Positions 1 through 64,000 of a stretch of DNA of 64,000 bases are shown here, piece by piece; within the stretch, counting starts at the first letter, position 1; every line of letters begins with the position of its first letter. The notes beneath the pieces were generated by a model. It saw nothing but the letters and a program-made list of their open reading frames with translations. It ran no database searches and had not been told where the DNA came from. The translations under genes were made by a program, and so were the position numbers. This DNA is from Pirellulales bacterium (GTDB lineage: Bacteria; Planctomycetota; Planctomycetia; Pirellulales; UBA1268): positions 340 through 64,339 of the forward strand of contig JAFMIU010000006.1 in the NCBI GenBank assembly GCA_017853835.1, given 5' to 3'.

Positions 1-23
1 GCCTTCGTGACGACACTCTCCCT

Positions 24-3000
24 ATGACCACCCCTGCTCCACACTCCGGCGTTCCGATTCGGCGTCGCCGACGTCGCGGCATGCGGCTCGTCATGGAGCG
101 GCTGGAATCGCGGCACGCGTTGTGCGCAGGAACCGTTTTTCCCGGGCTGATTCAGCCTGATCAGCCTTCATCAGGCGATGGACTGACATCGCTTTCGACC
201 GCCGCCGACACGTGGGACGTGAGCCATTCGTTCGACGTGCTGCTGGCGGCTCCGACCGGCACGCTCTCGACGCTCGACGGCACCACCACCGCCACCGCCT
301 CGGCCGCCAACGGACTGCCCGATCTCCACAGCCTGCCCGGGGCCCCGACGGCGATCTATCTCGACTTCGACGGCCATGGTTCCAATGGCGCCTACGACGT
401 CGACGGCGACCCGACCACGTTCAATGCCGCCGAGGTGGCGTCGATCACCGAGGCTCATCGGCAGACGTCGGCCTACTTCGCAATGTTCGATGTCGACGTG
501 ACGACCGTCAAGCCGACGGTGCCGTATGCCTGGATCGTGATCAGCAACGACATCTCGGGCGGCACGAGCTATGTCGATGTGTTCCCCAACTCAAAGCCTG
601 AATCCTGGGTCAGCAGTGCCACCGCGGAGTCGCGGGCGTCGGGCATCGCCCACGAGCTTGGCCACAACTTTGGCCTGTTGCACCAATCGGAATACGATCT
701 CCTCGGCAACAAAACGAGCGAGTATTCCAACGGCTACGATTCGCTGCACGGCTCGATCATGGGCGTGGACTATCGCCAGGACGTGCACAAGTGGTTCATC
801 GGCCATCCTGGCAGCTCGGCAAGCGCCCTGCAGGACGACATCGCGGTGATCGCGAACGCGATCAAAAAGTACCAGCCTTCCGGCGGTGACGGCTTCCGAG
901 CCGACGATTATGGCGGAACCATCGCCACCGCGTCGGCCCTGACGGCCGTCAACGGCGCTCGCTCGGCCGACGGGATCATCGAGCGGATGAGCGATGTCGA
1001 CACGTTTTCATTCACCGCTGGAGCCGCGGGAGCGGTGATCTCGGTCGTGCCCACCAAGCCTTCCGGCCTCGACGCGAAGGTGGAAGTGTTTGACGCCTCG
1101 GGCGGGCTGGTGGCAGCGAGTGACGGCGACACCAACGAGCAACAGATCGTGCTCACGGTGGGTACCGGCACGTGGTATGTGTCGGTGTCGAGCCACGGCA
1201 ACTATGGCGACCTTGGCATGTACGATCTGTCGGTCAACGACCTGCCCGACGGGTGGGCTTCGGCCGACGTTGGCAAGGTCGGCCTCCTCGGTGACGCGGG
1301 CTTCGGCGCGGGAACGTTTACCCTGACGGGGGCCGGAGCCGCCGTTGGCGGCACGTCCGATGCGTTTCGCTTCGCCTGGCAGACGCTCAGCGGCGATGGC
1401 TCCATCACCGCGCGTGTAACCGGCGTTCAAAACACGAACGGCTGGGCGAAGGCGGGAGTTGAGATTCGCGAGTCGCTTGCCGCCAACTCCAAGCATGTGG
1501 CAATGGTGATGACCGCCACGCAGGGGCCGCAGATGATCTCCCGATCATCGACGGGCGGGTCATCGAGCACCGTCAATGGAACGGCGGCTCCCTTTTCGGC
1601 CACATGGGTGCGGCTCGTCCGGGCCGGAAACGTAATCACCGCCTTCCGCTCGGCCGACGGCGCATCGTGGACGACGGTCGGCACGGTCACCGTGTCGATG
1701 GGATCGACCGTGTTGATTGGGCTCTTGAGTTCCGCCCAATCCACGTCGAAGCTCAGCAAGGCCACCCTCACGAACGTCGCGTTCACCGGTGCGATCAATG
1801 CCCCGGATGTGATCGGCTCACTGGCGGCCCCATCGGGCGTTTCGGTCCGCCAGGGGGGCGGCTCATCGTTCGTGGTGTCGTGGCAGCCGGTGGCAGGGGC
1901 GACGGGCTACGAGATCGAGCGATCCGACAACGGGGTCGATTTCACTTCCGCCTTCACCGCGACATCGTCCGCGACGTCCTGGACCAACACCGGCCTGCCC
2001 GGTGCGATGCGGTATTTCTATCGGGTGCGATCGATCGGCTCGACCGGCCGCTCGGCCCCGTCGGCGGTGACCAGCCTCGTCAACCGCCCCAGCCCCGTGA
2101 GCGATGCGGCGGTCACGTCGCTCTCCAACTCCCAGCTCGTCCTCAACTGGATCGAGACGAGCGGCGAGACCGGCTACCGGATCGAGCGATCGACCGACAA
2201 TGTCACGTTCACCCAGATTGCCACCGTTGGCGTCAACGTGCCGAGTTACACCGCCGGCGGCCTGGCAGCCGGGACCACCTATTGGTTTCGGATCTCGCCC
2301 ACGAGCCCGAACGGTGATGGCAATGCGGTGGTGGTGTCTGGAAGCACGACCGGCACGCAGGCCGTGAGCGACCTCGCCTTCACCGCGAAGTCTTCCTCGG
2401 CCATCGACCTTGAATGGACGGGACTCTCCAATGCAACGGGGTACCGGATCGAACGTTCGAGCACCAGCACCTCGTTCACGGCGTTGGCCACGGTTTCCGC
2501 CGGAACGGTTTCTTACCGCGATACGACGGTGTCGGCGCTAGGGAAGTACTACTACCGCGTGGTGGCCATCAACGGCAGCACCGAGGCCGCCCCGTCGCCG
2601 ACGATCTTCACCGCCGCCCCGGCAATGCTCGCGCTGCCCATTCCGTGGACGGCTGCCGATGTCGGCAGCGTGGCTGGCGAGGGGGCGACCGGACGGCAAT
2701 CGGGCACGTTCATCTCCGTGGCGAGTGGAACGGCCATCGGTGGATCCGCTGATTCGTTTCGGTTCACGTCGCAGCCTCTTGTCGGTGACGGAACCATCAC
2801 TGCCCGAGTGTCATCGCTCGAAAACACCGGGAGCTGGGCCAAGGCGGGTGTCATCATCCGCGAGTCAACCGACCCGAATGCGAGGCAGGCGGTGATGGCG
2901 GTGTCGGCCGCCAACGGCATCGTCTGGCAGTATCGGCAGAACGTGGGCGGCTTTGGCGTCGTCGTCGCCGGCCCCACCAGCCAGGCTGCCCCAGCCTGGA

Positions 3001-4418
3001 TCCGGGTGGTGCGCGAGGGCACCCGCTTCACGGGATCGTGGTCGCCCGACGGCACCACATGGACGGAGGTCGGCAGCATCACCATCAACATGAGCTCTTC
3101 GGCCCTGGTCGGCCTCGCCAGCACCAGCGACGCCGCGACGCGGCTCAATCGTGTGGAGTTCACCGATGTGGCGGTCAGCAACACGGCCCCCACGGTGGCG
3201 ACGGCCGCCGCCGCCACGATGGCGTCCGCCGGCACCACCGCCACGCTCTCGGTGCTGGGCGCCGACGACCACGGCGAGCCAAACCTGACCTATCGCTGGA
3301 CGGCCCAGGGCCCCGCAGCCGTGACGTTCTCGGGGAACGGCACGAATGCCGCGAAGGATGCCGTCGCGACGTTTTCCAAAGCCGGCACCTACACCCTCAC
3401 GGCCACGCTCACCGATTCCAGCGGCCTGACGGCCACATCGGCCGTGTCCGTGACCGTGGCACAACGAATCTCGTCGATCACGGTCACGCCTGGCACAGCC
3501 ACGCTCGTGGCCGGTCTCACGAAGCAGTATTCCGCGACGGCCGTCGACCAGTTCGGCTCGTCCCTCGCTCCGCAGCCTTCCCTCACATGGCTTGCCATCG
3601 GTGCAGGCACCATTTCATCGACCGGCCTCTTCACCGCGCCGGCGACGGCGGCGATCACCACCATTACCGCCACGGCCCAGCTCGTGACCGGCCAGGCAAC
3701 CATCACGACGACCAATCTGGAGATCGTGGTCGCGGCCGGTCAGACGACGACCGAGCCGGGAGGCCGCTCCGGCATCGCGACCCTCTTCAAACGCGGCGGT
3801 GGAACGCTCGTGCTGACGGGGGCCAATGCCCACTCCGGGGGCACGGTCATCGAGGAGGGGGTCGTGGTCGTGCAAAACCAGGCCGCCCTTGGCAGTGGGC
3901 GACTCGAGGTGCGAGCCGGCGCGCGGTTCACCCTCGACATCGGCCTCGACGAGCTCGTCGTTCCCTCGATCGTGATCGATCCCACGAGCCGAATCGACCT
4001 GGGAGCAGGTCGGCTGACCGTGGCCTCTGGATTGACCGAGGCAGATGTCCGCCGCCTCCTGCTTGATGGCCGCGGTGCGGGGGGCTGGGATGGTGCGAAT
4101 GGAATCATGTCACGCGCCGTCGTGCCAGGGAGCCGGGAGCTGGGGTATGTCGTCGATGCCGGCCTGGTGACGATCGGCTATGTCGCCCCGGGCGACACGA
4201 ACCTCGACGGCGTCGTCGACGTCGCCGACATCGCCAACTTCGTGTCCAACATCGATTCCCCGAGCGCCGCCGGGTTTGGATGGGCGGATGGTGATTTCAA
4301 CTACGACGGCATCGTCGACCAGCTCGACCTCTCCGCCTTCCTTGGCGAGGGGCTCTTCGACCAGGGCCTGTACCTTTCGGCCGCCGATGCCGCATTTGCG
4401 GCCCTCGGCCGGAACTAG
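24..4418 (+). CDS. Large secreted multidomain protein: metzincin-type Zn-protease motif, PPC-like domain, two ConA/laminin-G-like repeats, four FN3 repeats, Ig-like/Big_2 domains, PATR-like beta-strand region, dockerin-like C-terminus
   Basis: 1464-aa ORF. HELGHNFGLLH matches HExxHxxGxxH. Four FN3-like units each carry 'GY(E/R)IERS'. Two ~170-aa internal repeats (SDAFRFAWQTLSGDGSITARV / ADSFRFTSQPLVGDGTITARV). C-terminal GDTNLDGVVDVADI and DFNYDGIVDQLDL pair. Arg-rich N-terminus RRRRRRGMRLVMERLESR. Confidence 0.8.
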   Translation: MTTPAPHSGVPIRRRRRRGMRLVMERLESRHALCAGTVFPGLIQPDQPSSGDGLTSLSTAADTWDVSHSFDVLLAAPTGTLSTLDGTTTATASAANGLPDLHSLPGAPTAIYLDFDGHGSNGAYDVDGDPTTFNAAEVASITEAHRQTSAYFAMFDVDVTTVKPTVPYAWIVISNDISGGTSYVDVFPNSKPESWVSSATAESRASGIAHELGHNFGLLHQSEYDLLGNKTSEYSNGYDSLHGSIMGVDYRQDVHKWFIGHPGSSASALQDDIAVIANAIKKYQPSGGDGFRADDYGGTIATASALTAVNGARSADGIIERMSDVDTFSFTAGAAGAVISVVPTKPSGLDAKVEVFDASGGLVAASDGDTNEQQIVLTVGTGTWYVSVSSHGNYGDLGMYDLSVNDLPDGWASADVGKVGLLGDAGFGAGTFTLTGAGAAVGGTSDAFRFAWQTLSGDGSITARVTGVQNTNGWAKAGVEIRESLAANSKHVAMVMTATQGPQMISRSSTGGSSSTVNGTAAPFSATWVRLVRAGNVITAFRSADGASWTTVGTVTVSMGSTVLIGLLSSAQSTSKLSKATLTNVAFTGAINAPDVIGSLAAPSGVSVRQGGGSSFVVSWQPVAGATGYEIERSDNGVDFTSAFTATSSATSWTNTGLPGAMRYFYRVRSIGSTGRSAPSAVTSLVNRPSPVSDAAVTSLSNSQLVLNWIETSGETGYRIERSTDNVTFTQIATVGVNVPSYTAGGLAAGTTYWFRISPTSPNGDGNAVVVSGSTTGTQAVSDLAFTAKSSSAIDLEWTGLSNATGYRIERSSTSTSFTALATVSAGTVSYRDTTVSALGKYYYRVVAINGSTEAAPSPTIFTAAPAMLALPIPWTAADVGSVAGEGATGRQSGTFISVASGTAIGGSADSFRFTSQPLVGDGTITARVSSLENTGSWAKAGVIIRESTDPNARQAVMAVSAANGIVWQYRQNVGGFGVVVAGPTSQAAPAWIRVVREGTRFTGSWSPDGTTWTEVGSITINMSSSALVGLASTSDAATRLNRVEFTDVAVSNTAPTVATAAAATMASAGTTATLSVLGADDHGEPNLTYRWTAQGPAAVTFSGNGTNAAKDAVATFSKAGTYTLTATLTDSSGLTATSAVSVTVAQRISSITVTPGTATLVAGLTKQYSATAVDQFGSSLAPQPSLTWLAIGAGTISSTGLFTAPATAAITTITATAQLVTGQATITTTNLEIVVAAGQTTTEPGGRSGIATLFKRGGGTLVLTGANAHSGGTVIEEGVVVVQNQAALGSGRLEVRAGARFTLDIGLDELVVPSIVIDPTSRIDLGAGRLTVASGLTEADVRRLLLDGRGAGGWDGANGIMSRAVVPGSRELGYVVDAGLVTIGYVAPGDTNLDGVVDVADIANFVSNIDSPSAAGFGWADGDFNYDGIVDQLDLSAFLGEGLFDQGLYLSAADAAFAALGRN

Positions 4419-4486
4419 CGGAACGGTGCCCCTTGGAGCCGGAAATACTCTTACGACGTCGCCCCACTCTTTTTTCGCACGCCACC

Positions 4487-7393
4487 ATGCATCTGCCCGT
4501 TCGTCTTCACCGCATGACCACGGCCGGCCTCGCCGCCGTAGCCGTGGCGATGGCCATCGCTGGCCCCATCCGTCCGGCGGCCGGCCAACCGGCCAAGCCT
4601 CCCAACATCCTGCTGCTCTACGTCGACGATCTTCGGTACGACGGGCTGGGTGCCACCGGCCACGACTTCGTTCAGACGCCCAACATCGACCAGCGGATTG
4701 CAGGCCGAGGAATGAACCTCGTCAACTCGTTCGCCACGTGCCCTCTCTGCTCCCCATCGCGGGCCTCGTTGATGACCGGCCAGTATCCCGAGACCCATGG
4801 CCTTGATCGCAACGATCAGGTCAACGCCGTACCCGACGAGCGACTGCCCATCTACCAGAAAACGCTTCAATCCGCCGGGTATCGCACCGGCCTCGTGGGC
4901 AAGTGGCACATGGACTCCTATTTCGAACCCCGCGCAGGATTCAACTACTGGGCGGCGTTTCAGGGGCAGGGCACCCACACGAATCCCCAGCTGCGGGTGA
5001 AGCAGGATGCGACTGCGGTCCGCACGGTCAACGAGACCGGGTACACCACCACGATCCTCACCAACTACGCCCTCGACTTCCTCAAGGACTACGGAACGGG
5101 AGGCAGCCGCACCGAACCTTTCGCCCTGACGCTGTCGTTCAAGGCGGTCCACGGCCCCCACGGCGACCAATACACCCAATCCGGAGGCCTGTATGCCGGA
5201 GAAACCATCGACCGCCCGCCAAGCGCCCTGGCCACCTACGGAGGGCTGGACATCAACGCGGAAAAGCCGGCGTTCAGCCGTCCTGGGTACGGTGGCCTTC
5301 ATCCCAACGACACCATGGGCAACAGCCAGCAGATCAGCCAGATGGAGATGCTGCACGACATCGACACCAACATCGGTCGCGTGCTCGATGCGCTCGAGGC
5401 GAAGGGGCTCGACAACAACACGCTCGTGATCTTCACGAGCGACAACGGCTTCTTCTGGGGTGAACATGGCCGGGGCGACAAGCGGCTCGCCTACGAGGAG
5501 TCGATCCGCGTGCCCCTCCTCGTCCGTGGCCCGGGCATTCAACCCGGCCAGACGTCGGACGCGCTCGTGACCAACATCGATCTCGCCCCCACGATTCTGA
5601 AGGCGGCGGGGCTCGGCATTCCCGGCACCATGCAGGGCAAGCCGCTCAACGGTGTTCTCAGCGGTTCCGCCGGGCCGACCCGCGACGCCGTCTTCGCGTC
5701 ATATCGCCAGGAGTTGAAGTATCCGGAAATCCCGAGTTGGGATGCCGTGCGAAGCCAGTCTCACCTCTATCTCACGTATCCCGACCTCGGCTCGAGTTAC
5801 GACGAACTCTACGACCTCGCTGCCGATCCGTATCAGATGAACAATCTCCTGCGGCCCGGCCCGATCAACGCTCTTCCCATCGGCACCCAGCAGGCGCTCG
5901 ACACCGTGCAGACACAGTTGCACCAGCTTCGACGCGAGGCCACCAGCGTCAACCCCTTCACGCGGCAGATCATCCCCGGAAGCGCGACCGATTTCACGCT
6001 CACCGAAGGGGGCGTGGTCCGGAGCGATACCGACATGCGGGTCGGCGCCGTCGTACCCCTTACGGGCACCGATGCCGGCCGTTCTGCCATCCTCGCGTAC
6101 GAACTCCCGCGGCTCGACGATCCGTCGCTCCTCGAACGAGCCTTCGTGAGTTTTCACATCGTCCGACAGACCGGAAACGTGAGCACCGTTCATGCCGACC
6201 TCTGGGCGATCGGCATCACCGAGACCGCGACTCCGCTCACGGAATACCTCGAGGCCGACGCCGAGAAAAACCTCGCCAACCGAGCCGACAACGTCAAGCT
6301 TCAAGACAACATCATCACCTCTGGCCAGCACCTGGCTCGCACCTTCTCCAACGACAAGGCGTCGGTCGTTCTGGCTGATTACCTCCGCACCTTCTACGAG
6401 GCACACCCCGACTATGCCGGTGGGAGCTTCCTTCAGGTTCGGCTGAACCCCGACCGCGACCTGGGCAACGCCTCGATCGGATGGGATATCGCGGCGATGG
6501 AGACGCCGACGAGTGCCACCGATGCCACGCCGTATTACTTCCGCCAGCCAGCGCTGGTGTACGAACTCGGCGTACCAGCCACGATCACCATCGACGTTTC
6601 GAGCGGCGTGCAGACCCAGAGCCAGGCGGGGCACAGCCTGTTTTCGGGCGTGCATCCCTTCGAAAAAAAGGGAGCGGGAACCCTCGTGATCGACCGGGCC
6701 AACACGCTCTCGGCCGGCATGACGATCCGGGAAGGCGCCGTCACGCTGGCTCACCCCCGCGGACTCGAGCACAGCAGCGTAACGCCGATCGCCGGAGGAA
6801 TCATGACGGTCGCCCCGCACCAGACGACGGTCGTGGGCGGCCTTGATCCCACGGCAGGCGGCCTTGTGGATGTCGGAAGCGGTCGGGTGACCGTGTCCGA
6901 GGGTCTCTCGGCGGTACGGCTGCTGTCGGCAATCCTATCGGGCCGGGGTGAAGGCCCCTGGAACGGCACGTCTGGCATCACCTCGAGCATTGCAGCCGCT
7001 GAGGTGGCCCAGGGAGAGGATCGTTCGATTGGATGGCTCGACAACGGCGACGGGTCGGTCACCTTCGCCTACGCGGCCCCTGGAGACGCAAACCTCGACT
7101 GGTCCATCGACCTCCTCGATTTCAGTGACTACCTCGCCTCCGCCACCTATGATTCCCTGAAGTTCGCGGGCTGGTCGGGTGGCGACTACACCTATGACGG
7201 ATTCGTGGATGCCACCGACGTCGCCCTGGCACTCGGGACGGGCCTTTTCGACAGGGGTTCCTACGCCCCCCTGTCGCTCCCGTCGGGGGCGGCCGTGGCC
7301 GTCCCAGAACCGTCCAGCCTCGGACTCCTGGCCGGGGTGGTGGTCGCCGCCATGGCGGCCCGCCGTGGCTTTCGGCCGAAGGAAGGGGGTTGA
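4487..7393 (+). CDS. Cys-type sulfatase fused to an unknown middle domain and a PATR/dockerin-like/PEP-CTERM anchoring module
   Basis: Signal-peptide-like N-terminus after ATG 4487 (ORF-track start is 4433). Sulfatase signature CPLCSPSRASLMTGQYP. C-terminus VPEPSSLGLLAGVVVAAMAARRG is a PEP-CTERM. Confidence 0.85.
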   Translation: MHLPVRLHRMTTAGLAAVAVAMAIAGPIRPAAGQPAKPPNILLLYVDDLRYDGLGATGHDFVQTPNIDQRIAGRGMNLVNSFATCPLCSPSRASLMTGQYPETHGLDRNDQVNAVPDERLPIYQKTLQSAGYRTGLVGKWHMDSYFEPRAGFNYWAAFQGQGTHTNPQLRVKQDATAVRTVNETGYTTTILTNYALDFLKDYGTGGSRTEPFALTLSFKAVHGPHGDQYTQSGGLYAGETIDRPPSALATYGGLDINAEKPAFSRPGYGGLHPNDTMGNSQQISQMEMLHDIDTNIGRVLDALEAKGLDNNTLVIFTSDNGFFWGEHGRGDKRLAYEESIRVPLLVRGPGIQPGQTSDALVTNIDLAPTILKAAGLGIPGTMQGKPLNGVLSGSAGPTRDAVFASYRQELKYPEIPSWDAVRSQSHLYLTYPDLGSSYDELYDLAADPYQMNNLLRPGPINALPIGTQQALDTVQTQLHQLRREATSVNPFTRQIIPGSATDFTLTEGGVVRSDTDMRVGAVVPLTGTDAGRSAILAYELPRLDDPSLLERAFVSFHIVRQTGNVSTVHADLWAIGITETATPLTEYLEADAEKNLANRADNVKLQDNIITSGQHLARTFSNDKASVVLADYLRTFYEAHPDYAGGSFLQVRLNPDRDLGNASIGWDIAAMETPTSATDATPYYFRQPALVYELGVPATITIDVSSGVQTQSQAGHSLFSGVHPFEKKGAGTLVIDRANTLSAGMTIREGAVTLAHPRGLEHSSVTPIAGGIMTVAPHQTTVVGGLDPTAGGLVDVGSGRVTVSEGLSAVRLLSAILSGRGEGPWNGTSGITSSIAAAEVAQGEDRSIGWLDNGDGSVTFAYAAPGDANLDWSIDLLDFSDYLASATYDSLKFAGWSGGDYTYDGFVDATDVALALGTGLFDRGSYAPLSLPSGAAVAVPEPSSLGLLAGVVVAAMAARRGFRPKEGG

Positions 7394-7481
7394 TTGGCAC
7401 TCTTTCCCGGAAAACCGGAAGATATGGCGAGCGTGAGACTCCTCACGCGGGGAATGCACTCCACCCGACCGAGGGGTCGTG

Positions 7482-8018
7482 ATGACCGAGCCGTCCGGCC
7501 CCGACCATGAACTCTTCGTCGGGCTGATCACCACCAACTACGACCATCTTCGGCGCTACATCTACAGCCTCCTGCCCCACGAAGAGGATGCAAAGGATGT
7601 GCTGCAGGAAGTGTGCGTCGCGATCTCGCGGAAGTTCGCGGAGTATGACCGTTCGCGACCGTTTCTGCCATGGGCCTGTGGCTTTGCCTATCTCAAGGTG
7701 CTGAAGTTTTATGAGCAACAGCGTCCCCGACGCATGCTTCGGCTGCCAACCGAGGTGCTCGAACTTCTCGCAACGGCCCGTGAGCAGGAGGAGCCTGCTC
7801 TGCTCGAGCGGCTTGCCGCCCTCGACCGTTGCCTTGAAAAACTCCCCAACCGTGATCGAAAGCTGATCCAGGCCCGATACGTCGACCGGACTCCGGTAGA
7901 CGACATTGCGGCAGCTTTCTCACAAAGCCGACGCACCATGTTTCGCAATCTTGAGCGGATCCGTCGACAGCTCTTCGACTGCATCGATCGTTCCGTCGTC
8001 CTCGAAGGCTCTCCATGA
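7482..8018 (+). CDS. ECF-type RNA polymerase sigma factor
   Basis: ~178 aa with a sigma-70 region-2-like stretch (YIYSLLPHEEDAKDVLQEVCV) and a region-4 HTH (DRKLIQARYVDRTPVDDIAAAFSQSRRTMFRNLERIRRQL). GAGGGG lies 5 nt upstream of ATG 7482. The stop overlaps the next start (ATGA at 8015). Confidence 0.85.
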   Translation: MTEPSGPDHELFVGLITTNYDHLRRYIYSLLPHEEDAKDVLQEVCVAISRKFAEYDRSRPFLPWACGFAYLKVLKFYEQQRPRRMLRLPTEVLELLATAREQEEPALLERLAALDRCLEKLPNRDRKLIQARYVDRTPVDDIAAAFSQSRRTMFRNLERIRRQLFDCIDRSVVLEGSP

Positions 8019-9604
8019 CCCGGGATTCTCTGAACGAGTTGCACACGCTCCTTTCGGCCGTCGTCGATGGCACGGCGTCGGAGATGCAGTGCGCCGACCT
8101 CACCAAACGGCTTGCCGAAGACGCCGAGGCGCGGCGATTCTACCTGCGTTACCTCGACATGTCGGCGGGCCTCATGGGCCGGGTGCCGCCGGTGCCAGCC
8201 TCGTCGACCCGTCGCGGCCCCTGGTTCGCGATCCTCACCTCGTCGCTGATGGCTGCTTCGCTCCTGGTGGGCTGGTTTGTTTCGGCGAGCGCCCGTCGGA
8301 ATGAAACGCCAGCCATCGACGGTTCCGTTCCATCGGCCGGGTCGACCTTGCCTCTTGGCTACGTGGCGACAATCCTCTCGGCAAGCCCCACCGCCACCCT
8401 CAACGACCAGCCAATCTCGCCCGGCATGCGACTGCTCCCGGCTGCCTATGTCCTCGCGAATGGGAGCCTGGAAATCCAGTTCGACGGCGGCTCCAGGATT
8501 CTCTTCGACGGAACGTCACGATTCTCCCTCGTCTCACGGCGACGCGTGACGATCGAACAGGCCACGTTCCTGTTCCGGGGCGATCCGTCGTGCGAAACGA
8601 TCGAGATCGCCACGCCTCGCTCGATCCTCAGGGACATCGGCACCGAGTACGCAGCGGTGATCGACGGAGCGTTGGAGGAGGTTCATGTGTCGGACGGCTC
8701 CGTCCAACGCTCCGCAGAAGGCCATTCCTCGCCGTCGCTGACGGAGCTCATCGAGGCGGGCGCCGCGAGGCGATACGAATCGCTTTCGCAACGCGGCGTT
8801 GCCATTCCGCTCAATGCGGCGCTCATCGCCCTGTCCTTGGACGCACCGGTGGCAGCCGATGAGTCCGACAACCCGACCGCGTATGACGGCTTCAAGCAGG
8901 GCGCCGACGGAATCCAGGGCCTGCAGTCGGGTTACGGATGGTCTGGACCATGGCTTTCGCGGAAGGATTCGTCGTTGCGGCTCTGCTCTCCGGGACTGGC
9001 CGGTGAGGGGTCGGTGTCGCTACGTCACGCCCCGCCCGGGAGCGACGGCTCGGATGGGAATGTTTCAGCGGCCCACCGGAGGCTCGACACGCCGATCGAC
9101 CTGTCGAAGGATGGCATCTATTACCTGCGGTATCTCGTTCGCCGGGGTCCGGTCGGCAAAAAAAGGGAGCACCGCGCCATGATCGTGCTTCGAACGCATG
9201 GCGTGTCGCTCGACGACGAGGAGCGAAATCTTTCCTTGATCCAAATCGCCCTTCGCAAGCACGACTCGGCGCTCGTGCGGCTCGGCGAAGCAGTCTCCCG
9301 CGCATCGCTTCCGCAAGTTCCCGATCAAACCTACGCCGTGGTCGCAAAGATCGTCGCCGGTAGTACCAAGCCCGATCAGGTCCTGGTGCGGCTGATGGCG
9401 ATCGATCAGCTCGCCGAGCCCGATGAGCCGAGCGACTGGTCGCTGGTCAGCGACAGCGTTGAGACCGACATGCTGCTCGACACACTGTCGCTGGAGTCGA
9501 CCAGCGACGGTCAGATCGAGTTTGGCGACATCTGCATCGGTCCATCCTGGAAAAGTGTCTCGCTTCCCCGCACTCCTCTTCTCTCCAAGGGCACTCCCCA
9601 ATGA
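8015..9604 (+). CDS. FecR-like transmembrane anti-sigma factor
   Basis: N-terminal anti-sigma helix (LLSAVVDGTASEMQCADLTKRLAEDAEARRFYLRY), one TM segment (WFAILTSSLMAASLLVGWFV) and a FecR-like beta region (GSLEIQFDGGSRILFDGTSRFSLVS). ATGA overlaps with both neighbours. Confidence 0.7.
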   Translation: MTRDSLNELHTLLSAVVDGTASEMQCADLTKRLAEDAEARRFYLRYLDMSAGLMGRVPPVPASSTRRGPWFAILTSSLMAASLLVGWFVSASARRNETPAIDGSVPSAGSTLPLGYVATILSASPTATLNDQPISPGMRLLPAAYVLANGSLEIQFDGGSRILFDGTSRFSLVSRRRVTIEQATFLFRGDPSCETIEIATPRSILRDIGTEYAAVIDGALEEVHVSDGSVQRSAEGHSSPSLTELIEAGAARRYESLSQRGVAIPLNAALIALSLDAPVAADESDNPTAYDGFKQGADGIQGLQSGYGWSGPWLSRKDSSLRLCSPGLAGEGSVSLRHAPPGSDGSDGNVSAAHRRLDTPIDLSKDGIYYLRYLVRRGPVGKKREHRAMIVLRTHGVSLDDEERNLSLIQIALRKHDSALVRLGEAVSRASLPQVPDQTYAVVAKIVAGSTKPDQVLVRLMAIDQLAEPDEPSDWSLVSDSVETDMLLDTLSLESTSDGQIEFGDICIGPSWKSVSLPRTPLLSKGTPQ

Positions 9605-12600
9605 GTCAGTTCATGAACGCTTCCTTCAACCGAGCCGTCGGTCCGATGGCCGATGGTCGGCTCGCACGCATGCTCTCCCTCGTCGCGCTGGCCACCGTCG
9701 TCGCGTGCCTGGCCCATCCGGCGATGGCCGCGAGTGGTTCCTGGTCGGCCACCACGAGCGGAAACTGGGGCGACTCGGCCAACTGGCTCAATGGCACGGT
9801 CGCCGACGGTGATGGATCGACCGCCACGTTTGCCACCGACATCGTCACGGACGTTGCCGTGTCACTCGATGCGCCGCGCACGTTGTCTGGAATCACGTTT
9901 GGCGATGCAGACCCCCTGACGCCGGCCACGTGGACGATCGACAATGCGGGCAACCCTGCGAATACCCTCACCCTCACCACCACCGCTCAGCCGGTGATCA
10001 CGGTGCCCCTTGACACGGCGGCGACCATCTCGGCCGACGTCTACGGGTTGAGCAACATCACTCGTTCTGGTTCCGGCACGCTCACCCTCGCTGGAAACGT
10101 GATACTCGGCACCGGCAGCACCGGAAAACAGTTTTTTTTCAGCAGCGGCACGACCAACCTCACGGGTCCGTCCGTCGAAACGCAGAAGTTCGTAATCCAA
10201 CAAGGCGCAAGCGTCAACTGGTCGGCCGGGCTCGGCACGCTTGGCGGAACCGACTATTTTTCCGTCGGCACCGCGTCGAGCGGCACCTTCACGCAGACCT
10301 CCGGCACGATCAACTACGCCACCTCGGCAGGCTGGGGCGTGAATGTGGGCAACTACGCTCCCAATGGCGGCATCATGACCGTGAGCGGCGGCAGGTTCAA
10401 TCTCTCCGGTCCGGCCGCAAACCTCTACATTGCGGCGGGGTTCACCGGCACGCACACGACGGTCACAAGCGGCACCCTGCTGGTCACCGGTTCCGGCGTC
10501 TTCAGCTTTGCCGGAGGCGGTGAGATCAAACTGACGAACACGTCGAACCAGACGGGTGCCATTCATGTCACGTCGGGCGGCGTCTTTCGTCTCAACGGCA
10601 AGACGATCAAGTCCGGGAGTGGATCGTCGACACTCCTGATCGACGACGGAACACTGCAGCTGTCCGCCACCAACAACGCCATTTTCGGCGCGAGCCTCGG
10701 CACCACGATCGGCGCTGGCGGTGCGACGATCGACACCAATGGAGTATCGGGAAGCTCTGGTTCGGGCCGGATCAGCGGCGCTGGCACGCTCACGAAGATC
10801 GGATCGGGCACGCTGACGCTCCAGGTGTCGAACACTGCCTTCACTGGCAAAACCGTGGTCGGTGGGGGCGTGTTGCAGATCAGCAACAACAACCAACTGG
10901 GCGTCAATCCCGCCGCTGTCGTGGACGATCAGCTGACGCTTTTGAACGGCGGCATTCTGCGATCGAGTACCTCCGTCACGCTCAATGCCAATCGTGGAGT
11001 CACGATCGGATCGGGGGGCGGCTCGCTCAATATCAACGGAGGCGTCCTGATCTACGAAGGGCGTTTTTCCGGCGCGGGAGAAACCTTGACCGTCATAGGA
11101 GCAAGCGGCCTTAACATTTCAAACACAACCGGCATCCCGACGAACGTCAACTGGGATCTCTCATCCAACAATAATGTCCGAACGTTCTTCGCTGGAAGCG
11201 ATGCCCTCGGCACGGGCTCGGTGCGGGTGCGAAGCGGGGTCAGGCTCGTCAGCCAAAACGTGGCGCCCACGGGTGGCCAGGTGACCAACGCCGTCACCCT
11301 CGACAGCGGCGCCGGCATTACCGCGCGGATCACCGCCGGCGCCGTGACCTACACCAACGTCACCCTCCCGTCCGCCGGCTCGATCGTCCTCAACAAGGAT
11401 GATTCGTCTATCAACACCTCCCCGCTGACGATCACATCGGGAGCCGCGCTCACCGGGGATCTCACCGTCGAAACGACGCAGACCGGCTCCAACACCGTGG
11501 GCACCGTGACGCTCTCGGGCGTTTTCTCCGGGGATGGAGGGCTCGTGAAGACGGGGACAGGCGCCTCGGGAACGCTGATCCTCGCAGGGGCCAATACCTA
11601 CACCGGGACCACCAACGTCACCACTGGAGCCCTCTACGTCAACGGCAACCAGGCGGCCGCGACCGGGCCTGTCCTCGTCGCCGCCGGGGCAACGCTGGGA
11701 GGCTCGGGCACGATCGGCGGCGCCGTCTCGCTTGCTGCCACGGCCACGCTCCAGCCTGGATCGGACGTGGGTCGCCTCACGCTCTCGGCGCCACTGTCGC
11801 TGACGAGCGGTGGTCGGTACGCGTGGCAGATGCTCTCGGCCACCGGTACGGCTGGGGCCACGGATGCCTGGGATCTGCTGGCGGTGAATGGATCGCTCTC
11901 GATCGATTCCACCTCGGCCGCCCCGTTTGCCATTGATCTCTGGACGCTGTCGGGCACGGGTCCTGTCGTGAGCGGATCGGCCGCCAACTTCGACCCGGCG
12001 GTCAGCTACTCATGGACGATCGCGAGGGCTTCCGGTGGTATCACGGGCTTTTCCGCCGACAAGTTCCTGATCACGACGTCGGCCACCAACGGCACCGCCG
12101 GATTCGCCAATGCCGTGGCCGGCGGCACCTTCTCGATCGCCCAGAGCGGCGGCAATCTCAACCTCGTCTTCACGTCTGGCATTGCGCCACCGGCCGTGAT
12201 CACGATCAACGTGGCCAGCGGAACGCAAACCCAAACGGAAGCGGGATATCCGCTGCTCTCGGGAAGCGTGCCGGTTCTCAAGATCGGTGACGGCACCTTG
12301 GTGGTGGATCAGGCCAACACCCTCTCGGGCAGCACCACCATCCAGGGCGGCGTGCTGCAGCTGTCCAACTTCGAGGCGCTCCAGTCGAGCACCATCTACC
12401 CGGTGGCCGGCGGCACCATGACGCTCGCTCCGTATCAGACGGCCGTGGTCGGCGGGCTCGATCCGAATGCGGGCGGCCTCACCGACGTGGGCAGCGGCCT
12501 CGTGACGGTGTCGAGCGGTCTCTCGGCGGCCGACATGGTCACTGCGATCGTCGCCGGCATGGGCGACGGCTCGTGGAACGGCACATCCGGCATCACCTCG

Positions 12601-13629
12601 AGTGCTGCCGCAGCCGACGCGAGCCTCGGCGTGTCCCGGTCGGTCGGCTGGCTCGACAACGGCGACGGCACCGTCACCTTCGCCTACGCCGCACCGGGCG
12701 ACACCAATCTCGACTGGTCGATCGACCTGCTCGATATCGGCACGTACCTCGCCGCGGGCAAGTACGACACCGGCGAGCCGTCGAGCTGGTCGGAGGGTGA
12801 CTACACCTACGACGGCCTTGTCGACATCACCGACGTGGCCCTCTACCTCGGCACGGGGCTCTTCGACGTTGGGCCCTACAACCCACCGGCAGGCATCGCA
12901 GGCGGCGTCGCAGCCGTGCCGGAACCATCGACGCTCCTCGCCCTGGTGGTTCCCGCGATGTGGCTGGTGGGTCGACGCGCCGTGCGGTTGCGTCGGCGAG
13001 TGCACCACACCGTGGGCATCGCCGTTCTCGCGTGCCTCTCCTTCACGGCGGGTGGAACCCGAGCCGAGGAGGCCGGCTTCGACAGCCTTTTTGACGGCAC
13101 GACGCTCGACGGATGGAAGGCCAGTGAAAACGTCGACAGCTGGAAGGTCATGAATGGCGCGATCGTGTGCCATGGTCCGCGAAGTCACCTGTTTTACGTC
13201 GGCCCCAACCCGGCCGCGCCTGCGGATTTCACCGACTTCCACCTGAAAGTGGAGGTGATGACCCGCCCGGGCTCGAACTCCGGCGTGTTTTTCCACACCG
13301 CCTTCCAGCAGCAGGGGTGGCCGGAGATCGGTTACGAGATGCAGGTCAACAACTCCTTCGTCAAAGACCCGGTGCGGACTGGCAGCATCTACAATGTGGT
13401 GAAGGTGTTCGCACCGGCGGCGCCGGACGACACCTGGTACACCCAGGAGCTCATCGTCAAAGGCAAGCGGATCACGGTGATGGCCGATGGAAAAACGCTT
13501 TTTGAGTTCGTTGAACCCGAGGGCGTGTCTGGCACCCGCAAGCTCTCGCACGGCACGTTTGCCTTGCAGGCCCACGACCCCGGCAGCGAGGTTCACTTCC
13601 GCAACCTTCGCGTCAGGCGACTGCCGTAG
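9601..13629 (+). CDS. PATR (autotransporter-associated beta-strand repeat) surface protein with an internal PEP-CTERM signal followed in-frame by a second hydrophobic segment and a DUF1080 (3-keto-disaccharide hydrolase-like) domain
   Basis: 1342-aa ORF. Signal peptide ends ...AHPAMAAS. Repeated G(T/S)LTL.G.N.(Y/F)TG motifs. VPEPSTLLALVVPAMWLVGRRAVRLRRR at nt 12916-12999 has no stop after it. Then VHHTVGIAVLACLSFTAGG plus DUF1080-like FDGTTLDGWK...FALQAHDPGSEVHFRNLRV. Confidence 0.7.
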   Translation: MSQFMNASFNRAVGPMADGRLARMLSLVALATVVACLAHPAMAASGSWSATTSGNWGDSANWLNGTVADGDGSTATFATDIVTDVAVSLDAPRTLSGITFGDADPLTPATWTIDNAGNPANTLTLTTTAQPVITVPLDTAATISADVYGLSNITRSGSGTLTLAGNVILGTGSTGKQFFFSSGTTNLTGPSVETQKFVIQQGASVNWSAGLGTLGGTDYFSVGTASSGTFTQTSGTINYATSAGWGVNVGNYAPNGGIMTVSGGRFNLSGPAANLYIAAGFTGTHTTVTSGTLLVTGSGVFSFAGGGEIKLTNTSNQTGAIHVTSGGVFRLNGKTIKSGSGSSTLLIDDGTLQLSATNNAIFGASLGTTIGAGGATIDTNGVSGSSGSGRISGAGTLTKIGSGTLTLQVSNTAFTGKTVVGGGVLQISNNNQLGVNPAAVVDDQLTLLNGGILRSSTSVTLNANRGVTIGSGGGSLNINGGVLIYEGRFSGAGETLTVIGASGLNISNTTGIPTNVNWDLSSNNNVRTFFAGSDALGTGSVRVRSGVRLVSQNVAPTGGQVTNAVTLDSGAGITARITAGAVTYTNVTLPSAGSIVLNKDDSSINTSPLTITSGAALTGDLTVETTQTGSNTVGTVTLSGVFSGDGGLVKTGTGASGTLILAGANTYTGTTNVTTGALYVNGNQAAATGPVLVAAGATLGGSGTIGGAVSLAATATLQPGSDVGRLTLSAPLSLTSGGRYAWQMLSATGTAGATDAWDLLAVNGSLSIDSTSAAPFAIDLWTLSGTGPVVSGSAANFDPAVSYSWTIARASGGITGFSADKFLITTSATNGTAGFANAVAGGTFSIAQSGGNLNLVFTSGIAPPAVITINVASGTQTQTEAGYPLLSGSVPVLKIGDGTLVVDQANTLSGSTTIQGGVLQLSNFEALQSSTIYPVAGGTMTLAPYQTAVVGGLDPNAGGLTDVGSGLVTVSSGLSAADMVTAIVAGMGDGSWNGTSGITSSAAAADASLGVSRSVGWLDNGDGTVTFAYAAPGDTNLDWSIDLLDIGTYLAAGKYDTGEPSSWSEGDYTYDGLVDITDVALYLGTGLFDVGPYNPPAGIAGGVAAVPEPSTLLALVVPAMWLVGRRAVRLRRRVHHTVGIAVLACLSFTAGGTRAEEAGFDSLFDGTTLDGWKASENVDSWKVMNGAIVCHGPRSHLFYVGPNPAAPADFTDFHLKVEVMTRPGSNSGVFFHTAFQQQGWPEIGYEMQVNNSFVKDPVRTGSIYNVVKVFAPAAPDDTWYTQELIVKGKRITVMADGKTLFEFVEPEGVSGTRKLSHGTFALQAHDPGSEVHFRNLRVRRLP

Positions 13630-13656
13630 GAAGCCGCTCGGGGCCGACGTGCGTCG

Positions 13657-15126
13657 ATGCCGCTCTCGGGTGGAGAAGGTTTCGTGAAGGTCCACCACAC
13701 CGGCGGCGCGAGGTTCGTGTGGGGAATCGTCCTCACGATGGCCGTGGCGGGTATTCCGGCGAGCGTGCATGCCGAAGACGGCACGGCGTCGGCCGCACGC
13801 GTCCGGCCGTTGAACATCTTGCTCATCGTGGCCGATGACCTGCGGGAGCACGGGGGCGCGTTTGCCGAAGACGCCGTTTCGACGCCGAACATCGACCGAC
13901 TGGCGGCCCATGGCGTGCGGTTCTCTCGCGCCTACGCCCAATACCCCGTCTGCAATCCCAGCCGCACGTCGCTTCTGGTGGGGCAACGATGCGAACAAAC
14001 CGCCGTGGTCGATAATCGGGAGTTTTTTCGCGATCGCCTGCCGGATGCCATCACCTTTCCGGAACTGCTGCGACGCAACGGCTGGACGACCCGATCCTTT
14101 GGCAAGGTCATGCATGCCGGAAACACCGTCGAGGCGTTGAGGCCTGCGTGGCTGGACGAGGGGCGATCGTGGGATCACGCCGAGATTCTGCCGGCCATGT
14201 CGCCGCACCGCCGGGGCGAGTTTCGCAACCTGACCGGCGGCGTGTTGCCATGGTGCGAGGTGGGCATTCTGGATGGCGACGATGGCGAACAGCCCGACGC
14301 ACGCACGGCCACGGCCGCGGTCGCCGCCATCGAGGATCTGAGAAAAGACTCCAGGCCCTGGTTGATCGCCGTGGGCTTTCACCGCCCCCACGATCCCTTC
14401 CACGCCCCCCGTCGCTATTTCGATCGTTATCCATCCGAGGCGATCACGCCGTACCGCGACCCCGTTCACGCCAGCCCCCTGCCCCCGCTCGCGATCACCG
14501 GAAGCCGCAAGGAGTTTGCCGCCTTCTCCGACGACGATCGTCGCGCGTTGCTCCAGGCGTATTGTGCCGGCGTGTCGTTTATGGACGCCCAGGTCGGCCG
14601 TCTTCTCGATGCCCTCGACCGCAACAGCCTCTGGCCTACCACGCTGGTCGTGTTTCTCGGCGACCACGGCTATCACCTTGGCGAACGGGACTGGTGGAAC
14701 AAAGCCACGTTGTTCGAACGTTCGTGCCGTGCGCCGCTCATCATTGCGTCGCCCGACGGCCGACACGGCGCGAGGTGCGAAGCCCTTGTCGAGTTCGTGG
14801 ACCTCTTCCCGACGATCACCGAGTGTGGCGGTGTTCGGCTGCCCGGCGGCCTGGCGGGAAAGAGCATCTGCCCGTTGCTTGCCGACCCATCGCTGCCACA
14901 CAAGGACGCGGCCTTCAGCATGGTCGTTCGGAACCCGTCGCGATTTGGCCAAACGGTCCGAACCGACCGCTGGCGACTGATCGCATGGAGCGACGGCGCT
15001 TTGGAGCTGTACGACCACCAGACCGATCCAGAGGAGACCCTGAACCTGGCGGGCGATCCCGCCGCGGCGGAGGTGGTCAAGCGGCTGCGGAGGCGTCTCG
15101 ACGACCTGCCCCCTTGGCCTCCCTGA
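13657..15126 (+). CDS. Cys-type sulfatase
   Basis: Signal peptide (IVLTMAVAGIPASVHA), NILLIVADDLR, sulfatase signature YPVCNPSRTSLLVGQ, later GDHGYHLGE. Confidence 0.85.
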   Translation: MPLSGGEGFVKVHHTGGARFVWGIVLTMAVAGIPASVHAEDGTASAARVRPLNILLIVADDLREHGGAFAEDAVSTPNIDRLAAHGVRFSRAYAQYPVCNPSRTSLLVGQRCEQTAVVDNREFFRDRLPDAITFPELLRRNGWTTRSFGKVMHAGNTVEALRPAWLDEGRSWDHAEILPAMSPHRRGEFRNLTGGVLPWCEVGILDGDDGEQPDARTATAAVAAIEDLRKDSRPWLIAVGFHRPHDPFHAPRRYFDRYPSEAITPYRDPVHASPLPPLAITGSRKEFAAFSDDDRRALLQAYCAGVSFMDAQVGRLLDALDRNSLWPTTLVVFLGDHGYHLGERDWWNKATLFERSCRAPLIIASPDGRHGARCEALVEFVDLFPTITECGGVRLPGGLAGKSICPLLADPSLPHKDAAFSMVVRNPSRFGQTVRTDRWRLIAWSDGALELYDHQTDPEETLNLAGDPAAAEVVKRLRRRLDDLPPWPP

Positions 15127-15297
15127 GGCTCACCGCATGCCGAGAAAACGCGAAAATGCAGCCTGTTTTCAGTCGCCTGCCCCCCCCCTCCAGGAGTGCC
15201 GGGTGGCACTCCTGATGAAAAAAGCGGAAAAGAAAGTGGGAGGAAACGTGTCTTTTCGACCCCTCCGTGCCGCGTTCGTCTCCTCTGGATGCCTTGG

Positions 15298-16224
<927 letters not shown>

Positions 16225-16301
16225 TGGTTCTCAGGCCGACGGTCGGTGCGATTTCGTGCACCGTGCTGCGGGCACCTTCCCTTTGTCGCCGGAGTACGAC
16301 C

Positions 16302-17876
<1,575 letters not shown>

Positions 17877-17888
<12 letters not shown>

Positions 17889-19184
17889 TCCGCGGTCGAT
17901 CACACACCGCAGGAAGTGCGTCGCGCAGCTGATGCACGGATCGTAGTCGCGAATCAGCCGCTCGCAGGCCAGCGTTGCCGCGGCGTCGTCGAGGTCGAGC
18001 ACCCCGGGAAGCATCGCCTTGAGGTCGGCCTCGATCCTCGCCTGGTTCTGCGACGTTGGCGGCACGATCACCGCGTGACGCACGAGGCCGTCGCCATCGA
18101 TCTCGTAGCGATGCCAGAGCAGCCCACGGGGAGCCTCCGTGGCATGACTTCCAGAACCGACCCGTGGCTCCCAGGCCACGCGACACGGGCCGATGCCGGC
18201 GACGCCCTCGCGGAGGATTGCCAGCGATTCCTCGCATGCCACGGCGATCTCGATCGCCCGGGCCACGATCGACTGCGACGAGCGCCGCAGCGGCCATTCG
18301 ATGCCACAGGCCTCGACCACCCGTCGCGTGGCGGCCGGCAGCCGATCATGGCAGGCATTCACCCGTGCCAGCGGACCCACGAAGTACGGCGTCTCGCCCG
18401 GCAGCATCACCGACTGCAGCGCGGTGCTCCAGGGCACGTGCCGCTCCGAAAAATGACGATCAAAGTCGTCCGCCTCGATCACCAGGCCGCTCGTGGAGAC
18501 GATCGCTCCGTGGTCGACGGGATATCCCTCCGACGGCCGGAGGCAGACGCCGTCGTAGTCGTGCGGGATGCCCGGAAACTCAAACCGGCTTCCCTCGGCC
18601 ACCAGGTCGTGCGACGCCGCCATCGCCCACTCCAGATCGGGCACGAGCCGGCGCACGGCGTCGGCGGAAGGAAGCTTGTAGAACCCGCCGACGGCGACAT
18701 TCACGGGGTGCACGGCCCGGCCGCCGATCACCTCCATGATCCGTCCGCCCACCTCCTTCAGCCGCAACCCCCGATGGACCAGATCGGGCCGCGAGGCGGC
18801 CAGCGCGATGCCGCTTTCCACGCCGAAGAAATCGGGCATGTGCAGTAGGTGCACATGGAGGCCGTGACTCTGGATCCATTCGCCGTAGTAGAGCAGCCGC
18901 CGCAGCCTCGCGATGCCAGGCGTCACCTCGACGCCGAGCGCCTTCTCGAGGGCGAGGCAGGCCGTCACCTGGTAGGCGACGGGGCAGATCCCGCAGATCC
19001 GCGCCACGATGTCGGGAATCTCGCGAACCTCCCGGCCCGCCACGAGCTTCTCGAAGAACCGCGGTGGCTCGTAGATCGAGAACTCGGCGATCTCCACCCG
19101 ACCGTCGGCCACGCGCACGCGAAGCGATCCCTCTCCTTCCACGCGGGCGAGCGACTTCACCTCGAACCGTCGAATCTCGCTCAT
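17877..19184 (-). CDS. hydA: [NiFe] hydrogenase large (alpha) subunit, group-3b-like
   Basis: 435 aa. N-terminal RICGICPV Ni-ligand motif and C-terminal DPCISCATH (DPCxxCxxH) followed by a 15-aa tail. Start overlaps the small-subunit stop (ATGA). Confidence 0.85.
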
Positions 19185-19963
19185 TCGTTCCCCTCCAGCC
19201 GGTCGCTCTCGGCTCGAAAGGCCGGGGCATGCCCGTTGAACGATCGCACAAGCCTGACGAGCGCGGCGCGCGACGCGCCCCCTCGCTCATAGAAACCGGT
19301 CAGGCTGACGAGGTTTGGCGACTCGCTCGGCCCGAAGCAGCCGAAACACTCCCGATCGTGTGACGGACAGAGGGCATGGCAGCCTGCCTGGGTCACCGGC
19401 CCAAGACAGGCGATGCCCTTGGCCACCGCGACACACACCGTGCCCCGCGCCTTGCACTCCACACACACGCAGTGGCCCGGCACGTGCGGCTTGCGGCCCC
19501 ACAGCACCGCGGAAAGCAGCTCGAGCAACTGCCCCCGGTCGACGGGGCAGCCGCGGAGTTCGAAGTCGACGGGCACGTGCTCGGCAATCCCGGTGCTCGT
19601 GGCAAGTGTCTGGATGTAGGCAGGCGTGGCATAGACGGCCCCCACGAAGTCGTCGACCCGCTGCCAGTTGCGAAGTGCCTGAATGCCCCCGGCCGTGGCG
19701 CAGGCCCCGATCGACACCAGAAACCGGCACTGTCGACGAATCTCCCGAATCCGCTCGGCGTCGTCGGCCGTGGTGATCGATCCCTCGACGAGCCCGACGT
19801 CGTAGGGCCCTGGCACCACCCGCGAGCTGGCCTCGAGAAAGTGGTCGATCTCGACCCGCTCGGCCAGTTCGAGGAGCCGGTCGCCCGCCTCGAGGAGCTG
19901 CAGCTGGCAGCCGTCGCACGAGGCGAACTTGAACACGGCCAGACGAGGTTTGTGAGCAGCCAT
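19181..19963 (-). CDS. hydD: [NiFe] hydrogenase small (delta) subunit, NuoB/20-kDa-like
   Basis: [18 protein letters not shown] ... [16 protein letters not shown] Fe-S ligand pattern. Sits between the gamma and alpha subunits. Confidence 0.8.
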
Positions 19964-19968
19964 GCGGG

Positions 19969-20829
19969 TCAGAGCCTCGGCACCTTCATGAGCAATCCGA
20001 TCCGATCGTATCGCAACACGGGACCGTCACGACACACGAAGAGCGGCCCGAACTGACAGAGTCCGCAATGGGCCGCGGCGCAGGCCATGGTGCGCTCGAG
20101 CGACAGGAAGATCGCGTCGATGGACACCCCCATGTCGATCGCCTTCTCAGCCACCCCCACCATCATCGGATCGGGGCCGCAGCAGAGGACCGTCGTGCGG
20201 GCAGGGTCGTCGATGGCGTCGTCGAGGAGCGCCGTCACGAGACCGCATCGCCCGTTCCATGCCGGCCCTCCCTCGTCCACGATGGTCGCCACCGTCACAC
20301 CGGCCCGTCGCCAGGCGTCGTATTCGCCCGTGTAGAGAAGCTCGCCCGGCCGCTTGGCGCCGTGGAGCACCGTGGCGTGCCGGCATGTGCCTGGGAGGGC
20401 GGCCCGCAGGATGGCCGACCGCTGCGAGGCGAGGCCGAGGCCCCCGGCCACGAACACGACGTCGCGATCCATCACACGATCGACCGGCCACGGCGTGCCG
20501 AAGGGGCCCCGCACAAACACCTGATCCCCCACGGTGAGCCTTGCAAGGGCGTCGGTGACGTTGCCGACCGCCCGCACCGTGTGGGTCAACGTGCCCACAT
20601 CCTCCGGATCCGAGCTGATCGAGATCGCCGCCTCCCCGACCCCGGGGACGTAGAGCATGTTGAACTGCCCCGCCGCGAACCGAAAGGCATCGCCCACCGC
20701 CGCGTCATCGAAGCGAAGCCGATAGGACCGCACCCCTTCGGTTTCGTCGGCGATCGCCGCGATGCGCGTCGAGTGCGTCTGCCAGGGATCGATGTGGGAG
20801 GCGGTCGGCCAAGGGCTCGCCATGGTCAT
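19969..20829 (-). CDS. hydG: Hydrogenase gamma subunit (FAD/NAD(P)-binding, PyrK-like, C-terminal 2Fe-2S)
   Basis: [23 protein letters not shown] flavin-reductase-type fold. [10 protein letters not shown] nucleotide-binding motif. C-terminal [22 protein letters not shown]. Confidence 0.75.
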
Positions 20830-22010
20830 GACGACGCCTCCTCACGGGCCACGGTCACCCCGTCGGTCGCGCGGATGGCGGCGATCTCCTCGGTCACATC
20901 GATGCCCACGGGGCACCACGTGATGCAGCGGCCGCAGCCGGTGCATCCCGACGTGCCGAACTGATCGATCCAGCCGGCAAACTTGTGCGTCAGCCACTGC
21001 CGGTAGCGGGAGGAGGTGGTGCTGCGAGTCGGCTGCCCATGCATTCTCGAATGATCGAGCGAAAAACAACTCGCCCACTGCCGTTCGCGATCGACGTGAT
21101 CGCCCGTGAGGTCGGTCACCTCCTGCACACTGGCGCAGAAGCAGGTGGGGCAGACGAGCGTGCAGTTGGTGCACGACAGGCACCGCGTGGCCACGTCATC
21201 CCAGCGAGGGTGCTCGGGATTCGCCATGAGGAGATCCCGGATGCCGTGCGTGTCGAGGCTGCGAGGCCGGGGAACGCCGTCGGTTGCCTGTCGCGCATGC
21301 ATCCGTGAGGCGAGGTCGTGGGGCACACGCCGCACGGTCTCCGCCTCATCGGTCGAGAGAGGTGCGTCCACGATCCCCGCCTCGGAGAGCACCCGGGCGC
21401 CTTCCTCCGACCCCACCTCGCACGCGAAGCGGCCATCGACCTCGGTGAGCGCCAGATCGAAGCCGGCCTCGACGGCGGGGCCGCAGCCCGTGGAGTGGCA
21501 GAAGCAGGTGGCCACCGCGCGGCGACAGTTCACGGCGACGAGAAAGAGCCGTTCCCGCCTCGAACGGTACGCCTCGTCGACGAAGCCGTTGCCGAGGAAC
21601 ACGCGGTCCTGGATCCGGAGCGCCGCCAGGTCGCAGCCGCGCACCCCGAGCACAGCCAGCGGCGCTGCCGGGGGGGCGGCGGCCTGCTCATGCCAGACAC
21701 CGTCCTCGCGGGCAAACGACACGAGCGTTTCCCGGGCCGGAAACAGGAAGTTTTTCAACGAGTGGGGACCGACCACATGGTCAAACGAGCCGGCAGCTGG
21801 ATCCTGACGCAGCCGGTACGACCCTCCGTCCTGCTCGTCGAGCCAGCCGGTGGGGAGTTCGGCGACCGAGACGAGATCGCCCAGAATCACCGCTCCGTCG
21901 GCCACCTTCGGGCCGATGACACGGCGGCCTTCGCCCCGGAGCGCATCGATAACGGCCTGCAGGTCGGAGGCGTCAAGCCAATGCCAGGAGTGGATGGGGG
22001 GAGGTTGCAT
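20826..22010 (-). CDS. hydB: Hydrogenase beta subunit (4Fe-4S dicluster, AsrA-like)
   Basis: CLSCTNCTLVCPTCFC and CTGCGRCITWCPVGI cluster motifs. First gene of the operon. Overlaps the gamma-subunit start. Confidence 0.75.
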   Translation of the reverse strand: MQPPPIHSWHWLDASDLQAVIDALRGEGRRVIGPKVADGAVILGDLVSVAELPTGWLDEQDGGSYRLRQDPAAGSFDHVVGPHSLKNFLFPARETLVSFAREDGVWHEQAAAPPAAPLAVLGVRGCDLAALRIQDRVFLGNGFVDEAYRSRRERLFLVAVNCRRAVATCFCHSTGCGPAVEAGFDLALTEVDGRFACEVGSEEGARVLSEAGIVDAPLSTDEAETVRRVPHDLASRMHARQATDGVPRPRSLDTHGIRDLLMANPEHPRWDDVATRCLSCTNCTLVCPTCFCASVQEVTDLTGDHVDRERQWASCFSLDHSRMHGQPTRSTTSSRYRQWLTHKFAGWIDQFGTSGCTGCGRCITWCPVGIDVTEEIAAIRATDGVTVAREEASS

Positions 22011-22103
22011 GAGGATCTCGCCGCCCCATCATCCGCCCCACGGTGGCCCGAATGCAACCTCGCATGCTCCCGCCAGCCCCCCCGGTCTGGTACACCACTG
22101 GGT

Positions 22104-22928
22104 ATGGACCGGTCGCAAATCATCCCGTCGCTGTTTGGTGTGCCACGAGCACTCATCGGCATGCTGCATGTGGGCCCGCTTCCTGGAAGCCCTGGGCACG
22201 ACACGTCACGCCCCTTGCTCGACGAGCAGATCGACCGCGCCGTTGCTGAGGCAGAGCTGTATCAGGTGGCGGGCTTCGATGGCCTCATCATCGAAAACAT
22301 GTTTGATCGCCCGTACCTGCGGTCGCAGGTGGGCCCTGAAGTGGTGGCCACGATGACGGCCATCGGCCGCGAGGTGCGGCGGGCCGTGCCGCTCCCGCTG
22401 GGCGTGCAGGTGCTTGCCGCCGCCAACGAGGAGGCGATCGCCGTGGCCATGGCCTGCGGTGGGGCGTTCGTGAGGGTCGAGGGGTTTGTTTTCTCGCACG
22501 TCGCTGACGAAGGAATCGTGGAAGCCGACGCTGGACCACTGTTGCGGTATCGAAGCGCGGTCGGAGCTCAGCACATCCGCGTATTTGCCGACATCAAGAA
22601 GAAACATTCCGCCCACGCGATCACCGCCGACGTCGACATCGTTGAAACGGCCCATGCGGCGGAGTTTGCCCTCGCCGACGGCGTGATCGTGACCGGGGTG
22701 GCCACCGGACGGCAGGCTGATGCCTCGGAGGTGGCTGCCGTGGCCGCTGCCGTCGGCGTGCCGGTGCTCGTGGGTTCCGGCATCACGCCCGACAACGTGG
22801 CCACCTTCGCCGACGCCGACGGTCTGATCGTTGGCTCTTCGGTGAAGGAGCGGGGCGATTGGCGCCGTCCCCTCGACCCGGATGCTTCGCGTCGGCTTGT
22901 TGACGCGTTCCGCGGATCGCGACGATGA
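22104..22928 (+). CDS. btpA: BtpA/SgcQ-family TIM-barrel protein
   Basis: LIGMLHVGPLPGSPG ... GFDGLIIENMFD ... VLVGSGITPDNV. Internal ATG 22104 of track ORF 21318..22928, whose upstream part is antisense to hydB. Confidence 0.75.
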   Translation: MDRSQIIPSLFGVPRALIGMLHVGPLPGSPGHDTSRPLLDEQIDRAVAEAELYQVAGFDGLIIENMFDRPYLRSQVGPEVVATMTAIGREVRRAVPLPLGVQVLAAANEEAIAVAMACGGAFVRVEGFVFSHVADEGIVEADAGPLLRYRSAVGAQHIRVFADIKKKHSAHAITADVDIVETAHAAEFALADGVIVTGVATGRQADASEVAAVAAAVGVPVLVGSGITPDNVATFADADGLIVGSSVKERGDWRRPLDPDASRRLVDAFRGSRR

Positions 22929-23854
22929 CGTGCCCGCCGCCCGACATCGTGCTGCTCGGCAATCTCCTCGTGGACGACATCGTGCTTCGCGATGGCCAAA
23001 CCCTGATGGGGGAGCCGGGGGGCGCCGTGCTTCATGCGGCCCTGGCCGCGTCGCTCTGGGGTGCTCGGGTGGGCATCGCATCGGTGGCGGGCACCGATTA
23101 CCCGTCGACGGCGCTCGAGGCGCTTGCCTGCCGTGGCGTCGATCTGGCTGGTGTTCGCCGGCTCGATCGCACCGGGGGGCGTGCCTGGCTCCTCTACGAG
23201 CCGGCGGTGCGTCGCACCGTGCATCACCTCGACTGTCCGTCGCACGCCGACGTGTCGCCGATCCTCGCCGATCTTCCACCGTCGTGGATGGATGCCCGCA
23301 TCTTCCACCTGGCCCCCATGCCCTTGGGGCGTCAGCTCGATCTCGCCCATGGCCTCACACCCCCACCGGGCTCGCCTCGCCTCATTTCACTCGATCCCTT
23401 TGAACTCGTCCGCGACGGCACGCTGGCCGCATGGCGGGATGTTCTCACGCACGTCGATCTCTTTTTTGTGAGCGAGGACGAATGGCGACTCGGCGGCGAT
23501 GCCAATGGAATCGTGCCCTCGCTTGCGGGCCCACGGCTTCGGCACGTTGCCTTCAAGCGAGGGGCTGACGGTGGCACGCTCCTCGATCTTCATGAAGGAC
23601 TCACGCGATCGTGGCACTCGCGGAGCCATGAGGTCGTCGACACCACCGGCGCCGGCGATGCCTTTGCAGGAGGATTCCTCGCCGGCCTCGTCACCCATGG
23701 CGACGTGCCTCGATCGATCGAACAGGGCATCGTGTCGGCCAGTTTCGCGATCGAAGACTGGGGCGCCCGCGGCCTCATGGCGGCCACGCCCGAACTCGCC
23801 GCCCGTCGGCACGGCGGGTGGTTCACTCCACGGACCGACGAGGTGATCTCATGA
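22925..23854 (+). CDS. psuK: PfkB-family sugar/nucleoside kinase, likely pseudouridine kinase
   Basis: C-terminal DTTGAGDAFAGGFLAGL PfkB signature. ATGA overlaps with btpA upstream and psuG downstream. Confidence 0.7.
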   Translation: MTCPPPDIVLLGNLLVDDIVLRDGQTLMGEPGGAVLHAALAASLWGARVGIASVAGTDYPSTALEALACRGVDLAGVRRLDRTGGRAWLLYEPAVRRTVHHLDCPSHADVSPILADLPPSWMDARIFHLAPMPLGRQLDLAHGLTPPPGSPRLISLDPFELVRDGTLAAWRDVLTHVDLFFVSEDEWRLGGDANGIVPSLAGPRLRHVAFKRGADGGTLLDLHEGLTRSWHSRSHEVVDTTGAGDAFAGGFLAGLVTHGDVPRSIEQGIVSASFAIEDWGARGLMAATPELAARRHGGWFTPRTDEVIS

Positions 23855-24801
23855 GCCGTTCCACGAATGGACTGCTGCACGTGCACGCCGACGTGGCCGC
23901 CGCGATCGCGGCCGGGCGACCCGTGGTGGCTTTGGAAACGACGCTCGTCACCCATGGCCTGCCGCAGCCCGATGGCGTGCGGGTGGCGGCGGCGCTCGAA
24001 GACGCCGTGCGAACCCGCGGCGCGGTGCCGGCCACGATCGGCATCCTCGATGGCCAGGTGCGGGTGGGTATTTCGCGGGGCGAGCTCGATCGACTCGCCG
24101 CCGCACCGAATCCTGTGAAGGTGAACCTCGGCAACTTTGCCGCCGAGGTGGCGGCGGGCGGCTGCGGCTCGACGACCGTGGCGGCCACGATGGTGGCCGC
24201 GTGGCGGGCGGGCATCCGCGTTTTCGCAACGGGCGGCATCGGCGGCGTGCATCGCGGCGTCACGGAAACAGGCGATGTGTCGGCCGATCTCACGGCCCTG
24301 GCCCGCTATCCCGTCGCCGTGGTCTGTGCCGGAGCAAAGGCCATTCTCGATCTGCCGCGAACGGTGGAGATGCTCGAAACGCTCGGGGTTCCGGTGCTCG
24401 GCGTCGGCACCGACGAGTTTCCAGCGTTTTACCGCCGTGAGAGTGGCCTGCGGGTGGATCGTCGCTGCGACACGATCAACGACGTGGCCCGAGCCGTGCG
24501 CACTCATATCGATCTCGGCTTCACGTCCGGGCTCGTGATCGCCAATCCGGTTCCCGAAGCTGACGCCCTTCCCAAAGATATCCACGACTCGGCCCTCGGC
24601 ACGGCGCTCGTGGAGGCTGCCGATGTGAGCGGCCGGGATGTGACGCCCTACCTCCTCGATCGGATGCGATCATTGACCGGGGGCGCGAGCGTGAAGACCA
24701 ACGAGGCGTTGCTCCTGAACAACGCCCGTGTCGCGGCCGACCTCGCCGTGGCGCTTTCCGCCATCGGCACGCCCCCCGCCGGTCCAAGCCCAAGGCCGTG
24801 A
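23851..24801 (+). CDS. psuG: Pseudouridine-5'-phosphate glycosidase
   Basis: PVVALETTLVTHGLPQP, GAVPATIGILDG, VFATGGIGGVHRG, VVCAGAKAILDL. Collinear with E. coli PsuG/YeiN as recalled from memory. Confidence 0.88.
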   Translation: MSRSTNGLLHVHADVAAAIAAGRPVVALETTLVTHGLPQPDGVRVAAALEDAVRTRGAVPATIGILDGQVRVGISRGELDRLAAAPNPVKVNLGNFAAEVAAGGCGSTTVAATMVAAWRAGIRVFATGGIGGVHRGVTETGDVSADLTALARYPVAVVCAGAKAILDLPRTVEMLETLGVPVLGVGTDEFPAFYRRESGLRVDRRCDTINDVARAVRTHIDLGFTSGLVIANPVPEADALPKDIHDSALGTALVEAADVSGRDVTPYLLDRMRSLTGGASVKTNEALLLNNARVAADLAVALSAIGTPPAGPSPRP

Positions 24802-24817
24802 GGCCTGGGACACGCCA
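24782..24817. repeat. 36-nt dispersed repeat, copy 1 (GTCCAAGCCCAAGGCCGTGAGGCCTGGGACACGCCA), containing a GGCC-GNRA-GGCC hairpin
   Basis: 35/36 identical to 41771..41806. Overlaps the last codons and stop of psuG. Confidence 0.8.
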
Positions 24818-24887
24818 GGCTATGCCGCATAACGCCATTGGGATGTGACGGAATGACAGCGCGACGCCTCGTATGGTGATGAGTTGT

Positions 24888-25021
24888 GGGGGTGCCCATG
24901 CCCTGTGAGTCGGCGTCACTGCCGAGCGAGAGCCAGGATGGCGAGGCGACGGCAGTGTCGCGCGAGCCCGAGGGCATGGATGCCCGAAGCGAGCGTCCGG
25001 CTGCGGGGTATGGGCACCCCC
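24888..25021. repeat. 134-nt element bounded by perfect 12-bp inverted repeats (GGGGGTGCCCAT / ATGGGCACCCCC) with internal hairpins
   Basis: Arms at 24888..24899 and 25010..25021. Internal arms GCGTCACTGCCG (24913..24924) and CGGCAGTGTCGC (24950..24961). Lies in a convergent intergenic spacer. Confidence 0.7.
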
Positions 25022-25097
25022 GAAGCGTGCCTCGCGACCACGGCCACAAGAAAGCCGGAGCCGACGCTGGGACGGCGGAGACGCCTTCACCACGCTA

Positions 25098-25538
25098 TCA
25101 GGGTTTGGGACCGAGGTTGATCAAGAGTTCATTGCTCCCAGACCCTACCGTGAAGGTCAGCCCGGACGTTTCAAACTTCAGGAACTTCCTGTCGAAAGGC
25201 ATTTTTGACTCTGACTTTTTGTCATCCACGCCGCCATCCCGGCGGGGAGGGGCAAGTCGAACCTGGTATTGCCCCCCCAATACGCCCTCATGTTCATTTC
25301 GTCCCGCAAGCGTGAACCGTCCGTCCTTTTCGATCAATGCCTTCGCCATGATTGGCTTTCCATCGACCACTGCCTCGGCGACCACAACACCCTCACCGTC
25401 ATAGGCGGTGCCGTCCTCGAATGCAACTCTCCCAATGACCTCGTGTCGCCTAGGACCGCACCCGGTGACGAACCCGATCGCAAATGCTATTACCGCGATT
25501 GAGGCATACGAATGACGCATCGGGATGAGGAAAGGCAT
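25098..25538 (-). CDS. Small lipoprotein (beta-sandwich-like), typical downstream partner of DUF1559 genes
   Basis: Lipobox AFAIGFVTGC. 12-nt gap after the DUF1559 pseudogene stop. Confidence 0.65.
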   Translation of the reverse strand: MPFLIPMRHSYASIAVIAFAIGFVTGCGPRRHEVIGRVAFEDGTAYDGEGVVVAEAVVDGKPIMAKALIEKDGRFTLAGRNEHEGVLGGQYQVRLAPPRRDGGVDDKKSESKMPFDRKFLKFETSGLTFTVGSGSNELLINLGPKP

Positions 25539-25550
25539 TCCAATCAGTAT

Positions 25551-26531
25551 TCAGTACGAGGAGGGAATTGGCTGTCCATCGCGACGATCGGCCAGTGCGT
25601 AGAGCACCGAGCCTGCAACTTCGGTCGAGATCATTACCACACGTGAATCTCCAAACACGAACGGCACAATATTTTGGTGGTAACTCCCAAACGTGTAATA
25701 TCGCCCAGGCGTCTTCGCAATGGCCATGAGACCGTCTGCTCCGGCCTCACGATTCGCACAGTTGTGGCACGGGGAGACTGGCGTGTAGATGCTATCGTCG
25801 CTTCCAACGTTTCCGTCAGTCCCGATCCCAAAGGATCCCACAGGCACATACTTCTCTCCGAGAAATATCGTCTTCGATAATCCATCGGTAATCTGCCTGA
25901 ACGGCAAACCGTCAAAGTCCGGATAGCCAGTCGCTTTCCATGCCCGTATAGGAAAAGCGCCATACGAGTTACTGATGCCTCCGAGCGATGGGTCTGCAAA
26001 TTACCCCACTGTGTTCGGATCAGGAGACCCTCCATAGCAAGTTGCATAATCTCCGCACATGTAGCCCACAAGATTGGCGGTCGATGTCTTGACGACCTTC
26101 GTATCGCGTGGCGATGTGGGGCAAAACATGGTCGAGATGATCGATTGAAGCACTCCGGAATTCTTCATCTGGGCGCTGTCGAGGTAGTTCACACCGTCTT
26201 CCTGTTTTACCCCGTTCACGTTCGTGGTGAGCATGTCATAGGCAGACGACTGCTCGATGAAGGGCAGGATGTGCACGAACCACGTATGGGAATACGACTT
26301 GTTCCAAGACCTCGCTCGCGGAATGCGTTTTTTGGCATCGTGATGCAGGTGGAGCCCCATTCCCATCTGGCGGAGATTGTTGGCGCAGGTCGACCTCCGC
26401 CCCGCTTCCCGGGCCGCCTGCACGGCCGGCAGGAGAAGCCCGATGAGCGTGGCAATGATCGCGATCACCACCAAAAGCTCGACGAGCGTGAAGGCAGATC
26501 GCCGGCGCGGAAAGGCAAGAGACTGAACCAT
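25551..26531 (-). pseudogene. DUF1559 / prepilin-type N-terminal methylation gene interrupted by a single in-frame TAA (26003..26001)
   Basis: Track ORFs 26001..26531 (N-half, [35 protein letters not shown]) and 25551..25907 (C-half, FGSYHQNIVPFVFGDSRVV) are in the same frame. My translation of 25908..26000 gives FADPSLGGISNSYGAFPIRAWKATGYPDFDG with no further stop. [10 protein letters not shown] lies upstream of 26531. Confidence 0.75.
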
Positions 26532-26672
26532 TGAGAAACCTCCTCACCCCAACGGAACCCGGCGCATCTGGCACGACGGATCCGCATCCCTTGCGGTCAG
26601 ATTACCATCCGATGCACGCAGTGGCGTGAGAAAATTGTGTCATGCAACGCGTCCCTGCAAGTTGCGCTGGAG

Positions 26673-27320
26673 TCACGGGGCCAAGCGTTCAAGGATCCAC
26701 TGCCCTCCCGCATCGCGGCGAAACCGGAGCCGGTCGTGCAGACGGCTCGGCCTGCCCTGCCAAAACTCGATCCGATCGGGCACGAGCCGGTAGCCTCCCC
26801 AGCCTGGCGGCCGTGGAATGGCACGGTCGTCGGGATGGGCAGCACGGAACCGGGCAAAGAGATCCTCGAGCGACGCTCGGCCGGGAATGACATCACTCTG
26901 GGGCGAACTCCACGCACCGATCCGTGACGTGCTCGGCCGCGTCTGAAAGTAGGCGTCCGACTCGTCGGCCGTTGTCCGCTCGACGCGCCCCTCGATCCGG
27001 ATCTGCCGTTCGAGGTCGGCCCAGTGGAAGGTGAGGGCCGCATAGGGGTTGGCGGCCAGTTCCCGCCCCTTGTGACTCGTGTAGTTGGAGAAAAAGCAAA
27101 ACCCACGGGCATCGAACCCACGCAGCAAAACGATCCTCGCCGAAGGACGCCCCTCTGGCGTCGCCGTGGAGAGCGTCATTGCCTCCGGCTCCGGCACCCC
27201 GGCGGCGACGGCGGCGTCGTACCAGATGGCGAACTGCCGGATCGGATCGCGTTCGACCGTCGCCTCGTCGAGCGAGCCTTGCTCATACTCCTTGCGGGCG
27301 TGGGTGCTGCGGTGCTCCAT
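26673..27320 (-). CDS. pdxH: Pyridoxamine 5'-phosphate oxidase
   Basis: C-terminal [19 protein letters not shown]...[11 protein letters not shown] 27320 gives ~215 aa, whereas the track start 27458 would overlap the upstream gene. Confidence 0.85.
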
Positions 27321-27321
27321 G

Positions 27322-28578
27322 TCAGCGGCGTCCTTCCTCGGTAACCCAGTGGATCGTCTTCTCGGCCAGGCGATCGAGTGCCACGACGGCACGCTCGAGG
27401 TGTTCCTTCCGCGTGTCTTCGATCTTGTTGTGGCTGATGCCATGGAGGCTCTGCACAAACAGCATCACGGTGGGAATGCCCGCCATCGCCATCTCCGCTG
27501 CATCGTGCAGCGGCCCCGATGGCAGCCGATGGGAGGTGCCGCAGGTTTCGCGCACGGCCTCGTCGGCAAACGCGATGAGGTCGGGATGGAAGGGGGCCGG
27601 AGGGATGTGCCAGAGCCGCTCCCAGGCCACCTCCAGCCGTCCCTCGGCCGCAAACCTCGCGGCCGCCTCACGGGCCTCCGCATGCATGCGTGCCAGCGCG
27701 TCGGGATCGAGATGCCGTTGGTCGAGCGTGATGCGGCATTCTTCCACCACACTCGTCACGATGCCGGGCTTCGTCGTGCAGGAACCGATCGTGCACACTC
27801 CGCCGCCACTCCGCTCGGCGATCGCATAGATCTCCTGCGCCATCTTCCCGGCGGCAAGAAACGCATCGCGACGGCGATCCATGGGCGTGGAGCCGGAGTG
27901 GGCGGCCTGCCCGCGAAAGGTGATGGCATGGCGTTCCACGCCGAAGGTTCCCAGCACAGCCCCCAGCGGCAGGTCGAGATCGAGGAGCACGGGCCCCTGC
28001 TCGATGTGGAGTTCGAGGTAGGCCGCTGCCGTGGCACGCTCACGACCGCTTTCTTTGACCCGCTCGAAGTCGATCCCCACCTCCCGCAACGCGTCGGGCA
28101 ATCGCACGCCGGTTTTGTCGATGAGCCGTCGAGCCTCGTTGAGGTCGAGATTGCCCGAGCATGCCGCGGAGCCGAACAGGCTCTTGCCAAACCGCGCCCC
28201 CTCCTCGTCGGCCCAGTCCACCACGCGAATGGTCACGGGGGGCCTGCCGTCGTAGTCGGCGTTCACCCGCCGAAGCACCTCCACGCCCGCCATCAGGCCG
28301 AGGCATCCATCGAGCCAGCCGCCATTGGGCACCGAGTCGATGTGACTGCCGATCACCACCGCCCGCTCGCTCGCGCCCGGCAGCGTCGTCCAGACATTGC
28401 CGGCCGCATCGGCATGCACTTCAACGGGCAGCCCGGCAATCCGTTCACGAAACCAGGCCCGAGCCTGGCTCCAGATGGGGGTAAAAGCCACGCGTTGGGC
28501 GCCGTCGGCATCGCCGGTGAGCGACCGGAGGTCTTCCAGTTCACGAATCGTGCGGCGTGGGTCGAGGGTATGGGCCAT
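27322..28578 (-). CDS. M20-family N-carbamoyl-amino-acid / beta-ureidopropionase-type amidohydrolase
   Basis: [29 protein letters not shown], allantoate-amidohydrolase/carbamoylase-like layout. Divergent from preT. Confidence 0.8.
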
Positions 28579-28690
28579 GCCGGTATCGTGCCCGGATTCG
28601 GGTGGCGTCCGCAAGCGTCCCGGCCATATTCTTTCCCTTCACGCGTCGGGGCCCTTGGGTGCCACGTCGCCGCCCGGGGAGAGACGAGCC

Positions 28691-30139
28691 ATGCCGATCC
28701 AGCCCCTGATCGATGCCGCCACGGCCGAGACCAACCTCGCAGAGGTCAAGCGGCCCTTCACCCCGCAGGAGGCCACCACCGAGGCCGATCGCTGCCTGTT
28801 CTGCTACGACGCCCCCTGCATCAAGGCATGCCCGACGGGCATCGACATCCCCACCTTCATCCGCCGGATCGCCACCGGCAACCTCGTGGGGGCGGCTCGC
28901 ACGATCCTCGAGGCCAACGTGCTCGGCGCGAGTTGCGCACGCGTCTGTCCGACCCAGATGCTCTGCGAGGGGGCATGCGTCCTCGTCGATCTCGAGCACC
29001 AGCCGATCCGCATCGGGCGATTGCAGCGACATGCCACCGACCACGTGGCCGCGCTCGGCATCGACGTGCTCCCCGCACCTGGCGAGCCCAACGGCCGACG
29101 CGTGGCCGTGATCGGCGCCGGGCCGGCCGGACTCGGCTGTGCCGCCGAACTCGCCAGGCTCGGCTATGCCGTCACCGTGTACGACAAGAAGCCTGTGGGA
29201 GGTGGGCTCAACACCTACGGCATCGCCCTCTACAAGATGCGGCCCGAGGTGAGTCTCGACGAGGTGCAGGCGATCGCGCGGCTCGGGGTGGCCTTCCGAT
29301 TCGGCGTCGACGTCGGCGTTGGCGATGAGGCGGCACAACTTCTTCGTGACCACGACGCCGTCTTCCTCGGCATCGGGCTCGGGGGCGCAAACCGTCTCGA
29401 CATTCCCGGTGAAGATCTCCCGGAGGTCGTCGATGCCCTCGACTTCATCGAGGGGCTTCGCGCGCGGCCGCTCGACGAGGTGCCGGTGGGCCGCCGCGTG
29501 GCCGTCATCGGCTGCGGCAACACGGCCATCGACGCCGTGACGCAGGCCAAGCGGCTCGGCGCGGAGGAGGCGACGATCATCTACCGCCGTGGCGAGCAGG
29601 AGATGTCGGCCTATCCCTTTGAATACGAACTCGCCAAGGCCGACGGCGCGACGTTTCTCTTCAACACCGTGCCGATCGAGGTGATCTCGAACGATGGTCA
29701 TGTCGTGGCCCTCACGCTCGCGACGACCGACGTGCGTGACGGCCGCGTCAGGGTGGTGCCCGGCAGCGAATGGACGCAACCCTGCGACCTCGTGCTGAAG
29801 GCCGTTGGGCAGGAGAAGCAGATTGGTCTTGTGGAAAGGCTCTTCCCGGGCCTGGCGATCGATGCGAAGGGCCGCGTTGCACACGATCCCGTCTCGATGC
29901 AGACCAACCTCCCGAAGGTGTTTGTGGGGGGAGACGCCGCCAGTGGCGGCCGTGAGGTGGTCAACGCCGTCGCCGAGGGGAAAAAAGCCGCCCGCGGCAT
30001 TCACGCATCGCTCACGGGCGAACAGGTCCGCGGCCCGGTGCAGCCCTCGCGGCTTGGCATGCCCGACGGCGCCACCGGCTCCGGCTTCGACCATCCCATC
30101 CGCGTTCACGAACTGGAGGCGGCCCTGAAGCAGGGCTGA
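28691..30139 (+). CDS. preT: NAD-dependent dihydropyrimidine dehydrogenase subunit PreT (GltD-like)
   Basis: CLFCYDAPCIKACPTGIDIP Fe-S motif. VAVIGAGPAGLGCA and VAVIGCGNTAIDA dinucleotide folds. Internal ATG 28691 of the track ORF. Confidence 0.85.
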   Translation: MPIQPLIDAATAETNLAEVKRPFTPQEATTEADRCLFCYDAPCIKACPTGIDIPTFIRRIATGNLVGAARTILEANVLGASCARVCPTQMLCEGACVLVDLEHQPIRIGRLQRHATDHVAALGIDVLPAPGEPNGRRVAVIGAGPAGLGCAAELARLGYAVTVYDKKPVGGGLNTYGIALYKMRPEVSLDEVQAIARLGVAFRFGVDVGVGDEAAQLLRDHDAVFLGIGLGGANRLDIPGEDLPEVVDALDFIEGLRARPLDEVPVGRRVAVIGCGNTAIDAVTQAKRLGAEEATIIYRRGEQEMSAYPFEYELAKADGATFLFNTVPIEVISNDGHVVALTLATTDVRDGRVRVVPGSEWTQPCDLVLKAVGQEKQIGLVERLFPGLAIDAKGRVAHDPVSMQTNLPKVFVGGDAASGGREVVNAVAEGKKAARGIHASLTGEQVRGPVQPSRLGMPDGATGSGFDHPIRVHELEAALKQG

Positions 30140-30146
30140 CACCACC

Positions 30147-31457
30147 ATGGCCGACCTCTCGATTGACTTCGCCGGCATCCGGAGCCCGAATCCCTTCTGG
30201 GTGGCGAGCGGCCCACCTTCCAACACGGCGTATCAAGCCCATCGCGCCTTCGAGGCGGGCTGGGGGGGAGTGGTCTGGAAGACGATCGGTGAGCCGATCG
30301 TGAACGTCGCGTCCCGTTACTCGGCGCTCCATCTGGCCGGCATGCGGATGGCCGGCTTCAACAACATCGAACTTATCAGCGACCGCTCCCCGGAGACCAA
30401 CTTCCGTGAGATCGCCGAGGTGAAGCGACGATGGCCGAAGCACACGGTCATCGCCTCGCTCATGGTCGACACCCGCGAGCGGTGGCATGAGTTCGTGAAG
30501 CGGTCGGCTGATGCGGGTGCCGACGGCATCGAACTCAACTTCGGCTGCCCCCATGGCATGTGCGAGCGGGGCATGGGCTCCGCGGTTGGGCAGAATCCCG
30601 ACGTGGCCGAAACGATCGTGGGCTGGGTGATGGAGGCGGCGACGATCCCGGTGATCGTGAAGCTCACCCCCAACATCACCAACGTCGTCTTCGCCGCCCG
30701 GGCGGCGAAGCGGGCCGGTGCCGACGCCATCTCGCTGATCAACACGATCAACAGCATCACGAACGTGAACCTCGACACCCTGGTGCCCGAACCGTTCGTC
30801 GCCGGGCGGAGTTCGCACGGCGGCTACTGCGGACCGGCCGTGAAGCCGATCGCCCTCAACATGGTGCACGCCTGCGCGGGCGATCCCGAGGTGGGGCTGC
30901 CGATCTCGGGCATCGGTGGCATCGCCACGTGGAGGGATGCCGCGGAGTTTGTGGCACTCGGCTCCACGAGCCTCCAGGTGTGCACGGCCATCATGCACCA
31001 CGGATTCCGGATCGTCGACGACATGAAGGACGGCCTCTCTGCCTATCTCGACTCCAAGGGGATGCGATCGCTGGCCGATCTCCGTGGACGGGCGGTGCCG
31101 CACGTCGGCGACTGGCAGCAGCTCGACCTCCACTACAAGCGGGAAGCGCGGATCGACTACGAGAAGTGCATCGGCTGCAATCTGTGCCACATCGCCTGTG
31201 AGGACGGGGCGCATCAGTGCATCGATCTCGTTGATCCAGCCCCCTACGGCCTCGGACCGGGACGCGTGCCGGGCAAGCCGGTCCCCAAGGTCCGCGAGGG
31301 GGATTGCGTGGGCTGCAACCTCTGCTCGCTCGTCTGTCCGGTGGACGGCTGCATCACGATGACGCCGGTGGATACAGGCCGCGCGGCGATGACCTGGCAC
31401 GACTACCAGTCGCGGCTTGCCAGCGGCGCGATGCAGCCGATTCCCCCCCATCCGTGA
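30147..31457 (+). CDS. preA: Dihydropyrimidine dehydrogenase subunit PreA (DHODH-like domain plus 2x4Fe-4S)
   Basis: [24 protein letters not shown], and C-terminal [14 protein letters not shown] / [13 protein letters not shown]. Confidence 0.85.
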
Positions 31458-31638
31458 CGGTCCGGAGGCCAGCCTCCCGGCCCACGCGTGTCTCGCGGAA
31501 TCTGCGGCATTCCCCGTGAAACCGCGGCTTCACGTCCCGCGGCGAAACCCGGGACGACGTCAGCCGTTTATACTCCGGGCCCAGCCTGCGCCCGCCCCGC
31601 CCCCCCTCGCCTTGCCCCCTTTGCCGGAGGACGCCCCG

Positions 31639-32559
31639 ATGCGTGCCCCTCGACACCCCCCCGGCTTCACGCTGGTCGAACTTTTGGTGGTGATCGCCAT
31701 CATCGCCACGCTCATCGGGCTCCTCCTACCGGCCGTACAGAGTGCCCGGGAGGCGGCCCGACGCATTCAGTGCGCCAACCAGATGAAGCAGATCGGACTT
31801 GCCGTGGTGCAGGTTCACGACCAGAAGCGAGCCTTTCCGATGGGCCGCGACACCCGCAACGAGTTTGGACAGTCGTGGTCATTCCGCCTCCTGCCGCTGC
31901 TGGAGGAGCAGTCGATCTACAACGCGCTGATGAAGGACACCACGGTGCCGATGTGGGACGACCGCAACTCCCAGGCGATGCGGTCGCCGGTGCCGACGTT
32001 TTTCTGCCCGAGCCGTCGATCGCCAGCCGCCGACCGCAACTTCGACAACAACGACCGCCCGCCGGTGAAGGAGGGCGTGGGTGCGGGGGGCGACTATGCC
32101 GCCAACGCCGGCACCTACTTCAACTACGCCTCCGGCACCACCGCTCCGATCGATCTCAAGCAGGCGGGGCCGATCCACACGCTCTCAAAGGTGCGGGCGG
32201 CGCAGGTGACCGACGGCCTCTCCAAAACCTTCGCCGTGGGCGAGCGTCACATCCCGAAGGTCGACTCGTCGGTGGCGGGCAACATGCAGGACTGGACCCG
32301 GGGCGACACCGCCTTCTTCGCCTCGGACAACCCCTACGTCTGCTTCCGTGACCCGGCCCGAGGTCTCGCCACCGGAGCCGACGACATGAACCGTCGCAAG
32401 TTCGGCAGCATGCACCCGGGCATCACGCAGTTTGTCTTCCTCGACGGCCATGTCGAGCCGATCGAGGGGGAAATCGACACGACCGTGCTGCGGTGGTATT
32501 GCGCGATCGGCGACGGCAACGATCCCACCGCGCCAACCGACGGCACGGACGACACCTGA
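31639..32559 (+). CDS. DUF1559 protein with prepilin-type N-terminal methylation domain
   Basis: [64 protein letters not shown] near the C-terminus. CCGGAGG SD 8 nt upstream. Confidence 0.85.
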
Positions 32560-32598
32560 TCGGCTACACTGACGGTGATCCTCCTGGAGTCATCGTTC

Positions 32599-34092
32599 AT
32601 GTCGAAGGTACTGCCCGTTCGCAATCTCATCGGTGGTGAATGGACCACCGTGTCGGGCGTCTCGACGACGCCCGTCCACAATCCGTCCGTCGGCGAGATC
32701 ATCGCCGAGACGCCGCTCTGCGGAGCCGACGTGATCGATCAGGCGGTGCAGGCGGCCGCCAAGGCGTTTCCGGTGTGGATGGAAACGCCTCCCGTCGAAC
32801 GCGCACGGATTCTCTTTCGGCTCAAGGTGCTCCTCGAGGATCAGTTCGACGAACTGGCCCGCATGGTCACCATGGAGCACGGCAAGACACTCGCCGAGGC
32901 GCGCGGTGACGTCCGACGTGGACTCGAAAACATCGAGTTTGCGTGTGGCATCCCCAGCCTGCTGATGGGCGAGTCGGCGGAAAACATCGCCCGTGGGATC
33001 GACTGCGACTCGATCCGGCAGCCGCTCGGCGTGGTGGCCGGCATCACCCCGTTCAACTTCCCGGCGATGGTGCCGCTCTGGATGTGGCCGATCGCCATCG
33101 CCTGCGGCAACACCTTCGTGCTCAAGCCGAGCGAGAAGGTGCCGCTGACGACGATTCGCATTGCCGAGGTGGCCCTCAAGGCAGGCCTGCCTCCTGGGGT
33201 GCTCAACGTCGTGCACGGTGGCCGCGAAGCAGTCGATGCGATCCTGGCGCATCCCCTGATCAAGGCGGTCTCCTTCGTCGGGTCGACGCCGGTGGCGAGG
33301 GAGATCCACCGCATCGGCACCGCCAACGGCAAACGCGTGCAGGCGGCCGGAGGGGCAAAAAACTTCGTGCTCGTCATGCCCGATGCCGACGTCACCCCCA
33401 CGGCCACGGGCATTCTGGAAGCGGCCTTCGGCTGCGCCGGTGAGCGATGCATGGCCGGATCCACCGCCATCGCGATCGGCAAGGCGGCTGAAACCGTCCT
33501 GCCTCAGCTGGTAGACGTGGTGTCGAAGATCAAGGTCGGCCCGACCGACCGCGACCCTGAAGCCCAGATGGGGGCGGTGATCACGCGGCAGCACGCCGAT
33601 CATGTCTGCGGCCTCATCTCGAAAGCCGCCGACGCCGGAGCGAAGCCGCTCACCGACGGCCGCACGACGAAGGTGCCATCGGCCCCCAACGGGTTTTTCG
33701 TGGGCCCTACGGTGCTCGACCACGTGCAGCCTGGCATGGTGACGATGAAGGAGGAGGTGTTTGGGCCGGTGCTCAACGTCGTGCGCATGGACGACCTCGA
33801 CGCCGCCATCGAGCTGGCCAACTCGTCACCCTACGGCAATGGCGCCGCCATCTTCACGCGGAGCGGGAAGGCGGCCCGTGAGTTTCGGCATCGCGTGCAG
33901 GCCGGCATGGTGGGCATCAACATCGGCGTGCCGGCGCCCATGGCGTTCTTTCCGTTTTCCGGATGGCACGCGTCGTTCTTCGGCGACCTCCACCTGCAGG
34001 GCCGCGAGAGCGTCGCCTTCTACACCCAGCAGAAGGTGACCACCACCCGGTGGTTCAGTTACGGCGAAGGGACGATCTGGGCCGACCGATAA
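32599..34092 (+). CDS. mmsA: CoA-acylating (methyl)malonate-semialdehyde dehydrogenase
   Basis: Aldehyde dehydrogenase fold. NLIGGEW, FVLKPSEKVP, GERCMA catalytic Cys context. Length ~497 aa. Confidence 0.85.
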   Translation: MSKVLPVRNLIGGEWTTVSGVSTTPVHNPSVGEIIAETPLCGADVIDQAVQAAAKAFPVWMETPPVERARILFRLKVLLEDQFDELARMVTMEHGKTLAEARGDVRRGLENIEFACGIPSLLMGESAENIARGIDCDSIRQPLGVVAGITPFNFPAMVPLWMWPIAIACGNTFVLKPSEKVPLTTIRIAEVALKAGLPPGVLNVVHGGREAVDAILAHPLIKAVSFVGSTPVAREIHRIGTANGKRVQAAGGAKNFVLVMPDADVTPTATGILEAAFGCAGERCMAGSTAIAIGKAAETVLPQLVDVVSKIKVGPTDRDPEAQMGAVITRQHADHVCGLISKAADAGAKPLTDGRTTKVPSAPNGFFVGPTVLDHVQPGMVTMKEEVFGPVLNVVRMDDLDAAIELANSSPYGNGAAIFTRSGKAAREFRHRVQAGMVGINIGVPAPMAFFPFSGWHASFFGDLHLQGRESVAFYTQQKVTTTRWFSYGEGTIWADR

Positions 34093-34219
34093 TCGGTGGC
34101 CCAACGGCCATTGGGCGCGGTACAATGCAGTGTCGGCGTTTCAGACCCTCGCGCCGGCTGCCTCCGCCGCGCGCATGGCGGAGCCCTCGTGCCGGGTCGT
34201 CCGCCATGGCACGACACTC

Positions 34220-35470
34220 ATGTCCCCCGTCCCCTCGTCGATCGAATCGGGCGTGCCCCCTCGCGATCCGATCGCCCGGCTCGCAGCGATACGTCATGAG
34301 TTTGGTGAGCACGGGGGCGTGAACCTCTCGATCGAGACGAGTTCCACGTTCACCGTGCTGGAGGCGGGCCGCCTTCCTGACATCTTTCAGGGCCGATCAG
34401 GACCGCGAGGCGGTTGCTTCCTCTACGGCCGCCACTTCAATCCCACCGTGATGGCCCTGTCGCGGCAGTTGGCGGCCCTCGAAGCCACCGACCATGCCAC
34501 CTGCACGTCCAGCGGCATGGCCGCGATTTCGGCCGCGATCCTGTCCTGCTGCACCACCGGTGACCACATCGTCGCCGCGAGCACCCTCTACGGCGGCACC
34601 TGGGCCCTGCTGCACGAGTTCCTTTCACAGAAGGCCGGCATCGAGACAACGTTCGTCGACATCGCCGATCCGGATGCGGTGGAACGGGCCTTCACCCCCC
34701 GCACCCGGCTCCTCTACACCGAATCGATCGCCAACCCGACCCTTCGGGTCGCCAACCTCCCCTCGCTCGCAACGATCGCCCACGACCGCGGCGCCAGGTT
34801 CATCGTCGACAACACGTTTTCTCCCTGCATCATCTCGCCGCGGCTCCACGGGGCCGACGTCGTGATCCACAGCCTCACGAAGTTCATCAACGGTGCCTCC
34901 GACATCGTCGCGGGCTGCATCTGCGCCGACGGCCCCTTCATCGATGGGATGTACGACCTCCATGTCGGCACCCTGATGCTGCTCGGCCCGACGATGGATC
35001 CGCGGGCCGCCTACGAGGTGGCGACTCGGCTGCCAAGCCTCGGGCTGAGAATCCGCGAGCATTCGCGACGGGCCCTGTCGTTTGCCCAACGGCTCGAGCA
35101 GCTCGGGGCTCGGGTCGTCTATCCGGGCCTCCCGTCGCATCCCGACCATGCCCTCCTGGAACGGCTTGCCAACCCCGACTACGGGGCCGGCGGCATGCTC
35201 ACGGTCGACATCGGATCTGCGGACCGGGCCAGTCGCTTCATGGAACATCTCCAGAATGCCGAGGACTTCGGCTACATGGCGGTGAGCCTCGGCTTCAGCG
35301 AAACACTCATGAGCGCCAGCGCCGCAAGCACGTCGAGCGAGATGGATGACGAAAGCCTGGCGAAGGCCGGCATTTCGCGTGGGCTGGTGCGAATCTCGGC
35401 CGGCTACACCGGCCGGCTCGAGGACCGCCTCGACCAGCTGGAGCGGGGATACCGAGCGGCGTGCGGCTGA
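34220..35470 (+). CDS. Cys/Met-metabolism PLP-dependent enzyme (gamma-lyase/synthase family)
   Basis: YGRHFNPT, SLTKFINGASDIVAG (PLP-Lys context), VSLGFSETLMS. Start is uncertain: ATG 34175 and 34130 are also in frame. Confidence 0.65.
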   Translation: MSPVPSSIESGVPPRDPIARLAAIRHEFGEHGGVNLSIETSSTFTVLEAGRLPDIFQGRSGPRGGCFLYGRHFNPTVMALSRQLAALEATDHATCTSSGMAAISAAILSCCTTGDHIVAASTLYGGTWALLHEFLSQKAGIETTFVDIADPDAVERAFTPRTRLLYTESIANPTLRVANLPSLATIAHDRGARFIVDNTFSPCIISPRLHGADVVIHSLTKFINGASDIVAGCICADGPFIDGMYDLHVGTLMLLGPTMDPRAAYEVATRLPSLGLRIREHSRRALSFAQRLEQLGARVVYPGLPSHPDHALLERLANPDYGAGGMLTVDIGSADRASRFMEHLQNAEDFGYMAVSLGFSETLMSASAASTSSEMDDESLAKAGISRGLVRISAGYTGRLEDRLDQLERGYRAACG

Positions 35471-35591
35471 ACTGGGCCGCACGATCCACTGCCAGCCCCG
35501 GCCGATCGACCGAGGCCGTCGCCCGGCGGTTGGACTACACTGGATGGCACGGCCGTGCGACGGCGAGGATCGCTTCGGGGGACATCACCGC

Positions 35592-36974
35592 ATGACGCTG
35601 CTCATCACCAACGCCGACATCGTCAACGCCGACAGCCGCTTCACCGCCGACATCCTCTGCGAGGGCGGATCGATCACCAGGATCGATCGCGGCATCGCCC
35701 CGCCATCGGGCGCCGAGGTGATCGACGCCACCGGGAAACACGTCTTCCCAGGCTTCATCGACCCCCACACGCACATCTACCTTCCCTTCATGGGAACGTT
35801 TTCGAAGGACGACTACGAGACCGGAACGAAGGCGGCTCTCGTCGGCGGCACCACCACGATCTTCGAGATGGTCTGTCCGTCGCGCAGCATGTCGCCCGCC
35901 GAGGGCTTTGCGCTCTGGCGGGCGCAGGCCGAGGGGAAGGCCTGCTGCGATTACGCCTTCCACATGGGCGTCACCCGATTCGATGCCGACGCTGCCGCCC
36001 AGCTCCGTGAGATCGTCGCGGCCGGCGTCGGCAGCTTCAAGGTGTTTCTCGCCTACAAGGGTGCCTTTGGCGTGGACGATGCCGAACTCTGGCAGACGCT
36101 CTCGCTCGCCAAGGAACTCGGCGTGATCGTCACCGCCCACTGTGAAAACGAGACCCTCGTCGCGGAACTGCAGAAGCAGCTTCTTGCCGACGGACGCACC
36201 GGTACCGACGCGCATCACGACAGCCGGCCGCCCGCCGTGGAAGCCGAGGGCGTCCACCACCTCACCACCTTCGCCCAACTGACCGGCGCCCATGTCTACA
36301 TCGTGCACCTGTCCTGCCGGGAGGCGCTCGAGGCGGCGATCGCCGCCCGGAGTCGCGGGGTGAAGGTGTTTGTCGAAACACTCATTCAATACCTGCTGCT
36401 CGACAAGACGTGGGCTGAGCGGCCGGCGTTCGAGGGGGCGAAGTATGTGATGTCGCCGCCACTTCGCGACGCGTCCAATCAGGAGGTGTTGTGGAACGGA
36501 CTCGCGAGCGGGCTGGTGAGCACCGTGGGCACCGACCACGCCCCGTTCGACTTCGTCGGCCAGAAACCGATGGGCAAGGACGACTTCACGAAGATCCCCA
36601 ACGGCATCCCGGCGATCGAGGACCGGATCAATCTGCTCTGGACCCGTGGAGTGAAGACCGGCCGACTGTCGCTCGAGCAGTTCGTGGCCGTGGCCAGCAC
36701 CAATGCGGCGAAGATCTTCGACCTCTGGCCTCGAAAGGGCGTGATCCAGCCCGGCGCTGATGCCGACCTCGTGGTCTACGACCCGTCCTACCGCGGCACG
36801 ATTTCGGCGCGGACGCAGACCCAGGCCGTGGACTACAACGCCTTCGAAGGCATGGCCATCGAGGGGCGACCGTCGGTGGTGACGGTTCGCGGTGAGGTGG
36901 CCGTTCGGGACGGCCGCTTCTGCGGAACGGTGGGGCGGGGTCGATTTCTGGAACGAACGCCGATGCACCGCTGA
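35592..36974 (+). CDS. Dihydropyrimidinase / D-hydantoinase
   Basis: LLITNADIVN, PGFIDPHTHIYLPF, FKVFLAYKG (carboxylated-Lys context), TDHAPF. Internal ATG of the track ORF. Confidence 0.85.
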   Translation: MTLLITNADIVNADSRFTADILCEGGSITRIDRGIAPPSGAEVIDATGKHVFPGFIDPHTHIYLPFMGTFSKDDYETGTKAALVGGTTTIFEMVCPSRSMSPAEGFALWRAQAEGKACCDYAFHMGVTRFDADAAAQLREIVAAGVGSFKVFLAYKGAFGVDDAELWQTLSLAKELGVIVTAHCENETLVAELQKQLLADGRTGTDAHHDSRPPAVEAEGVHHLTTFAQLTGAHVYIVHLSCREALEAAIAARSRGVKVFVETLIQYLLLDKTWAERPAFEGAKYVMSPPLRDASNQEVLWNGLASGLVSTVGTDHAPFDFVGQKPMGKDDFTKIPNGIPAIEDRINLLWTRGVKTGRLSLEQFVAVASTNAAKIFDLWPRKGVIQPGADADLVVYDPSYRGTISARTQTQAVDYNAFEGMAIEGRPSVVTVRGEVAVRDGRFCGTVGRGRFLERTPMHR

Positions 36975-37024
36975 CACCATGCGGTCGTGACGACCACGAC
37001 AGACGTTCGATGCTGTGAAATCCA

Positions 37025-38479
37025 ATGGCCGACACACATTCACCCGACCCACGTCTGTGGAACGAAGACCTCGCCCCGGTGCCGCCCGAGCGACGCACCT
37101 GGACCTCCTGGAACGTGGCCGCCCTGTGGGTGGGAATGGCCGTGTGCATCACCACCTACACGCTCGCCGCCAGCCTGATCGAACAGGGCATGAACTGGTG
37201 GCAGGCCACGCTCACCATCTTTCTCGGCAACCTGATCGTGCTTGTGCCGATGACGCTCAACGCGCATCCGGGCACCGCCTACGGGATTCCCTTTCCGGTG
37301 TTGCTGAGGGCGTCGTTCGGCACCGTTGGCGCCAACATTCCAGCCGTGATGCGGGGGCTCGTCGCCTGCGGCTGGTTTGGTATCCAGACCTGGGTGGGCG
37401 GAGCCGCGATCTATGCCACCGCAGCGGTGATCTTCGGGTTTGATCCGGCGGCCCGTCAGCCGATTCCATGGCTCGGCATTTCGGCCGGCGAGTTCCTCTG
37501 CTTCATGGTTTTCTGGGCGGTCAACGTCTGGTTCATCGTGCGGGGCATGGACTCGATCAAGTGGCTCGAGGCCGCGAGCGCCCCCTTCCTGCTCCTCGTC
37601 GGCCTCGGGCTCGTGGCCTGGGCCTGGAAGGCCGCCGATGGCTTCGGCCCGATCCTCAGCCAGCCCGCCCGATTCGCCTCAGCGGCTGAGTTCTGGCCAG
37701 TCTTCGGTGCCGGCCTCACGGCCATGATCGGCTACTGGGCGACCCTCTCGCTCAACATCCCCGATTTCTCACGATACGCACGCTCCCAGCGCGACCAGAT
37801 CGTAGGGCAGGCGGTGGGGCTTCCCGCCACGATGACCTTCTACTCGTTCATTGGAATCGTCGTGACGAGCGCCACGGTGGTGGTGTTTGGCGAGGCGATC
37901 TGGGATCCCGTTCAGGTGATCGCCCGGTTCGGAAATCCATGGGTGTCGGGCCTCGCGCTCATCACGCTCGCCGTGGCCACCCTTTCGACCAACATCGCCG
38001 CCAACGTCGTCTCGCCGGCCAACGACTTCGCCGCCCTGGCTCCCCGGTTCGTGAGCTTTCGCACCGGAGGCCTGATCACCGCGGCGATTGGCGTGGTGAT
38101 GCGGCCCTGGAAGCTCTATCAGGATCCGAGCGGCTACATTTTCACCTGGTTGATCGGCTACAGCGCCCTCCTCGGGCCGATCGCCGGCGTCATGATCGCC
38201 GATTATTTCCTCTGGCGCCGCCGCCGGCTCGTGGTGGATGACCTCTATCGCAGCACCGGTTCCTACCGGTATTCGGGCGGTTTCAGCCTCGTGGCGTTTG
38301 CGTCACTGGCCCTGGCCGTGCTCCCCAATCTCCCCGGATTCCTCGTGCGGATCGGCGTGGTGTCGGCAACGGTCTTTCCCGGGTGGCTGGTCGCCGGCTA
38401 CCACTACGCCTGGTTCGTCGGCTTCGCCCTTGGCTTCGTGATCTATTCCGTGCTGCGGCCGCTCCTTCCCCGCACCTAG
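37025..38479 (+). CDS. NCS1-family nucleobase/hydantoin:cation symporter
   Basis: [17 protein letters not shown]-terminus typical of NCS1. About 12 hydrophobic segments. 484 aa. Confidence 0.8.
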
Positions 38480-38513
38480 GCTCCCCTCTCATCCCCTCGT
38501 CAGGAAGTTCTCG

Positions 38514-39869
38514 ATGACCACCATGCCGTCGACCAGTCCCGCCCTTCCTCCGTGCGACCACCGCCCGAAGCCCTATGCCGGTCCGTCGAAGGCGGAGGTG
38601 ACCGCCCTGCGGAAGCAGTTCGTGAACCCGGCGATCTTCACCTACTACAAAGAGCCCCTCATGATCGTCGAGGGGCACATGCAATACCTCTACGACGAGA
38701 CCGGCCGCCGCTACCTCGACGGCTTCGGCGGAATCGTGACGGTGAGCGTGGGCCACTGCCACCCGAAGATCGTGGCGGCCGTGAACCGGCAGAACGAACT
38801 CCTCCAGCACACCACCACGATCTACCTGAATCCCTGCATCGCGGAATACGCCCGCGACCTCGCCGCGAGGATGCCCGGCGACCTGAAGGTGTGCTACTTC
38901 GTCAACTCGGGCTCCGAGGCCAATGACCTCGCGATCCTCATGGCCCGCGCCTTCACCGGCAACTTCGACGTGCTGGCGCTTCGCAACTGCTACCACGGCG
39001 GGAGCATGCAGACGATGGGCCTCACGAGCCATCACACCTGGAAGTACAACGTGCCGCACTCGTTTGGCATCCAGCACGCGGCGTTTCCCGATCGCTTCCG
39101 AGGCCCGTGGGGCTACGACGATCCCGATGCCGGGCGGAACTATGCCGCCGACGTGCAGAACCTGATCGAGTTTGGCACGCCTGGCAAGGTGGCCGCCTTC
39201 ATCGCCGAAAGCATTCAGGGCGTGGGCGGGGCGGTGGTGTTTCCCGATGGCTACCTGAAGGCCGCCTACGCACATGTCCGCGCCGCCGGCGGCCTCTGCA
39301 TCGCCGACGAGGTGCAGGCGGGCTTTGCCCGCACGGGTTCCCACTTCTGGGGCTTCGAGACCCAGGGCGTGGTGCCCGACATCGTCACGATGGCGAAGGG
39401 CATCGGAAACGGCGCGGCACTCGCCGCCGTCGTCACGACCCCGGCGATCGCCCAGACGCTCACCTCGCGAATCCACTTCAACACCTTCGGCGGCAACCCC
39501 ATCTCCTGCACGCAGGGGCGGGCGGTGCTGGAGGTGATCGATGAGGACGGCATCCAGCACAACGCGGCGACGATCGGGGCGAAGCTCAAGGCGGGACTCC
39601 ACGACCTGGCTCGCCGCCACGACCTGATCGGGGATGTCCGTGGCCTTGGCCTGATGCTCGGCGTGGAACTGGTCAAAGACCGGACCGGCAAGGCCCCGGC
39701 CAAGGAGGAGTGCATGCGGGTGTTCGAACGCTGCCGGGAACTGGGCCTGCTCATCGGCAAGGGGGGGCTTCATGGCAACGTGCTGCGAATCAAGCCCCCG
39801 ATGTGCCTGACCGAGGCCGACGCCGACTTCATGCTGGGGGTTTTGGACGTTTCCCTCGGCAGTGTGTAG
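38514..39869 (+). CDS. Class-III aminotransferase (AGXT2 / beta-alanine:pyruvate type)
   Basis: [45 protein letters not shown]. Confidence 0.8.
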
Positions 39870-39985
39870 TGAAAAAGCGTGTTTTTTGACGAAAAAACGC
39901 CGAAACCTTGGCTCGGGACGGTCGTTGAACCCCGCGTGGAAGAGTTCTGCGCCTCAGGTATTCTCGACCACCCAGGAGCGCGGTC

Positions 39986-40819
39986 ATGGCAACGGCATCG
40001 ATGAATCGGCGACAAGCGGTGGCGGCAATGGCCGCCGATCGACGACGGGAGGGTGCGGGAGCCCGTTTCTGGAAGCGGGCTGGCATTGCCCTGGCCGTTC
40101 TGGCCCTCCTGACGCTCTTTTTCCTGTGGGCGTTTGGCGCCTTTTCCACGCCGGCGGAGGTTCGTGCCGTGCAGCAGGCGGTGGATCAGCAGGTGGCCGA
40201 CCTTGATCGCATGGCCCGCGGTGAGATTCCCTACGATCCGGGTGGAGGCACGTCGGCCGTTTTCGAAACCATGAGAAACATGCCCGAGGGCTACCGTGAT
40301 CAGGCCCGGCAGCAGATGGGACGGCTCTTCGAAGCCCGTGAGCGGGCGGAGATGGCCTCGTATTTCGCCACGCCAGGCCCCCAGCGGCAGGCGGAAATGG
40401 ACCGTCGCATCAAGGCCGAGGAAGAACGGCGCCGCCAATGGCGGGCTGAATGGGCGAACCGTGATCAGAATCAGGGTGGCAACGCCGGTGGGCGTGGAGG
40501 CCCGCCAGGCAATGCGATGGCGGGCGGACCCGGTGGTCCCGGCGGCGGTGGCCCTGGTGGCCCCGGCGGTGGCTGGGGTGGCCGTGGCGGCGGCCCAGGT
40601 GGTGGTGGCCCCGGCGGTGGCGGCCCTCCTGGCGGTGGCGGCCCTCCCGGCGGCGGCCGTGGTGGCTCCCGCACGGAGGAAGGCCGCAACGATCGCAGCA
40701 AGCAGCGTTTGGACAAGACGAGCCCAGAACAGCGTGCCCAGAGCACGGAATACCGCCGTGCAAAGGAAGCCCGCCGACAGGAACTCGGCCTTGGCGGAGG
40801 CGGAGGACGCGGCGGCTGA
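39986..40819 (+). CDS. Membrane-anchored protein with Gly/Pro-rich low-complexity tract
   Basis: CAGGAGCG SD. TM segment IALAVLALLTLFFLWAFGAF. ~60-aa tract GGPGGPGGGGPGGPGGGWGGRGGGPGGGGPGGGGPPGGGGPPGGG. No recognisable catalytic motif. Confidence 0.5.
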   Translation: MATASMNRRQAVAAMAADRRREGAGARFWKRAGIALAVLALLTLFFLWAFGAFSTPAEVRAVQQAVDQQVADLDRMARGEIPYDPGGGTSAVFETMRNMPEGYRDQARQQMGRLFEARERAEMASYFATPGPQRQAEMDRRIKAEEERRRQWRAEWANRDQNQGGNAGGRGGPPGNAMAGGPGGPGGGGPGGPGGGWGGRGGGPGGGGPGGGGPPGGGGPPGGGRGGSRTEEGRNDRSKQRLDKTSPEQRAQSTEYRRAKEARRQELGLGGGGGRGG

Positions 40820-40862
40820 ACCGGGCATTCGTGGTGGCGGTGTCGTGGCCGAGGAGTGATGC

Positions 40863-41636
40863 ATGCGTCTTGGGTGCTGGTTTTTTATCCTGACGCTGTG
40901 GCTTCCATGGGCGCACGCCTCCGCCGCACAACCGCTTCGGGTGGGCATGGAGCTTTCCTATCCACCCTTCGAGATGACCGATCGTCAGGGCCGGCCGGCG
41001 GGGGTGAGCGTTCGTCTCGCCGAGGCACTGGGCCGGCATCTCGGCCGACCGGTTGAGATCGAAAACATCGCCTTCGACGGATTGATCCCGGCGCTCAAGG
41101 CGGGTCGCATCGACTGCGTGATCTCGTCGATGACGGCCACGCCGGAGCGGGCCAAGTCGATCGCTTTTTCCGCGCCCTATCTCAAGACGGGGCTCGCGCT
41201 CTTGATTGCCGAGCGATCGCCAGTGACCACCGCCGATGATCTCGACGTGGCGGGACGTGTCGTGGCGGTGAAGCAAGGCACGACGGGCCAGCAATGGGCA
41301 ACGTCGCTCACGCAGGCAAAGGTGCTGGTGCTCGACACCGAGGCAGCGGCGGTGCTCGAGGTGCTCCAGGGGCGTGCCGACGCGTTCGTCTACGACTCGA
41401 TGTCGGTCTACACGCATCACCACCGGCATCCAACGAAGACGCGGGCGGCGCTGCGGCCGTTTCGTGAAGAGTCGTGGGCCGTCGGGCTCAGGCTCGGCGA
41501 CGACGAACTCAAGCGGCAGGTGAACGAGTTTCTCGAGGCGTTTCGTGCCGATGGCGGCTTCGATCGGCTCGGCGACGAGTTTCTGGGAGAGCAAAAGGCC
41601 TCGTTCGCGAAGCAGGGCATCCCGTTTTATTTCTAG
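40863..41636 (+). CDS. Polar amino-acid ABC transporter substrate-binding protein
   Basis: Signal peptide. LRVGMELSYPPFEM, type-3 SBP family layout. 257 aa. Confidence 0.8.
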   Translation: MRLGCWFFILTLWLPWAHASAAQPLRVGMELSYPPFEMTDRQGRPAGVSVRLAEALGRHLGRPVEIENIAFDGLIPALKAGRIDCVISSMTATPERAKSIAFSAPYLKTGLALLIAERSPVTTADDLDVAGRVVAVKQGTTGQQWATSLTQAKVLVLDTEAAAVLEVLQGRADAFVYDSMSVYTHHHRHPTKTRAALRPFREESWAVGLRLGDDELKRQVNEFLEAFRADGGFDRLGDEFLGEQKASFAKQGIPFYF

Positions 41637-41770
41637 GACGCCGCTGGCACGACCGCTCGGCATCCGCCATTGGGCTCCCTGGGCCCGATCAACAAAACCC
41701 GCCACGCGATTCACCGCGCCGGTCCCACGGCTCACGCCGTTGGGCTTCGACGGACAAAGCCGCCCCCTCC

Positions 41771-41806
41771 GTCCAAGCCCAAGGCCGTAAGGCCTGGGAC
41801 ACGCCA
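41771..41806. repeat. 36-nt dispersed repeat, copy 2 (GTCCAAGCCCAAGGCCGTAAGGCCTGGGACACGCCA)
   Basis: 35/36 identical to 24782..24817. The single difference keeps a GNRA loop (GTGA vs GTAA). Lies in a 358-nt spacer inside the ABC operon. Confidence 0.8.
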
Positions 41807-41994
41807 CTCACTCCAACGCCGGCTAGAGCGCATCGCCGCTAGGTGTAGCGACGAGTTGATAATCCTGAGCGGGTAGGCGAGGGGGTCGGCGAACGCTCGA
41901 GGAGCCTTGGGCGTATCCTCGCCCCGGCGACGAGACTTTTGCCGCCCCCGAGCCGGCGATACACGTATCTCAGACGCGCTCTAGAATCTCTCCC

Positions 41995-42738
41995 ATGCCC
42001 CGCTGGCTTGCCACCACGATCGTCGTCAGCCTTCTCGCCCTGGCCACGGGCTGGGCCTTCGCCCGGCTCGACCAGACCTGGAACTGGGCCGTTCTCTGGG
42101 ACTACCGCGAGGTGTTCTGGCGGGGCTGGTGGATGACCGTCGGCCTGGCGCTGGCGGCCCTCGTCGCCAGCGGCGCCATCGGCCTCACCGCCGCCGTCAT
42201 GCTCCGATCCCGGATCACGCTCGTGTCGGCCGCGGCCCGCGTCTACGTCGAGCTCATCCGCGGAACCCCTCTCCTCGTGCAACTCCTCGTGGCCTGGTAC
42301 GTGATCGCGGCCGCCCTGCATCTCGGCTCCGACCACCGGTGGCTCGTCGGCGTGCTGGTGCTGGCGCTCTTCAGCGGTGCCTACATGGCCGAGATTTTCC
42401 GCGGCGGGCTCGATGCCATCCCGCGGGCTCAGATCGACAGCGCCCGCGCGATCGGCCTCACTCCCACCCAGACGTTTCGATTCGTGGTGCTGCCGCAGGC
42501 CGTGCGGCTCGTACTCCCGTCGGTCGCCGGGCAGCTGGTTTCGCTGATCAAGGATTCATCACTGCTGTCGGTGATTTCGATCGGCGAGTTCACCTTTGCC
42601 GCCCGCAACGTCAACTCCGCCACCTACTCCACCCTCGAAAGCTACCTTCCGCTTGCAGTGGGCTATCTCCTTCTCACCCTTCCCCTGTCGGCGGTGTCGC
42701 GCTGGCTCGAACGTCGTTTTCGGTACGAGTCGGCATGA
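41995..42738 (+). CDS. Polar amino-acid ABC transporter permease (His/Glu/Gln/Arg/opine family)
   Basis: YVELIRGTPLLVQL and AEIFRGGLDAIPRAQIDSARAIGL (EAA-loop-like). Confidence 0.85.
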   Translation: MPRWLATTIVVSLLALATGWAFARLDQTWNWAVLWDYREVFWRGWWMTVGLALAALVASGAIGLTAAVMLRSRITLVSAAARVYVELIRGTPLLVQLLVAWYVIAAALHLGSDHRWLVGVLVLALFSGAYMAEIFRGGLDAIPRAQIDSARAIGLTPTQTFRFVVLPQAVRLVLPSVAGQLVSLIKDSSLLSVISIGEFTFAARNVNSATYSTLESYLPLAVGYLLLTLPLSAVSRWLERRFRYESA

Positions 42739-43481
42739 ATCTCGTGATCCGCGATCTCGTGCAGCGGTTTCCCGATCCAAACGGACGGGGGTGGGCCACC
42801 GTGCTCGATGCCCTCTCCTTGACGACGGGCACCATCCAATCGCTCGTGCTCGTCGGCCCTTCCGGGGGCGGCAAATCAACGCTGCTGAGAATCCTCGCCG
42901 GTCTCGACGTGCCCACGGCGGGAACGGTCACGTTCGACGGTGCCATGCTCCCGCGAGACGAGGCGTCGCTCGTCGGCTATCGCCGCACGGTCGGCACGGT
43001 GTTTCAGGCCTACAATCTCTTCCCCCACCTCACGGCGATGCAGAATCTCCTGCTTCCTCTCGTGCAGGTTCATGGGCTCACGGAGGCGGCCGCTCGGGAG
43101 CGGCTTCGCGACCCGCTCCATCGCTTCGGCCTGGCATCCCACGCCGAGAAACGGCCGGCAGAACTCTCGGGCGGTCAGAAGCAGCGGATCGCCATCCTCC
43201 GGGCCCTCTCCGTGCAGCCGCAGCGGCTGTTTCTCGATGAACCCACCTCCGCACTCGATCCCGAGATGTCGGGTGAGGTGCTCGACATGATCGGCGAGTT
43301 GAAGGCGGGAGGAACCCAGTTCGTGCTCGTCACGCACGAGATGGGGTTTGCCCGGCGGGTCGCCGACGAGATCGCCTTCATCGCCGAGGGCACGGTGACG
43401 ACCCACGGCCCCACGGCCGACTTCTTCGCCACACGTTCTCCGAGGGTGGCGGCCTTTCTCGAACGCACGCTTCACGCATGA
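42735..43481 (+). CDS. ABC transporter ATP-binding protein
   Basis: Walker A GPSGGGKST, signature LSGGQKQR, Walker B LFLDEPTSALD. ATGA overlap with the permease. Confidence 0.88.
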   Translation: MNLVIRDLVQRFPDPNGRGWATVLDALSLTTGTIQSLVLVGPSGGGKSTLLRILAGLDVPTAGTVTFDGAMLPRDEASLVGYRRTVGTVFQAYNLFPHLTAMQNLLLPLVQVHGLTEAAARERLRDPLHRFGLASHAEKRPAELSGGQKQRIAILRALSVQPQRLFLDEPTSALDPEMSGEVLDMIGELKAGGTQFVLVTHEMGFARRVADEIAFIAEGTVTTHGPTADFFATRSPRVAAFLERTLHA

Positions 43482-44506
43482 CCATCTCCGACACACCGCT
43501 CGACCCCGCCCGCGCCGCGCTTCTCGGCAGCCTGATCGCCGATGCCGTGGCGATGCCGGTGCACTGGTACTACGACCGCGCCGCCCTCGATCGCGACTAC
43601 GGCGTGATCGAAGGCTATCTCGCGCCGCGCTCCCCTCATCCCGACAGCATCCTGTGGCGTTCGTCGTGGACGCCCCCGAGCCCGAAGTTCGACATCCTCC
43701 GCGACCAGGCCGCCTTCTGGGGAAAGCGAGGCGTGCACTACCACCAGTTTCTCGCTGCCGGCGAGAACACGCTCAACTTCCGCCTCGCGACGGAACTCTT
43801 CCGGATGGTTCACCGGGAACGCGACTACGATCCCGAGCGATGGCTCGATCGCTATGTGGCGCTCATGCTCGAGCCCGGATGGCATCGCGACACCTATCTG
43901 GAGGAGTATCACCGCCACTTCTTCACCAATCACGGCGCAGGCCGAAAGCCGATCAACTGCGGCGTGCGCGACGTGCACATCGGGGGCCTCGTGCCGGTGC
44001 CTGCGCTCGTGGCGGCCCTCGGCCCGCGACACCACGACCTTCGCAGGATCGTCCGGCTCCATGTCGGCCTCACGCACAAAGACGACGAGGTTCTGGCGGC
44101 GGCCGACACGCTGGTGCGCATCCTCGCCGATGCCATCCCCAGGCCGGAGGCCCCTCCCCGCTCGGCGGACGCGTCGGCCAACGCGCTGCGCGAGGCGATT
44201 CTCGATCACGGTCGCGACTGGGTTTCGGGGTCCAAGCTCGCGGCCTGGGAGCGACTCGACGACCGCCAGCTGGTTGGAGGAACGCTGTCGAGCGCCTGCT
44301 ATATCGAAGACGCCTTTCCGGCGGCCCTGGCACTCGCCTGGCGGCACGCCGGCGACTTCCCCGGTGGGGTCCTCGCCAACGCCCGGTGCGGCGGCGACAA
44401 CTGCCACCGGGGTGCGGTGGTGGGAAGCCTGCTGGGCGCCACTGCCGCAATCCCGTCGGGGCTGGTGGCGGGCCTCGTATCAGCGGCTACAGTGACAGAA
44501 CAGTAA
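43478..44506 (+). CDS. ADP-ribosylglycohydrolase-family protein
   Basis: GSLIADAVAMPVHWYY N-terminal motif and C-terminal GGDNCHRGAVVGSLLGA resemble the ARH fold. ATGA overlap with the ABC ATPase. 12 nt before ovoA. Confidence 0.55.
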   Translation: MTISDTPLDPARAALLGSLIADAVAMPVHWYYDRAALDRDYGVIEGYLAPRSPHPDSILWRSSWTPPSPKFDILRDQAAFWGKRGVHYHQFLAAGENTLNFRLATELFRMVHRERDYDPERWLDRYVALMLEPGWHRDTYLEEYHRHFFTNHGAGRKPINCGVRDVHIGGLVPVPALVAALGPRHHDLRRIVRLHVGLTHKDDEVLAAADTLVRILADAIPRPEAPPRSADASANALREAILDHGRDWVSGSKLAAWERLDDRQLVGGTLSSACYIEDAFPAALALAWRHAGDFPGGVLANARCGGDNCHRGAVVGSLLGATAAIPSGLVAGLVSAATVTEQ

Positions 44507-44518
44507 GGTAGATTTTGC

Positions 44519-46804
44519 ATGACGACACGGCCGCAGGGGGCATCGATGGTTCCGCCAAGCACGACATCCGCACGACCGCCGAAATCCGACCGGGGCTGGG
44601 CCGCGTTGGCGACGCCCCTCGCCCCGACCCGCACGACGCTGCTCGACGCCGATCCCGCGGCCGCCGATCCCGTGACCGCCAAACGCGAGGAGATCCGTCG
44701 GTATTTCCACCAGACCTGCGAGATCTACGACCGCCTCTTTTCGCTCATTCGCAATGATGCTGCCTATTACGAGCGGCACGAGCCGCTCCGGCATCCGCTG
44801 ATCTTCTATTTCGCCCATCCGGCGGTCTTCTACCTCAACAAGCTCACGGCGGGACGCCTCCTGCCCGGCCGGCTCGACGCGAAGCTCGAGGCGATGATGG
44901 CGGTCGGGGTCGATGAGATGTCGTGGGACGATCTCAACACAGCCCACTACGACTGGCCGTCCGTGGCCGCGGTGCGCGGCTATCGGGCTCGGATGCGAGA
45001 GTCGGTCGACCGCTTCATTTCGGAGATGCCGCTCGAACTCCCGATCCGCTGGAACTCGCCGGCATGGCTGATCCTGATGGGCATCGAGCATGAGCGGATC
45101 CATCTCGAAACGTCGAGTGTGATCATGCGGCAGATGCCGCTTGCCGACCTTCACCGCGAGGCCGACCTGTCGCCCGACGACCGACGGCTCTGGCACACCT
45201 GCACAACCTCCGGGCCCGCCCCGGCCAACGCCTGGCTCCCGGTCGCGGCCACCCGGGTGCGGCTCGGCAAGCCTGACACCGACCGCACCTATGGCTGGGA
45301 CAACGAATACGGCACGGAAGCCATCGACCTGCCCGCCTTCCGCGCCTCTCGGCAGCTCATCTCCAACGCCGAGTTCCTGGAGTTCGTGGCCGATGGCGGC
45401 TATCGCGATCCGACGTGGTGGACCGAGGAGGGCCGAGGCTGGCTCGACTACACCCGCGCCGAGCACCCGAAGTTTTGGGTGGCGGTCGACGGCGGCTATC
45501 GGCAGCGAAACCTGCTCGACGAAATACCGTTGCCATTGAACTGGCCCGTGGAGGTCAACTGTCTCGAGGCACAGGCCTACTGCGCCTGGCTCGCCGCCAC
45601 CACCGGCGAAAACGTGCTGCTCCCCACCGAGGCCCACTGGAAGGCCCTCCGCGACACGGTGCCGGGCGACCAGCCGTCGTGGACCGTCGCTCCGGGCAAC
45701 ATCAACCTCGAGCATTTCGCGTCGAGTTGTCCGGTCGACGCGTTTCCCCAAGGCGATTTCTTCGACATCGTCGGCAACGTGTGGCAGTGGACGCGCACGC
45801 CGATCATGCCGTTCCACGGCTTCGAGGTGCACCCGCTCTACGATGACTTTTCGGTGCCGACCTTCGACGGCCGCCACAACCTCATCAAGGGAGGCTCCTG
45901 GATCTCGACGGGCAACGAGGCTCTGGCCAACGCCCGCTACGCCTTCCGCCGGCACTTCTTCCAGCACGCCGGCTTCCGCACCATCGTGGAGGAACGGGGC
46001 AGCGAGGCCGTCACCGCCGGTTCGCGGCTCTATGAAACCGATCAGCTCGTCACGCAGTATCTGGAGTTTCACTACTTCGATGCGGCGGCCGTCGCGGCCG
46101 ATCCTCCTTTCGGCGTGCCCAACTTCCCCAAGGCCTGCGTCGAGGCGACGATGCCTCACGTACCTGCCTCCCGACGCACGCGATGCCTCGACATCGGCTG
46201 CTCGGTGGGCCGATCGACGCTCGAGTTCGCTCGGCACTTCGACCACGTCGATGGCGTCGATTTCTCGGCGCGGTTCATCCAATCGGGTGTGCGGCTGCAG
46301 GATGGAGGTGAGGTGCACTATGAGATCCCGACCGAGGGCGAGCTGACAATCACACGAGCCATCTCACTCGATCGGATCGGACTGGCCGATGTCGGGAGTC
46401 GCGTGCTCTTCACCCAGGGAGACGCCTGCAACCTCAAGGCCATCTACACCGATTACGACCTCATCTTCGCGGGCAACCTGATCGACCGGGTGTACGACCC
46501 GCGGCTGTTCCTCGATGGCATCACGCCTCGCATCCGCCCGGATGGCCTGCTCGTGATCACGTCGCCCTACACGTGGCTGGAGGAGTACACCGAGAAGGCG
46601 AAGTGGCTCGGAGGGAAACGCACGGCGGGCGAGCCGCTCTCCACGTTCGACGGCCTGTCGGAGGCCCTTGCCGGATGCTTCACGCTCGTGCATCGCCAGG
46701 ACATCCCGTTCGTGATCCGCGAGACGGCGCGAAAGCACCAGCACTCCCTCGCCGAGATGACCATCTGGCGTCGAACGTCCGGTGATTCTGCTAGGCTCGC
46801 CTGA
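44519..46804 (+). CDS. ovoA: 5-histidylcysteine sulfoxide synthase / methyltransferase (ovothiol biosynthesis, OvoA)
   Basis: Three-part architecture. DinB-like N-domain with iron motif IEHERIHLE (HxxxHxE). FGE-sulfatase domain (GNVWQWT, GGSWIS). C-terminal SAM methyltransferase (CLDIGCSVGRSTLEFA). 761 aa. Confidence 0.82.
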   Translation: MTTRPQGASMVPPSTTSARPPKSDRGWAALATPLAPTRTTLLDADPAAADPVTAKREEIRRYFHQTCEIYDRLFSLIRNDAAYYERHEPLRHPLIFYFAHPAVFYLNKLTAGRLLPGRLDAKLEAMMAVGVDEMSWDDLNTAHYDWPSVAAVRGYRARMRESVDRFISEMPLELPIRWNSPAWLILMGIEHERIHLETSSVIMRQMPLADLHREADLSPDDRRLWHTCTTSGPAPANAWLPVAATRVRLGKPDTDRTYGWDNEYGTEAIDLPAFRASRQLISNAEFLEFVADGGYRDPTWWTEEGRGWLDYTRAEHPKFWVAVDGGYRQRNLLDEIPLPLNWPVEVNCLEAQAYCAWLAATTGENVLLPTEAHWKALRDTVPGDQPSWTVAPGNINLEHFASSCPVDAFPQGDFFDIVGNVWQWTRTPIMPFHGFEVHPLYDDFSVPTFDGRHNLIKGGSWISTGNEALANARYAFRRHFFQHAGFRTIVEERGSEAVTAGSRLYETDQLVTQYLEFHYFDAAAVAADPPFGVPNFPKACVEATMPHVPASRRTRCLDIGCSVGRSTLEFARHFDHVDGVDFSARFIQSGVRLQDGGEVHYEIPTEGELTITRAISLDRIGLADVGSRVLFTQGDACNLKAIYTDYDLIFAGNLIDRVYDPRLFLDGITPRIRPDGLLVITSPYTWLEEYTEKAKWLGGKRTAGEPLSTFDGLSEALAGCFTLVHRQDIPFVIRETARKHQHSLAEMTIWRRTSGDSARLA

Positions 46805-46857
46805 CTGCCGGCGGCCGCCTCTGCCACCGGCCCTCACGGCTGCATGAACCGACCGCC

Positions 46858-47799
46858 ATGGACACCTCCTCACCCCCACCGGTGATCGTGACCGGTCGTC
46901 GGCCGCCGCGGCGGCGGCGGTCCGGCGGCGCGGCGAGCATCGTCGTGTCGCTCGTGATCGCGGCAGCCGCCATCGGCCTGGCCGCGGTGGCCTGGCCGGT
47001 CCTGCACGCCACGTCGGGCGGCCCGAAGCCCGCCATTCAAACGGCGGCATCCGGGGTCGCCGCTGACGCGACAAAACCCTCGCCGAAGCAACCTCCAAAG
47101 CCCCGTCCCGTTCCGCAGGTTCCCCGCGGCGAGTCGCCCGCCTCTGGCACGCCACGCCCCGAGCCTGCGCCCCCTGAGTCGCCATCACGCCCGACGCCGT
47201 CGCCCCCTTCGGTTCCATCCGCCGCCACCGACGTCGCGCCGGCCGTGCCACGTGGTGATGCGGCGGCGGTGACCGCAGCCCTCGCGAAAACGCTGGAGTC
47301 GCTGCGGAAGGGCGACGATGCCGGGGCGTCGAAGGCCCTGGCTGCCGCGAGGCAGGCCGCCGACCACGATCCCGACCTCTCGCTGCGGCTCGAACGATGG
47401 GGCCTCCTTGTCGACTATGCCCGCCAGTTGGCTGACCAGAAGTCGCGCGCCCTTGCCGCGGCGAATGCCGGCCGCGAGTACGAAGTCGGCGACCGGGTGA
47501 TCGCGATCATCGAGATCACCGACGAGACCTATGCCTACAAAGACAAAGGACGCATCCAGCGCGGTCATCGTTCGGAGCTTCCCCGAGCCATCGACGAGGC
47601 CATCCTGGCCACCTGGTTCGCTGGGTCGCCTCGGGCAGCCAACCACATCCTTCTCGGCGTGCATCGGCTCCTCGATCCCAACGCCACGCTGACCGACGTG
47701 CGACGGGAATGGGACGTCGCACGCGCCGGCGAGCCCGATGCCGTCGCATCGATCCTGCCGCTCCTCGACGATGAAGCCCTCCGGGCCGCCGTTCACTGA
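46858..47799 (+). CDS. Hypothetical membrane-anchored protein with Pro-rich linker
   Basis: Arg-rich N-terminus, TM segment IVVSLVIAAAAIGLAAVAW, P/S/A-rich linker, ~150-aa C-terminal domain with no recognised motif. Confidence 0.5.
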   Translation: MDTSSPPPVIVTGRRPPRRRRSGGAASIVVSLVIAAAAIGLAAVAWPVLHATSGGPKPAIQTAASGVAADATKPSPKQPPKPRPVPQVPRGESPASGTPRPEPAPPESPSRPTPSPPSVPSAATDVAPAVPRGDAAAVTAALAKTLESLRKGDDAGASKALAAARQAADHDPDLSLRLERWGLLVDYARQLADQKSRALAAANAGREYEVGDRVIAIIEITDETYAYKDKGRIQRGHRSELPRAIDEAILATWFAGSPRAANHILLGVHRLLDPNATLTDVRREWDVARAGEPDAVASILPLLDDEALRAAVH

Positions 47800-47818
47800 C
47801 GCCGAACCGCGAAGTGAA

Positions 47819-49030
47819 TCACATGTGACGCTGGAGAATCCCCAGGAGCGTCGGTGGATCGAGCGGCACGGGGTTCCCACGCAGGCTGGCCCCGCCCGAG
47901 TTCTCCGCGAGCCAACCGATTCGACCGCGGGACAGCCCCACGTCCGAAAGACGCCGGGGCGTCTCGGCGACGCGACAGAGAGACTCCACCCGCGTGACAA
48001 ACGCATCCGCCGCCACGTCTCCATCCTGCGAGGCCGCTGGATCGACCGCCCGTTCGAGCAGGGCGTAGTCGTCACGACAGGCTTCACGGTTCACCGCAAG
48101 GGCCACCGGGAGCATCAGCGCACAGGCGAGGCCGTGAGGCGTGCCACATTCGATGCCGAGGGCCGCCGCGACGCCATGGGCCATGCCCAGGCCGGAGTTC
48201 GCCAGCGCGAGTCCCGACACGAAGGCGGCGTGGCTCATCGCCGATCGGGCGTCGAGGTCGTCGGGATGGGCCAACACCCTCGGCAGGGCGGCTATCGCCC
48301 TCGGAAGCGCCTCGAGCACCAGCGCCCGAGGGATCGCGGCACCGAACCGGCACACGAACGATTCAATGAGCTGCGTGATCGCATCGAGCCCGGCGGCAGC
48401 GGTGACATGGCGCGGGCACGACACCGTCAGCGCCGGATCGATGATGACGCCCCGAGGCACCATCAGGGGGCTCCGCATGCTCTTCTTCAATCGCCTCTCC
48501 GGGCAGGAAATCACGGCGTTTCGTGTCGCCTCGGCCCCCGTGCCCGCCGTGGTCGGTATCGCCACCACCGGGAGCGGCGGCTTCACGATCGAGAGGTTGC
48601 GGCCGACCCCCTCGAGGTGATCGATCACGTCGGCTTCGTCTGCGGTGGCGGGACGGGCGAGATTGGTCGCGAGGGCCGCGATCGCCTTGCCGAGGTCGAT
48701 CGCCGCCCCTCCGCCGATCGCCACGATCACCGGCGAGCGGTGGGTTCGACTCGGCAGGCCACGCAGGCCGCGAACGACATCCGCCACCGTTGGCTCGCCC
48801 TGCGAGGTGGCCACGCGATGAACGGTGACGTCCGCCTGGTTCAAGAGGCCGGTCACGGAGGCGAGCCCACCGCAGGCCCGGAGGCCGGAGGCACTCGTCA
48901 CCAGCCAGGCCTCGGACCCGAACCGAGCGACCAGGCTTCCGAGCTCGACAAGCCTTCCGGCACCAAACGCCACGGCGGAAGGGCTCACGAAGTCGTAGCG
49001 ATCGAAGGCGTTTGGGGCGGTGGTGCTCAT
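47819..49030 (-). CDS. Iron-containing (group III) alcohol dehydrogenase
   Basis: VIVAIGGGAAIDLGKAIA, PVVAIPTTAGTGAE, GLGMAHGVAAALG. Confidence 0.8.
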   Translation of the reverse strand: MSTTAPNAFDRYDFVSPSAVAFGAGRLVELGSLVARFGSEAWLVTSASGLRACGGLASVTGLLNQADVTVHRVATSQGEPTVADVVRGLRGLPSRTHRSPVIVAIGGGAAIDLGKAIAALATNLARPATADEADVIDHLEGVGRNLSIVKPPLPVVAIPTTAGTGAEATRNAVISCPERRLKKSMRSPLMVPRGVIIDPALTVSCPRHVTAAAGLDAITQLIESFVCRFGAAIPRALVLEALPRAIAALPRVLAHPDDLDARSAMSHAAFVSGLALANSGLGMAHGVAAALGIECGTPHGLACALMLPVALAVNREACRDDYALLERAVDPAASQDGDVAADAFVTRVESLCRVAETPRRLSDVGLSRGRIGWLAENSGGASLRGNPVPLDPPTLLGILQRHM

Positions 49031-49146
49031 CGGTGGAGTGCGGGATTCGCGCGACGGGATTGGACCACGGACGACGGCTGGCCTAGGCTTGGCGTCCCGT
49101 CGCCAGTGTTTCCCGCCGCGACGCCTTCCGCAACCGCGGCCATCCC

Positions 49147-50469
49147 ATGCACGACCCCCTTCCGATTCCCCAGCATCCTGGCCCCATCGACGGCCGCATC
49201 CGCCCGCCCGGCTCCAAGAGCATCACGAACCGGGCGCTCGTGTGCGCGGCGCTCGCCCGCGGGGAGAGCCGACTGACGGGTGTTCTCGACAGCCAGGACA
49301 CCCGGGTGATGGTGGATGGCCTCGGCCGGCTCGGCATCGGTGTGGAGGTCGACTGGGAGCGTGGCGAAGCTCGTGTGCGCGGTTCTTCGGGAGCGATCCC
49401 CGCCGAGGCCGCCACCCTCGACTGCGCCGCCAGTGGAACCACGATGCGGTTTCTCGCGGCGGTGTGCGCGCTCGGACACGGCACCTATCGCCTCGACGGC
49501 ACCGCTCGGATGCGTCAGCGGCCCATCGGCGATCTGCTGGCCGCCCTTCGCGAACTCGGCATCGACGCCGTGGCGGAAAGTCCGGGCGACTGCCCGCCGG
49601 TGACGATCCGCTCCAGAGGGCTGCCGGGGGGCACCGCTGCGGTGCGCGGCAGCACGTCGAGCCAGTTCGCGAGTGGCCTTGCCCTTGCAGCCCCATGCAC
49701 GGCCAACGGTATGACGCTCGAGTTCACCGGCACGCTCGTGTCGCTGCCCTACCTCGACATGACCCGTCGCGTCATGGCCAGTTTCGGAGGGCGCTGCGAT
49801 GCCACGAGCCATGACCGTTGGCTGATCCATTCGGGCGGCTACGAGGCCCGTGACTACGAGATCGAGCCTGATGCGTCGGCGGCAAGCTACTTCGCAGCCG
49901 CCGCGGCGATCACCGGCGGTGCCGTTCGGATCGACGGGCTCTCCCGCCGCAGCATGCAGGGCGATGTCGGTTTCTGTGACGCGCTCGAGCAGATGGGCTG
50001 CACCGTTTCCTGGGACGAGGGGGATGCCGACGGTCGTGGCAACGGCGTCACCGTCGCCGGACGGGCGGCCCGCGGCATCGACATCGACATGAACGCGATC
50101 AGCGACACCGTTCCCACGCTCGCAGTCGTGGCGCTGTTCGCGTCATCGCCCACCACCATCCGAAACGTGGCCCACATCCGCGACAAGGAGACCGACCGCA
50201 TCGGCGACCTCGTCACGGAACTCCGCCGCCTGGGGGGGCGTGTCGACGAACATCCCGACGGACTGGTGATCACCCCGGTGCCACTGTCCGGAGCGAGCGT
50301 CAGGACCTACGACGACCACCGGATGGCCATGAGCCTGTCACTCGCCGGCCTGGTCGTGCCCGGCGTGTCGATCCGCGATCCCGGGTGCGTTGGCAAGACG
50401 TTCCCCGGCTATTGGCGACACCTCGGTGAGCTCGCCGGATTCGGCGCAACCTGGCCGACGTCGACGTGA
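49147..50469 (+). CDS. aroA: 3-phosphoshikimate 1-carboxyvinyltransferase (EPSP synthase)
   Basis: RPPGSKSITNRALV, GTTMRFL, RMRQRPIGDL, KETDRI, DHRMAMS. Confidence 0.9.
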   Translation: MHDPLPIPQHPGPIDGRIRPPGSKSITNRALVCAALARGESRLTGVLDSQDTRVMVDGLGRLGIGVEVDWERGEARVRGSSGAIPAEAATLDCAASGTTMRFLAAVCALGHGTYRLDGTARMRQRPIGDLLAALRELGIDAVAESPGDCPPVTIRSRGLPGGTAAVRGSTSSQFASGLALAAPCTANGMTLEFTGTLVSLPYLDMTRRVMASFGGRCDATSHDRWLIHSGGYEARDYEIEPDASAASYFAAAAAITGGAVRIDGLSRRSMQGDVGFCDALEQMGCTVSWDEGDADGRGNGVTVAGRAARGIDIDMNAISDTVPTLAVVALFASSPTTIRNVAHIRDKETDRIGDLVTELRRLGGRVDEHPDGLVITPVPLSGASVRTYDDHRMAMSLSLAGLVVPGVSIRDPGCVGKTFPGYWRHLGELAGFGATWPTST

Positions 50470-50855
50470 TGGCGGGGCCGAGTCGGCCCGAATGACCATA
50501 CGTTTCCTGATCGAGCAGCCCAGGCTGTATCGGGGAAAACGAGTGTCCATCCGCCAGAACACCCTTGTTTCTGGCTGAATCGCACGACTCCCGGAATTGA
50601 TCCCGGCTGCGCGCGAAAGGTTCGATGAGCCCGGACACGCGTGCGGACGACTCGTCTTCATGCGTGTTCCGGGATCGCATGCCCGGAAGACGAGTTGCTG
50701 GGGCCTTCGGCTCTTTCCGAAGCCCCGGTGCAGCGTAGGCCGAATCGGCTGACCGTCGCGCGACGGTCATGCCTTCGTCGCTGCACCGACACCCATGTCG
50801 GTGTCCATCCACGGAACGGAATCCTCTTGTTCCCTGTGTTCGTGGAGGTCATTCC

Positions 50856-51677
50856 ATGGTCAAGGTAAGTTCATGCGCCCGACTGATCGTCGGGCTTGTT
50901 GTCGGTGTATTCGTCGTGCCCTCGTTCGGGAGTCCGATCGTGTATACCGGAACAGGCACCTCGTCGCTGGGGCATCCGGTCGTGTTTTCGGCCGAGTTCG
51001 TCTTCAACGACGATTTGTTGACGCTGACGTTGTCGAACGAATCGCCGTTCGACACGACGGACGCGGCGGACACGCTGTCGAGTGTCTACTTCGACATTCT
51101 CAGCGGGTCGACGCGGCCGGCGCTCTCCTACGAGGGAGGATCGGGTTTCGTGTACCAGGTGTGGAAGAACGCGGCGGATACGTGCTACTACTACACGCCG
51201 CAGATGTTTTTGCCGGACTGTGATATCCCCAGCGATCTGGGGGCCTTTGCGGACGGTGACGCCACCTGGCAGTTTCGGGTGATGAATTCGGGCACGGCAC
51301 CGATGCTCGGATTCGGGATCGGCACGGTGGGCAACAGCATGCTGTCGCCCAACGGGTTCAATCCGGCGATCGTGGGCCCACCGGGCACTGGGATGATCAA
51401 CTTCGCGATCTATCGCGGGGGGGACATTCAGCCCAACGGGATTCTCAATGGCCGGTTTCTGGTGAAGAACACGGCCACGTTCACGTTTACCGGCGTGACG
51501 GGCTTCGGCGAGGAAGCTCTCGTGGACAAGGTCGTGTTTGGCCTTGGCACCGGGCCAGATTCCACGGTGACGGTGTCGCTGCCCGAGCCTCCACTCGCCG
51601 GCATGGCGGTGGCAAGCCTCGGTAGTTGCGGGATGCTGCTGCGGCGGCGCGGTCTGTCGGCCGTCCGCGACCTCTAG
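50856..51677 (+). CDS. PEP-CTERM-anchored secreted protein
   Basis: GGAGG SD 7 nt upstream. Signal peptide LIVGLVVGVFVVPSFG. C-terminal LPEPPLAGMAVASLGSCGMLLRRRG. Confidence 0.65.
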   Translation: MVKVSSCARLIVGLVVGVFVVPSFGSPIVYTGTGTSSLGHPVVFSAEFVFNDDLLTLTLSNESPFDTTDAADTLSSVYFDILSGSTRPALSYEGGSGFVYQVWKNAADTCYYYTPQMFLPDCDIPSDLGAFADGDATWQFRVMNSGTAPMLGFGIGTVGNSMLSPNGFNPAIVGPPGTGMINFAIYRGGDIQPNGILNGRFLVKNTATFTFTGVTGFGEEALVDKVVFGLGTGPDSTVTVSLPEPPLAGMAVASLGSCGMLLRRRGLSAVRDL

Positions 51678-51971
51678 GTCGCGGCGTCGGGCGTGCCCTC
51701 CGCCACCTGCATGGTGGTGGAGGGCCGCCCCTTCGCGCGTGGTGGCTGGGTCTCGGGCTCCCCAGGCGTGACCCCCGACGAGTGACGCCAACGCGCCACG
51801 TGGCCTGGTGACGTCGGGGAACCGATTCGATCTGTCGACGATCCAATCGAGGAGCGAATGACCTCATGGGAAAGCCCTCCGTGGCTTTTCCGCATGGTCA
51901 ACCGTGGGGCAGGTAGAAGTCCCACGGAAAAGAGGGCCGCATGCTGCGGCGAGAGTCGGTAGCCCTATCGG

Positions 51972-52301
51972 CTATCGCTGCCCAAGGACCGACACCGGAG
52001 TGGCAGCCGTGTGGCTGGCCACCTGTTCCACCGGCAACGAGGGCGTCGCCGCCGCGACCGTGCAGCAGCTTCGCACCACAACTTCCTCGATCACCACGCC
52101 ACAGCACGACGAGCAGCAGCTCGTTGAACACGGCGACGGGCAGGCGACCGTGCAGCAGCACGGGTCGCAGCACGTCGTGCAGCAACAGCAGGCCGAGCGA
52201 CGGGCCCGGCGTCCGTGTGCTGCCTCGGCATCGAGGCTCGTGGTGGCCACAACAGCGATCATTGCAAGCCCTACGAACATTCGGCAAACATTCTTTGACA
52301 T
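51972..52301 (-). CDS. Secreted cysteine-rich mini-protein (109 aa, 18 Cys, runs of CC/CCC/CCCC)
   Basis: GGGAGA lies 7 nt upstream of the ATG. Signal peptide MSKNVCRMFVGLAMIAVVATTSLDAEA. Core SACCCCTTCCDPCCCTVACPSPCSTSCCSSCCG...RSCC. Third codon positions are mostly G/C in this frame. Confidence 0.5.
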   Translation of the reverse strand: MSKNVCRMFVGLAMIAVVATTSLDAEAAHGRRARRSACCCCTTCCDPCCCTVACPSPCSTSCCSSCCGVVIEEVVVRSCCTVAAATPSLPVEQVASHTAATPVSVLGQR

Positions 52302-52410
52302 CGTTCATTCTCCCGAGATGACATCCCTGCTGCACCGGTTCCGCCACCGTGACGGGACCGGGTCCAGTGGATGGGAAGAGGCGTCCATGCCCTGGCGACG
52401 CCCGTTGGCG

Positions 52411-52899
52411 TCACTTCACGGCAACCGGCACCTTCCGCGACGTGCTGACGGCCGACTTCGTGAGGTCGACCGTCAGGATTCCGTTGTCGAACGAGGCCGA
52501 GACCTTCTCCGGATCGACCGGATCGGGCAGCGGGATCGTGCGGCTGAACGCCCCGTAGTGACTCTCGACGTGGGACCAGCCGTTGCCGCCCTTCGACACC
52601 TTCGACTTCTTTTCACCGGAAATCACGAGCCGATCCTCGGTGACATCCACATCGACCGCCTTGGGATCGATGCCTGGCAGCTCAGCCCTCACCTGGATCG
52701 TCGTTGGATCATCAGCGATGTCGATCGCCGGCAGCCACTGCCCAGGCGAGGAGGTCTCGAACCACGTTGGCATCGTGGATGACCGGGTGAACAACCCGTC
52801 GAACAGCCTGTTCATCTCGGCCCGTACATCGGAAAGTGGCCTGGCTGCCAGGGGCTCGAGGCCACTTGATCGCCAGCTCTGAAAGGGTATCAGGACCAT
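52411..52899 (-). CDS. Hsp20/alpha-crystallin small heat-shock protein
   Basis: ELPGIDPKAVDVDVTEDRLVISGEKK...GAFSRTIPLPDPVDPEKVSASFDNGILTVDL. AGGAG SD upstream of ATG 52899. Confidence 0.88.
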   Translation of the reverse strand: MVLIPFQSWRSSGLEPLAARPLSDVRAEMNRLFDGLFTRSSTMPTWFETSSPGQWLPAIDIADDPTTIQVRAELPGIDPKAVDVDVTEDRLVISGEKKSKVSKGGNGWSHVESHYGAFSRTIPLPDPVDPEKVSASFDNGILTVDLTKSAVSTSRKVPVAVK

Positions 52900-53088
52900 G
52901 GGTACGTATCTCCTCTGAGGAAAGAAAAATGGAACCATCCGGTGAGCCGCCCAACACGGCGTCGGTGCGGCGAGAAGCCGCGCGTCCTGGCGGGGTAAGG
53001 ATTCGCAGCGTCCAACTCAAAGGCAAGCAGCATGGGTGATACGAACCACGAATCACACCCGTGGGCTGGAAGTTGCCCAGGCCCCGTG

Positions 53089-54315
53089 TCAATACCGATA
53101 GACCGCGGCAAGGCCGGTTGACGATGGCATCGCCTCACGATCGAGCGCCAACACCTGCCCACGGTGCAACACGACCGTTTCGGCAATCGCTCCGAAGACG
53201 TCCTCACCCGCAGGACGTGAGCTGGACCGTTGAGGCGGCAGATCGGCCTCGGGCACGATGGCCCCCGCAATCAGCCCCGTCCGCGCATCGTAGACCCCTG
53301 GCTCAAACCGGTCCTTCTCGACCAGAAGCGTTGCGACACGGCCGCAGGCGGCGGCTTCACCGATCTCAGACAGGTTGGTCGCGCCACGGCCGCGCACCAC
53401 CGCCGCCTCGAATGCGGCCAACACCATTCCCAGACGATGCTGCCTCACCGCCGTCATGACGGCGGCGGCAGCTGCGGCAAGATCGCATTGAGGTGCCAGG
53501 TGCATGTCCTTGTCGACTCCCTCACCAAGCAACGCGGGGTTGCGTGACAATCGCCGATACACCGCCGCGAGCGGTTTAGGGGCCGCGAGGATCACCGGCA
53601 TGTCGACCGGAAAACCGGCCGACACAAGCCCCCGATCGACGTGCCGCAGAAACGTGATCGTGTCGGTATCGATCTCATCGTGTCGGGATCCAAACCCTCC
53701 GTGGAGTTGCATCCAAGGCGTTCTCATCCGGCGTGTTCGATGTGGCTCGCGCTGCTCTTCCTCGACGATGTCTCCGCGAAACATCGCCCCCAGGGCGGCC
53801 ATCCGGCCCCACGCGGGGGGAAGCGGGGCCGGAACGAACCTCGCCACCTGCCCGTCGGTCACTCGCCCCGCGTACACCCGGGCAAGCCTGCTGGTGAGCA
53901 CAAGCAGCAAAAACTCCTCCGACGCACAGGCCATGCGGAGCAGCGGAAGCGTGTGATACCGCGGTGCAACGACCGCGAGCGGAGGCACGGGCTCCGGGAG
54001 CAAGAACCCGTTCGCCTCGCCGTCGGCGGCGAAAACCACGAGGCCCTCGCTGGTATGCTCCCAAAACGGTGCGTGGTCGGCGAGCGCCTCGAGCGGCGAC
54101 AAAAGACGATCAACCTCGGATGGCCGGCGACCATCGCGGAGGCCCCGCCGAAGCGTCGCGAGGAGCTGACGATAGGTTGGCTGGTCAACCGTGTTGTCGG
54201 GCACGTTGCGGTGGGTCGGCAGATACACCGACAGGCAGGTTCCGTTCGACGGTTCGAGAAACGCTCGCACGACCTCGGGCGCGAAGGGATGGACGGGAAA
54301 GGGCAACGAAGCCAT
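53089..54315 (-). CDS. baeRF-like protein (bacterial homologue of archaeo-eukaryotic release factor eRF1/Pelota fold)
   Basis: N-terminal LSVYLPTHR. Domain-3-like GATNLSEIGEAAACGRVATLLVEKD (compare GAVETLLI of eRF1/Pelota). C-terminal GLAAVYRY (compare GIGAILRY). No GGQ; the equivalent region carries HGGFG. Confidence 0.5.
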   Translation of the reverse strand: MASLPFPVHPFAPEVVRAFLEPSNGTCLSVYLPTHRNVPDNTVDQPTYRQLLATLRRGLRDGRRPSEVDRLLSPLEALADHAPFWEHTSEGLVVFAADGEANGFLLPEPVPPLAVVAPRYHTLPLLRMACASEEFLLLVLTSRLARVYAGRVTDGQVARFVPAPLPPAWGRMAALGAMFRGDIVEEEQREPHRTRRMRTPWMQLHGGFGSRHDEIDTDTITFLRHVDRGLVSAGFPVDMPVILAAPKPLAAVYRRLSRNPALLGEGVDKDMHLAPQCDLAAAAAAVMTAVRQHRLGMVLAAFEAAVVRGRGATNLSEIGEAAACGRVATLLVEKDRFEPGVYDARTGLIAGAIVPEADLPPQRSSSRPAGEDVFGAIAETVVLHRGQVLALDREAMPSSTGLAAVYRY

Positions 54316-54676
54316 CGATGGAACCCCAGATGAACGGTGGCCGCACGGTAGCCCGCGCGGAAGTGCCTCACACTGTAGGCGTCACACCATGAAACCGGTG
54401 CGGTCGTGGCCTTCGGAGACACGATCCGACGATCATGCCGTGGAGACGCGGCAGACGGACACCTGGGCTGCATGGCGATCGCATACGTGACGATCGCTTC
54501 GGCACGTCGATCACTAGGCGTTTGCTCTCACGAAGTGTCCGGCAACGGCACTCTTGCGCTCCATGCCTCTCGGCGTGTATCCGTTGCCCCGCGCCAGGTG
54601 CCGTTCAACGATTGCGTGAACACGCCCATGCGGCGATGCAGTCCGCGAAGGATCGCTCTGACGTCAGGAGCATTCC

Positions 54677-55141
54677 ATGGTGGCGCTGTCGACGGTCGGA
54701 TCCGATGCATGTGACGGCGTGCCGCGATGCTTGGCGTTCACCGCGAATCGGTCGGCCCGCGACCGAGTGCGTGCAGCCCTGGCGCTCGACGGACGCATGC
54801 GCTGCGTTGCGCCGGCCTCCCGAGAGCATCTGGCAATCTCTCGTCACGGCATCTATTCAATCGTGATCATCGATCTCCCGTCACTCGTGGGCGACTGGCG
54901 ACAGGACGGCCTGTCCCTCATCGAACAGTGGGCACGATGGGAGCGTGCAGTCGTCATCGCCTGCGGACAGACCGAAGACGCTGACGAGGAACAGACGGTG
55001 CGAATGCTGGGAGCCGGAGTTTATCTTCCCGGCGCGCCGCTCGATGCCGCGGTCGACGTGGCGATGCGGTCATGGCTGTGGCAAACTCGGCGTGAAATCG
55101 ATGGCCTCGGCCGGCTCGTCGGCGGTCCCTCGGCACAATAA
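54677..55141 (+). CDS. Possible degenerate (pseudo-)receiver domain protein
   Basis: GGAG SD 8 nt upstream. The alternating beta/alpha pattern ...SIVIIDLPS...GLSLIEQW...AVVIACG...GAGVYLPGAP resembles CheY-like receivers, but the N-terminal acidic pair and the conserved Lys are absent. Confidence 0.35.
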   Translation: MVALSTVGSDACDGVPRCLAFTANRSARDRVRAALALDGRMRCVAPASREHLAISRHGIYSIVIIDLPSLVGDWRQDGLSLIEQWARWERAVVIACGQTEDADEEQTVRMLGAGVYLPGAPLDAAVDVAMRSWLWQTRREIDGLGRLVGGPSAQ

Positions 55142-55186
55142 GCCGTTCGGCCTCGTCCCGCTGAAGGCATCATGACGATGGGGCGC

Positions 55187-55864
55187 TCACGTCCCGGCGT
55201 CGTCGTGCAGGTGCCGGGTGAACCAGTCGGAGGCCCTCCGTGCGGACTCGGCGAGCGTTCCAGGCTCCTCGAAGAGATTGCTCGCCCCCGGAATGACATC
55301 GAGTTGCCGGTCCTCGCACCCGATTTCGGCCAGGAAATGGCGGTTCACCGCCAGTCCGTCGAGGTCATCACCGCCAACGATCAGGAGCGTGGGGGCGTGA
55401 ACCGAGCGGAGTTTCCGCCCCGCAAGGTCAAGACGGCCACCACTTGAAACAACCGCTTTTACCGTAGGCTCACACGCGGCTACCGCCAACGCGGCCGCCG
55501 CATCCGTGCCGGCACCGAACAGCCCGATGGACAGGTAACGCAGTTCCTCCCTGCGTTGCGCGAAACGAATCGCCACCAGCAGCCGTTCCGCAAGGAGCGG
55601 AATGTCGACGGTGGTCGCATGATGAGCGGACTCACCGTCGGTCAGAAGGTCGAACACAAGCGTGCTGATCCAGAAATCGTTCAGCACGCCGGCCACTGCG
55701 GCATGGCGATCGCTCGGAAGGCTAGATTCGCTGCCGCGGGCCAAGATGACCATGCCCGTCGGCGTCGCGGGAACGGTCAGACTGCCTGGCAAGGGAATCG
55801 ACCGCCCGTGAGCCCCTTTGGCGGGAACTATCACATCGAAGGTCTCGCAGAGCGGGCTGAGCAT
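55187..55864 (-). CDS. Dienelactone-hydrolase-like alpha/beta-fold protein, apparently lacking nucleophile and His
   Basis: DLH-like collinearity (APTLLIVGGDD, EEPGTL). The expected G-x-S-x-G elbow reads GAGTD and the expected PGA-x-H-x-F reads PGASNLF. Its ATG shares one base with the HPF stop (TGATG). Confidence 0.65.
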   Translation of the reverse strand: MLSPLCETFDVIVPAKGAHGRSIPLPGSLTVPATPTGMVILARGSESSLPSDRHAAVAGVLNDFWISTLVFDLLTDGESAHHATTVDIPLLAERLLVAIRFAQRREELRYLSIGLFGAGTDAAAALAVAACEPTVKAVVSSGGRLDLAGRKLRSVHAPTLLIVGGDDLDGLAVNRHFLAEIGCEDRQLDVIPGASNLFEEPGTLAESARRASDWFTRHLHDDAGT

Positions 55865-56454
55865 CACGGCTCCTTGGACGAGGGATGAACGGGGTGGTGA
55901 CGATGCGGATGGGCGAGGTGCACGACGGTCGCCTGAGGCCCGTTGTCGCCGTCCTCCACCGTGAAGACCACCTCCGATCCGCGATCGATCATTTGAAACT
56001 CGTCGTCGCTCATGGCGTGGTGGTGGAAATACACCTCTCGACCGTCGGGCGTGACAATGAAACCATACCCCTGAAGCGGAAAGATCTGCGAAATCTCGCC
56101 GTGAAGACGGGGCACGTGGGCCTTGTCTTCGCCCCGCATTCGCCGAACATGGTCTTCGAGCCGCCTGCGAGCCGCATCGAAGGCGTCTCGCATCGCCACG
56201 TAGACGTCCTCGTGGGCACGATTCTGGTGGTGGTCATGGTTCACCACGATCTCCCCACCTGGCATCAGTATGTCAACTCGCACCGAGTAGAGGTTCCCCG
56301 CACGATGACGGCGGTGCGGCATCGCCACCACCACGTGGCAGCCGGTGATCTGGGACGAAAACCGCTCGAGCTGGGCAACATGGTCAAGGGCGGCTTCCCG
56401 CACCGCATCATCAATGGGAATACCGTCAAACGACACCTCGGGCTGGGTCTGCAT
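55864..56454 (-). CDS. HPF/RaiA-family ribosome-associated factor fused to a cold-shock (CSD/OB) domain
   Basis: The N-half matches the YfiA/HPF pattern (…YSVRVDILMPGGEIVV…EDVYVAMRDAFDAARRRLE). The C-half is GYGFIVTPDGREVYFHHHAMSDDEFQMIDRGSEVVFTVEDGDNGPQATVV (CspA-like). AAGGAG SD 8 nt upstream. Confidence 0.8.
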   Translation of the reverse strand: MQTQPEVSFDGIPIDDAVREAALDHVAQLERFSSQITGCHVVVAMPHRRHRAGNLYSVRVDILMPGGEIVVNHDHHQNRAHEDVYVAMRDAFDAARRRLEDHVRRMRGEDKAHVPRLHGEISQIFPLQGYGFIVTPDGREVYFHHHAMSDDEFQMIDRGSEVVFTVEDGDNGPQATVVHLAHPHRHHPVHPSSKEP

Positions 56455-56908
56455 GGTGAGGCTCCTTACGGGGCAGGGATTTACGTTTCGGACGACATGC
56501 CGGCGGCTCGGACAACGAGAAGACGATCATCTCCTCGCCGGTGATTGTTGAGATGTCGTGGTGCACGCTCACGAGCTTCACACCAACCGCCATCTCCACG
56601 ATCTCGGCCAGCTTGGAACGACCTACCGCGACCATGTGGGCGCGCATCTGCTTGAGCAAGGAGCGACCATTGCCATTGCCATTGCCATTGCCGCCCGTCT
56701 TCACATCCCCGTCGTCGCCGACGCCGGCTGACACCGGCGGAGCGAGCAACTGTCGCTCCGCCGGTGTCAGCACCCCCTGAAGTCGCACGACCAGCAAATT
56801 GCCAACCAAGTGGGAGTGGATGTCTCGCGGGCCTCGGCCGACGAACTCCTGCTGAAACCGGGAAATGCCGTCGCACACAGCAGCTTCGATCTCGCCCTGG
56901 GATTTCAT
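56426..56908 (-). CDS. DUF2294 (MpsC-like) protein with Gly/Asn-repeat insertion
   Basis: MKSQGEIEAAVCDGISRFQQEFVGRGPRDIHSHLVGNLLVVRLQGVLTPAERQL...LVSVHHDISTITGEEMIVFSL. GGAGAA SD. Internal ATG 56908 of the track ORF. Confidence 0.75.
   Translation of the reverse strand: MKSQGEIEAAVCDGISRFQQEFVGRGPRDIHSHLVGNLLVVRLQGVLTPAERQLLAPPVSAGVGDDGDVKTGGNGNGNGNGRSLLKQMRAHMVAVGRSKLAEIVEMAVGVKLVSVHHDISTITGEEMIVFSLSEPPACRPKRKSLPRKEPHHADPARGVV
56667..56692. repeat. Hexanucleotide microsatellite (CCATTG)x4 inside DUF2294 coding sequence, encoding (NG)4
   Basis: ccattgccattgccattgccattgcc read directly from the sequence. Confidence 0.9.
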
Positions 56909-56939
56909 GCGACTTCTCCGGAGTGAGGGTGGACGAATG

Positions 56940-57188
56940 TCACGAAACGCGATGGCCAGCGGCGCTGGGCACGATCGTTCCATCGACGGTGACCGCGTGG
57001 GCACCGTTGCCATTGCAAATGCGATCCCACACCTCGCGACGATGGATTGGCATCCGAGAGTCGGCGGTAAAACCCAGCCGCACACGGCCCTGATCGATCT
57101 GGAGCACCGTGATCTCCAGAACGATTTCGAGGTCATGAGGCTGAGCGATCACCACACTTTCGCGATTCTTCCTGGTCAGTACCAACAT
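56940..57188 (-). CDS. csrA: Carbon storage regulator CsrA/RsmA homologue with C-terminal extension
   Basis: MLVLTRKNRESVVI...ITVLQIDQGRVRLGFTADSRMPIHRREVWDRI is collinear with the E. coli and B. subtilis CsrA sequences as recalled from memory (MLxLxR, GxxV(R/K)(I/L)G, HRxE). AGGUGA SD 4 nt upstream. Confidence 0.8.
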   Translation of the reverse strand: MLVLTRKNRESVVIAQPHDLEIVLEITVLQIDQGRVRLGFTADSRMPIHRREVWDRICNGNGAHAVTVDGTIVPSAAGHRVS

Positions 57189-57717
57189 ATGTCACCTTCT
57201 TCATGGCTGTGAGTCCCTTCGGATAGTAACCCCGCCGGACGGATCCATGGCCGTCCGCGCCATCGACATGGAAGTGGTCATCGACGGCAACGCCGAATGC
57301 CGCCGGGTGCCCGCCGAGCACGATGAGATCGATCGCCGCCTCCGTCGTGCAGGTCTTGAAAAGGCTACCGGTGGCCGTATCGATGTGGGTCGCCACAGCC
57401 CCCACCACCACGCCGGAGTGAGCCCGAACATGGTCGCGAAGGGCCTCGAACGACGACTCGACGAGCGAACGGTGCCAGGCGACAACGCGGTCATACCCAG
57501 AGGCCGACATCACGAGTTGGCGTTCCATCCCTGAGAGTGCCGTATGGATCGTGATCACGACCGAGGACGCCCCTGAGGAGATGGCGATGCTCCGTGGAAG
57601 GCGACCGAGGAGTCGCGCCTCGAAATCGCCGACGGCCCATGCGATCTGCCGCGCCCGGCGGAGCGCATCGTGACCGGCCTGGCGAGGGGCACGAACAGCA
57701 GCGGAAAGAGGAGACAT
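57133..57717 (-). CDS. Divergent DUF2294-like protein with ~70-aa C-terminal extension overlapping the csrA start
   Basis: GRLPRSIAISSGASSVVITIHTALSGMERQL...ATHIDTATGSLF parallels the GRGPRDI...LTPAE(R/Q)QL...HHDISTxTGE pattern of the two neighbouring paralogues. Start is ATG 57717 or GTG 57729. Confidence 0.5.
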   Translation of the reverse strand: MSPLSAAVRAPRQAGHDALRRARQIAWAVGDFEARLLGRLPRSIAISSGASSVVITIHTALSGMERQLVMSASGYDRVVAWHRSLVESSFEALRDHVRAHSGVVVGAVATHIDTATGSLFKTCTTEAAIDLIVLGGHPAAFGVAVDDHFHVDGADGHGSVRRGYYPKGLTAMKKVTYVGTDQEESRKCGDRSAS

Positions 57718-57794
57718 GGGCGGCAGCACTCCGGGGGCGAGGGTGAGGTCGGTTTGAAGATCGCGTACCGGGTGCCAACGCGTCGTTCTGGAAT

Positions 57795-57851
57795 GAAAAC
57801 GAAAAAAGCCGGCGAGGGAGGCTGCCCGTGGGCCTGCTCTCTCACCGGCTT
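57795..57851 (-). terminator. Strong Rho-independent terminator (minus strand)
   Basis: RNA: AAGCCGGUGAGAGAG-(16 nt)-CUCCCUCGCCGGCUU followed by UUUUCGUUUUC. 15-bp stem with one G.U pair and one mismatch. Confidence 0.65.
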
Positions 57852-57948
57852 ACGCTGCGCTGGACCGCCGGCTACGCCGGCCTGCCCCTCGACTCGTCTT
57901 CCGCGAAATGTTGTTTTTGCCGAGTTTGAGACTGGTTTTCGCAACCAT
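57850..57948 (-). other. 32-codon basic sORF or untranslated leader/sRNA between promoter and terminator
   Basis: ATG 57948 ... TAA 57852..57850 encodes MVAKTSLKLGKNNISRKTSRGAGRRSRRSSAA. Locally AT-rich with atypical AAA/AAC codons. The SD is poor (GAGA abuts the ATG). Confidence 0.3.
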
Positions 57949-57967
57949 TCTCGCTTCGACGTTCGCG

Positions 57968-57995
57968 ATTATACGTGGCGATCTGGGCAAGGCAA
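57968..57995 (-). promoter_or_regulatory. Sigma70-like promoter (minus strand): TTGCCT - 16 nt - TATAAT
   Basis: A perfect TATAAT hexamer (57973..57968) in a high-GC context, with TTGCCT at 57995..57990. Confidence 0.45.
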
Positions 57996-58092
57996 GAAGA
58001 CTCTGCGGGCGATCAACAGTCATTGAAGCCACCTCCACTGAAATGACGAACGAATACCACAACACCCCCCCCTCGGGGGGCTTCTCCGCAGG

Positions 58093-58515
58093 ATGCCAGA
58101 CATGCGATCCCGAGGCGAAATCGAGGCGGCGGTCTGCAGTGCGGTGGCCCGCTTCCAGCAGGATTACATGGGGCGTGGCCCGCGAGACATCCAGGCCCAT
58201 CTGATCGACGACACGCTCGTCGTGCACCTGCGTGGCGTGCTCTCAGCAGCCGAACAGCGATTGATCGATCGCGTCGATGGCTCAAATGGCCGTGGGGCTG
58301 ATCTCTTGAAGCAGCTGCGCAGTCATCTCGTGCTCACGGGCCGGCCAGTGCTCGAGGAACTCGTGGCTGTTGCCACCGGCGCGCGGCCGATCACCATGCA
58401 CCACGATATCAGCACGGCCACGGGTGAGGAAGTGATCGTGGTCACGCTGGCGGCCGCCCCCGTCCTCCGCACTCGACGAGACGCGGCCAAGGTGTCCCAA
58501 CGGCCACCATCATGA
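58093..58515 (+). CDS. DUF2294 (MpsC-like) protein
   Basis: RSRGEIEAAVCSAVARFQQDYMGRGPRDIQAHLIDDTLVVHLRGVLSAAEQRL...ITMHHDISTATGEEVIVVTL. Close paralogue of 56426..56908. Confidence 0.75.
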   Translation: MPDMRSRGEIEAAVCSAVARFQQDYMGRGPRDIQAHLIDDTLVVHLRGVLSAAEQRLIDRVDGSNGRGADLLKQLRSHLVLTGRPVLEELVAVATGARPITMHHDISTATGEEVIVVTLAAAPVLRTRRDAAKVSQRPPS

Positions 58516-58641
58516 GCGATCGGGTGAGCATTGCCGTCGGACAAAACGCCGCCTACCGTGCCCATGCGACCGCAACCATGCGAACCGCATGTTGCTCCAG
58601 GGCCGGAGACGTCTCATTACCCGTCCTGTGCCAGGAGAGAT

Positions 58642-58899
58642 ATGACCATGACGATTGCAGCTGAGGCTGAAATTGCCCACATCGGCGAGACCGCGGGCTG
58701 CCGCGATCACGACCACGACCTCGTCCACGAGCTGAGCCGCCGGCTCGACGCCCTATGGCGATACGACCAGTACATCGCCAATGCCGAATGGCGGGACGAG
58801 CTGCGGTCGTTTTGGCAGGACTGCAAAGCATCCGAACAGCAGGCGATCTGCCGGCTGCGGCAGCTGATCCGCCAGGAAGTCGCTAATGACTGCTTTTAA
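58642..58899 (+). CDS. Small helical hypothetical protein (85 aa)
   Basis: AGGAGAG SD 3-4 nt upstream of ATG 58642. HDLVHELSRRLDALWRYDQYIANAEWRDELRSFWQD. Confidence 0.5.
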   Translation: MTMTIAAEAEIAHIGETAGCRDHDHDLVHELSRRLDALWRYDQYIANAEWRDELRSFWQDCKASEQQAICRLRQLIRQEVANDCF

Positions 58900-58959
58900 C
58901 GTCCCCGGACGTCGCCGGGGCGGTCGAGCGACCGCCCCGGCGGCAGGCCGTACAGACCG

Positions 58960-59814
58960 TCAGCTCGCGTGTCCGCCCGGCACCATCAGCCTGCGAAGCC
59001 GGGCCGGGGAGATGCCGATCAGGCTTCTGAAAACCTTTGTGAAATGACTCTGCGAAGAATAGCCAAGGGCATGGCCGATGTCAGAAATCGGCATGCTGCC
59101 CGTGGCGAGTATCGTCAGGGCAGCCTGGGTTCGACGGTGGTGAATGAGCCGCACGAGGCCCATGCCGAGGGTCCGGCGGAGTTTTCGGGCAAAGTGCCCG
59201 GGTGAAAGGCCGCTGGCACGACTCATCTCGACAAGGCTTGGCGGCTTGGCAAGCCGACCATCGATTTGTTCGATCGTCTGGCGGAGCAACCACGGCGGCA
59301 AACTGGATGATGACCCAGCGATCGGTGGGACCGTAGCGTTCAGCAGCCGTGCAAGTCGCGCCAGAAACGCCTGCGCGACGGCATCGAGATGGTCGGCGTC
59401 TGGGGCGGCATGCAAACCGCTCACGAACTGACGCAGGCATGCGGCCAATCTCGTGTCGTTGATCGCCAGGTGTGCCGCCGGCCAGACGTCACTGGCGGGA
59501 GACACCGAGGCCCGAAGTTGATTCGAGGGAAGGAAGATGGTCACGCATTTGGCGACACCTCCGCCACGGACTTCAAAAACGTGGTAGTCGCGTTCCGGTG
59601 GGAGGTAGAAAAAGAAGCCACTCTGAACCAAATCTTGTTTCACCTCACTCGGCGAAGACAGCCGAAGAGACAGCTCGCCCGGACCTGAATAAAAAGTCAC
59701 GACATGCCCGACAAGCCGCATTCGAGCGGACGATTCCGTCATCCACGCATTGATGCGCCATGGCAGAACCAGCCATGTGGAGGACAGGCCGGATGGAAGC
59801 ATGCTGTCTCTCAA
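58960..59814 (-). CDS. AraC-family transcriptional regulator
   Basis: C-terminal double HTH ...LSPGHFARKLRRTLG...ISDIGHALGYSSQSHFTKVFRSLIGISPARLRR, with an N-terminal cupin-like region. Confidence 0.8.
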   Translation of the reverse strand: MRDSMLPSGLSSTWLVLPWRINAWMTESSARMRLVGHVVTFYSGPGELSLRLSSPSEVKQDLVQSGFFFYLPPERDYHVFEVRGGGVAKCVTIFLPSNQLRASVSPASDVWPAAHLAINDTRLAACLRQFVSGLHAAPDADHLDAVAQAFLARLARLLNATVPPIAGSSSSLPPWLLRQTIEQIDGRLAKPPSLVEMSRASGLSPGHFARKLRRTLGMGLVRLIHHRRTQAALTILATGSMPISDIGHALGYSSQSHFTKVFRSLIGISPARLRRLMVPGGHAS

Positions 59815-60120
59815 CCCAGCACCCCATTTCTCTGAGTTTTTCGATTTTTGAGCGGCTGAAGCAGGATAGAGGCTGCGCAGATAGGCGAAACGCCTTGGAT
59901 TCTATGACCCCTCTTGGGAACCTGCATACCCCCGCCCCACCCTTAAAAAAAACAGTTGCGATTCCGTTCCGAACAAACACCCACGTTTGCCTCCCAGGAA
60001 TCGGCCAAATCATTCCGCGCGCAAACGATGACAAACGCGCGAATCTGCTCACGACATCTGGTGGCTGGCCGAGCATGATGCTCCGTGAGGGGTCGCGTCA
60101 CCGACACGAGGAGTTCCATC

Positions 60121-60318
60121 ATGAAAAAACCCCGCGGTACTTCGCCCGTGCACATCGCATTCACCACGCTCACCGAAATCAAGGCGATGGTCGAGCGTTT
60201 TGAGGATGGGCAAGAAAACCTTTTCCGGACCCTGGACTCGATCGTCAAGACAACCCATGACTACAAGACGGCGATGCGGAGTTTTCCAGCGGGCAATCGC
60301 GACCGTGGGGTCGCATAG
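60121..60318 (+). CDS. Possible small protein (65 aa)
   Basis: GAGGAG SD 8 nt upstream of ATG 60121. MKKPRGTSPVHIAFTTLTEIKAMVERFEDGQENLFRTLDSIV... No recognised family. Confidence 0.35.
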   Translation: MKKPRGTSPVHIAFTTLTEIKAMVERFEDGQENLFRTLDSIVKTTHDYKTAMRSFPAGNRDRGVA

Positions 60319-60497
60319 TGCCCTTGACTGGTCGCCGCCTCAGGCGCCCACGCGCCACCAACTGTCTGGTGGCGATGTCTTCCCCCCGTGTTGACGGTCT
60401 TCACGCCTCTTGAGTGCGTGTGCCTATAGTTGGCCGCTCTTCCGGAAGGCGACTGTTTCCGCGGCATGCATGCCGGTCCCGCACACCGCGAGAATCC

Positions 60498-62798
60498 ATG
60501 CATACGCCACCTCTCAATCGAGTCGCCTTCGTCGGCACCTACGTGCCCCGCCGCTGCGGTCTTGCCACATTCACCCACGATCTCCGAGCGGCGGTGGCTC
60601 GTCTTCTGCCCGACGCCGACTGTCCCGTCGTGGCGATGGTCGACGGCCCGGGCCTCGATGAGCATCCACCGGAGGTGCGATTTGCCTGTGCCACTGACGA
60701 CGCGAGCTCCGGCAGAAGGGCGGCCGAATACCTCAACCTTCTCAATGCCGATGTGGTGTCACTACAGCATGAATACGGCATCTTCGGCGGTCCATCTGGC
60801 CGGCAGGTGCTCGACCTGGTGCACGAACTCCGGATGCCGGTTCACACGACTCTCCACACGGTGCTGCCTGCGCCGTCGCCCGAACACCGACGAGTCATGG
60901 ATGAACTCCTGGGGTGTTCCGCACGCGTGACCGTGATGACGGAGCATGCTCGCGGCCTGCTCCACACCGTGCATGGCATCGCCGACGATCGCATCGACGT
61001 GATCCCGCACGGCATTCCCGAGGCCGACGGTGGCGACGCCGCCGTGGCCAAGGAGCGGTTCGGCATCGCCGGCCGAAAGGTGATGCTTACCTTCGGGCTT
61101 CTTTCTCCCAACAAAGGCATCGAGCATGCCATCCGCAGCCTGCCCACGATCGCGGCCAGATACCCCGACGTGACCTATGTCATCGCCGGCGCGACGCATC
61201 CGCGGCTCCTTCAGGATGAGGGGGAACGGTATCGCGAGATACTCGTGGCCTTGGCGGAATCTCTGGGCGTTGCCGACCACGTCGTGTTTCTCAACCGGTA
61301 CCTGGACACGGGCGACCTGCTTGCGGTGATCGCCGCCGCCGACATCTATCTGACACCCTACCTGAATCCCGATCAGGCGGTCTCGGGCACGCTCGCCTAT
61401 GCCTTTGGCTCGGGCACACCGGTCATCTCCACCCCCTATCGGCACGCCGAGGAACTCCTGGCGGACGGCTCCGGTGTGCTCGTGCCGTTCGGCGACGACC
61501 ATGCCATCGCCCGTGAGGTGTGCGGGCTGCTGGCCAATGATTCGCATCTCGCCCGCATGAGGAGCCGGGCACACGTCGCAGGACGCAGCATGATCTGGCC
61601 CCGTGTCGCTGAACGCTACGCTGCAGGATTCACCGCCTCCCGGATGGCAACGCTGGTGCCATCGGCCGGCGAGGCCGTTCCCCCAGCACGACGCAGGCCG
61701 CCCGAGCCCATCCTCACTCACCTGTGGAGACTCACCGATTCGGCCGGCGTCGTTCAGCATGCCACGGGCGATATTCCGCTCCGCCACGAAGGGTATTGCA
61801 CCGACGACAATGCCCGGGCTCTGGCGCTCGTGGTGCTGGTCGAGGATCTTGGTCTTGCCACCGAGCGGTCCGCTGCGGCCGCGATCACGTATGCGGCTTT
61901 CCTCGGTCACGCCTACGACCCGAAAAGCGGCCGGTTTCGCAATTTCATGGACTTCTCTCGGCGATGGCGAGAACCGAACGGCTCGGACGACTGTCTTGGC
62001 CGGGCGATCATGGCCATGGCCACGTGCATCGCCCGCGCTCGACGTGAAAGTCTTCGCCGATTCGCCATGGAACGCTTTCATCCAGCCGTTCGCGCCGCAT
62101 TGGCCACGAGGAGCCCGCGATGCTGGGCCCTCACGGTTGTGGGATTGAGCGAGTATCTCCGACGTCTCAGGGGTGATCGTGAAGCGGCTTCGTCCCAACG
62201 CGAACTGACCGGCAGGCTCCTTCGGCTCTTCTTGATCACCTCGGCTCCCGAATGGCCGTGGCTCGAGGATGTGGTGGCCTATGAAAACCCACGGCTCTGC
62301 CAAGCTCTTCTTCTCGGAGGCGGCTCCCTACCCGCCGCCCGGGCCGCCGGCCTCGATGCCCTCGACTGGCTCTGGACGATCCAAGAATCCGAAGGCGGAC
62401 GATTCGCGCCGATCGGCTGTCGCGGATTCCTGCGACGGGGAGGAACACCGGCACGGTTCGATCAGCAACCGATCGAGGCCCAGGCGATGGTGGCGGCGTG
62501 TGCCACGGCCTACCGTACCACCGGTGATGACATCTGGCGTCAGCGTGCATGGCTGGCCTTCGAATGGTTTCATGGCCACAACGTACTCGGTGCCAGCATC
62601 GTCGACCCGCACACCGGCGGCTGCCGCGACGGATTGCTCGAGGATCGCGTCAGTGAAAACCAGGGGGCGGAGTCGACGCTCGCCTATCTGCTCGCCGTCG
62701 TCGACATGCGTCAACTCGAACCGGCCATGACGACGACGCCGGCCATCATCCGCCCCACGCGACGGCCTCGCGAGGCCCGTGGGGCGTGCGGCCGATGA
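60498..62798 (+). CDS. GT4-family glycosyltransferase fused to a ~350-aa uncharacterised C-terminal domain
   Basis: VAFVGTYVPRRCGLATFTHDL, then a GT-B C-half (GLLSPNKGIEHAI, TPYLNPDQAVSGTLAYAFGSGTPVISTPYRHAEE), then a helix-rich C-domain. ATG 60498 is internal to the track ORF. Confidence 0.8.
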   Translation: MHTPPLNRVAFVGTYVPRRCGLATFTHDLRAAVARLLPDADCPVVAMVDGPGLDEHPPEVRFACATDDASSGRRAAEYLNLLNADVVSLQHEYGIFGGPSGRQVLDLVHELRMPVHTTLHTVLPAPSPEHRRVMDELLGCSARVTVMTEHARGLLHTVHGIADDRIDVIPHGIPEADGGDAAVAKERFGIAGRKVMLTFGLLSPNKGIEHAIRSLPTIAARYPDVTYVIAGATHPRLLQDEGERYREILVALAESLGVADHVVFLNRYLDTGDLLAVIAAADIYLTPYLNPDQAVSGTLAYAFGSGTPVISTPYRHAEELLADGSGVLVPFGDDHAIAREVCGLLANDSHLARMRSRAHVAGRSMIWPRVAERYAAGFTASRMATLVPSAGEAVPPARRRPPEPILTHLWRLTDSAGVVQHATGDIPLRHEGYCTDDNARALALVVLVEDLGLATERSAAAAITYAAFLGHAYDPKSGRFRNFMDFSRRWREPNGSDDCLGRAIMAMATCIARARRESLRRFAMERFHPAVRAALATRSPRCWALTVVGLSEYLRRLRGDREAASSQRELTGRLLRLFLITSAPEWPWLEDVVAYENPRLCQALLLGGGSLPAARAAGLDALDWLWTIQESEGGRFAPIGCRGFLRRGGTPARFDQQPIEAQAMVAACATAYRTTGDDIWRQRAWLAFEWFHGHNVLGASIVDPHTGGCRDGLLEDRVSENQGAESTLAYLLAVVDMRQLEPAMTTTPAIIRPTRRPREARGACGR

Positions 62799-62823
62799 CC
62801 AGATCTCACAGGAGGTTCATGCC

Positions 62824-64000
62824 ATGCACGTGACTCGCACCGGCATCATCCTCAGGCCCAACAACGCCCGGGTGCTCTATCGTCCTTTCGAGCCCCCATT
62901 GCCGCAACGCGCACTACGGATCGTGGGGCGGGTCATGGAACTCGACGAGGCAGATGTGGACCAACTGCTCGGTGACGTGCTCGGTGAGTTTCACGGTCGC
63001 CACCAGCGACTCGTGGGATTCTTCGAGGAGCGGTTCGCGGCTGTGCGGCACCACCTCCTCACCGACCGGCCAGTTTCACGAGCCCGCCAACTGCTGATCG
63101 GCTCGTATTTCACGCAGGAGTACGCGCTTGAGAGCGCAGCCCTGTTCAACCCGTCGATCATTCTTCACCCCGACCAAGCCGGACTCGAGCCGGGAGAAGC
63201 ACGTTTCATCCTCAGCGTTCGGGCCACCGGTGAAGGACACGTGTCGAGCGTCGGCTTTCGCGCCGGCACCATCGACGCCCGAGGCGCCATCACGATCGAC
63301 GCCCCCTCGGGCTTCGTCACAGCACCCCATGTCGTCGCCAGCGCCGCCTATGACAAGCCGCTGTTTCTCAGCAAACTCGCCGAACTCGGCATCGCCAACG
63401 GACTCATCGAACCCGTCATCGCCCCGCTCGAGGACCGTTTCACGCTCCACGACCTGGAGAAGGTTCTCGCGGTCACGTCTCGACAACACGGGTCGCGACG
63501 GCGGGAGTGGGAACCCTTGGCGGCCGCGACTCTGGCGCTCGCCCGTGCCAACTACGAGATCGAATGCGATGCCGCATCGGATCTTTCCGAACGGGTGATC
63601 TTTCCCTACTCCCCGGCCGAGACCAACGGGATCGAGGATGCCCGGTTCGTGCGATTCATCGACGATGACGGCTCGGCACGCTACTACGCCACCTACACCG
63701 CATTCGACGGCAACGTGACATTGCCTCAGATCGTGGAAACCGACGACTTCGTACGATTTCGGGTGAGCACGCTCAACGGCCCGGAGATTGCCAACAAGGG
63801 TTTCGCCCTCTTTCCACGGCGAATCCGAGGCAGCTATGTGATGCTCTCCCGTCAGGACGGCGAGAACGTTTTCGTGATGGAGTCGGAGATGCTCCACTTC
63901 TGGCACGCGAGGCGACTCGTGATGCGGCCGAGTTGTCCGTGGGAGTACGTGCAGATCGGCAACTGCGGCTCCCCGATCGAAACCGACGCTGGATGGCTCG
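62824..64000 (+). CDS. GH130-like glycosidase/phosphorylase with N-terminal helical extension (3'-truncated by window end)
   Basis: Open frame from ATG 62824 to the window end, translated by hand and absent from the ORF track because it has no stop. ...NGIEDARFVRF...YYATYTAFDG...FPRRI.G.Y.ML.R is a GH130-type beta-propeller pattern. GGAGG SD upstream. Confidence 0.65.
   Translation, partial: MHVTRTGIILRPNNARVLYRPFEPPLPQRALRIVGRVMELDEADVDQLLGDVLGEFHGRHQRLVGFFEERFAAVRHHLLTDRPVSRARQLLIGSYFTQEYALESAALFNPSIILHPDQAGLEPGEARFILSVRATGEGHVSSVGFRAGTIDARGAITIDAPSGFVTAPHVVASAAYDKPLFLSKLAELGIANGLIEPVIAPLEDRFTLHDLEKVLAVTSRQHGSRRREWEPLAAATLALARANYEIECDAASDLSERVIFPYSPAETNGIEDARFVRFIDDDGSARYYATYTAFDGNVTLPQIVETDDFVRFRVSTLNGPEIANKGFALFPRRIRGSYVMLSRQDGENVFVMESEMLHFWHARRLVMRPSCPWEYVQIGNCGSPIETDAGWL

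Follow-up and report, generated by a model that had tools for sequence, protein, structure and literature searches.

The csrA gene in the 64,000-nt stretch of Pirellulales DNA analysed here (the window) lies among three genes for DUF2294 proteins, which raises the question of whether it does so by accident. Re-reading of the open reading frames placed five packed minus-strand genes and a divergent third DUF2294 gene, overlaps included, where the original prediction had put them, and the predicted domains (CsrA, three PF10057 proteins, an HPF and cold-shock-domain fusion and a DLH-like hydrolase) were all recovered. The current Pfam name of PF10057/DUF2294, 'MpsC', is used for the genes:

57717..57133, minus strand: mpsC1, divergent PF10057 paralogue of 194 aa, first gene past the attenuator
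57188..56940, minus strand: csrA, CsrA-family RNA-binding protein of 82 aa
56908..56426, minus strand: mpsC2, PF10057 paralogue of 160 aa, directly downstream of csrA
56454..55864, minus strand: HPF-CSD, fusion of HPF (Ribosomal_S30AE) and a cold-shock domain, 196 aa
55187..55864, minus strand: DLH-like alpha/beta hydrolase of 225 aa, translationally coupled to HPF-CSD
58102..58515, plus strand: mpsC3, divergent PF10057/MpsC paralogue of 137 aa

mpsC1, which has an alternative GTG start at 57729, extends 56 nt past the csrA start (57188) at its 3' end. The csrA gene ends 31 nt before mpsC2, which overlaps HPF-CSD by 29 nt, and one base is common to the HPF-CSD stop codon (TGA, 55866-55864) and the start codon of the next ORF (ATG, 55864-55862), which ends at 55187. 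The third paralogue is present on the divergent strand as predicted, but its start moves from 58093 (140 aa) to the ATG at 58102 (137 aa), at the M(K/R)SQGEIE motif supported by gene callers and homologues.

The 82-aa protein is the CsrA-family member that it was predicted to be, with intact RNA-binding motifs. It scores 57.4 bits with Pfam PF02599 (gathering cut-off 27), and its LVLTRK and IHRrE motifs align with the PDB matches 5dmb_D, 2jpp_A, 1t3o, 1y00 and 7yr6. The NCBIfam csrA equivalog models give 44-48 bits, under their cut-offs of 70-106, and the protein has an insertion of six residues and a C-terminal tail that varies. The search returned 897 homologues, with identities of 62-86% among the 120 matches listed; many tblastn alignments end at residues 58-62, and the C-terminal tail is not conserved. 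The protein would act as a canonical GGA-RNA-binding CsrA. As originally predicted, no fliW or flagellar gene is found within about 10 kb of the locus.

The PF10057 scores are 36.8 bits for MpsC1 and 101.4 and 100.7 bits for the other two paralogues (gathering cut-off 23 bits; E 4e-29 for MpsC2 and 6e-29 for MpsC3). The MpsC2 match is broken into two stretches by an insertion. A (GGCAAT)x4 repeat at 56667-56692 (Tandem Repeats Finder, period 6, 4.3 copies) encodes GNGNGNGNG in a loop of MpsC2, and the C-terminal tail of this protein is basic. The AlphaFold2 model of MpsC3 has an alpha/beta fold (pLDDT 87) and no significant structural relative, the best match being TRAPPC3/Bet3 (E 0.035, TM 0.4). 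The paralogues form three separate orthologous groups, whose members are 30-55% (mpsC1), 60-77% (mpsC2) and 60-74% (mpsC3) identical to those of the window. The Shine-Dalgarno region of mpsC3 is GCAGGAUGC, and a C5-7...G5-7 equivalent of the following hairpin is found 5' of most mpsC3 orthologues:

58065..58080, plus strand: C-run/G-run hairpin CCCCCCCCUCGGGGGG in the 5' UTR of mpsC3, 22-37 nt before the start codon

Adjacency of csrA and DUF2294 genes was surveyed, as the original prediction had suggested, across 80 loci of a collection with one genome per species, to which at least two genomes contributed two loci each. The loci of this survey and of the metagenome search described below were chosen by similarity to the window CsrA or to the leader RNA upstream of mpsC1, and all are from one planctomycete clade. 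mpsC1 lies directly upstream of csrA in 76 of 78 genome loci, mpsC2 downstream in 62 of 63, and a divergent mpsC3 is present in 48 of the 51 with enough flank, counts that are inflated because the loci share ancestry. The order is kept in two genomic settings, next to REC-PP2C/tuf or next to Hsp20/DLH, and in genomes with two copies (loci L009 and L080; L039 and L067). In about 25 loci csrA and mpsC2 are 2 nt apart or overlap by 4 nt. In most loci ~40 nt separate the mpsC1 stop from csrA, and the 56-nt overlap is specific to the lineage of the window. The arrangement of mpsC1-csrA-mpsC2 with a divergent mpsC3 recurs beyond chance. On this point, where poor conservation of the adjacency would have refuted the original prediction, the outcome is strongly positive. 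In the literature searched, no paper connects DUF2294/MpsC with CsrA, in line with the original view that the association is undescribed; the cassette is a real, undescribed regulatory cassette.

The fusion protein downstream matches both HPF (PF02482, 48.5 bits vs. a cut-off of 23.7) and the cold-shock domain (PF00313, 47.5 vs. 27). It has at least 1335 homologues, and the best 120 share its architecture. Pfam gives no match for the 225-aa ORF, which matches 2o2g in the PDB ('dienelactone hydrolase', E 3e-39). The coupling of the two genes recurs, there with a 4-nt overlap, in L203-L208, of which L203 and L206-L208 have HPF-CSD with MpsC and CsrA absent; elsewhere an HPF-CSD/DLH/phosphoribosyltransferase group occurs without CsrA. 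Only the lineage of the window and L007 have HPF-CSD 3' of the cassette. Membership of HPF-CSD in the cassette was rejected, as the gene stands without MpsC or CsrA in other genomes. Thus, of the self-contained post-transcriptional module originally proposed, the csrA-DUF2294 unit stands, with its conserved order, whereas the ribosome-hibernation fusion is an independent conserved unit that trails the cassette in two lineages only. HPF-CSD and the hydrolase form a separate, accessory stress unit attached to the cassette 3' of mpsC2. Two further genes were identified by Pfam in the surrounding context:

53089-54315, minus strand: baeRF_family3 gene
52411-52938, minus strand: Hsp20 gene

These two genes (52411..54315) make up a stress/translation-shutdown cluster along with the DLH-like gene and HPF-CSD. 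A neighbourhood association of baeRF-1 and HPF has already been published (PMC6514570).

The original prediction lacked an RNA layer, which is made up of a leader-attenuator, a hairpin with a GGA loop and another copy of the RNA before an XDD4 gene. The elements upstream of mpsC1 and csrA are:

57968..57995, minus strand: sigma-70-type promoter (TTGCCT, 16-nt spacer, TATAAT) serving leader and operon
57795..57961, minus strand: type-1 structured leader RNA, about 165 nt long (alignments, covariance model)
57189..57228, minus strand: csrA translation-initiation leader, a short hairpin with an (A)RGGA(Y) loop and a Shine-Dalgarno sequence

The promoter scores 10/12 in a consensus scan, and its block CTTGCnTTnCCnAGATTGCCCA-ATATAAT is conserved over 77 loci; it is predicted to be strong and to drive the structured leader of roughly 165 nt. 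The 5' part of the leader consists of a variable hairpin and an A-rich linker. The invariant core, CGGAAGACGAGUCGAGGGGCA ... GGUCC(G/A)(U/G)CGCAGCGUAAGCC, folds into an irregular helix (P2) with a covarying hairpin at its tip, and an intrinsic terminator at about 57851-57807, conserved like the promoter, is followed by a U-run at 57806-57801. On the leader alignment RNAalifold gave 37 pairs, with compensatory changes in 11, and the RNA folds with a minimum free energy of -72.9 kcal/mol (z -3.56). The window leader scores 95.7 bits with the covariance model (CM), and scores across the loci, each with a single copy, are 96-124 bits. The leader has no match in Rfam 15 and is previously undescribed. 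A metagenome search with its 20-nt core alone gave 118 contigs, with mpsC1 downstream in 106/109, csrA in 91/93 and mpsC2 in 64/65, in agreement with the genome survey and bringing the cassette to about 200 freshwater Planctomycete loci (genome and metagenome). The type-1 leader is exclusive to this operon. Since it ends in an intrinsic terminator, mpsC1, csrA and mpsC2 would be reached by read-through, and the leader probably acts by attenuation. Its core has just one GGA, a point against the explanation of the locus given below.

The window GGA hairpin (57222-57211, CCGAAGGGACUC) has a weak 2-bp stem and is followed by the csrA Shine-Dalgarno sequence AAGGUGA (57198-57192). The block CCGGARGGAYCCRCAACCAUGAAGAAGGUGACCC-AUG is conserved in 79 loci, though it is mostly non-coding there. 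Its pair counts are GC71/CG5/UG2 and CG30/UA16/AU3, a covariation score reached by 0/500 shuffles. With the (A)RGGA(Y) loop ~10 nt upstream of the ribosome-binding site, CsrA most likely represses its own translation, as judged from sequence. However, the csrA Shine-Dalgarno sequence itself has no GGA and the stem has just 2-4 bp across the loci, both of which speak against autoregulation.

A second RNA of this kind lies elsewhere in the window:

50683..50780, plus strand: type-2 copy of the leader motif, CCGGAAGACGAGUUGCUGGGGC-hairpin-GCCCCGGUGCAGCGUAGGCC (CM R1)
50856..51677, plus strand: gene 3' of the type-2 RNA, for an XDD4-family exosortase-dependent (PEP-CTERM) surface protein

The window copy scores 35.9 bits with CM R1 (E about 3e-8) and has no U-run terminator. 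Eight more copies (26-63 bits) were found in L011, L038, L067, L073, L077, L084 (two) and L109, and the P2 helix has undergone compensatory changes, from A:U to C:G and from G.U to G:C. All nine copies precede PEP-CTERM proteins, and NF045504 is matched by five of six scanned downstream proteins, including that of the window (NCBIfam, E 1.3e-43), which links the type-2 RNA to XDD4 genes. GGA motifs (ACGGAACGGAAUCC) lie ~45 nt upstream of the GGAGG Shine-Dalgarno sequence of the window gene, and in the other seven type-2 loci with a readable region a conserved GC(A)GCGGAYGCC element precedes a GGAG Shine-Dalgarno sequence by 40-50 nt. The shared leader core, together with the GGA element and GGAG Shine-Dalgarno sequence of the XDD4 genes, therefore suggests that the operon and these surface-protein genes are probably one regulon. 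Control may occur in two stages, attenuation first and then CsrA at translation, with the XDD4 genes as putative CsrA targets.

The neighbours of MpsC genes point to inorganic carbon. dabA follows mpsC3 in 20 of 53 genome loci and 12 of 28 metagenome loci and is absent from this position in the window; in some 40% of related loci mpsC3 is the first gene of an mpsC-dabA-dabB CO2-uptake operon. In Anoxybacillus, DUF2294 adjoins an SbtA-type bicarbonate permease, and the order in Staphylococcus pettenkoferi is dabB-dabA-hyp-DUF2294. The original statement that DUF2294 has no established biochemical role still holds, now with the addition of the MpsC name and a recurrent tie to inorganic-carbon transporters. 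Because MpsC genes accompany DAB or SbtA-type transporters in three lineages, MpsC may relay inorganic-carbon/energy status. S. aureus has mpsABC, and its mpsC deletion has no phenotype (PMC6689103). That result and the occurrence of MpsC without CsrA in Anoxybacillus and Staphylococcus pettenkoferi count against a link between MpsC and CsrA, and no CsrA-MpsC fusion protein is present among the 240 homologues listed.

We consider it an even call that the locus is a conserved, self-regulating operon of post-transcriptional control in freshwater Planctomycetota, in which csrA does not lie among the DUF2294 genes by accident. The fixed place of csrA between MpsC paralogues behind a structured leader suggests a new mode of CsrA control. 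In Bacillus, FliW is contacted by the C-terminal tail of CsrA, whereas the tail of the window-type CsrA is not conserved, which counts against FliW-like control. Even so, the MpsC paralogues, as small cytoplasmic alpha/beta proteins presumably made in step with CsrA, most likely interact with and modulate it at the protein level, a control likened, here from genomic inference only, to the logic of FliW and CesT.

The csrA gene of the window is flanked by two of the three window paralogues of PF10057, a family formerly called DUF2294 and at present named MpsC in Pfam. The ORF list and the sequence reproduce all the coordinates and overlaps of the original prediction, and the minus-strand genes are arranged as follows.

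Minus-strand genes around csrA in the window
57717..57133, minus strand, mpsC1, overlapping csrA by 56 nt
57188..56940, minus strand, csrA, with a 31-nt gap before mpsC2
56908..56426, minus strand, mpsC2, overlapping the HPF-CSD gene by 29 nt
56454..55864, minus strand, HPF-CSD gene, its TGA having one base in common with the ATG of the next ORF
55864..55187, minus strand, DLH-like ORF, matching PDB 2o2g

The third paralogue, mpsC3, is divergent on the plus strand. Its start is most likely the ATG at 58102, giving a protein of 137 aa, the same as in its homologues. Pfam bears out the domain calls made earlier, namely CsrA, three PF10057 proteins and a fusion of S30AE/HPF with a cold-shock domain (CSD). 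The products of mpsC1, mpsC2 and mpsC3 score 36.8, 101.4 and 100.7 bits against a PF10057 cut-off of 23, placing all three in the family. Within mpsC2, a perfect (GGCAAT)x4.3 hexanucleotide repeat (56667-56692, minus strand) encodes GNGNGNGNG in a surface loop. (GN)n runs of differing lengths occupy the same place in the homologues P0229 and P0237 and in mpsC3 of the related locus L084, and the repeat is a possible length-variable loop.

Proteins of the CsrA family are homodimers that bind GGA motifs in RNA. Their RNA-binding motifs are the N-terminal β1 (M)L(I/V)LTR(K/R) and the β5 HRxE with its critical arginine (R44 in E. coli). The 82-aa window protein matches PF02599 over residues 1-57 (57.4 bits, gathering score 27), and its MLVLTRK and IHRRE are aligned opposite LVLTRK/MLILTRK and IHRKE/VHREE of 5dmb_D, 2jpp_A and 1t3o_A. 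Its assignment to the CsrA/RsmA family therefore stands. The NCBIfam equivalog models give 44-48 bits, with cut-offs of 70-106. Since the score lies above the Pfam and below the NCBIfam equivalog cut-off, the protein is a divergent family member and not a canonical equivalog. As originally predicted, neither fliW (PF02623) nor a flagellar or flagellin context was found among the Pfam families of the genes from 52.4 to 62.8 kb, which places the region outside the FliW systems.

A CsrA protein scan with one genome per species gave 80 loci, all in Planctomycetota MAGs, with CsrA 62-84% identical to that of the window; at least two MAGs supplied two loci apiece. All 80 were picked by likeness to the window CsrA and come from one clade. 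Neighbours were counted by tblastn with the window proteins, the denominators being the loci with enough flank. An mpsC1-type gene lies immediately upstream of csrA in 76/78 loci and an mpsC2-type gene immediately downstream in 62/63, and a divergent mpsC3-type gene is found within 4.5 kb of csrA in 48/51. The adjacency of csrA and DUF2294 genes noticed in the window is thus kept in related genomes, which favours a functional unit. The three paralogues form separate orthologous groups, with identities to the window proteins of ~30-55% (mpsC1), 60-77% (mpsC2) and 60-74% (mpsC3), indicating that the triplication is old and that every copy has been maintained. The 56-nt overlap of mpsC1 with csrA was rejected as a conserved feature; in most loci mpsC1 stops ~40 nt before csrA.

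The cassette, mpsC1-csrA-mpsC2 with divergent mpsC3, occurs in two genomic settings. In the common one, probably its ancestral position, a REC-PP2C response regulator, tRNAs and tuf-secE-nusG-rplK come after it. The REC and SpoIIE/PP2C phosphatase gene after the cassette is present in L059 (6792-8012, plus strand) and in ~48 other genome loci. In the setting of the window, whose closest relatives are L050, L054, L070 and L071, the cassette adjoins Hsp20, orf122 and the DLH-like gene. Several MAGs bearing this Pirellulales-type cassette (L010, L011, L027, L032, L042 and others) are labelled 'Candidatus Kuenenia' or 'Chitinophagaceae', a likely taxonomic misassignment of bins. As every locus is a Planctomycetota MAG chosen through CsrA similarity, the gene order could have been merely inherited in a narrow clade without function. 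However, the order is intact although mpsC1 falls to 30-45% identity. It is also intact in duplicated cassettes (two per MAG in two MAGs, L009 with L080 and L039 with L067) and in two chromosomal contexts, and the unit is marked by its own conserved leader RNA.

The original prediction had included the HPF-CSD gene in the module, and its 29-nt overlap with mpsC2 in the window would fit an integral, translationally coupled member. However, HPF-CSD follows the cassette in two lineages only, that of the window and L007, and elsewhere has its own partners. In three other settings, at four loci (L203, L206/L207 and L208), a 4-nt overlap couples it to the same DLH-like gene and a phosphoribosyltransferase gene comes next; neither MpsC nor CsrA was found near it there. 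HPF-CSD was therefore rejected as part of the module. Because it is rare after the cassette and occurs elsewhere without MpsC or CsrA, we take HPF-CSD/DLH to be a stress unit of its own that has docked on the 3' end of the operon. That the order is inherited without function, or else that HPF-CSD is integral, is very improbable, and the cassette with its leader is very probably a functional unit. The fusion itself carries PF02482 (48.5 bits) and PF00313 (47.5 bits) on one polypeptide and belongs to a large, already annotated planctomycete family with at least 1335 homologues, both domains being present in all of the best 120.

The neighbouring DLH-like ORF resembles the PDB 2o2g 'dienelactone hydrolase' over residues 22-219 (E 3e-39). 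With this match, the label 'DLH-like' given earlier is fair. No Pfam model, including the DLH model, matches the window protein, and the DLH model is weak on one homologue. At two loci, the trio of HPF-CSD, DLH and phosphoribosyltransferase genes (L203:7001-11002, L206-L208) lies beside divergent RtcB and archease genes (RNA repair). Downstream of HPF-CSD/DLH in the window, on the same strand, are a baeRF_family3 gene (bacterial aeRF1-like) and Hsp20 (52411-54315, minus strand). A candidate ORF for a protein of 109 aa with a signal-peptide-like N-terminus and an extremely Cys-rich core, CCCCTTCCDPCCCTVACPSPCSTSCCSSCC, lies at 51972-52301 (minus strand).

The region 5' of mpsC1 holds a structured leader RNA of ~165 nt (type-1). 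Its elements are, in order, a conserved promoter, CTTGCnTTnCCnAGATTGCCCA-ATATAAT (57995-57968 in the window), a 5' hairpin that varies, a linker rich in A, a nearly invariant core, CGGAAGACGAGUCGAGGGGCA ... GGUCCGUCGCAGCGUAAGCC, and a GC-rich terminator hairpin followed by U7. Nearly every locus has a run of at least five T at the corresponding position; such runs are rare at 65% GC. In the RNAalifold structure, a 3x3 internal loop, AGU/CAG, is surrounded by the pairings ACG/CGU, CGA/UCG and GGGC/GUCC. The apical hairpin and the upper terminator stem both covary, 11 of the 37 pairs in total have compensatory changes, and the 108 distinct apical segments all fold. The helices of the core (P2) are nearly invariant within type-1 and do not covary. 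For the window copy, the folding energy is -72.9 kcal/mol (z -3.56). Searches of Rfam 15 (4227 families) gave no relevant match, either over 51-61 kb with E<=1 or over 57.7-58.1 kb with E<=10. With a covariance model of the leader 3' domain (R1), each locus yields one strong copy at 96-124 bits; minus-strand matches at the leader coordinates were dismissed as mirror matches of the terminator hairpin.

A conserved structured leader, a GC-rich hairpin, a U-run and then an ORF form the layout of an attenuator. The terminator is only ~85 nt before mpsC1 (the intervening stretch was inspected by eye), suggesting that the operon would be expressed by read-through and that the leader probably acts by attenuation. 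A conserved anti-terminator pairing was looked for in both RNA types and not found; the apical hairpin is complementary to the 5' arm of the terminator in type-1 and in some type-2 copies, not in all. The link between RNA and operon was tested independently by scanning metagenome contigs with the 20-nt core alone, which gave at least 118 contigs. Among those listed, the motif has mpsC1 on its 3' side in 106/109, csrA in 91/93 and mpsC2 in 64/65. Three apparent exceptions were set aside: L089 and L131 are chance 20-mer matches without the rest of the motif, and L154 is a deletion variant. In the latter (9856-10600), an ORF fusing the mpsC1 N-terminus to mid-csrA comes after the leader RNA and before mpsC2.

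A related motif (type-2) precedes a surface-protein gene in the same window.

Type-2 RNA and the gene that follows it in the window
50683-50780, plus strand, type-2 RNA, 35.9 bits with model R1
50856-51677, plus strand, XDD4 gene, 149.3 bits with NF045504 against a cut-off of 40

Further type-2 copies were found with R1 in L011, L038, L067, L073, L077, L084 (two) and L109 at 26-63 bits. Type-2 copies retain CGGAAGACGAGU ... GCAGCGUAGGCC and show compensatory helix changes (A:U to C:G in 7 sequences, and G.U to G:C), and their apical stem is different. Genes for secreted proteins with PEP-CTERM tails lie 3' of the type-2 copies in 9/9 cases. The NCBIfam model NF045504 (XDD4 family exosortase-dependent surface protein) matches 5/6 of the downstream proteins scanned, that of the window included, whose C-terminus is LPEP...GMLLRRRG; the Pfam PEP-CTERM motif alone gives E 0.98. 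In classical CsrA targets, an upstream GGA site is combined with a GGA-containing Shine-Dalgarno sequence. In seven type-2 loci, a conserved element, GC(A)GCGGAYGCC, precedes a GGAG Shine-Dalgarno sequence by 40-50 nt, and the window has ACGGAACGGAAUCC in its place, followed by GGAGG. With moderate confidence, we predict that the XDD4 genes are co-regulated with the operon. A literature search on PEP-CTERM with riboswitch found no description of such an RNA-surface-protein association.

Two further features of the type-2 regions were observed. Just 5' of the window copy (~50648-50660), GACGACUCGUCUUC is complementary to GAAGACGAGU of the conserved core, with which it may form an alternative pairing. 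About 10-60 nt past the terminator (for example L011:1160-1215; L084:1300-1350) are conserved elements, a hairpin UGCGCCGA...UCGGCGCA followed by GGUGCAGCGGAYGCC, a sequence that presents GGA and is similar to the leader-core 3' strand, GCAGCGUAAGCC.

As the reader of the leader core, an operon-encoded protein has a nearly even chance, a small-molecule ligand is possible at a lower probability, and something else is rather unlikely. The control of unrelated gene classes is typical of second-messenger riboswitches, and the motif stands before two unrelated ones, regulators and surface proteins. Both leader types could then form a new riboswitch class, in which a ligand (for example a second messenger or an inorganic-carbon-related metabolite) at the internal-loop core would set termination against read-through; CsrA and MpsC would be mere outputs and need no contact. 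Covariation in the flanking helices and the apical hairpin contrasts with the invariant nucleotides of the core; an intrinsic terminator adjoins the core in the fashion of transcriptional riboswitches, and Rfam holds no match. However, recognition by a protein, or alternative structures that overlap, would explain the near-invariant P2 of type-1 at least equally well, a convincing conserved anti-terminator was not found, and the strict position of type-1 before an RNA-binding-protein operon is the classic layout of protein autoregulation. We regard this reading as somewhat unlikely. If a protein reads the core, an MpsC protein could be an RNA-binding attenuation protein of the PyrR/TRAP kind for its own operon and the XDD4 genes. 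A near-invariant core is expected of a protein-recognition site, mpsC1 comes first after the attenuator in 106/109 of the contigs listed, and MpsC2 and MpsC3 have conserved Arg/Lys-rich C-terminal tails (CRDRRRR, VRDKKRK). However, such tails are common and non-specific, the structural model has no known RNA-binding fold, and the MpsC genes of Firmicutes stand beside transporters with no sign of this leader RNA. This makes a role of MpsC at the leader core quite unlikely.

The second tier of control would be CsrA itself. About 40 nt 5' of csrA are kept at the nucleotide level (CCGGARGGAYCCRCAACCAUGAAGAAGGUGACCC-AUG) and are non-coding in most loci. They contain a short hairpin with (A)RGGA(Y) in its loop; the window stem is weak, with 2 bp. 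In the alignment of this region (A2), the pairs are GC71/CG5/UG2, CG30/UA16/AU3 and GC72/GU6/AU1, and the covariation score was reached by 0/500 shuffles. CsrA sites canonically present GGA in the loop of a hairpin, and this shape points to CsrA autoregulation, a proposal whose chances we put at even. A GGA-rich block at the 3' end of csrA, CGGAYGGAGG, was weighed as a possible mpsC2 site at the RNA level and is uninformative either way, because it always lies in the same coding frame and occurs in 16/79 loci only.

The AlphaFold2 model of MpsC3 is confident (pLDDT 87) and has four helices packed on a four-stranded sheet. A PDB sequence search with MpsC3 gave chance matches only, and Foldseek found nothing significant for the model in the PDB. 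The TRAPPC3/Bet3 match (TM about 0.4) is too weak for a V4R/Bet3-like fold to be assigned. MpsC2 and MpsC3 have in common the motifs GRGPR and HHDIS and a basic C-terminal tail, and MpsC1 is divergent. About 20-35 nt upstream of the mpsC3 start, a C-run/G-run hairpin (58065-58080, plus strand) is kept in most related loci, with varying loops.

Genomic context ties the family to inorganic carbon. In 20/53 genome loci and 12/28 metagenome loci (about 40%), mpsC3 is followed by DabA (PF10070) and a NuoL-like DabB, and an mpsC-dabA-dabB operon headed by an mpsC3 orthologue is present in L014, L017, L030, L056, L057 (1680-4760, minus strand), L059 (114-1505, minus strand) and others. DabA and DabB were not found in the window by tblastn, so the MpsABC/DAB co-location is missing there. 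DabC of DAB1 is an unrelated membrane protein. On a plasmid of Anoxybacillus amylolyticus (L209, 6001-7497), DUF2294 lies directly upstream of an SbtA-type sodium-dependent bicarbonate permease, and on a plasmid of Staphylococcus pettenkoferi (L210, 1507-6357) an IS6-flanked segment carries dabB-dabA-hyp-DUF2294. DUF2294 thus accompanies inorganic-carbon transporters of two unrelated kinds. In S. aureus mpsABC, mpsC is dispensable for MpsAB activity, and mpsC was reported not to be co-located with mpsAB homologues outside staphylococci (Fan et al. 2019, PMC6689103). The latter statement does not hold for these Planctomycetes, as their mpsC3-dab loci contradict it. Genomic context is the sole functional lead, and on this lead the MpsC proteins would be small regulators or sensors tied to inorganic-carbon uptake.

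Such proteins could also be the cargo of CsrA. The MpsC genes would then encode regulators or sensors of inorganic-carbon uptake, by analogy with SbtB for SbtA, and the embedded csrA would tune their translation and its own with no complex formed. MpsC accompanies DAB and SbtA-type transporters in Planctomycetes and in Firmicutes, the latter without CsrA. The Shine-Dalgarno regions of mpsC2 (CCGGAGAAG) and mpsC3 (GCAGGAUGC) in the window contain GGA, no CsrA-MpsC fusion proteins were seen among 240 listed homologues, and the CsrA tail is not conserved. However, GGA is expected there by chance because the Shine-Dalgarno consensus is AGGAGG, and the rigid, translationally coupled flanking of csrA by two further paralogues, even without dab nearby as in the window, is left unexplained. 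We consider the cargo reading unlikely.

The mechanism that we propose would have two tiers of control in an autoregulated CsrA operon, attenuation at the leader and then CsrA at GGA sites. The leader motif, and probably CsrA control too, would be common to the operon and the XDD4 surface-protein genes, and the MpsC paralogues would most likely modulate CsrA at the protein level. Physical control of CsrA by MpsC is a tentative element, with a probability somewhat short of even. In its widest form, the proposal makes MpsC a new class of CsrA modulator coupling inorganic-carbon or energy status to translation and also makes the leader (types 1 and 2) a new riboswitch or attenuator class defining a regulon of CsrA-MpsC and exosortase-dependent surface proteins in Planctomycetota; that both parts are true together is a speculative and rather doubtful possibility.

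CsrA is among the most widespread post-transcriptional regulators. To our knowledge, it is controlled in two well-established ways only, by sponge sRNAs and by FliW, with CesT a special case, and we know of no controller for any planctomycete CsrA paralogue. The cassette offers three MpsC paralogues as testable candidate partners of CsrA, along with a dedicated cis-regulatory RNA that has an invariant core. The XDD4 PEP-CTERM surface proteins are a class of probable targets. The leader motif is a ready candidate for riboswitch or attenuator discovery. DUF2294/MpsC, an orphan family with no phenotype in S. aureus, is here tied to CsrA and to two unrelated types of inorganic-carbon transporter. 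The association of csrA with DUF2294 had been put forward as undescribed, and a literature search found no paper linking DUF2294, MpsC or YbcI with CsrA. A 2026 survey of CsrA diversity lists many planctomycete paralogues and does not mention MpsC (PMC13443453). New in this CsrA module are its candidate partners and its leader RNA.

Comparisons with known systems set off the individual parts. The baeRF-1/HPF translation-shutdown neighbourhood is a published association (Burroughs and Aravind 2019, PMC6514570). The window resembles it, since HPF-family and baeRF_family3 genes share a strand there, separated by ~1.5 kb, and Hsp20 accompanies them. However, the HPF of the window carries a fused cold-shock domain, its gene is coupled to that of a DLH-like hydrolase, and the stress cluster adjoins the CsrA-MpsC cassette, from which it is yet separable. 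As in S. aureus mpsABC/DabAB, the window paralogues belong to PF10057 like MpsC, and DabA with a NuoL-like DabB follows mpsC3 in ~40% of the related loci, whereas the window is without dabA/dabB and no link to CsrA is known in MpsABC/DAB.

The nearest analogies would be FliW-CsrA for the partner logic, E. coli csrA and B. subtilis hag for the GGA sites, and attenuators of the PyrR/TRAP type or riboswitches for the leader. Like the PyrR/pyr and TRAP/trp leaders and transcriptional riboswitches, the window has a structured 5' leader with an intrinsic terminator before an operon for an RNA-binding protein, and related copies stand before other candidate regulon genes; unlike them, its leader sequence and structure match 0/4227 Rfam families. 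As in E. coli csrA/glgC and B. subtilis hag, a GGA lies in a hairpin loop just 5' of the csrA ribosome-binding site, and the XDD4 leaders, with an upstream GGA and a GGA-containing Shine-Dalgarno sequence 35-45 nt apart, would resemble two-site GGA leaders. Unlike E. coli csrA and hag, window csrA has one clear GGA site and its Shine-Dalgarno sequence is AAGGUGA. The CsrA-FliW system (Bacillus subtilis, Campylobacter, Geobacillus; PDB 5DMB) has one FliW, whereas the candidate partners in the window are three PF10057/MpsC paralogues; no flagellar context was found at 52.4-62.8 kb, and the C-terminal tail of the window CsrA is not conserved. In both systems, however, csrA is tightly linked, and often translationally coupled, to the gene of a small cytoplasmic protein. 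A CsrB-type sponge sRNA is not evident at the window cassette, a further likeness, and among PDB sequences the window CsrA is best matched by the Geobacillus CsrA in complex with FliW.

Follow-up and report, generated by a model that had tools for sequence, protein, structure and literature searches.

A conserved leader RNA that probably switches transcription of the csrA operon in freshwater Planctomycetes, and its sister copy before a surface-protein gene

The window, by which we mean the whole 64,000-nucleotide stretch that was analysed, originates from a freshwater metagenome and carries on its minus strand an operon in which csrA lies between two MpsC-type genes and is followed by a gene for HPF fused to a cold-shock domain; a hydrolase gene comes next in minus-strand gene order. 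CsrA is a global post-transcriptional regulator. To our knowledge, its control has hardly been described outside Proteobacteria and Firmicutes, and we know of almost no described regulatory RNAs in Planctomycetes. An initial annotation of positions 57795-57995, immediately upstream of the operon, had pointed to a promoter, a 32-codon basic ORF and a terminator, and had read them as a leader-peptide attenuator or, failing that, as a small RNA or a tiny basic protein. The features of this region are as follows.

55864..57717, minus strand: operon MpsC-like/csrA/MpsC/HPF (Pfam; synteny kept in homologues)
57717-57133, minus strand: MpsC-like/DUF2294 gene (Pfam)
57188-56940, minus strand: csrA, overlapping the preceding ORF (Pfam)
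56908-56426, minus strand: second MpsC gene (Pfam)
56454-55864, minus strand: gene for HPF fused to a cold-shock domain (Pfam)
57718..57794, minus strand: spacer from terminator to operon ATG, with Shine-Dalgarno GGAG at 57732-57729 (homologue spacer comparison)
57795..57851, minus strand: intrinsic terminator, a 17-bp stem-loop (57851-57808) followed by a U-tract (folds; present in all homologues)
57846..57903, minus strand: conserved core hairpin, P0 to P3 (alignments A1 and A3 with RNAalifold)
57850..57948, minus strand: 32-codon ORF, ATG at 57948 to TAA at 57852-57850, judged not to be a gene because its presence, frame and start codon are unconserved
57904..57918, minus strand: A-rich single-stranded linker AAAAACAACAUUUCG (alignment A3; unpaired in folds)
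57919..57960, minus strand: SL1, a 5' hairpin of variable sequence and kept structure (per-sequence folds)
57968..57973, minus strand: -10 hexamer TATAAT, with a predicted transcription start at ~57962-57960 (promoter scan)
57990..57995, minus strand: -35 hexamer TTGCCT (promoter scan; TTGCNT at the matching position in homologues)
58093..58515, plus strand: divergent MpsC/DUF2294 gene, found upstream of the RNA in most loci (Pfam)

The individual elements of the initial annotation are present as described. The promoter, TTGCCT-16 nt-TATAAT, occupies 57995..57968 on the minus strand, in a promoter scan that returned 2 such sites in 3.5 kb where 0.7 would be expected. From the ATG at 57948 the ORF runs for 32 codons, and the AA of the closing TAA begins the terminator stem (AAGCCGGUGAGAGAG...CUCCCUCGCCGGCUU), which places the stop codon inside the stem; the U-tract UUUUUUCGUUUUC (57807-57795) follows, and the operon start at 57717, given as ~80 nt further on, is 84 nt past it. 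The unit had also been called AT-richer than its surroundings, which is correct for the 5' half (GC 0.46 at 57904-57962) and incorrect for the core (0.74), the whole window being at 0.655. On folding, the terminator hairpin alone gave -30.9 kcal/mol (z -3.0), and the 173-nt unit gave -74.3 kcal/mol (z -4.0); the loop of the terminator, at more than 8 nt, is the sole reason why a pattern scanner overlooked it. A tRNA/tmRNA scan gave no match, and Pfam matched neither the 32-aa peptide nor a longer ORF of 125 aa that runs through the region.

To evaluate conservation, relatives were collected through the neighbouring protein and through the RNA itself. A first genome scan with the MpsC-like protein yielded no confirmed relative. 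Homologues of this protein with 53-62% amino-acid identity lie on contigs of matching gene order, and promoter, RNA and terminator were kept in 8 of 8 distinct orthologous intergenic regions found through it. The block GGAAGACGAGTCGAGGGGCAG - hairpin - GGTCCGTCGCAGCGTAAGCCGG is conserved far beyond the proteins, RNA pairwise identity being ~80%, whereas the MpsC-like protein drops to 31-45%. Scanning with an exact pattern detected one copy each in 39 species-level Planctomycetota genomes and the same RNA in 85 metagenome contigs; since the loci were partly ascertained by exact pattern, the apparent invariance of 27 core positions is inflated. The record labels of the 39 genomes read Planctomycetia, Pirellulales or Planctomycetaceae, apart from a number with other labels, which are taken to be mislabelled bins. 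In 41 of 47 distinct homologues, a TATAAT, TATACT or TAGAAT keeps constant spacing to the RNA, the -35 hexamer TTGCNT often has an A/T-rich GGAAAATTTT stretch just before it, and the predicted transcripts measure 153-186 nt, the unit of the window being ~160 nt. Accordingly, the arrangement of promoter, RNA and terminator is more than chance, since it recurs in every orthologous locus examined; the short ORF, which had been counted as part of it, does not.

An ORF that begins with ATG and ends at the invariant TAA occurs in only 4 of the 47 homologues, at least 24 of them contain an in-frame stop within the RNA, and most lack an ATG. Homologues that do have ORFs read the conserved core in different frames (KTSRGAG versus EDESRGSP), because hairpin lengths differ by numbers that are not multiples of three; P3, for instance, varies by 1-5 nt. 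In the window itself, no Shine-Dalgarno sequence was found upstream of the ATG, which lies ~13 nt from the predicted start, and the peptide is without a family match. These observations bear on the idea that a ribosome translating the 32 codons as far as the TAA would melt the terminator. The window does contain the ORF, and its stop codon does lie inside the terminator stem, but since the ORF is rare, stop-ridden and frame-shifting among homologues, both the leader-peptide and the small-protein ideas are rejected, and we regard ribosome-dependent attenuation here as very improbable. Leader-peptide attenuators of the trp, his and pheA type share with this genome, and with this genome only, the succession of promoter, short ORF and terminator before an operon; here, however, the ORF is missing or out of frame in relatives, regulatory codons are absent, and there is no conserved 1:2/2:3/3:4 pairing scheme. 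An upstream segment, GGCCGGCGTAGCCGGCGG, had been thought able to pair with either terminator arm. It proved to be a hairpin of its own (P3), which covaries to CCGAC/GUCGG in two homologues (L038 and L057) that have lost the complementarity to the terminator, so that the alternative pairing is rejected as well. What stands of the initial proposals is an RNA that does not code for protein and has a promoter and a terminator of its own, most likely a transcription attenuator of the csrA operon, whose decision would depend on RNA structure and a ligand instead of a translating ribosome. A GC-rich non-coding RNA can therefore give rise, incidentally, to what looks like a textbook leader peptide.

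The stretch is a conserved, non-coding, structured leader RNA of ~160 nt, which we term type A. Its 5' hairpin, SL1, varies in sequence while keeping its structure, with changes on both sides in 5 of the 7 pairs of the outer stem. Beyond the A-rich linker, the core hairpin is built from P0 (CGG/CCG), a loop (AAG/AAG), P1 (ACG/CGU) and a second loop (AGU/CAG), followed distally by P1b/P2 (CGA-G-GGGC/GUCC-G-UCG) and P3 (CCGGC..GCCGG). Alignment A3 supports this pairing in 93% of cells, compared with 30-46% when the partners are slid, and holds 10 pairs with compensatory changes on both sides; none of 500 shuffles reached the observed values. The conserved G-U pairs identify the minus strand as the functional one. 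Compensatory changes among homologues are also seen in the upper terminator stem. Throughout the core, the invariant nucleotides are concentrated in the internal loops and the helices vary with compensation.

The base of the core hairpin overlaps the terminator. P0 is formed by the invariant CGG (57903-57901) of CGGAAG with the CCG (57848-46) of AAGCCGG, where the terminator stem starts, so that the 3' strand of P0 lies within AAGCCG, with which the terminator begins; the pairing joins the consensus fold once the 3' arm of the terminator is left out. P0 comprises 3-4 bp and is invariant, hence beyond a covariation test, and it overlaps the 5' arm of the terminator both in type A and in the paralogous type B described below. 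The spacing CGU-ARG-CCG is common to the two types despite their differing terminator sequences.

Neither the window nor any of 16 homologous loci reached the gathering score of a family in Rfam 15, with raiA, ykkC, c-di-GMP, CsrB/Rsm and 6S among the families covered, and at E up to 10 the region returned chance microRNA matches only. Nor was a description of the element found in the literature searched on CsrA in Planctomycetes, on DUF2294, or on exosortase together with riboswitches, or in two large surveys of RNA motifs. The type A leader is thus a member of a new, undescribed RNA family of Planctomycetes.

When a covariance model of the type A core (model R1) was applied to the 64 kb, it detected a second copy on the plus strand, which we call type B.

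50638..50855, plus strand: type B leader, core 50684-50742, model match 50667-50784 (covariance models R1 and R2)
50856..51677, plus strand: gene for an XDD4 family exosortase-dependent (PEP-CTERM) surface protein (NCBIfam NF045504, E 1e-43)

This copy scored 35 bits (E 2e-9) with model R1 and 82 bits (E 4e-20) with model R2; a type B model, searched back over the 64 kb, reached type A at E 2e-8, and the two are the only copies there. A weak model match at 41456-41561 was set aside as chance, since it lies inside an ORF and lacks the core. Full-length secondary copies were found with the covariance model in eleven loci. The two types have the base of the hairpin in common (CGGAAGACGAGU...CAGCGUARGCCG); type B shares CGGAAGACGAGU...CAGCGUAGGCCG and then differs in the distal helix, which has compensatory changes of its own. 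Its P0 is UCGG/CCGA (RNAalifold), and the CCG of P0 is here too part of the terminator, for which type B has a sequence of its own, AGGCCG...CGGCCUUUUUU. The copy in the window has kept the sensor and lost the U-tract terminator, which indicates that conservation falls on the sensor and variation on the expression platform. The core of this copy is preceded by a segment, ACGACUCGUCUUC (50647-50660), that shows complementarity to the core's 5' strand.

The genes that follow type B encode XDD4 family exosortase-dependent surface proteins. When XDD4 homologues were fetched through the protein alone, type B was present in 3 of 3 lineages, ending ~75 nt upstream of the ORF, and two of these lineages had no csrA operon within the retrieved ±4 kb. 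On this positional evidence, we propose that the type B leader controls the XDD4 gene. Tandem XDD4-type genes, each with a type B leader, were seen at four loci (L137 5915-7231, L074 5852-7170, L025 5160-6498 and L147 3800-5096), one tandem subtype having CCG for CAG in the second loop and a weaker CUUCUUU tract. In several lineages the XDD4 pair shares its strand with the csrA leader and precedes it by 4-5.5 kb.

The position of type A relative to its downstream genes is equally regular. The MpsC-like gene lies immediately downstream on the same strand at 35 of the 39 genome loci, the remainder being two that end too soon and two that precede a different gene, and the same arrangement holds for 81 of the 84 metagenome loci whose downstream sequence is long enough for an assessment, csrA nearly always standing behind. 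Four loci (L031, L088, L099 and L138) have the MpsC-like gene with no csrA found behind it. The gap from U-tract to ATG ranges across homologues from 25 to 123 nt (median 53) and is 25-38 nt, with a good Shine-Dalgarno sequence, in about ten lineages. Because many of the spacers leave too little space for a second promoter, and no such promoter is conserved, the operon appears to be read through the terminator. A sigma-54-like TGGCAC-N5-ACGC (57775-57760) was considered as a separate operon promoter and rejected as unconserved. Among the GGA sites of type A, only the Shine-Dalgarno GGAG is constant near the ATG.

Other genes may occupy the downstream position. In four exceptional loci (L043, L047, L095 and L096), a variant of the RNA precedes, by ~40 nt and on the same strand, the gene for a 640-aa membrane protein that weakly resembles GT-C arabinofuranosyltransferases. 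At another locus, L058, the type A RNA directly precedes csrA on the same strand; the MpsC-like ORF there (1385-1491 and downstream) is reduced to a short remnant overlapping csrA. As in cis-regulatory leaders, the element lies upstream on the same strand in many genomes, and in type B leader and ORF are on one transcript. Together, these placements show a linkage in cis between the type A leader and its downstream gene.

Expression was evaluated from metatranscriptomes, in the form of assembled, unstranded contigs of mostly low depth. Metatranscriptome X4 contains a 1012-nt contig covering 50638-51649 at a depth of 21.9, with zero coverage upstream, showing that the type B leader and the XDD4 ORF are co-transcribed as one abundant transcript that starts near 50638. 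The XDD4 mRNA is ~ten times deeper in X4 than its neighbours. For type A, the window is represented by a single contig (57771-58001, depth 2) that spans both promoter and terminator. At a homologous locus, L044, four metatranscriptomes have contigs that extend over the terminator into the start of the ORF, and contigs in two runs, among them 2284-2519, cross the promoter. These type A contigs are suggestive of read-through; since two of them, the one in the window and L044 2284-2519, also span the predicted promoter, they may derive from carried-over DNA or from transcription that begins upstream or is antisense. Two unrelated metatranscriptomes, one from a fish gut and one from a lake, share read-length contig ends at L044 within 1 nt (2146/2147 to 2296/2297), perhaps the sign of a discrete RNA end located in the core hairpin or shortly within the ORF.

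We consider it likely that type A is a cis-acting leader RNA that controls the csrA operon through a hairpin/terminator switch held by a candidate ligand. From the conserved arrangement we infer the following course. Type A would be transcribed from the sigma-70-like promoter at 57995-57968, with a start at the predicted site, and would fold into the 5' hairpin, the A-rich linker, the irregular core hairpin and the strong terminator 84 nt before the operon, and the MpsC-like/csrA/MpsC/HPF operon would be expressed when polymerase reads through that terminator. The decision would fall at the base of the core hairpin, where the CGG at 57903-57901 may pair with the CCG at 57848-46 that also starts the terminator; because this CCG is common to both, hairpin closure and formation of the terminator base would exclude each other. 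A ligand that holds P0 and the AAG/AAG and AGU/CAG loops closed would leave no terminator beside the U-tract, and RNA polymerase would continue, whereas without it the far more stable terminator would win. It counts against this course that P0 is so short and that, thermodynamically, the terminator (-31 kcal/mol) always wins unless P0 is clamped. The putative ligand is about equally likely to be a small molecule or an RNA-binding protein, the latter being CsrA or the neighbouring DUF2294/MpsC.

The small-molecule version, a true riboswitch in which the two internal loops bind a compound, perhaps a signalling nucleotide with a part in surface or biofilm functions, and P0 closes for read-through, is a possible but tentative reading. 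In its favour, the invariant nucleotides are concentrated in internal loops between helices that vary with compensation, and the same sensor stands, with varying expression platforms, before unrelated genes: the csrA/HPF operon, the XDD4 surface proteins and the glycosyltransferase-like protein. The conserved part, however, amounts to ~24 nt, which is equally like a protein-binding hairpin, no known Rfam aptamer was matched, and the ligand is hypothetical. Control by a protein we hold to be just as uncertain, whether by CsrA on the invariant CGGA, which would keep P0 open and favour termination (negative autoregulation), or by the DUF2294/MpsC protein encoded next door, which would clamp the hairpin as an antiterminator in the way LicT acts on RAT. 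Here csrA and three MpsC paralogues are the constant neighbours of type A, type B leaders have the classical two-site CsrA layout (GCAGCGGAYGCCGC, with GGA in a hairpin loop, and CAGCGGAG at the Shine-Dalgarno sequence), and a small imperfect hairpin that overlaps a terminator matches the RAT design. Yet CsrA sites normally need a GGA in a small loop and not a 24-nt double-loop hairpin, type A has no second conserved GGA, some contigs that carry type B lack any MpsC gene within 4 kb, and the MpsC-like fold has no solved relative that binds RNA.

It is considerably less probable that the ~160-nt RNA is a free-standing small RNA that acts in trans, for example by sequestering CsrA as CsrB and RsmZ do or by pairing with mRNAs; in this weaker alternative, the position beside csrA would reflect shared function and not control in cis. 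A consensus promoter of its own, an A/T-rich stretch upstream of it, a stabilising 5' hairpin and a strong terminator with 6-7 U would all suit such an RNA; the invariant GGA of CGGAAG is single-stranded when the terminator is formed, and because RNAs of this size are lost in standard metatranscriptome libraries, absence from contigs is uninformative. The counts of GGA do not favour it: the RNA of the window has 1 and the others 1-5, about as expected from composition, with a single invariant site, and a CsrB-like CsrA sponge was rejected since GGA is neither enriched nor conserved beyond that site. Moreover, the RNA lies nearly always in sense orientation immediately upstream of a gene, in three gene contexts and at many loci with no room for another promoter, its paralogous copy is part of an mRNA, and contigs cross the type A terminator. 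The terminated product could be a stand-alone small RNA, but this would leave the strict same-strand placement upstream unexplained.

The cis-acting switch that we favour has counterparts among known systems. The RAT/terminator switches of BglG, SacY and LicT, and more loosely those of ANTAR proteins, likewise have an imperfect leader hairpin with two internal loops, whose 3' basal strand is the 5' arm of a terminator and whose closure, as proposed for type A, prevents termination. Unlike them, type A lacks sequence likeness, is longer and carries an extra 5' hairpin; it is a single long hairpin with 3x3 loops, without the RAT consensus or dual hexaloop hairpins, and Pfam detected no gene for a PRD-containing or ANTAR protein in the locus, the neighbours being MpsC, CsrA and HPF-CSD. 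ON riboswitches such as adenine pbuE also have a sensor upstream on the same strand, whose closing helix competes with a terminator as P0 is proposed to do, and resemble the family further in their several gene contexts and variable expression platforms. The raiA motif, found upstream of hibernation-factor genes, is comparable in its association with an HPF-containing operon, but it gave no Rfam match even at E up to 10, and the conserved part here is the ~24-nt base of a single hairpin. The CsrB, CsrC and RsmX/Y/Z RNAs are short, have their own promoter, a rho-independent terminator, a link to csrA and GGA motifs; they carry 7-22 of these, mostly in hairpin loops, in contrast to the one invariant GGA here, where the RNA is physically fused to the leader of an operon and its paralogue is part of an mRNA.

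The leader family, with more than 120 examples in two paralogous types, ties the csrA/DUF2294/hibernation-factor operon to abundant exosortase-dependent surface proteins and offers a handle on how translation control is coupled to cell-surface remodelling in these bacteria. The hairpin base CGG-AAG-ACG-AGU...CAG-CGU-ARG-CCG might, with the reserve already expressed for the small-molecule reading, be a candidate aptamer and define a new riboswitch class restricted to Planctomycetia; if so, a small molecule or signalling nucleotide would jointly switch on the csrA/hibernation operon, the exosortase-dependent surface proteins and a membrane glycosyltransferase. As an orphan riboswitch or antiterminator candidate, the hairpin is testable in vitro, and it provides an initial clue to the function of the DUF2294/MpsC proteins on either side of csrA.

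Several further observations concern these neighbours. The start of csrA overlaps the end of the MpsC-like ORF by 56 nt (57133-57188), an overlap kept in the homologues inspected, which together with the three DUF2294/MpsC paralogues around csrA suggests translational coupling and perhaps a protein partner for CsrA; FliW partners CsrA in Bacillus. The N-terminal domain of the MpsC-like protein has a confident predicted model, for which Foldseek against the PDB and PDB sequence searches returned no informative relative, and an exact-protein look-up of the divergent MpsC gave no record. Genes for HSP20 (52411-52938, minus strand) and a bacterial eRF1-like protein of baeRF family 3 (53089-54315, minus strand) are grouped with csrA and the HPF-cold-shock fusion; this cluster, which recurs in related contigs, resembles an island for stress or translation arrest. 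The second MpsC gene contains, at ~56590-56700 (minus strand), a Gly-Asn repeat, GGNGNGNGNG, exactly where the DNA assemblies of run X1 break, and the length of the repeat may be variable or mis-assembled. The leader of the divergent MpsC gene contains a C6/G8 hairpin, CCCCCCGAGGGGGGGG, at 58060-58085, and homologues have at this site an inverted repeat, CCCCACC...GGTGGGG, that is sometimes able to pair with the Shine-Dalgarno sequence.
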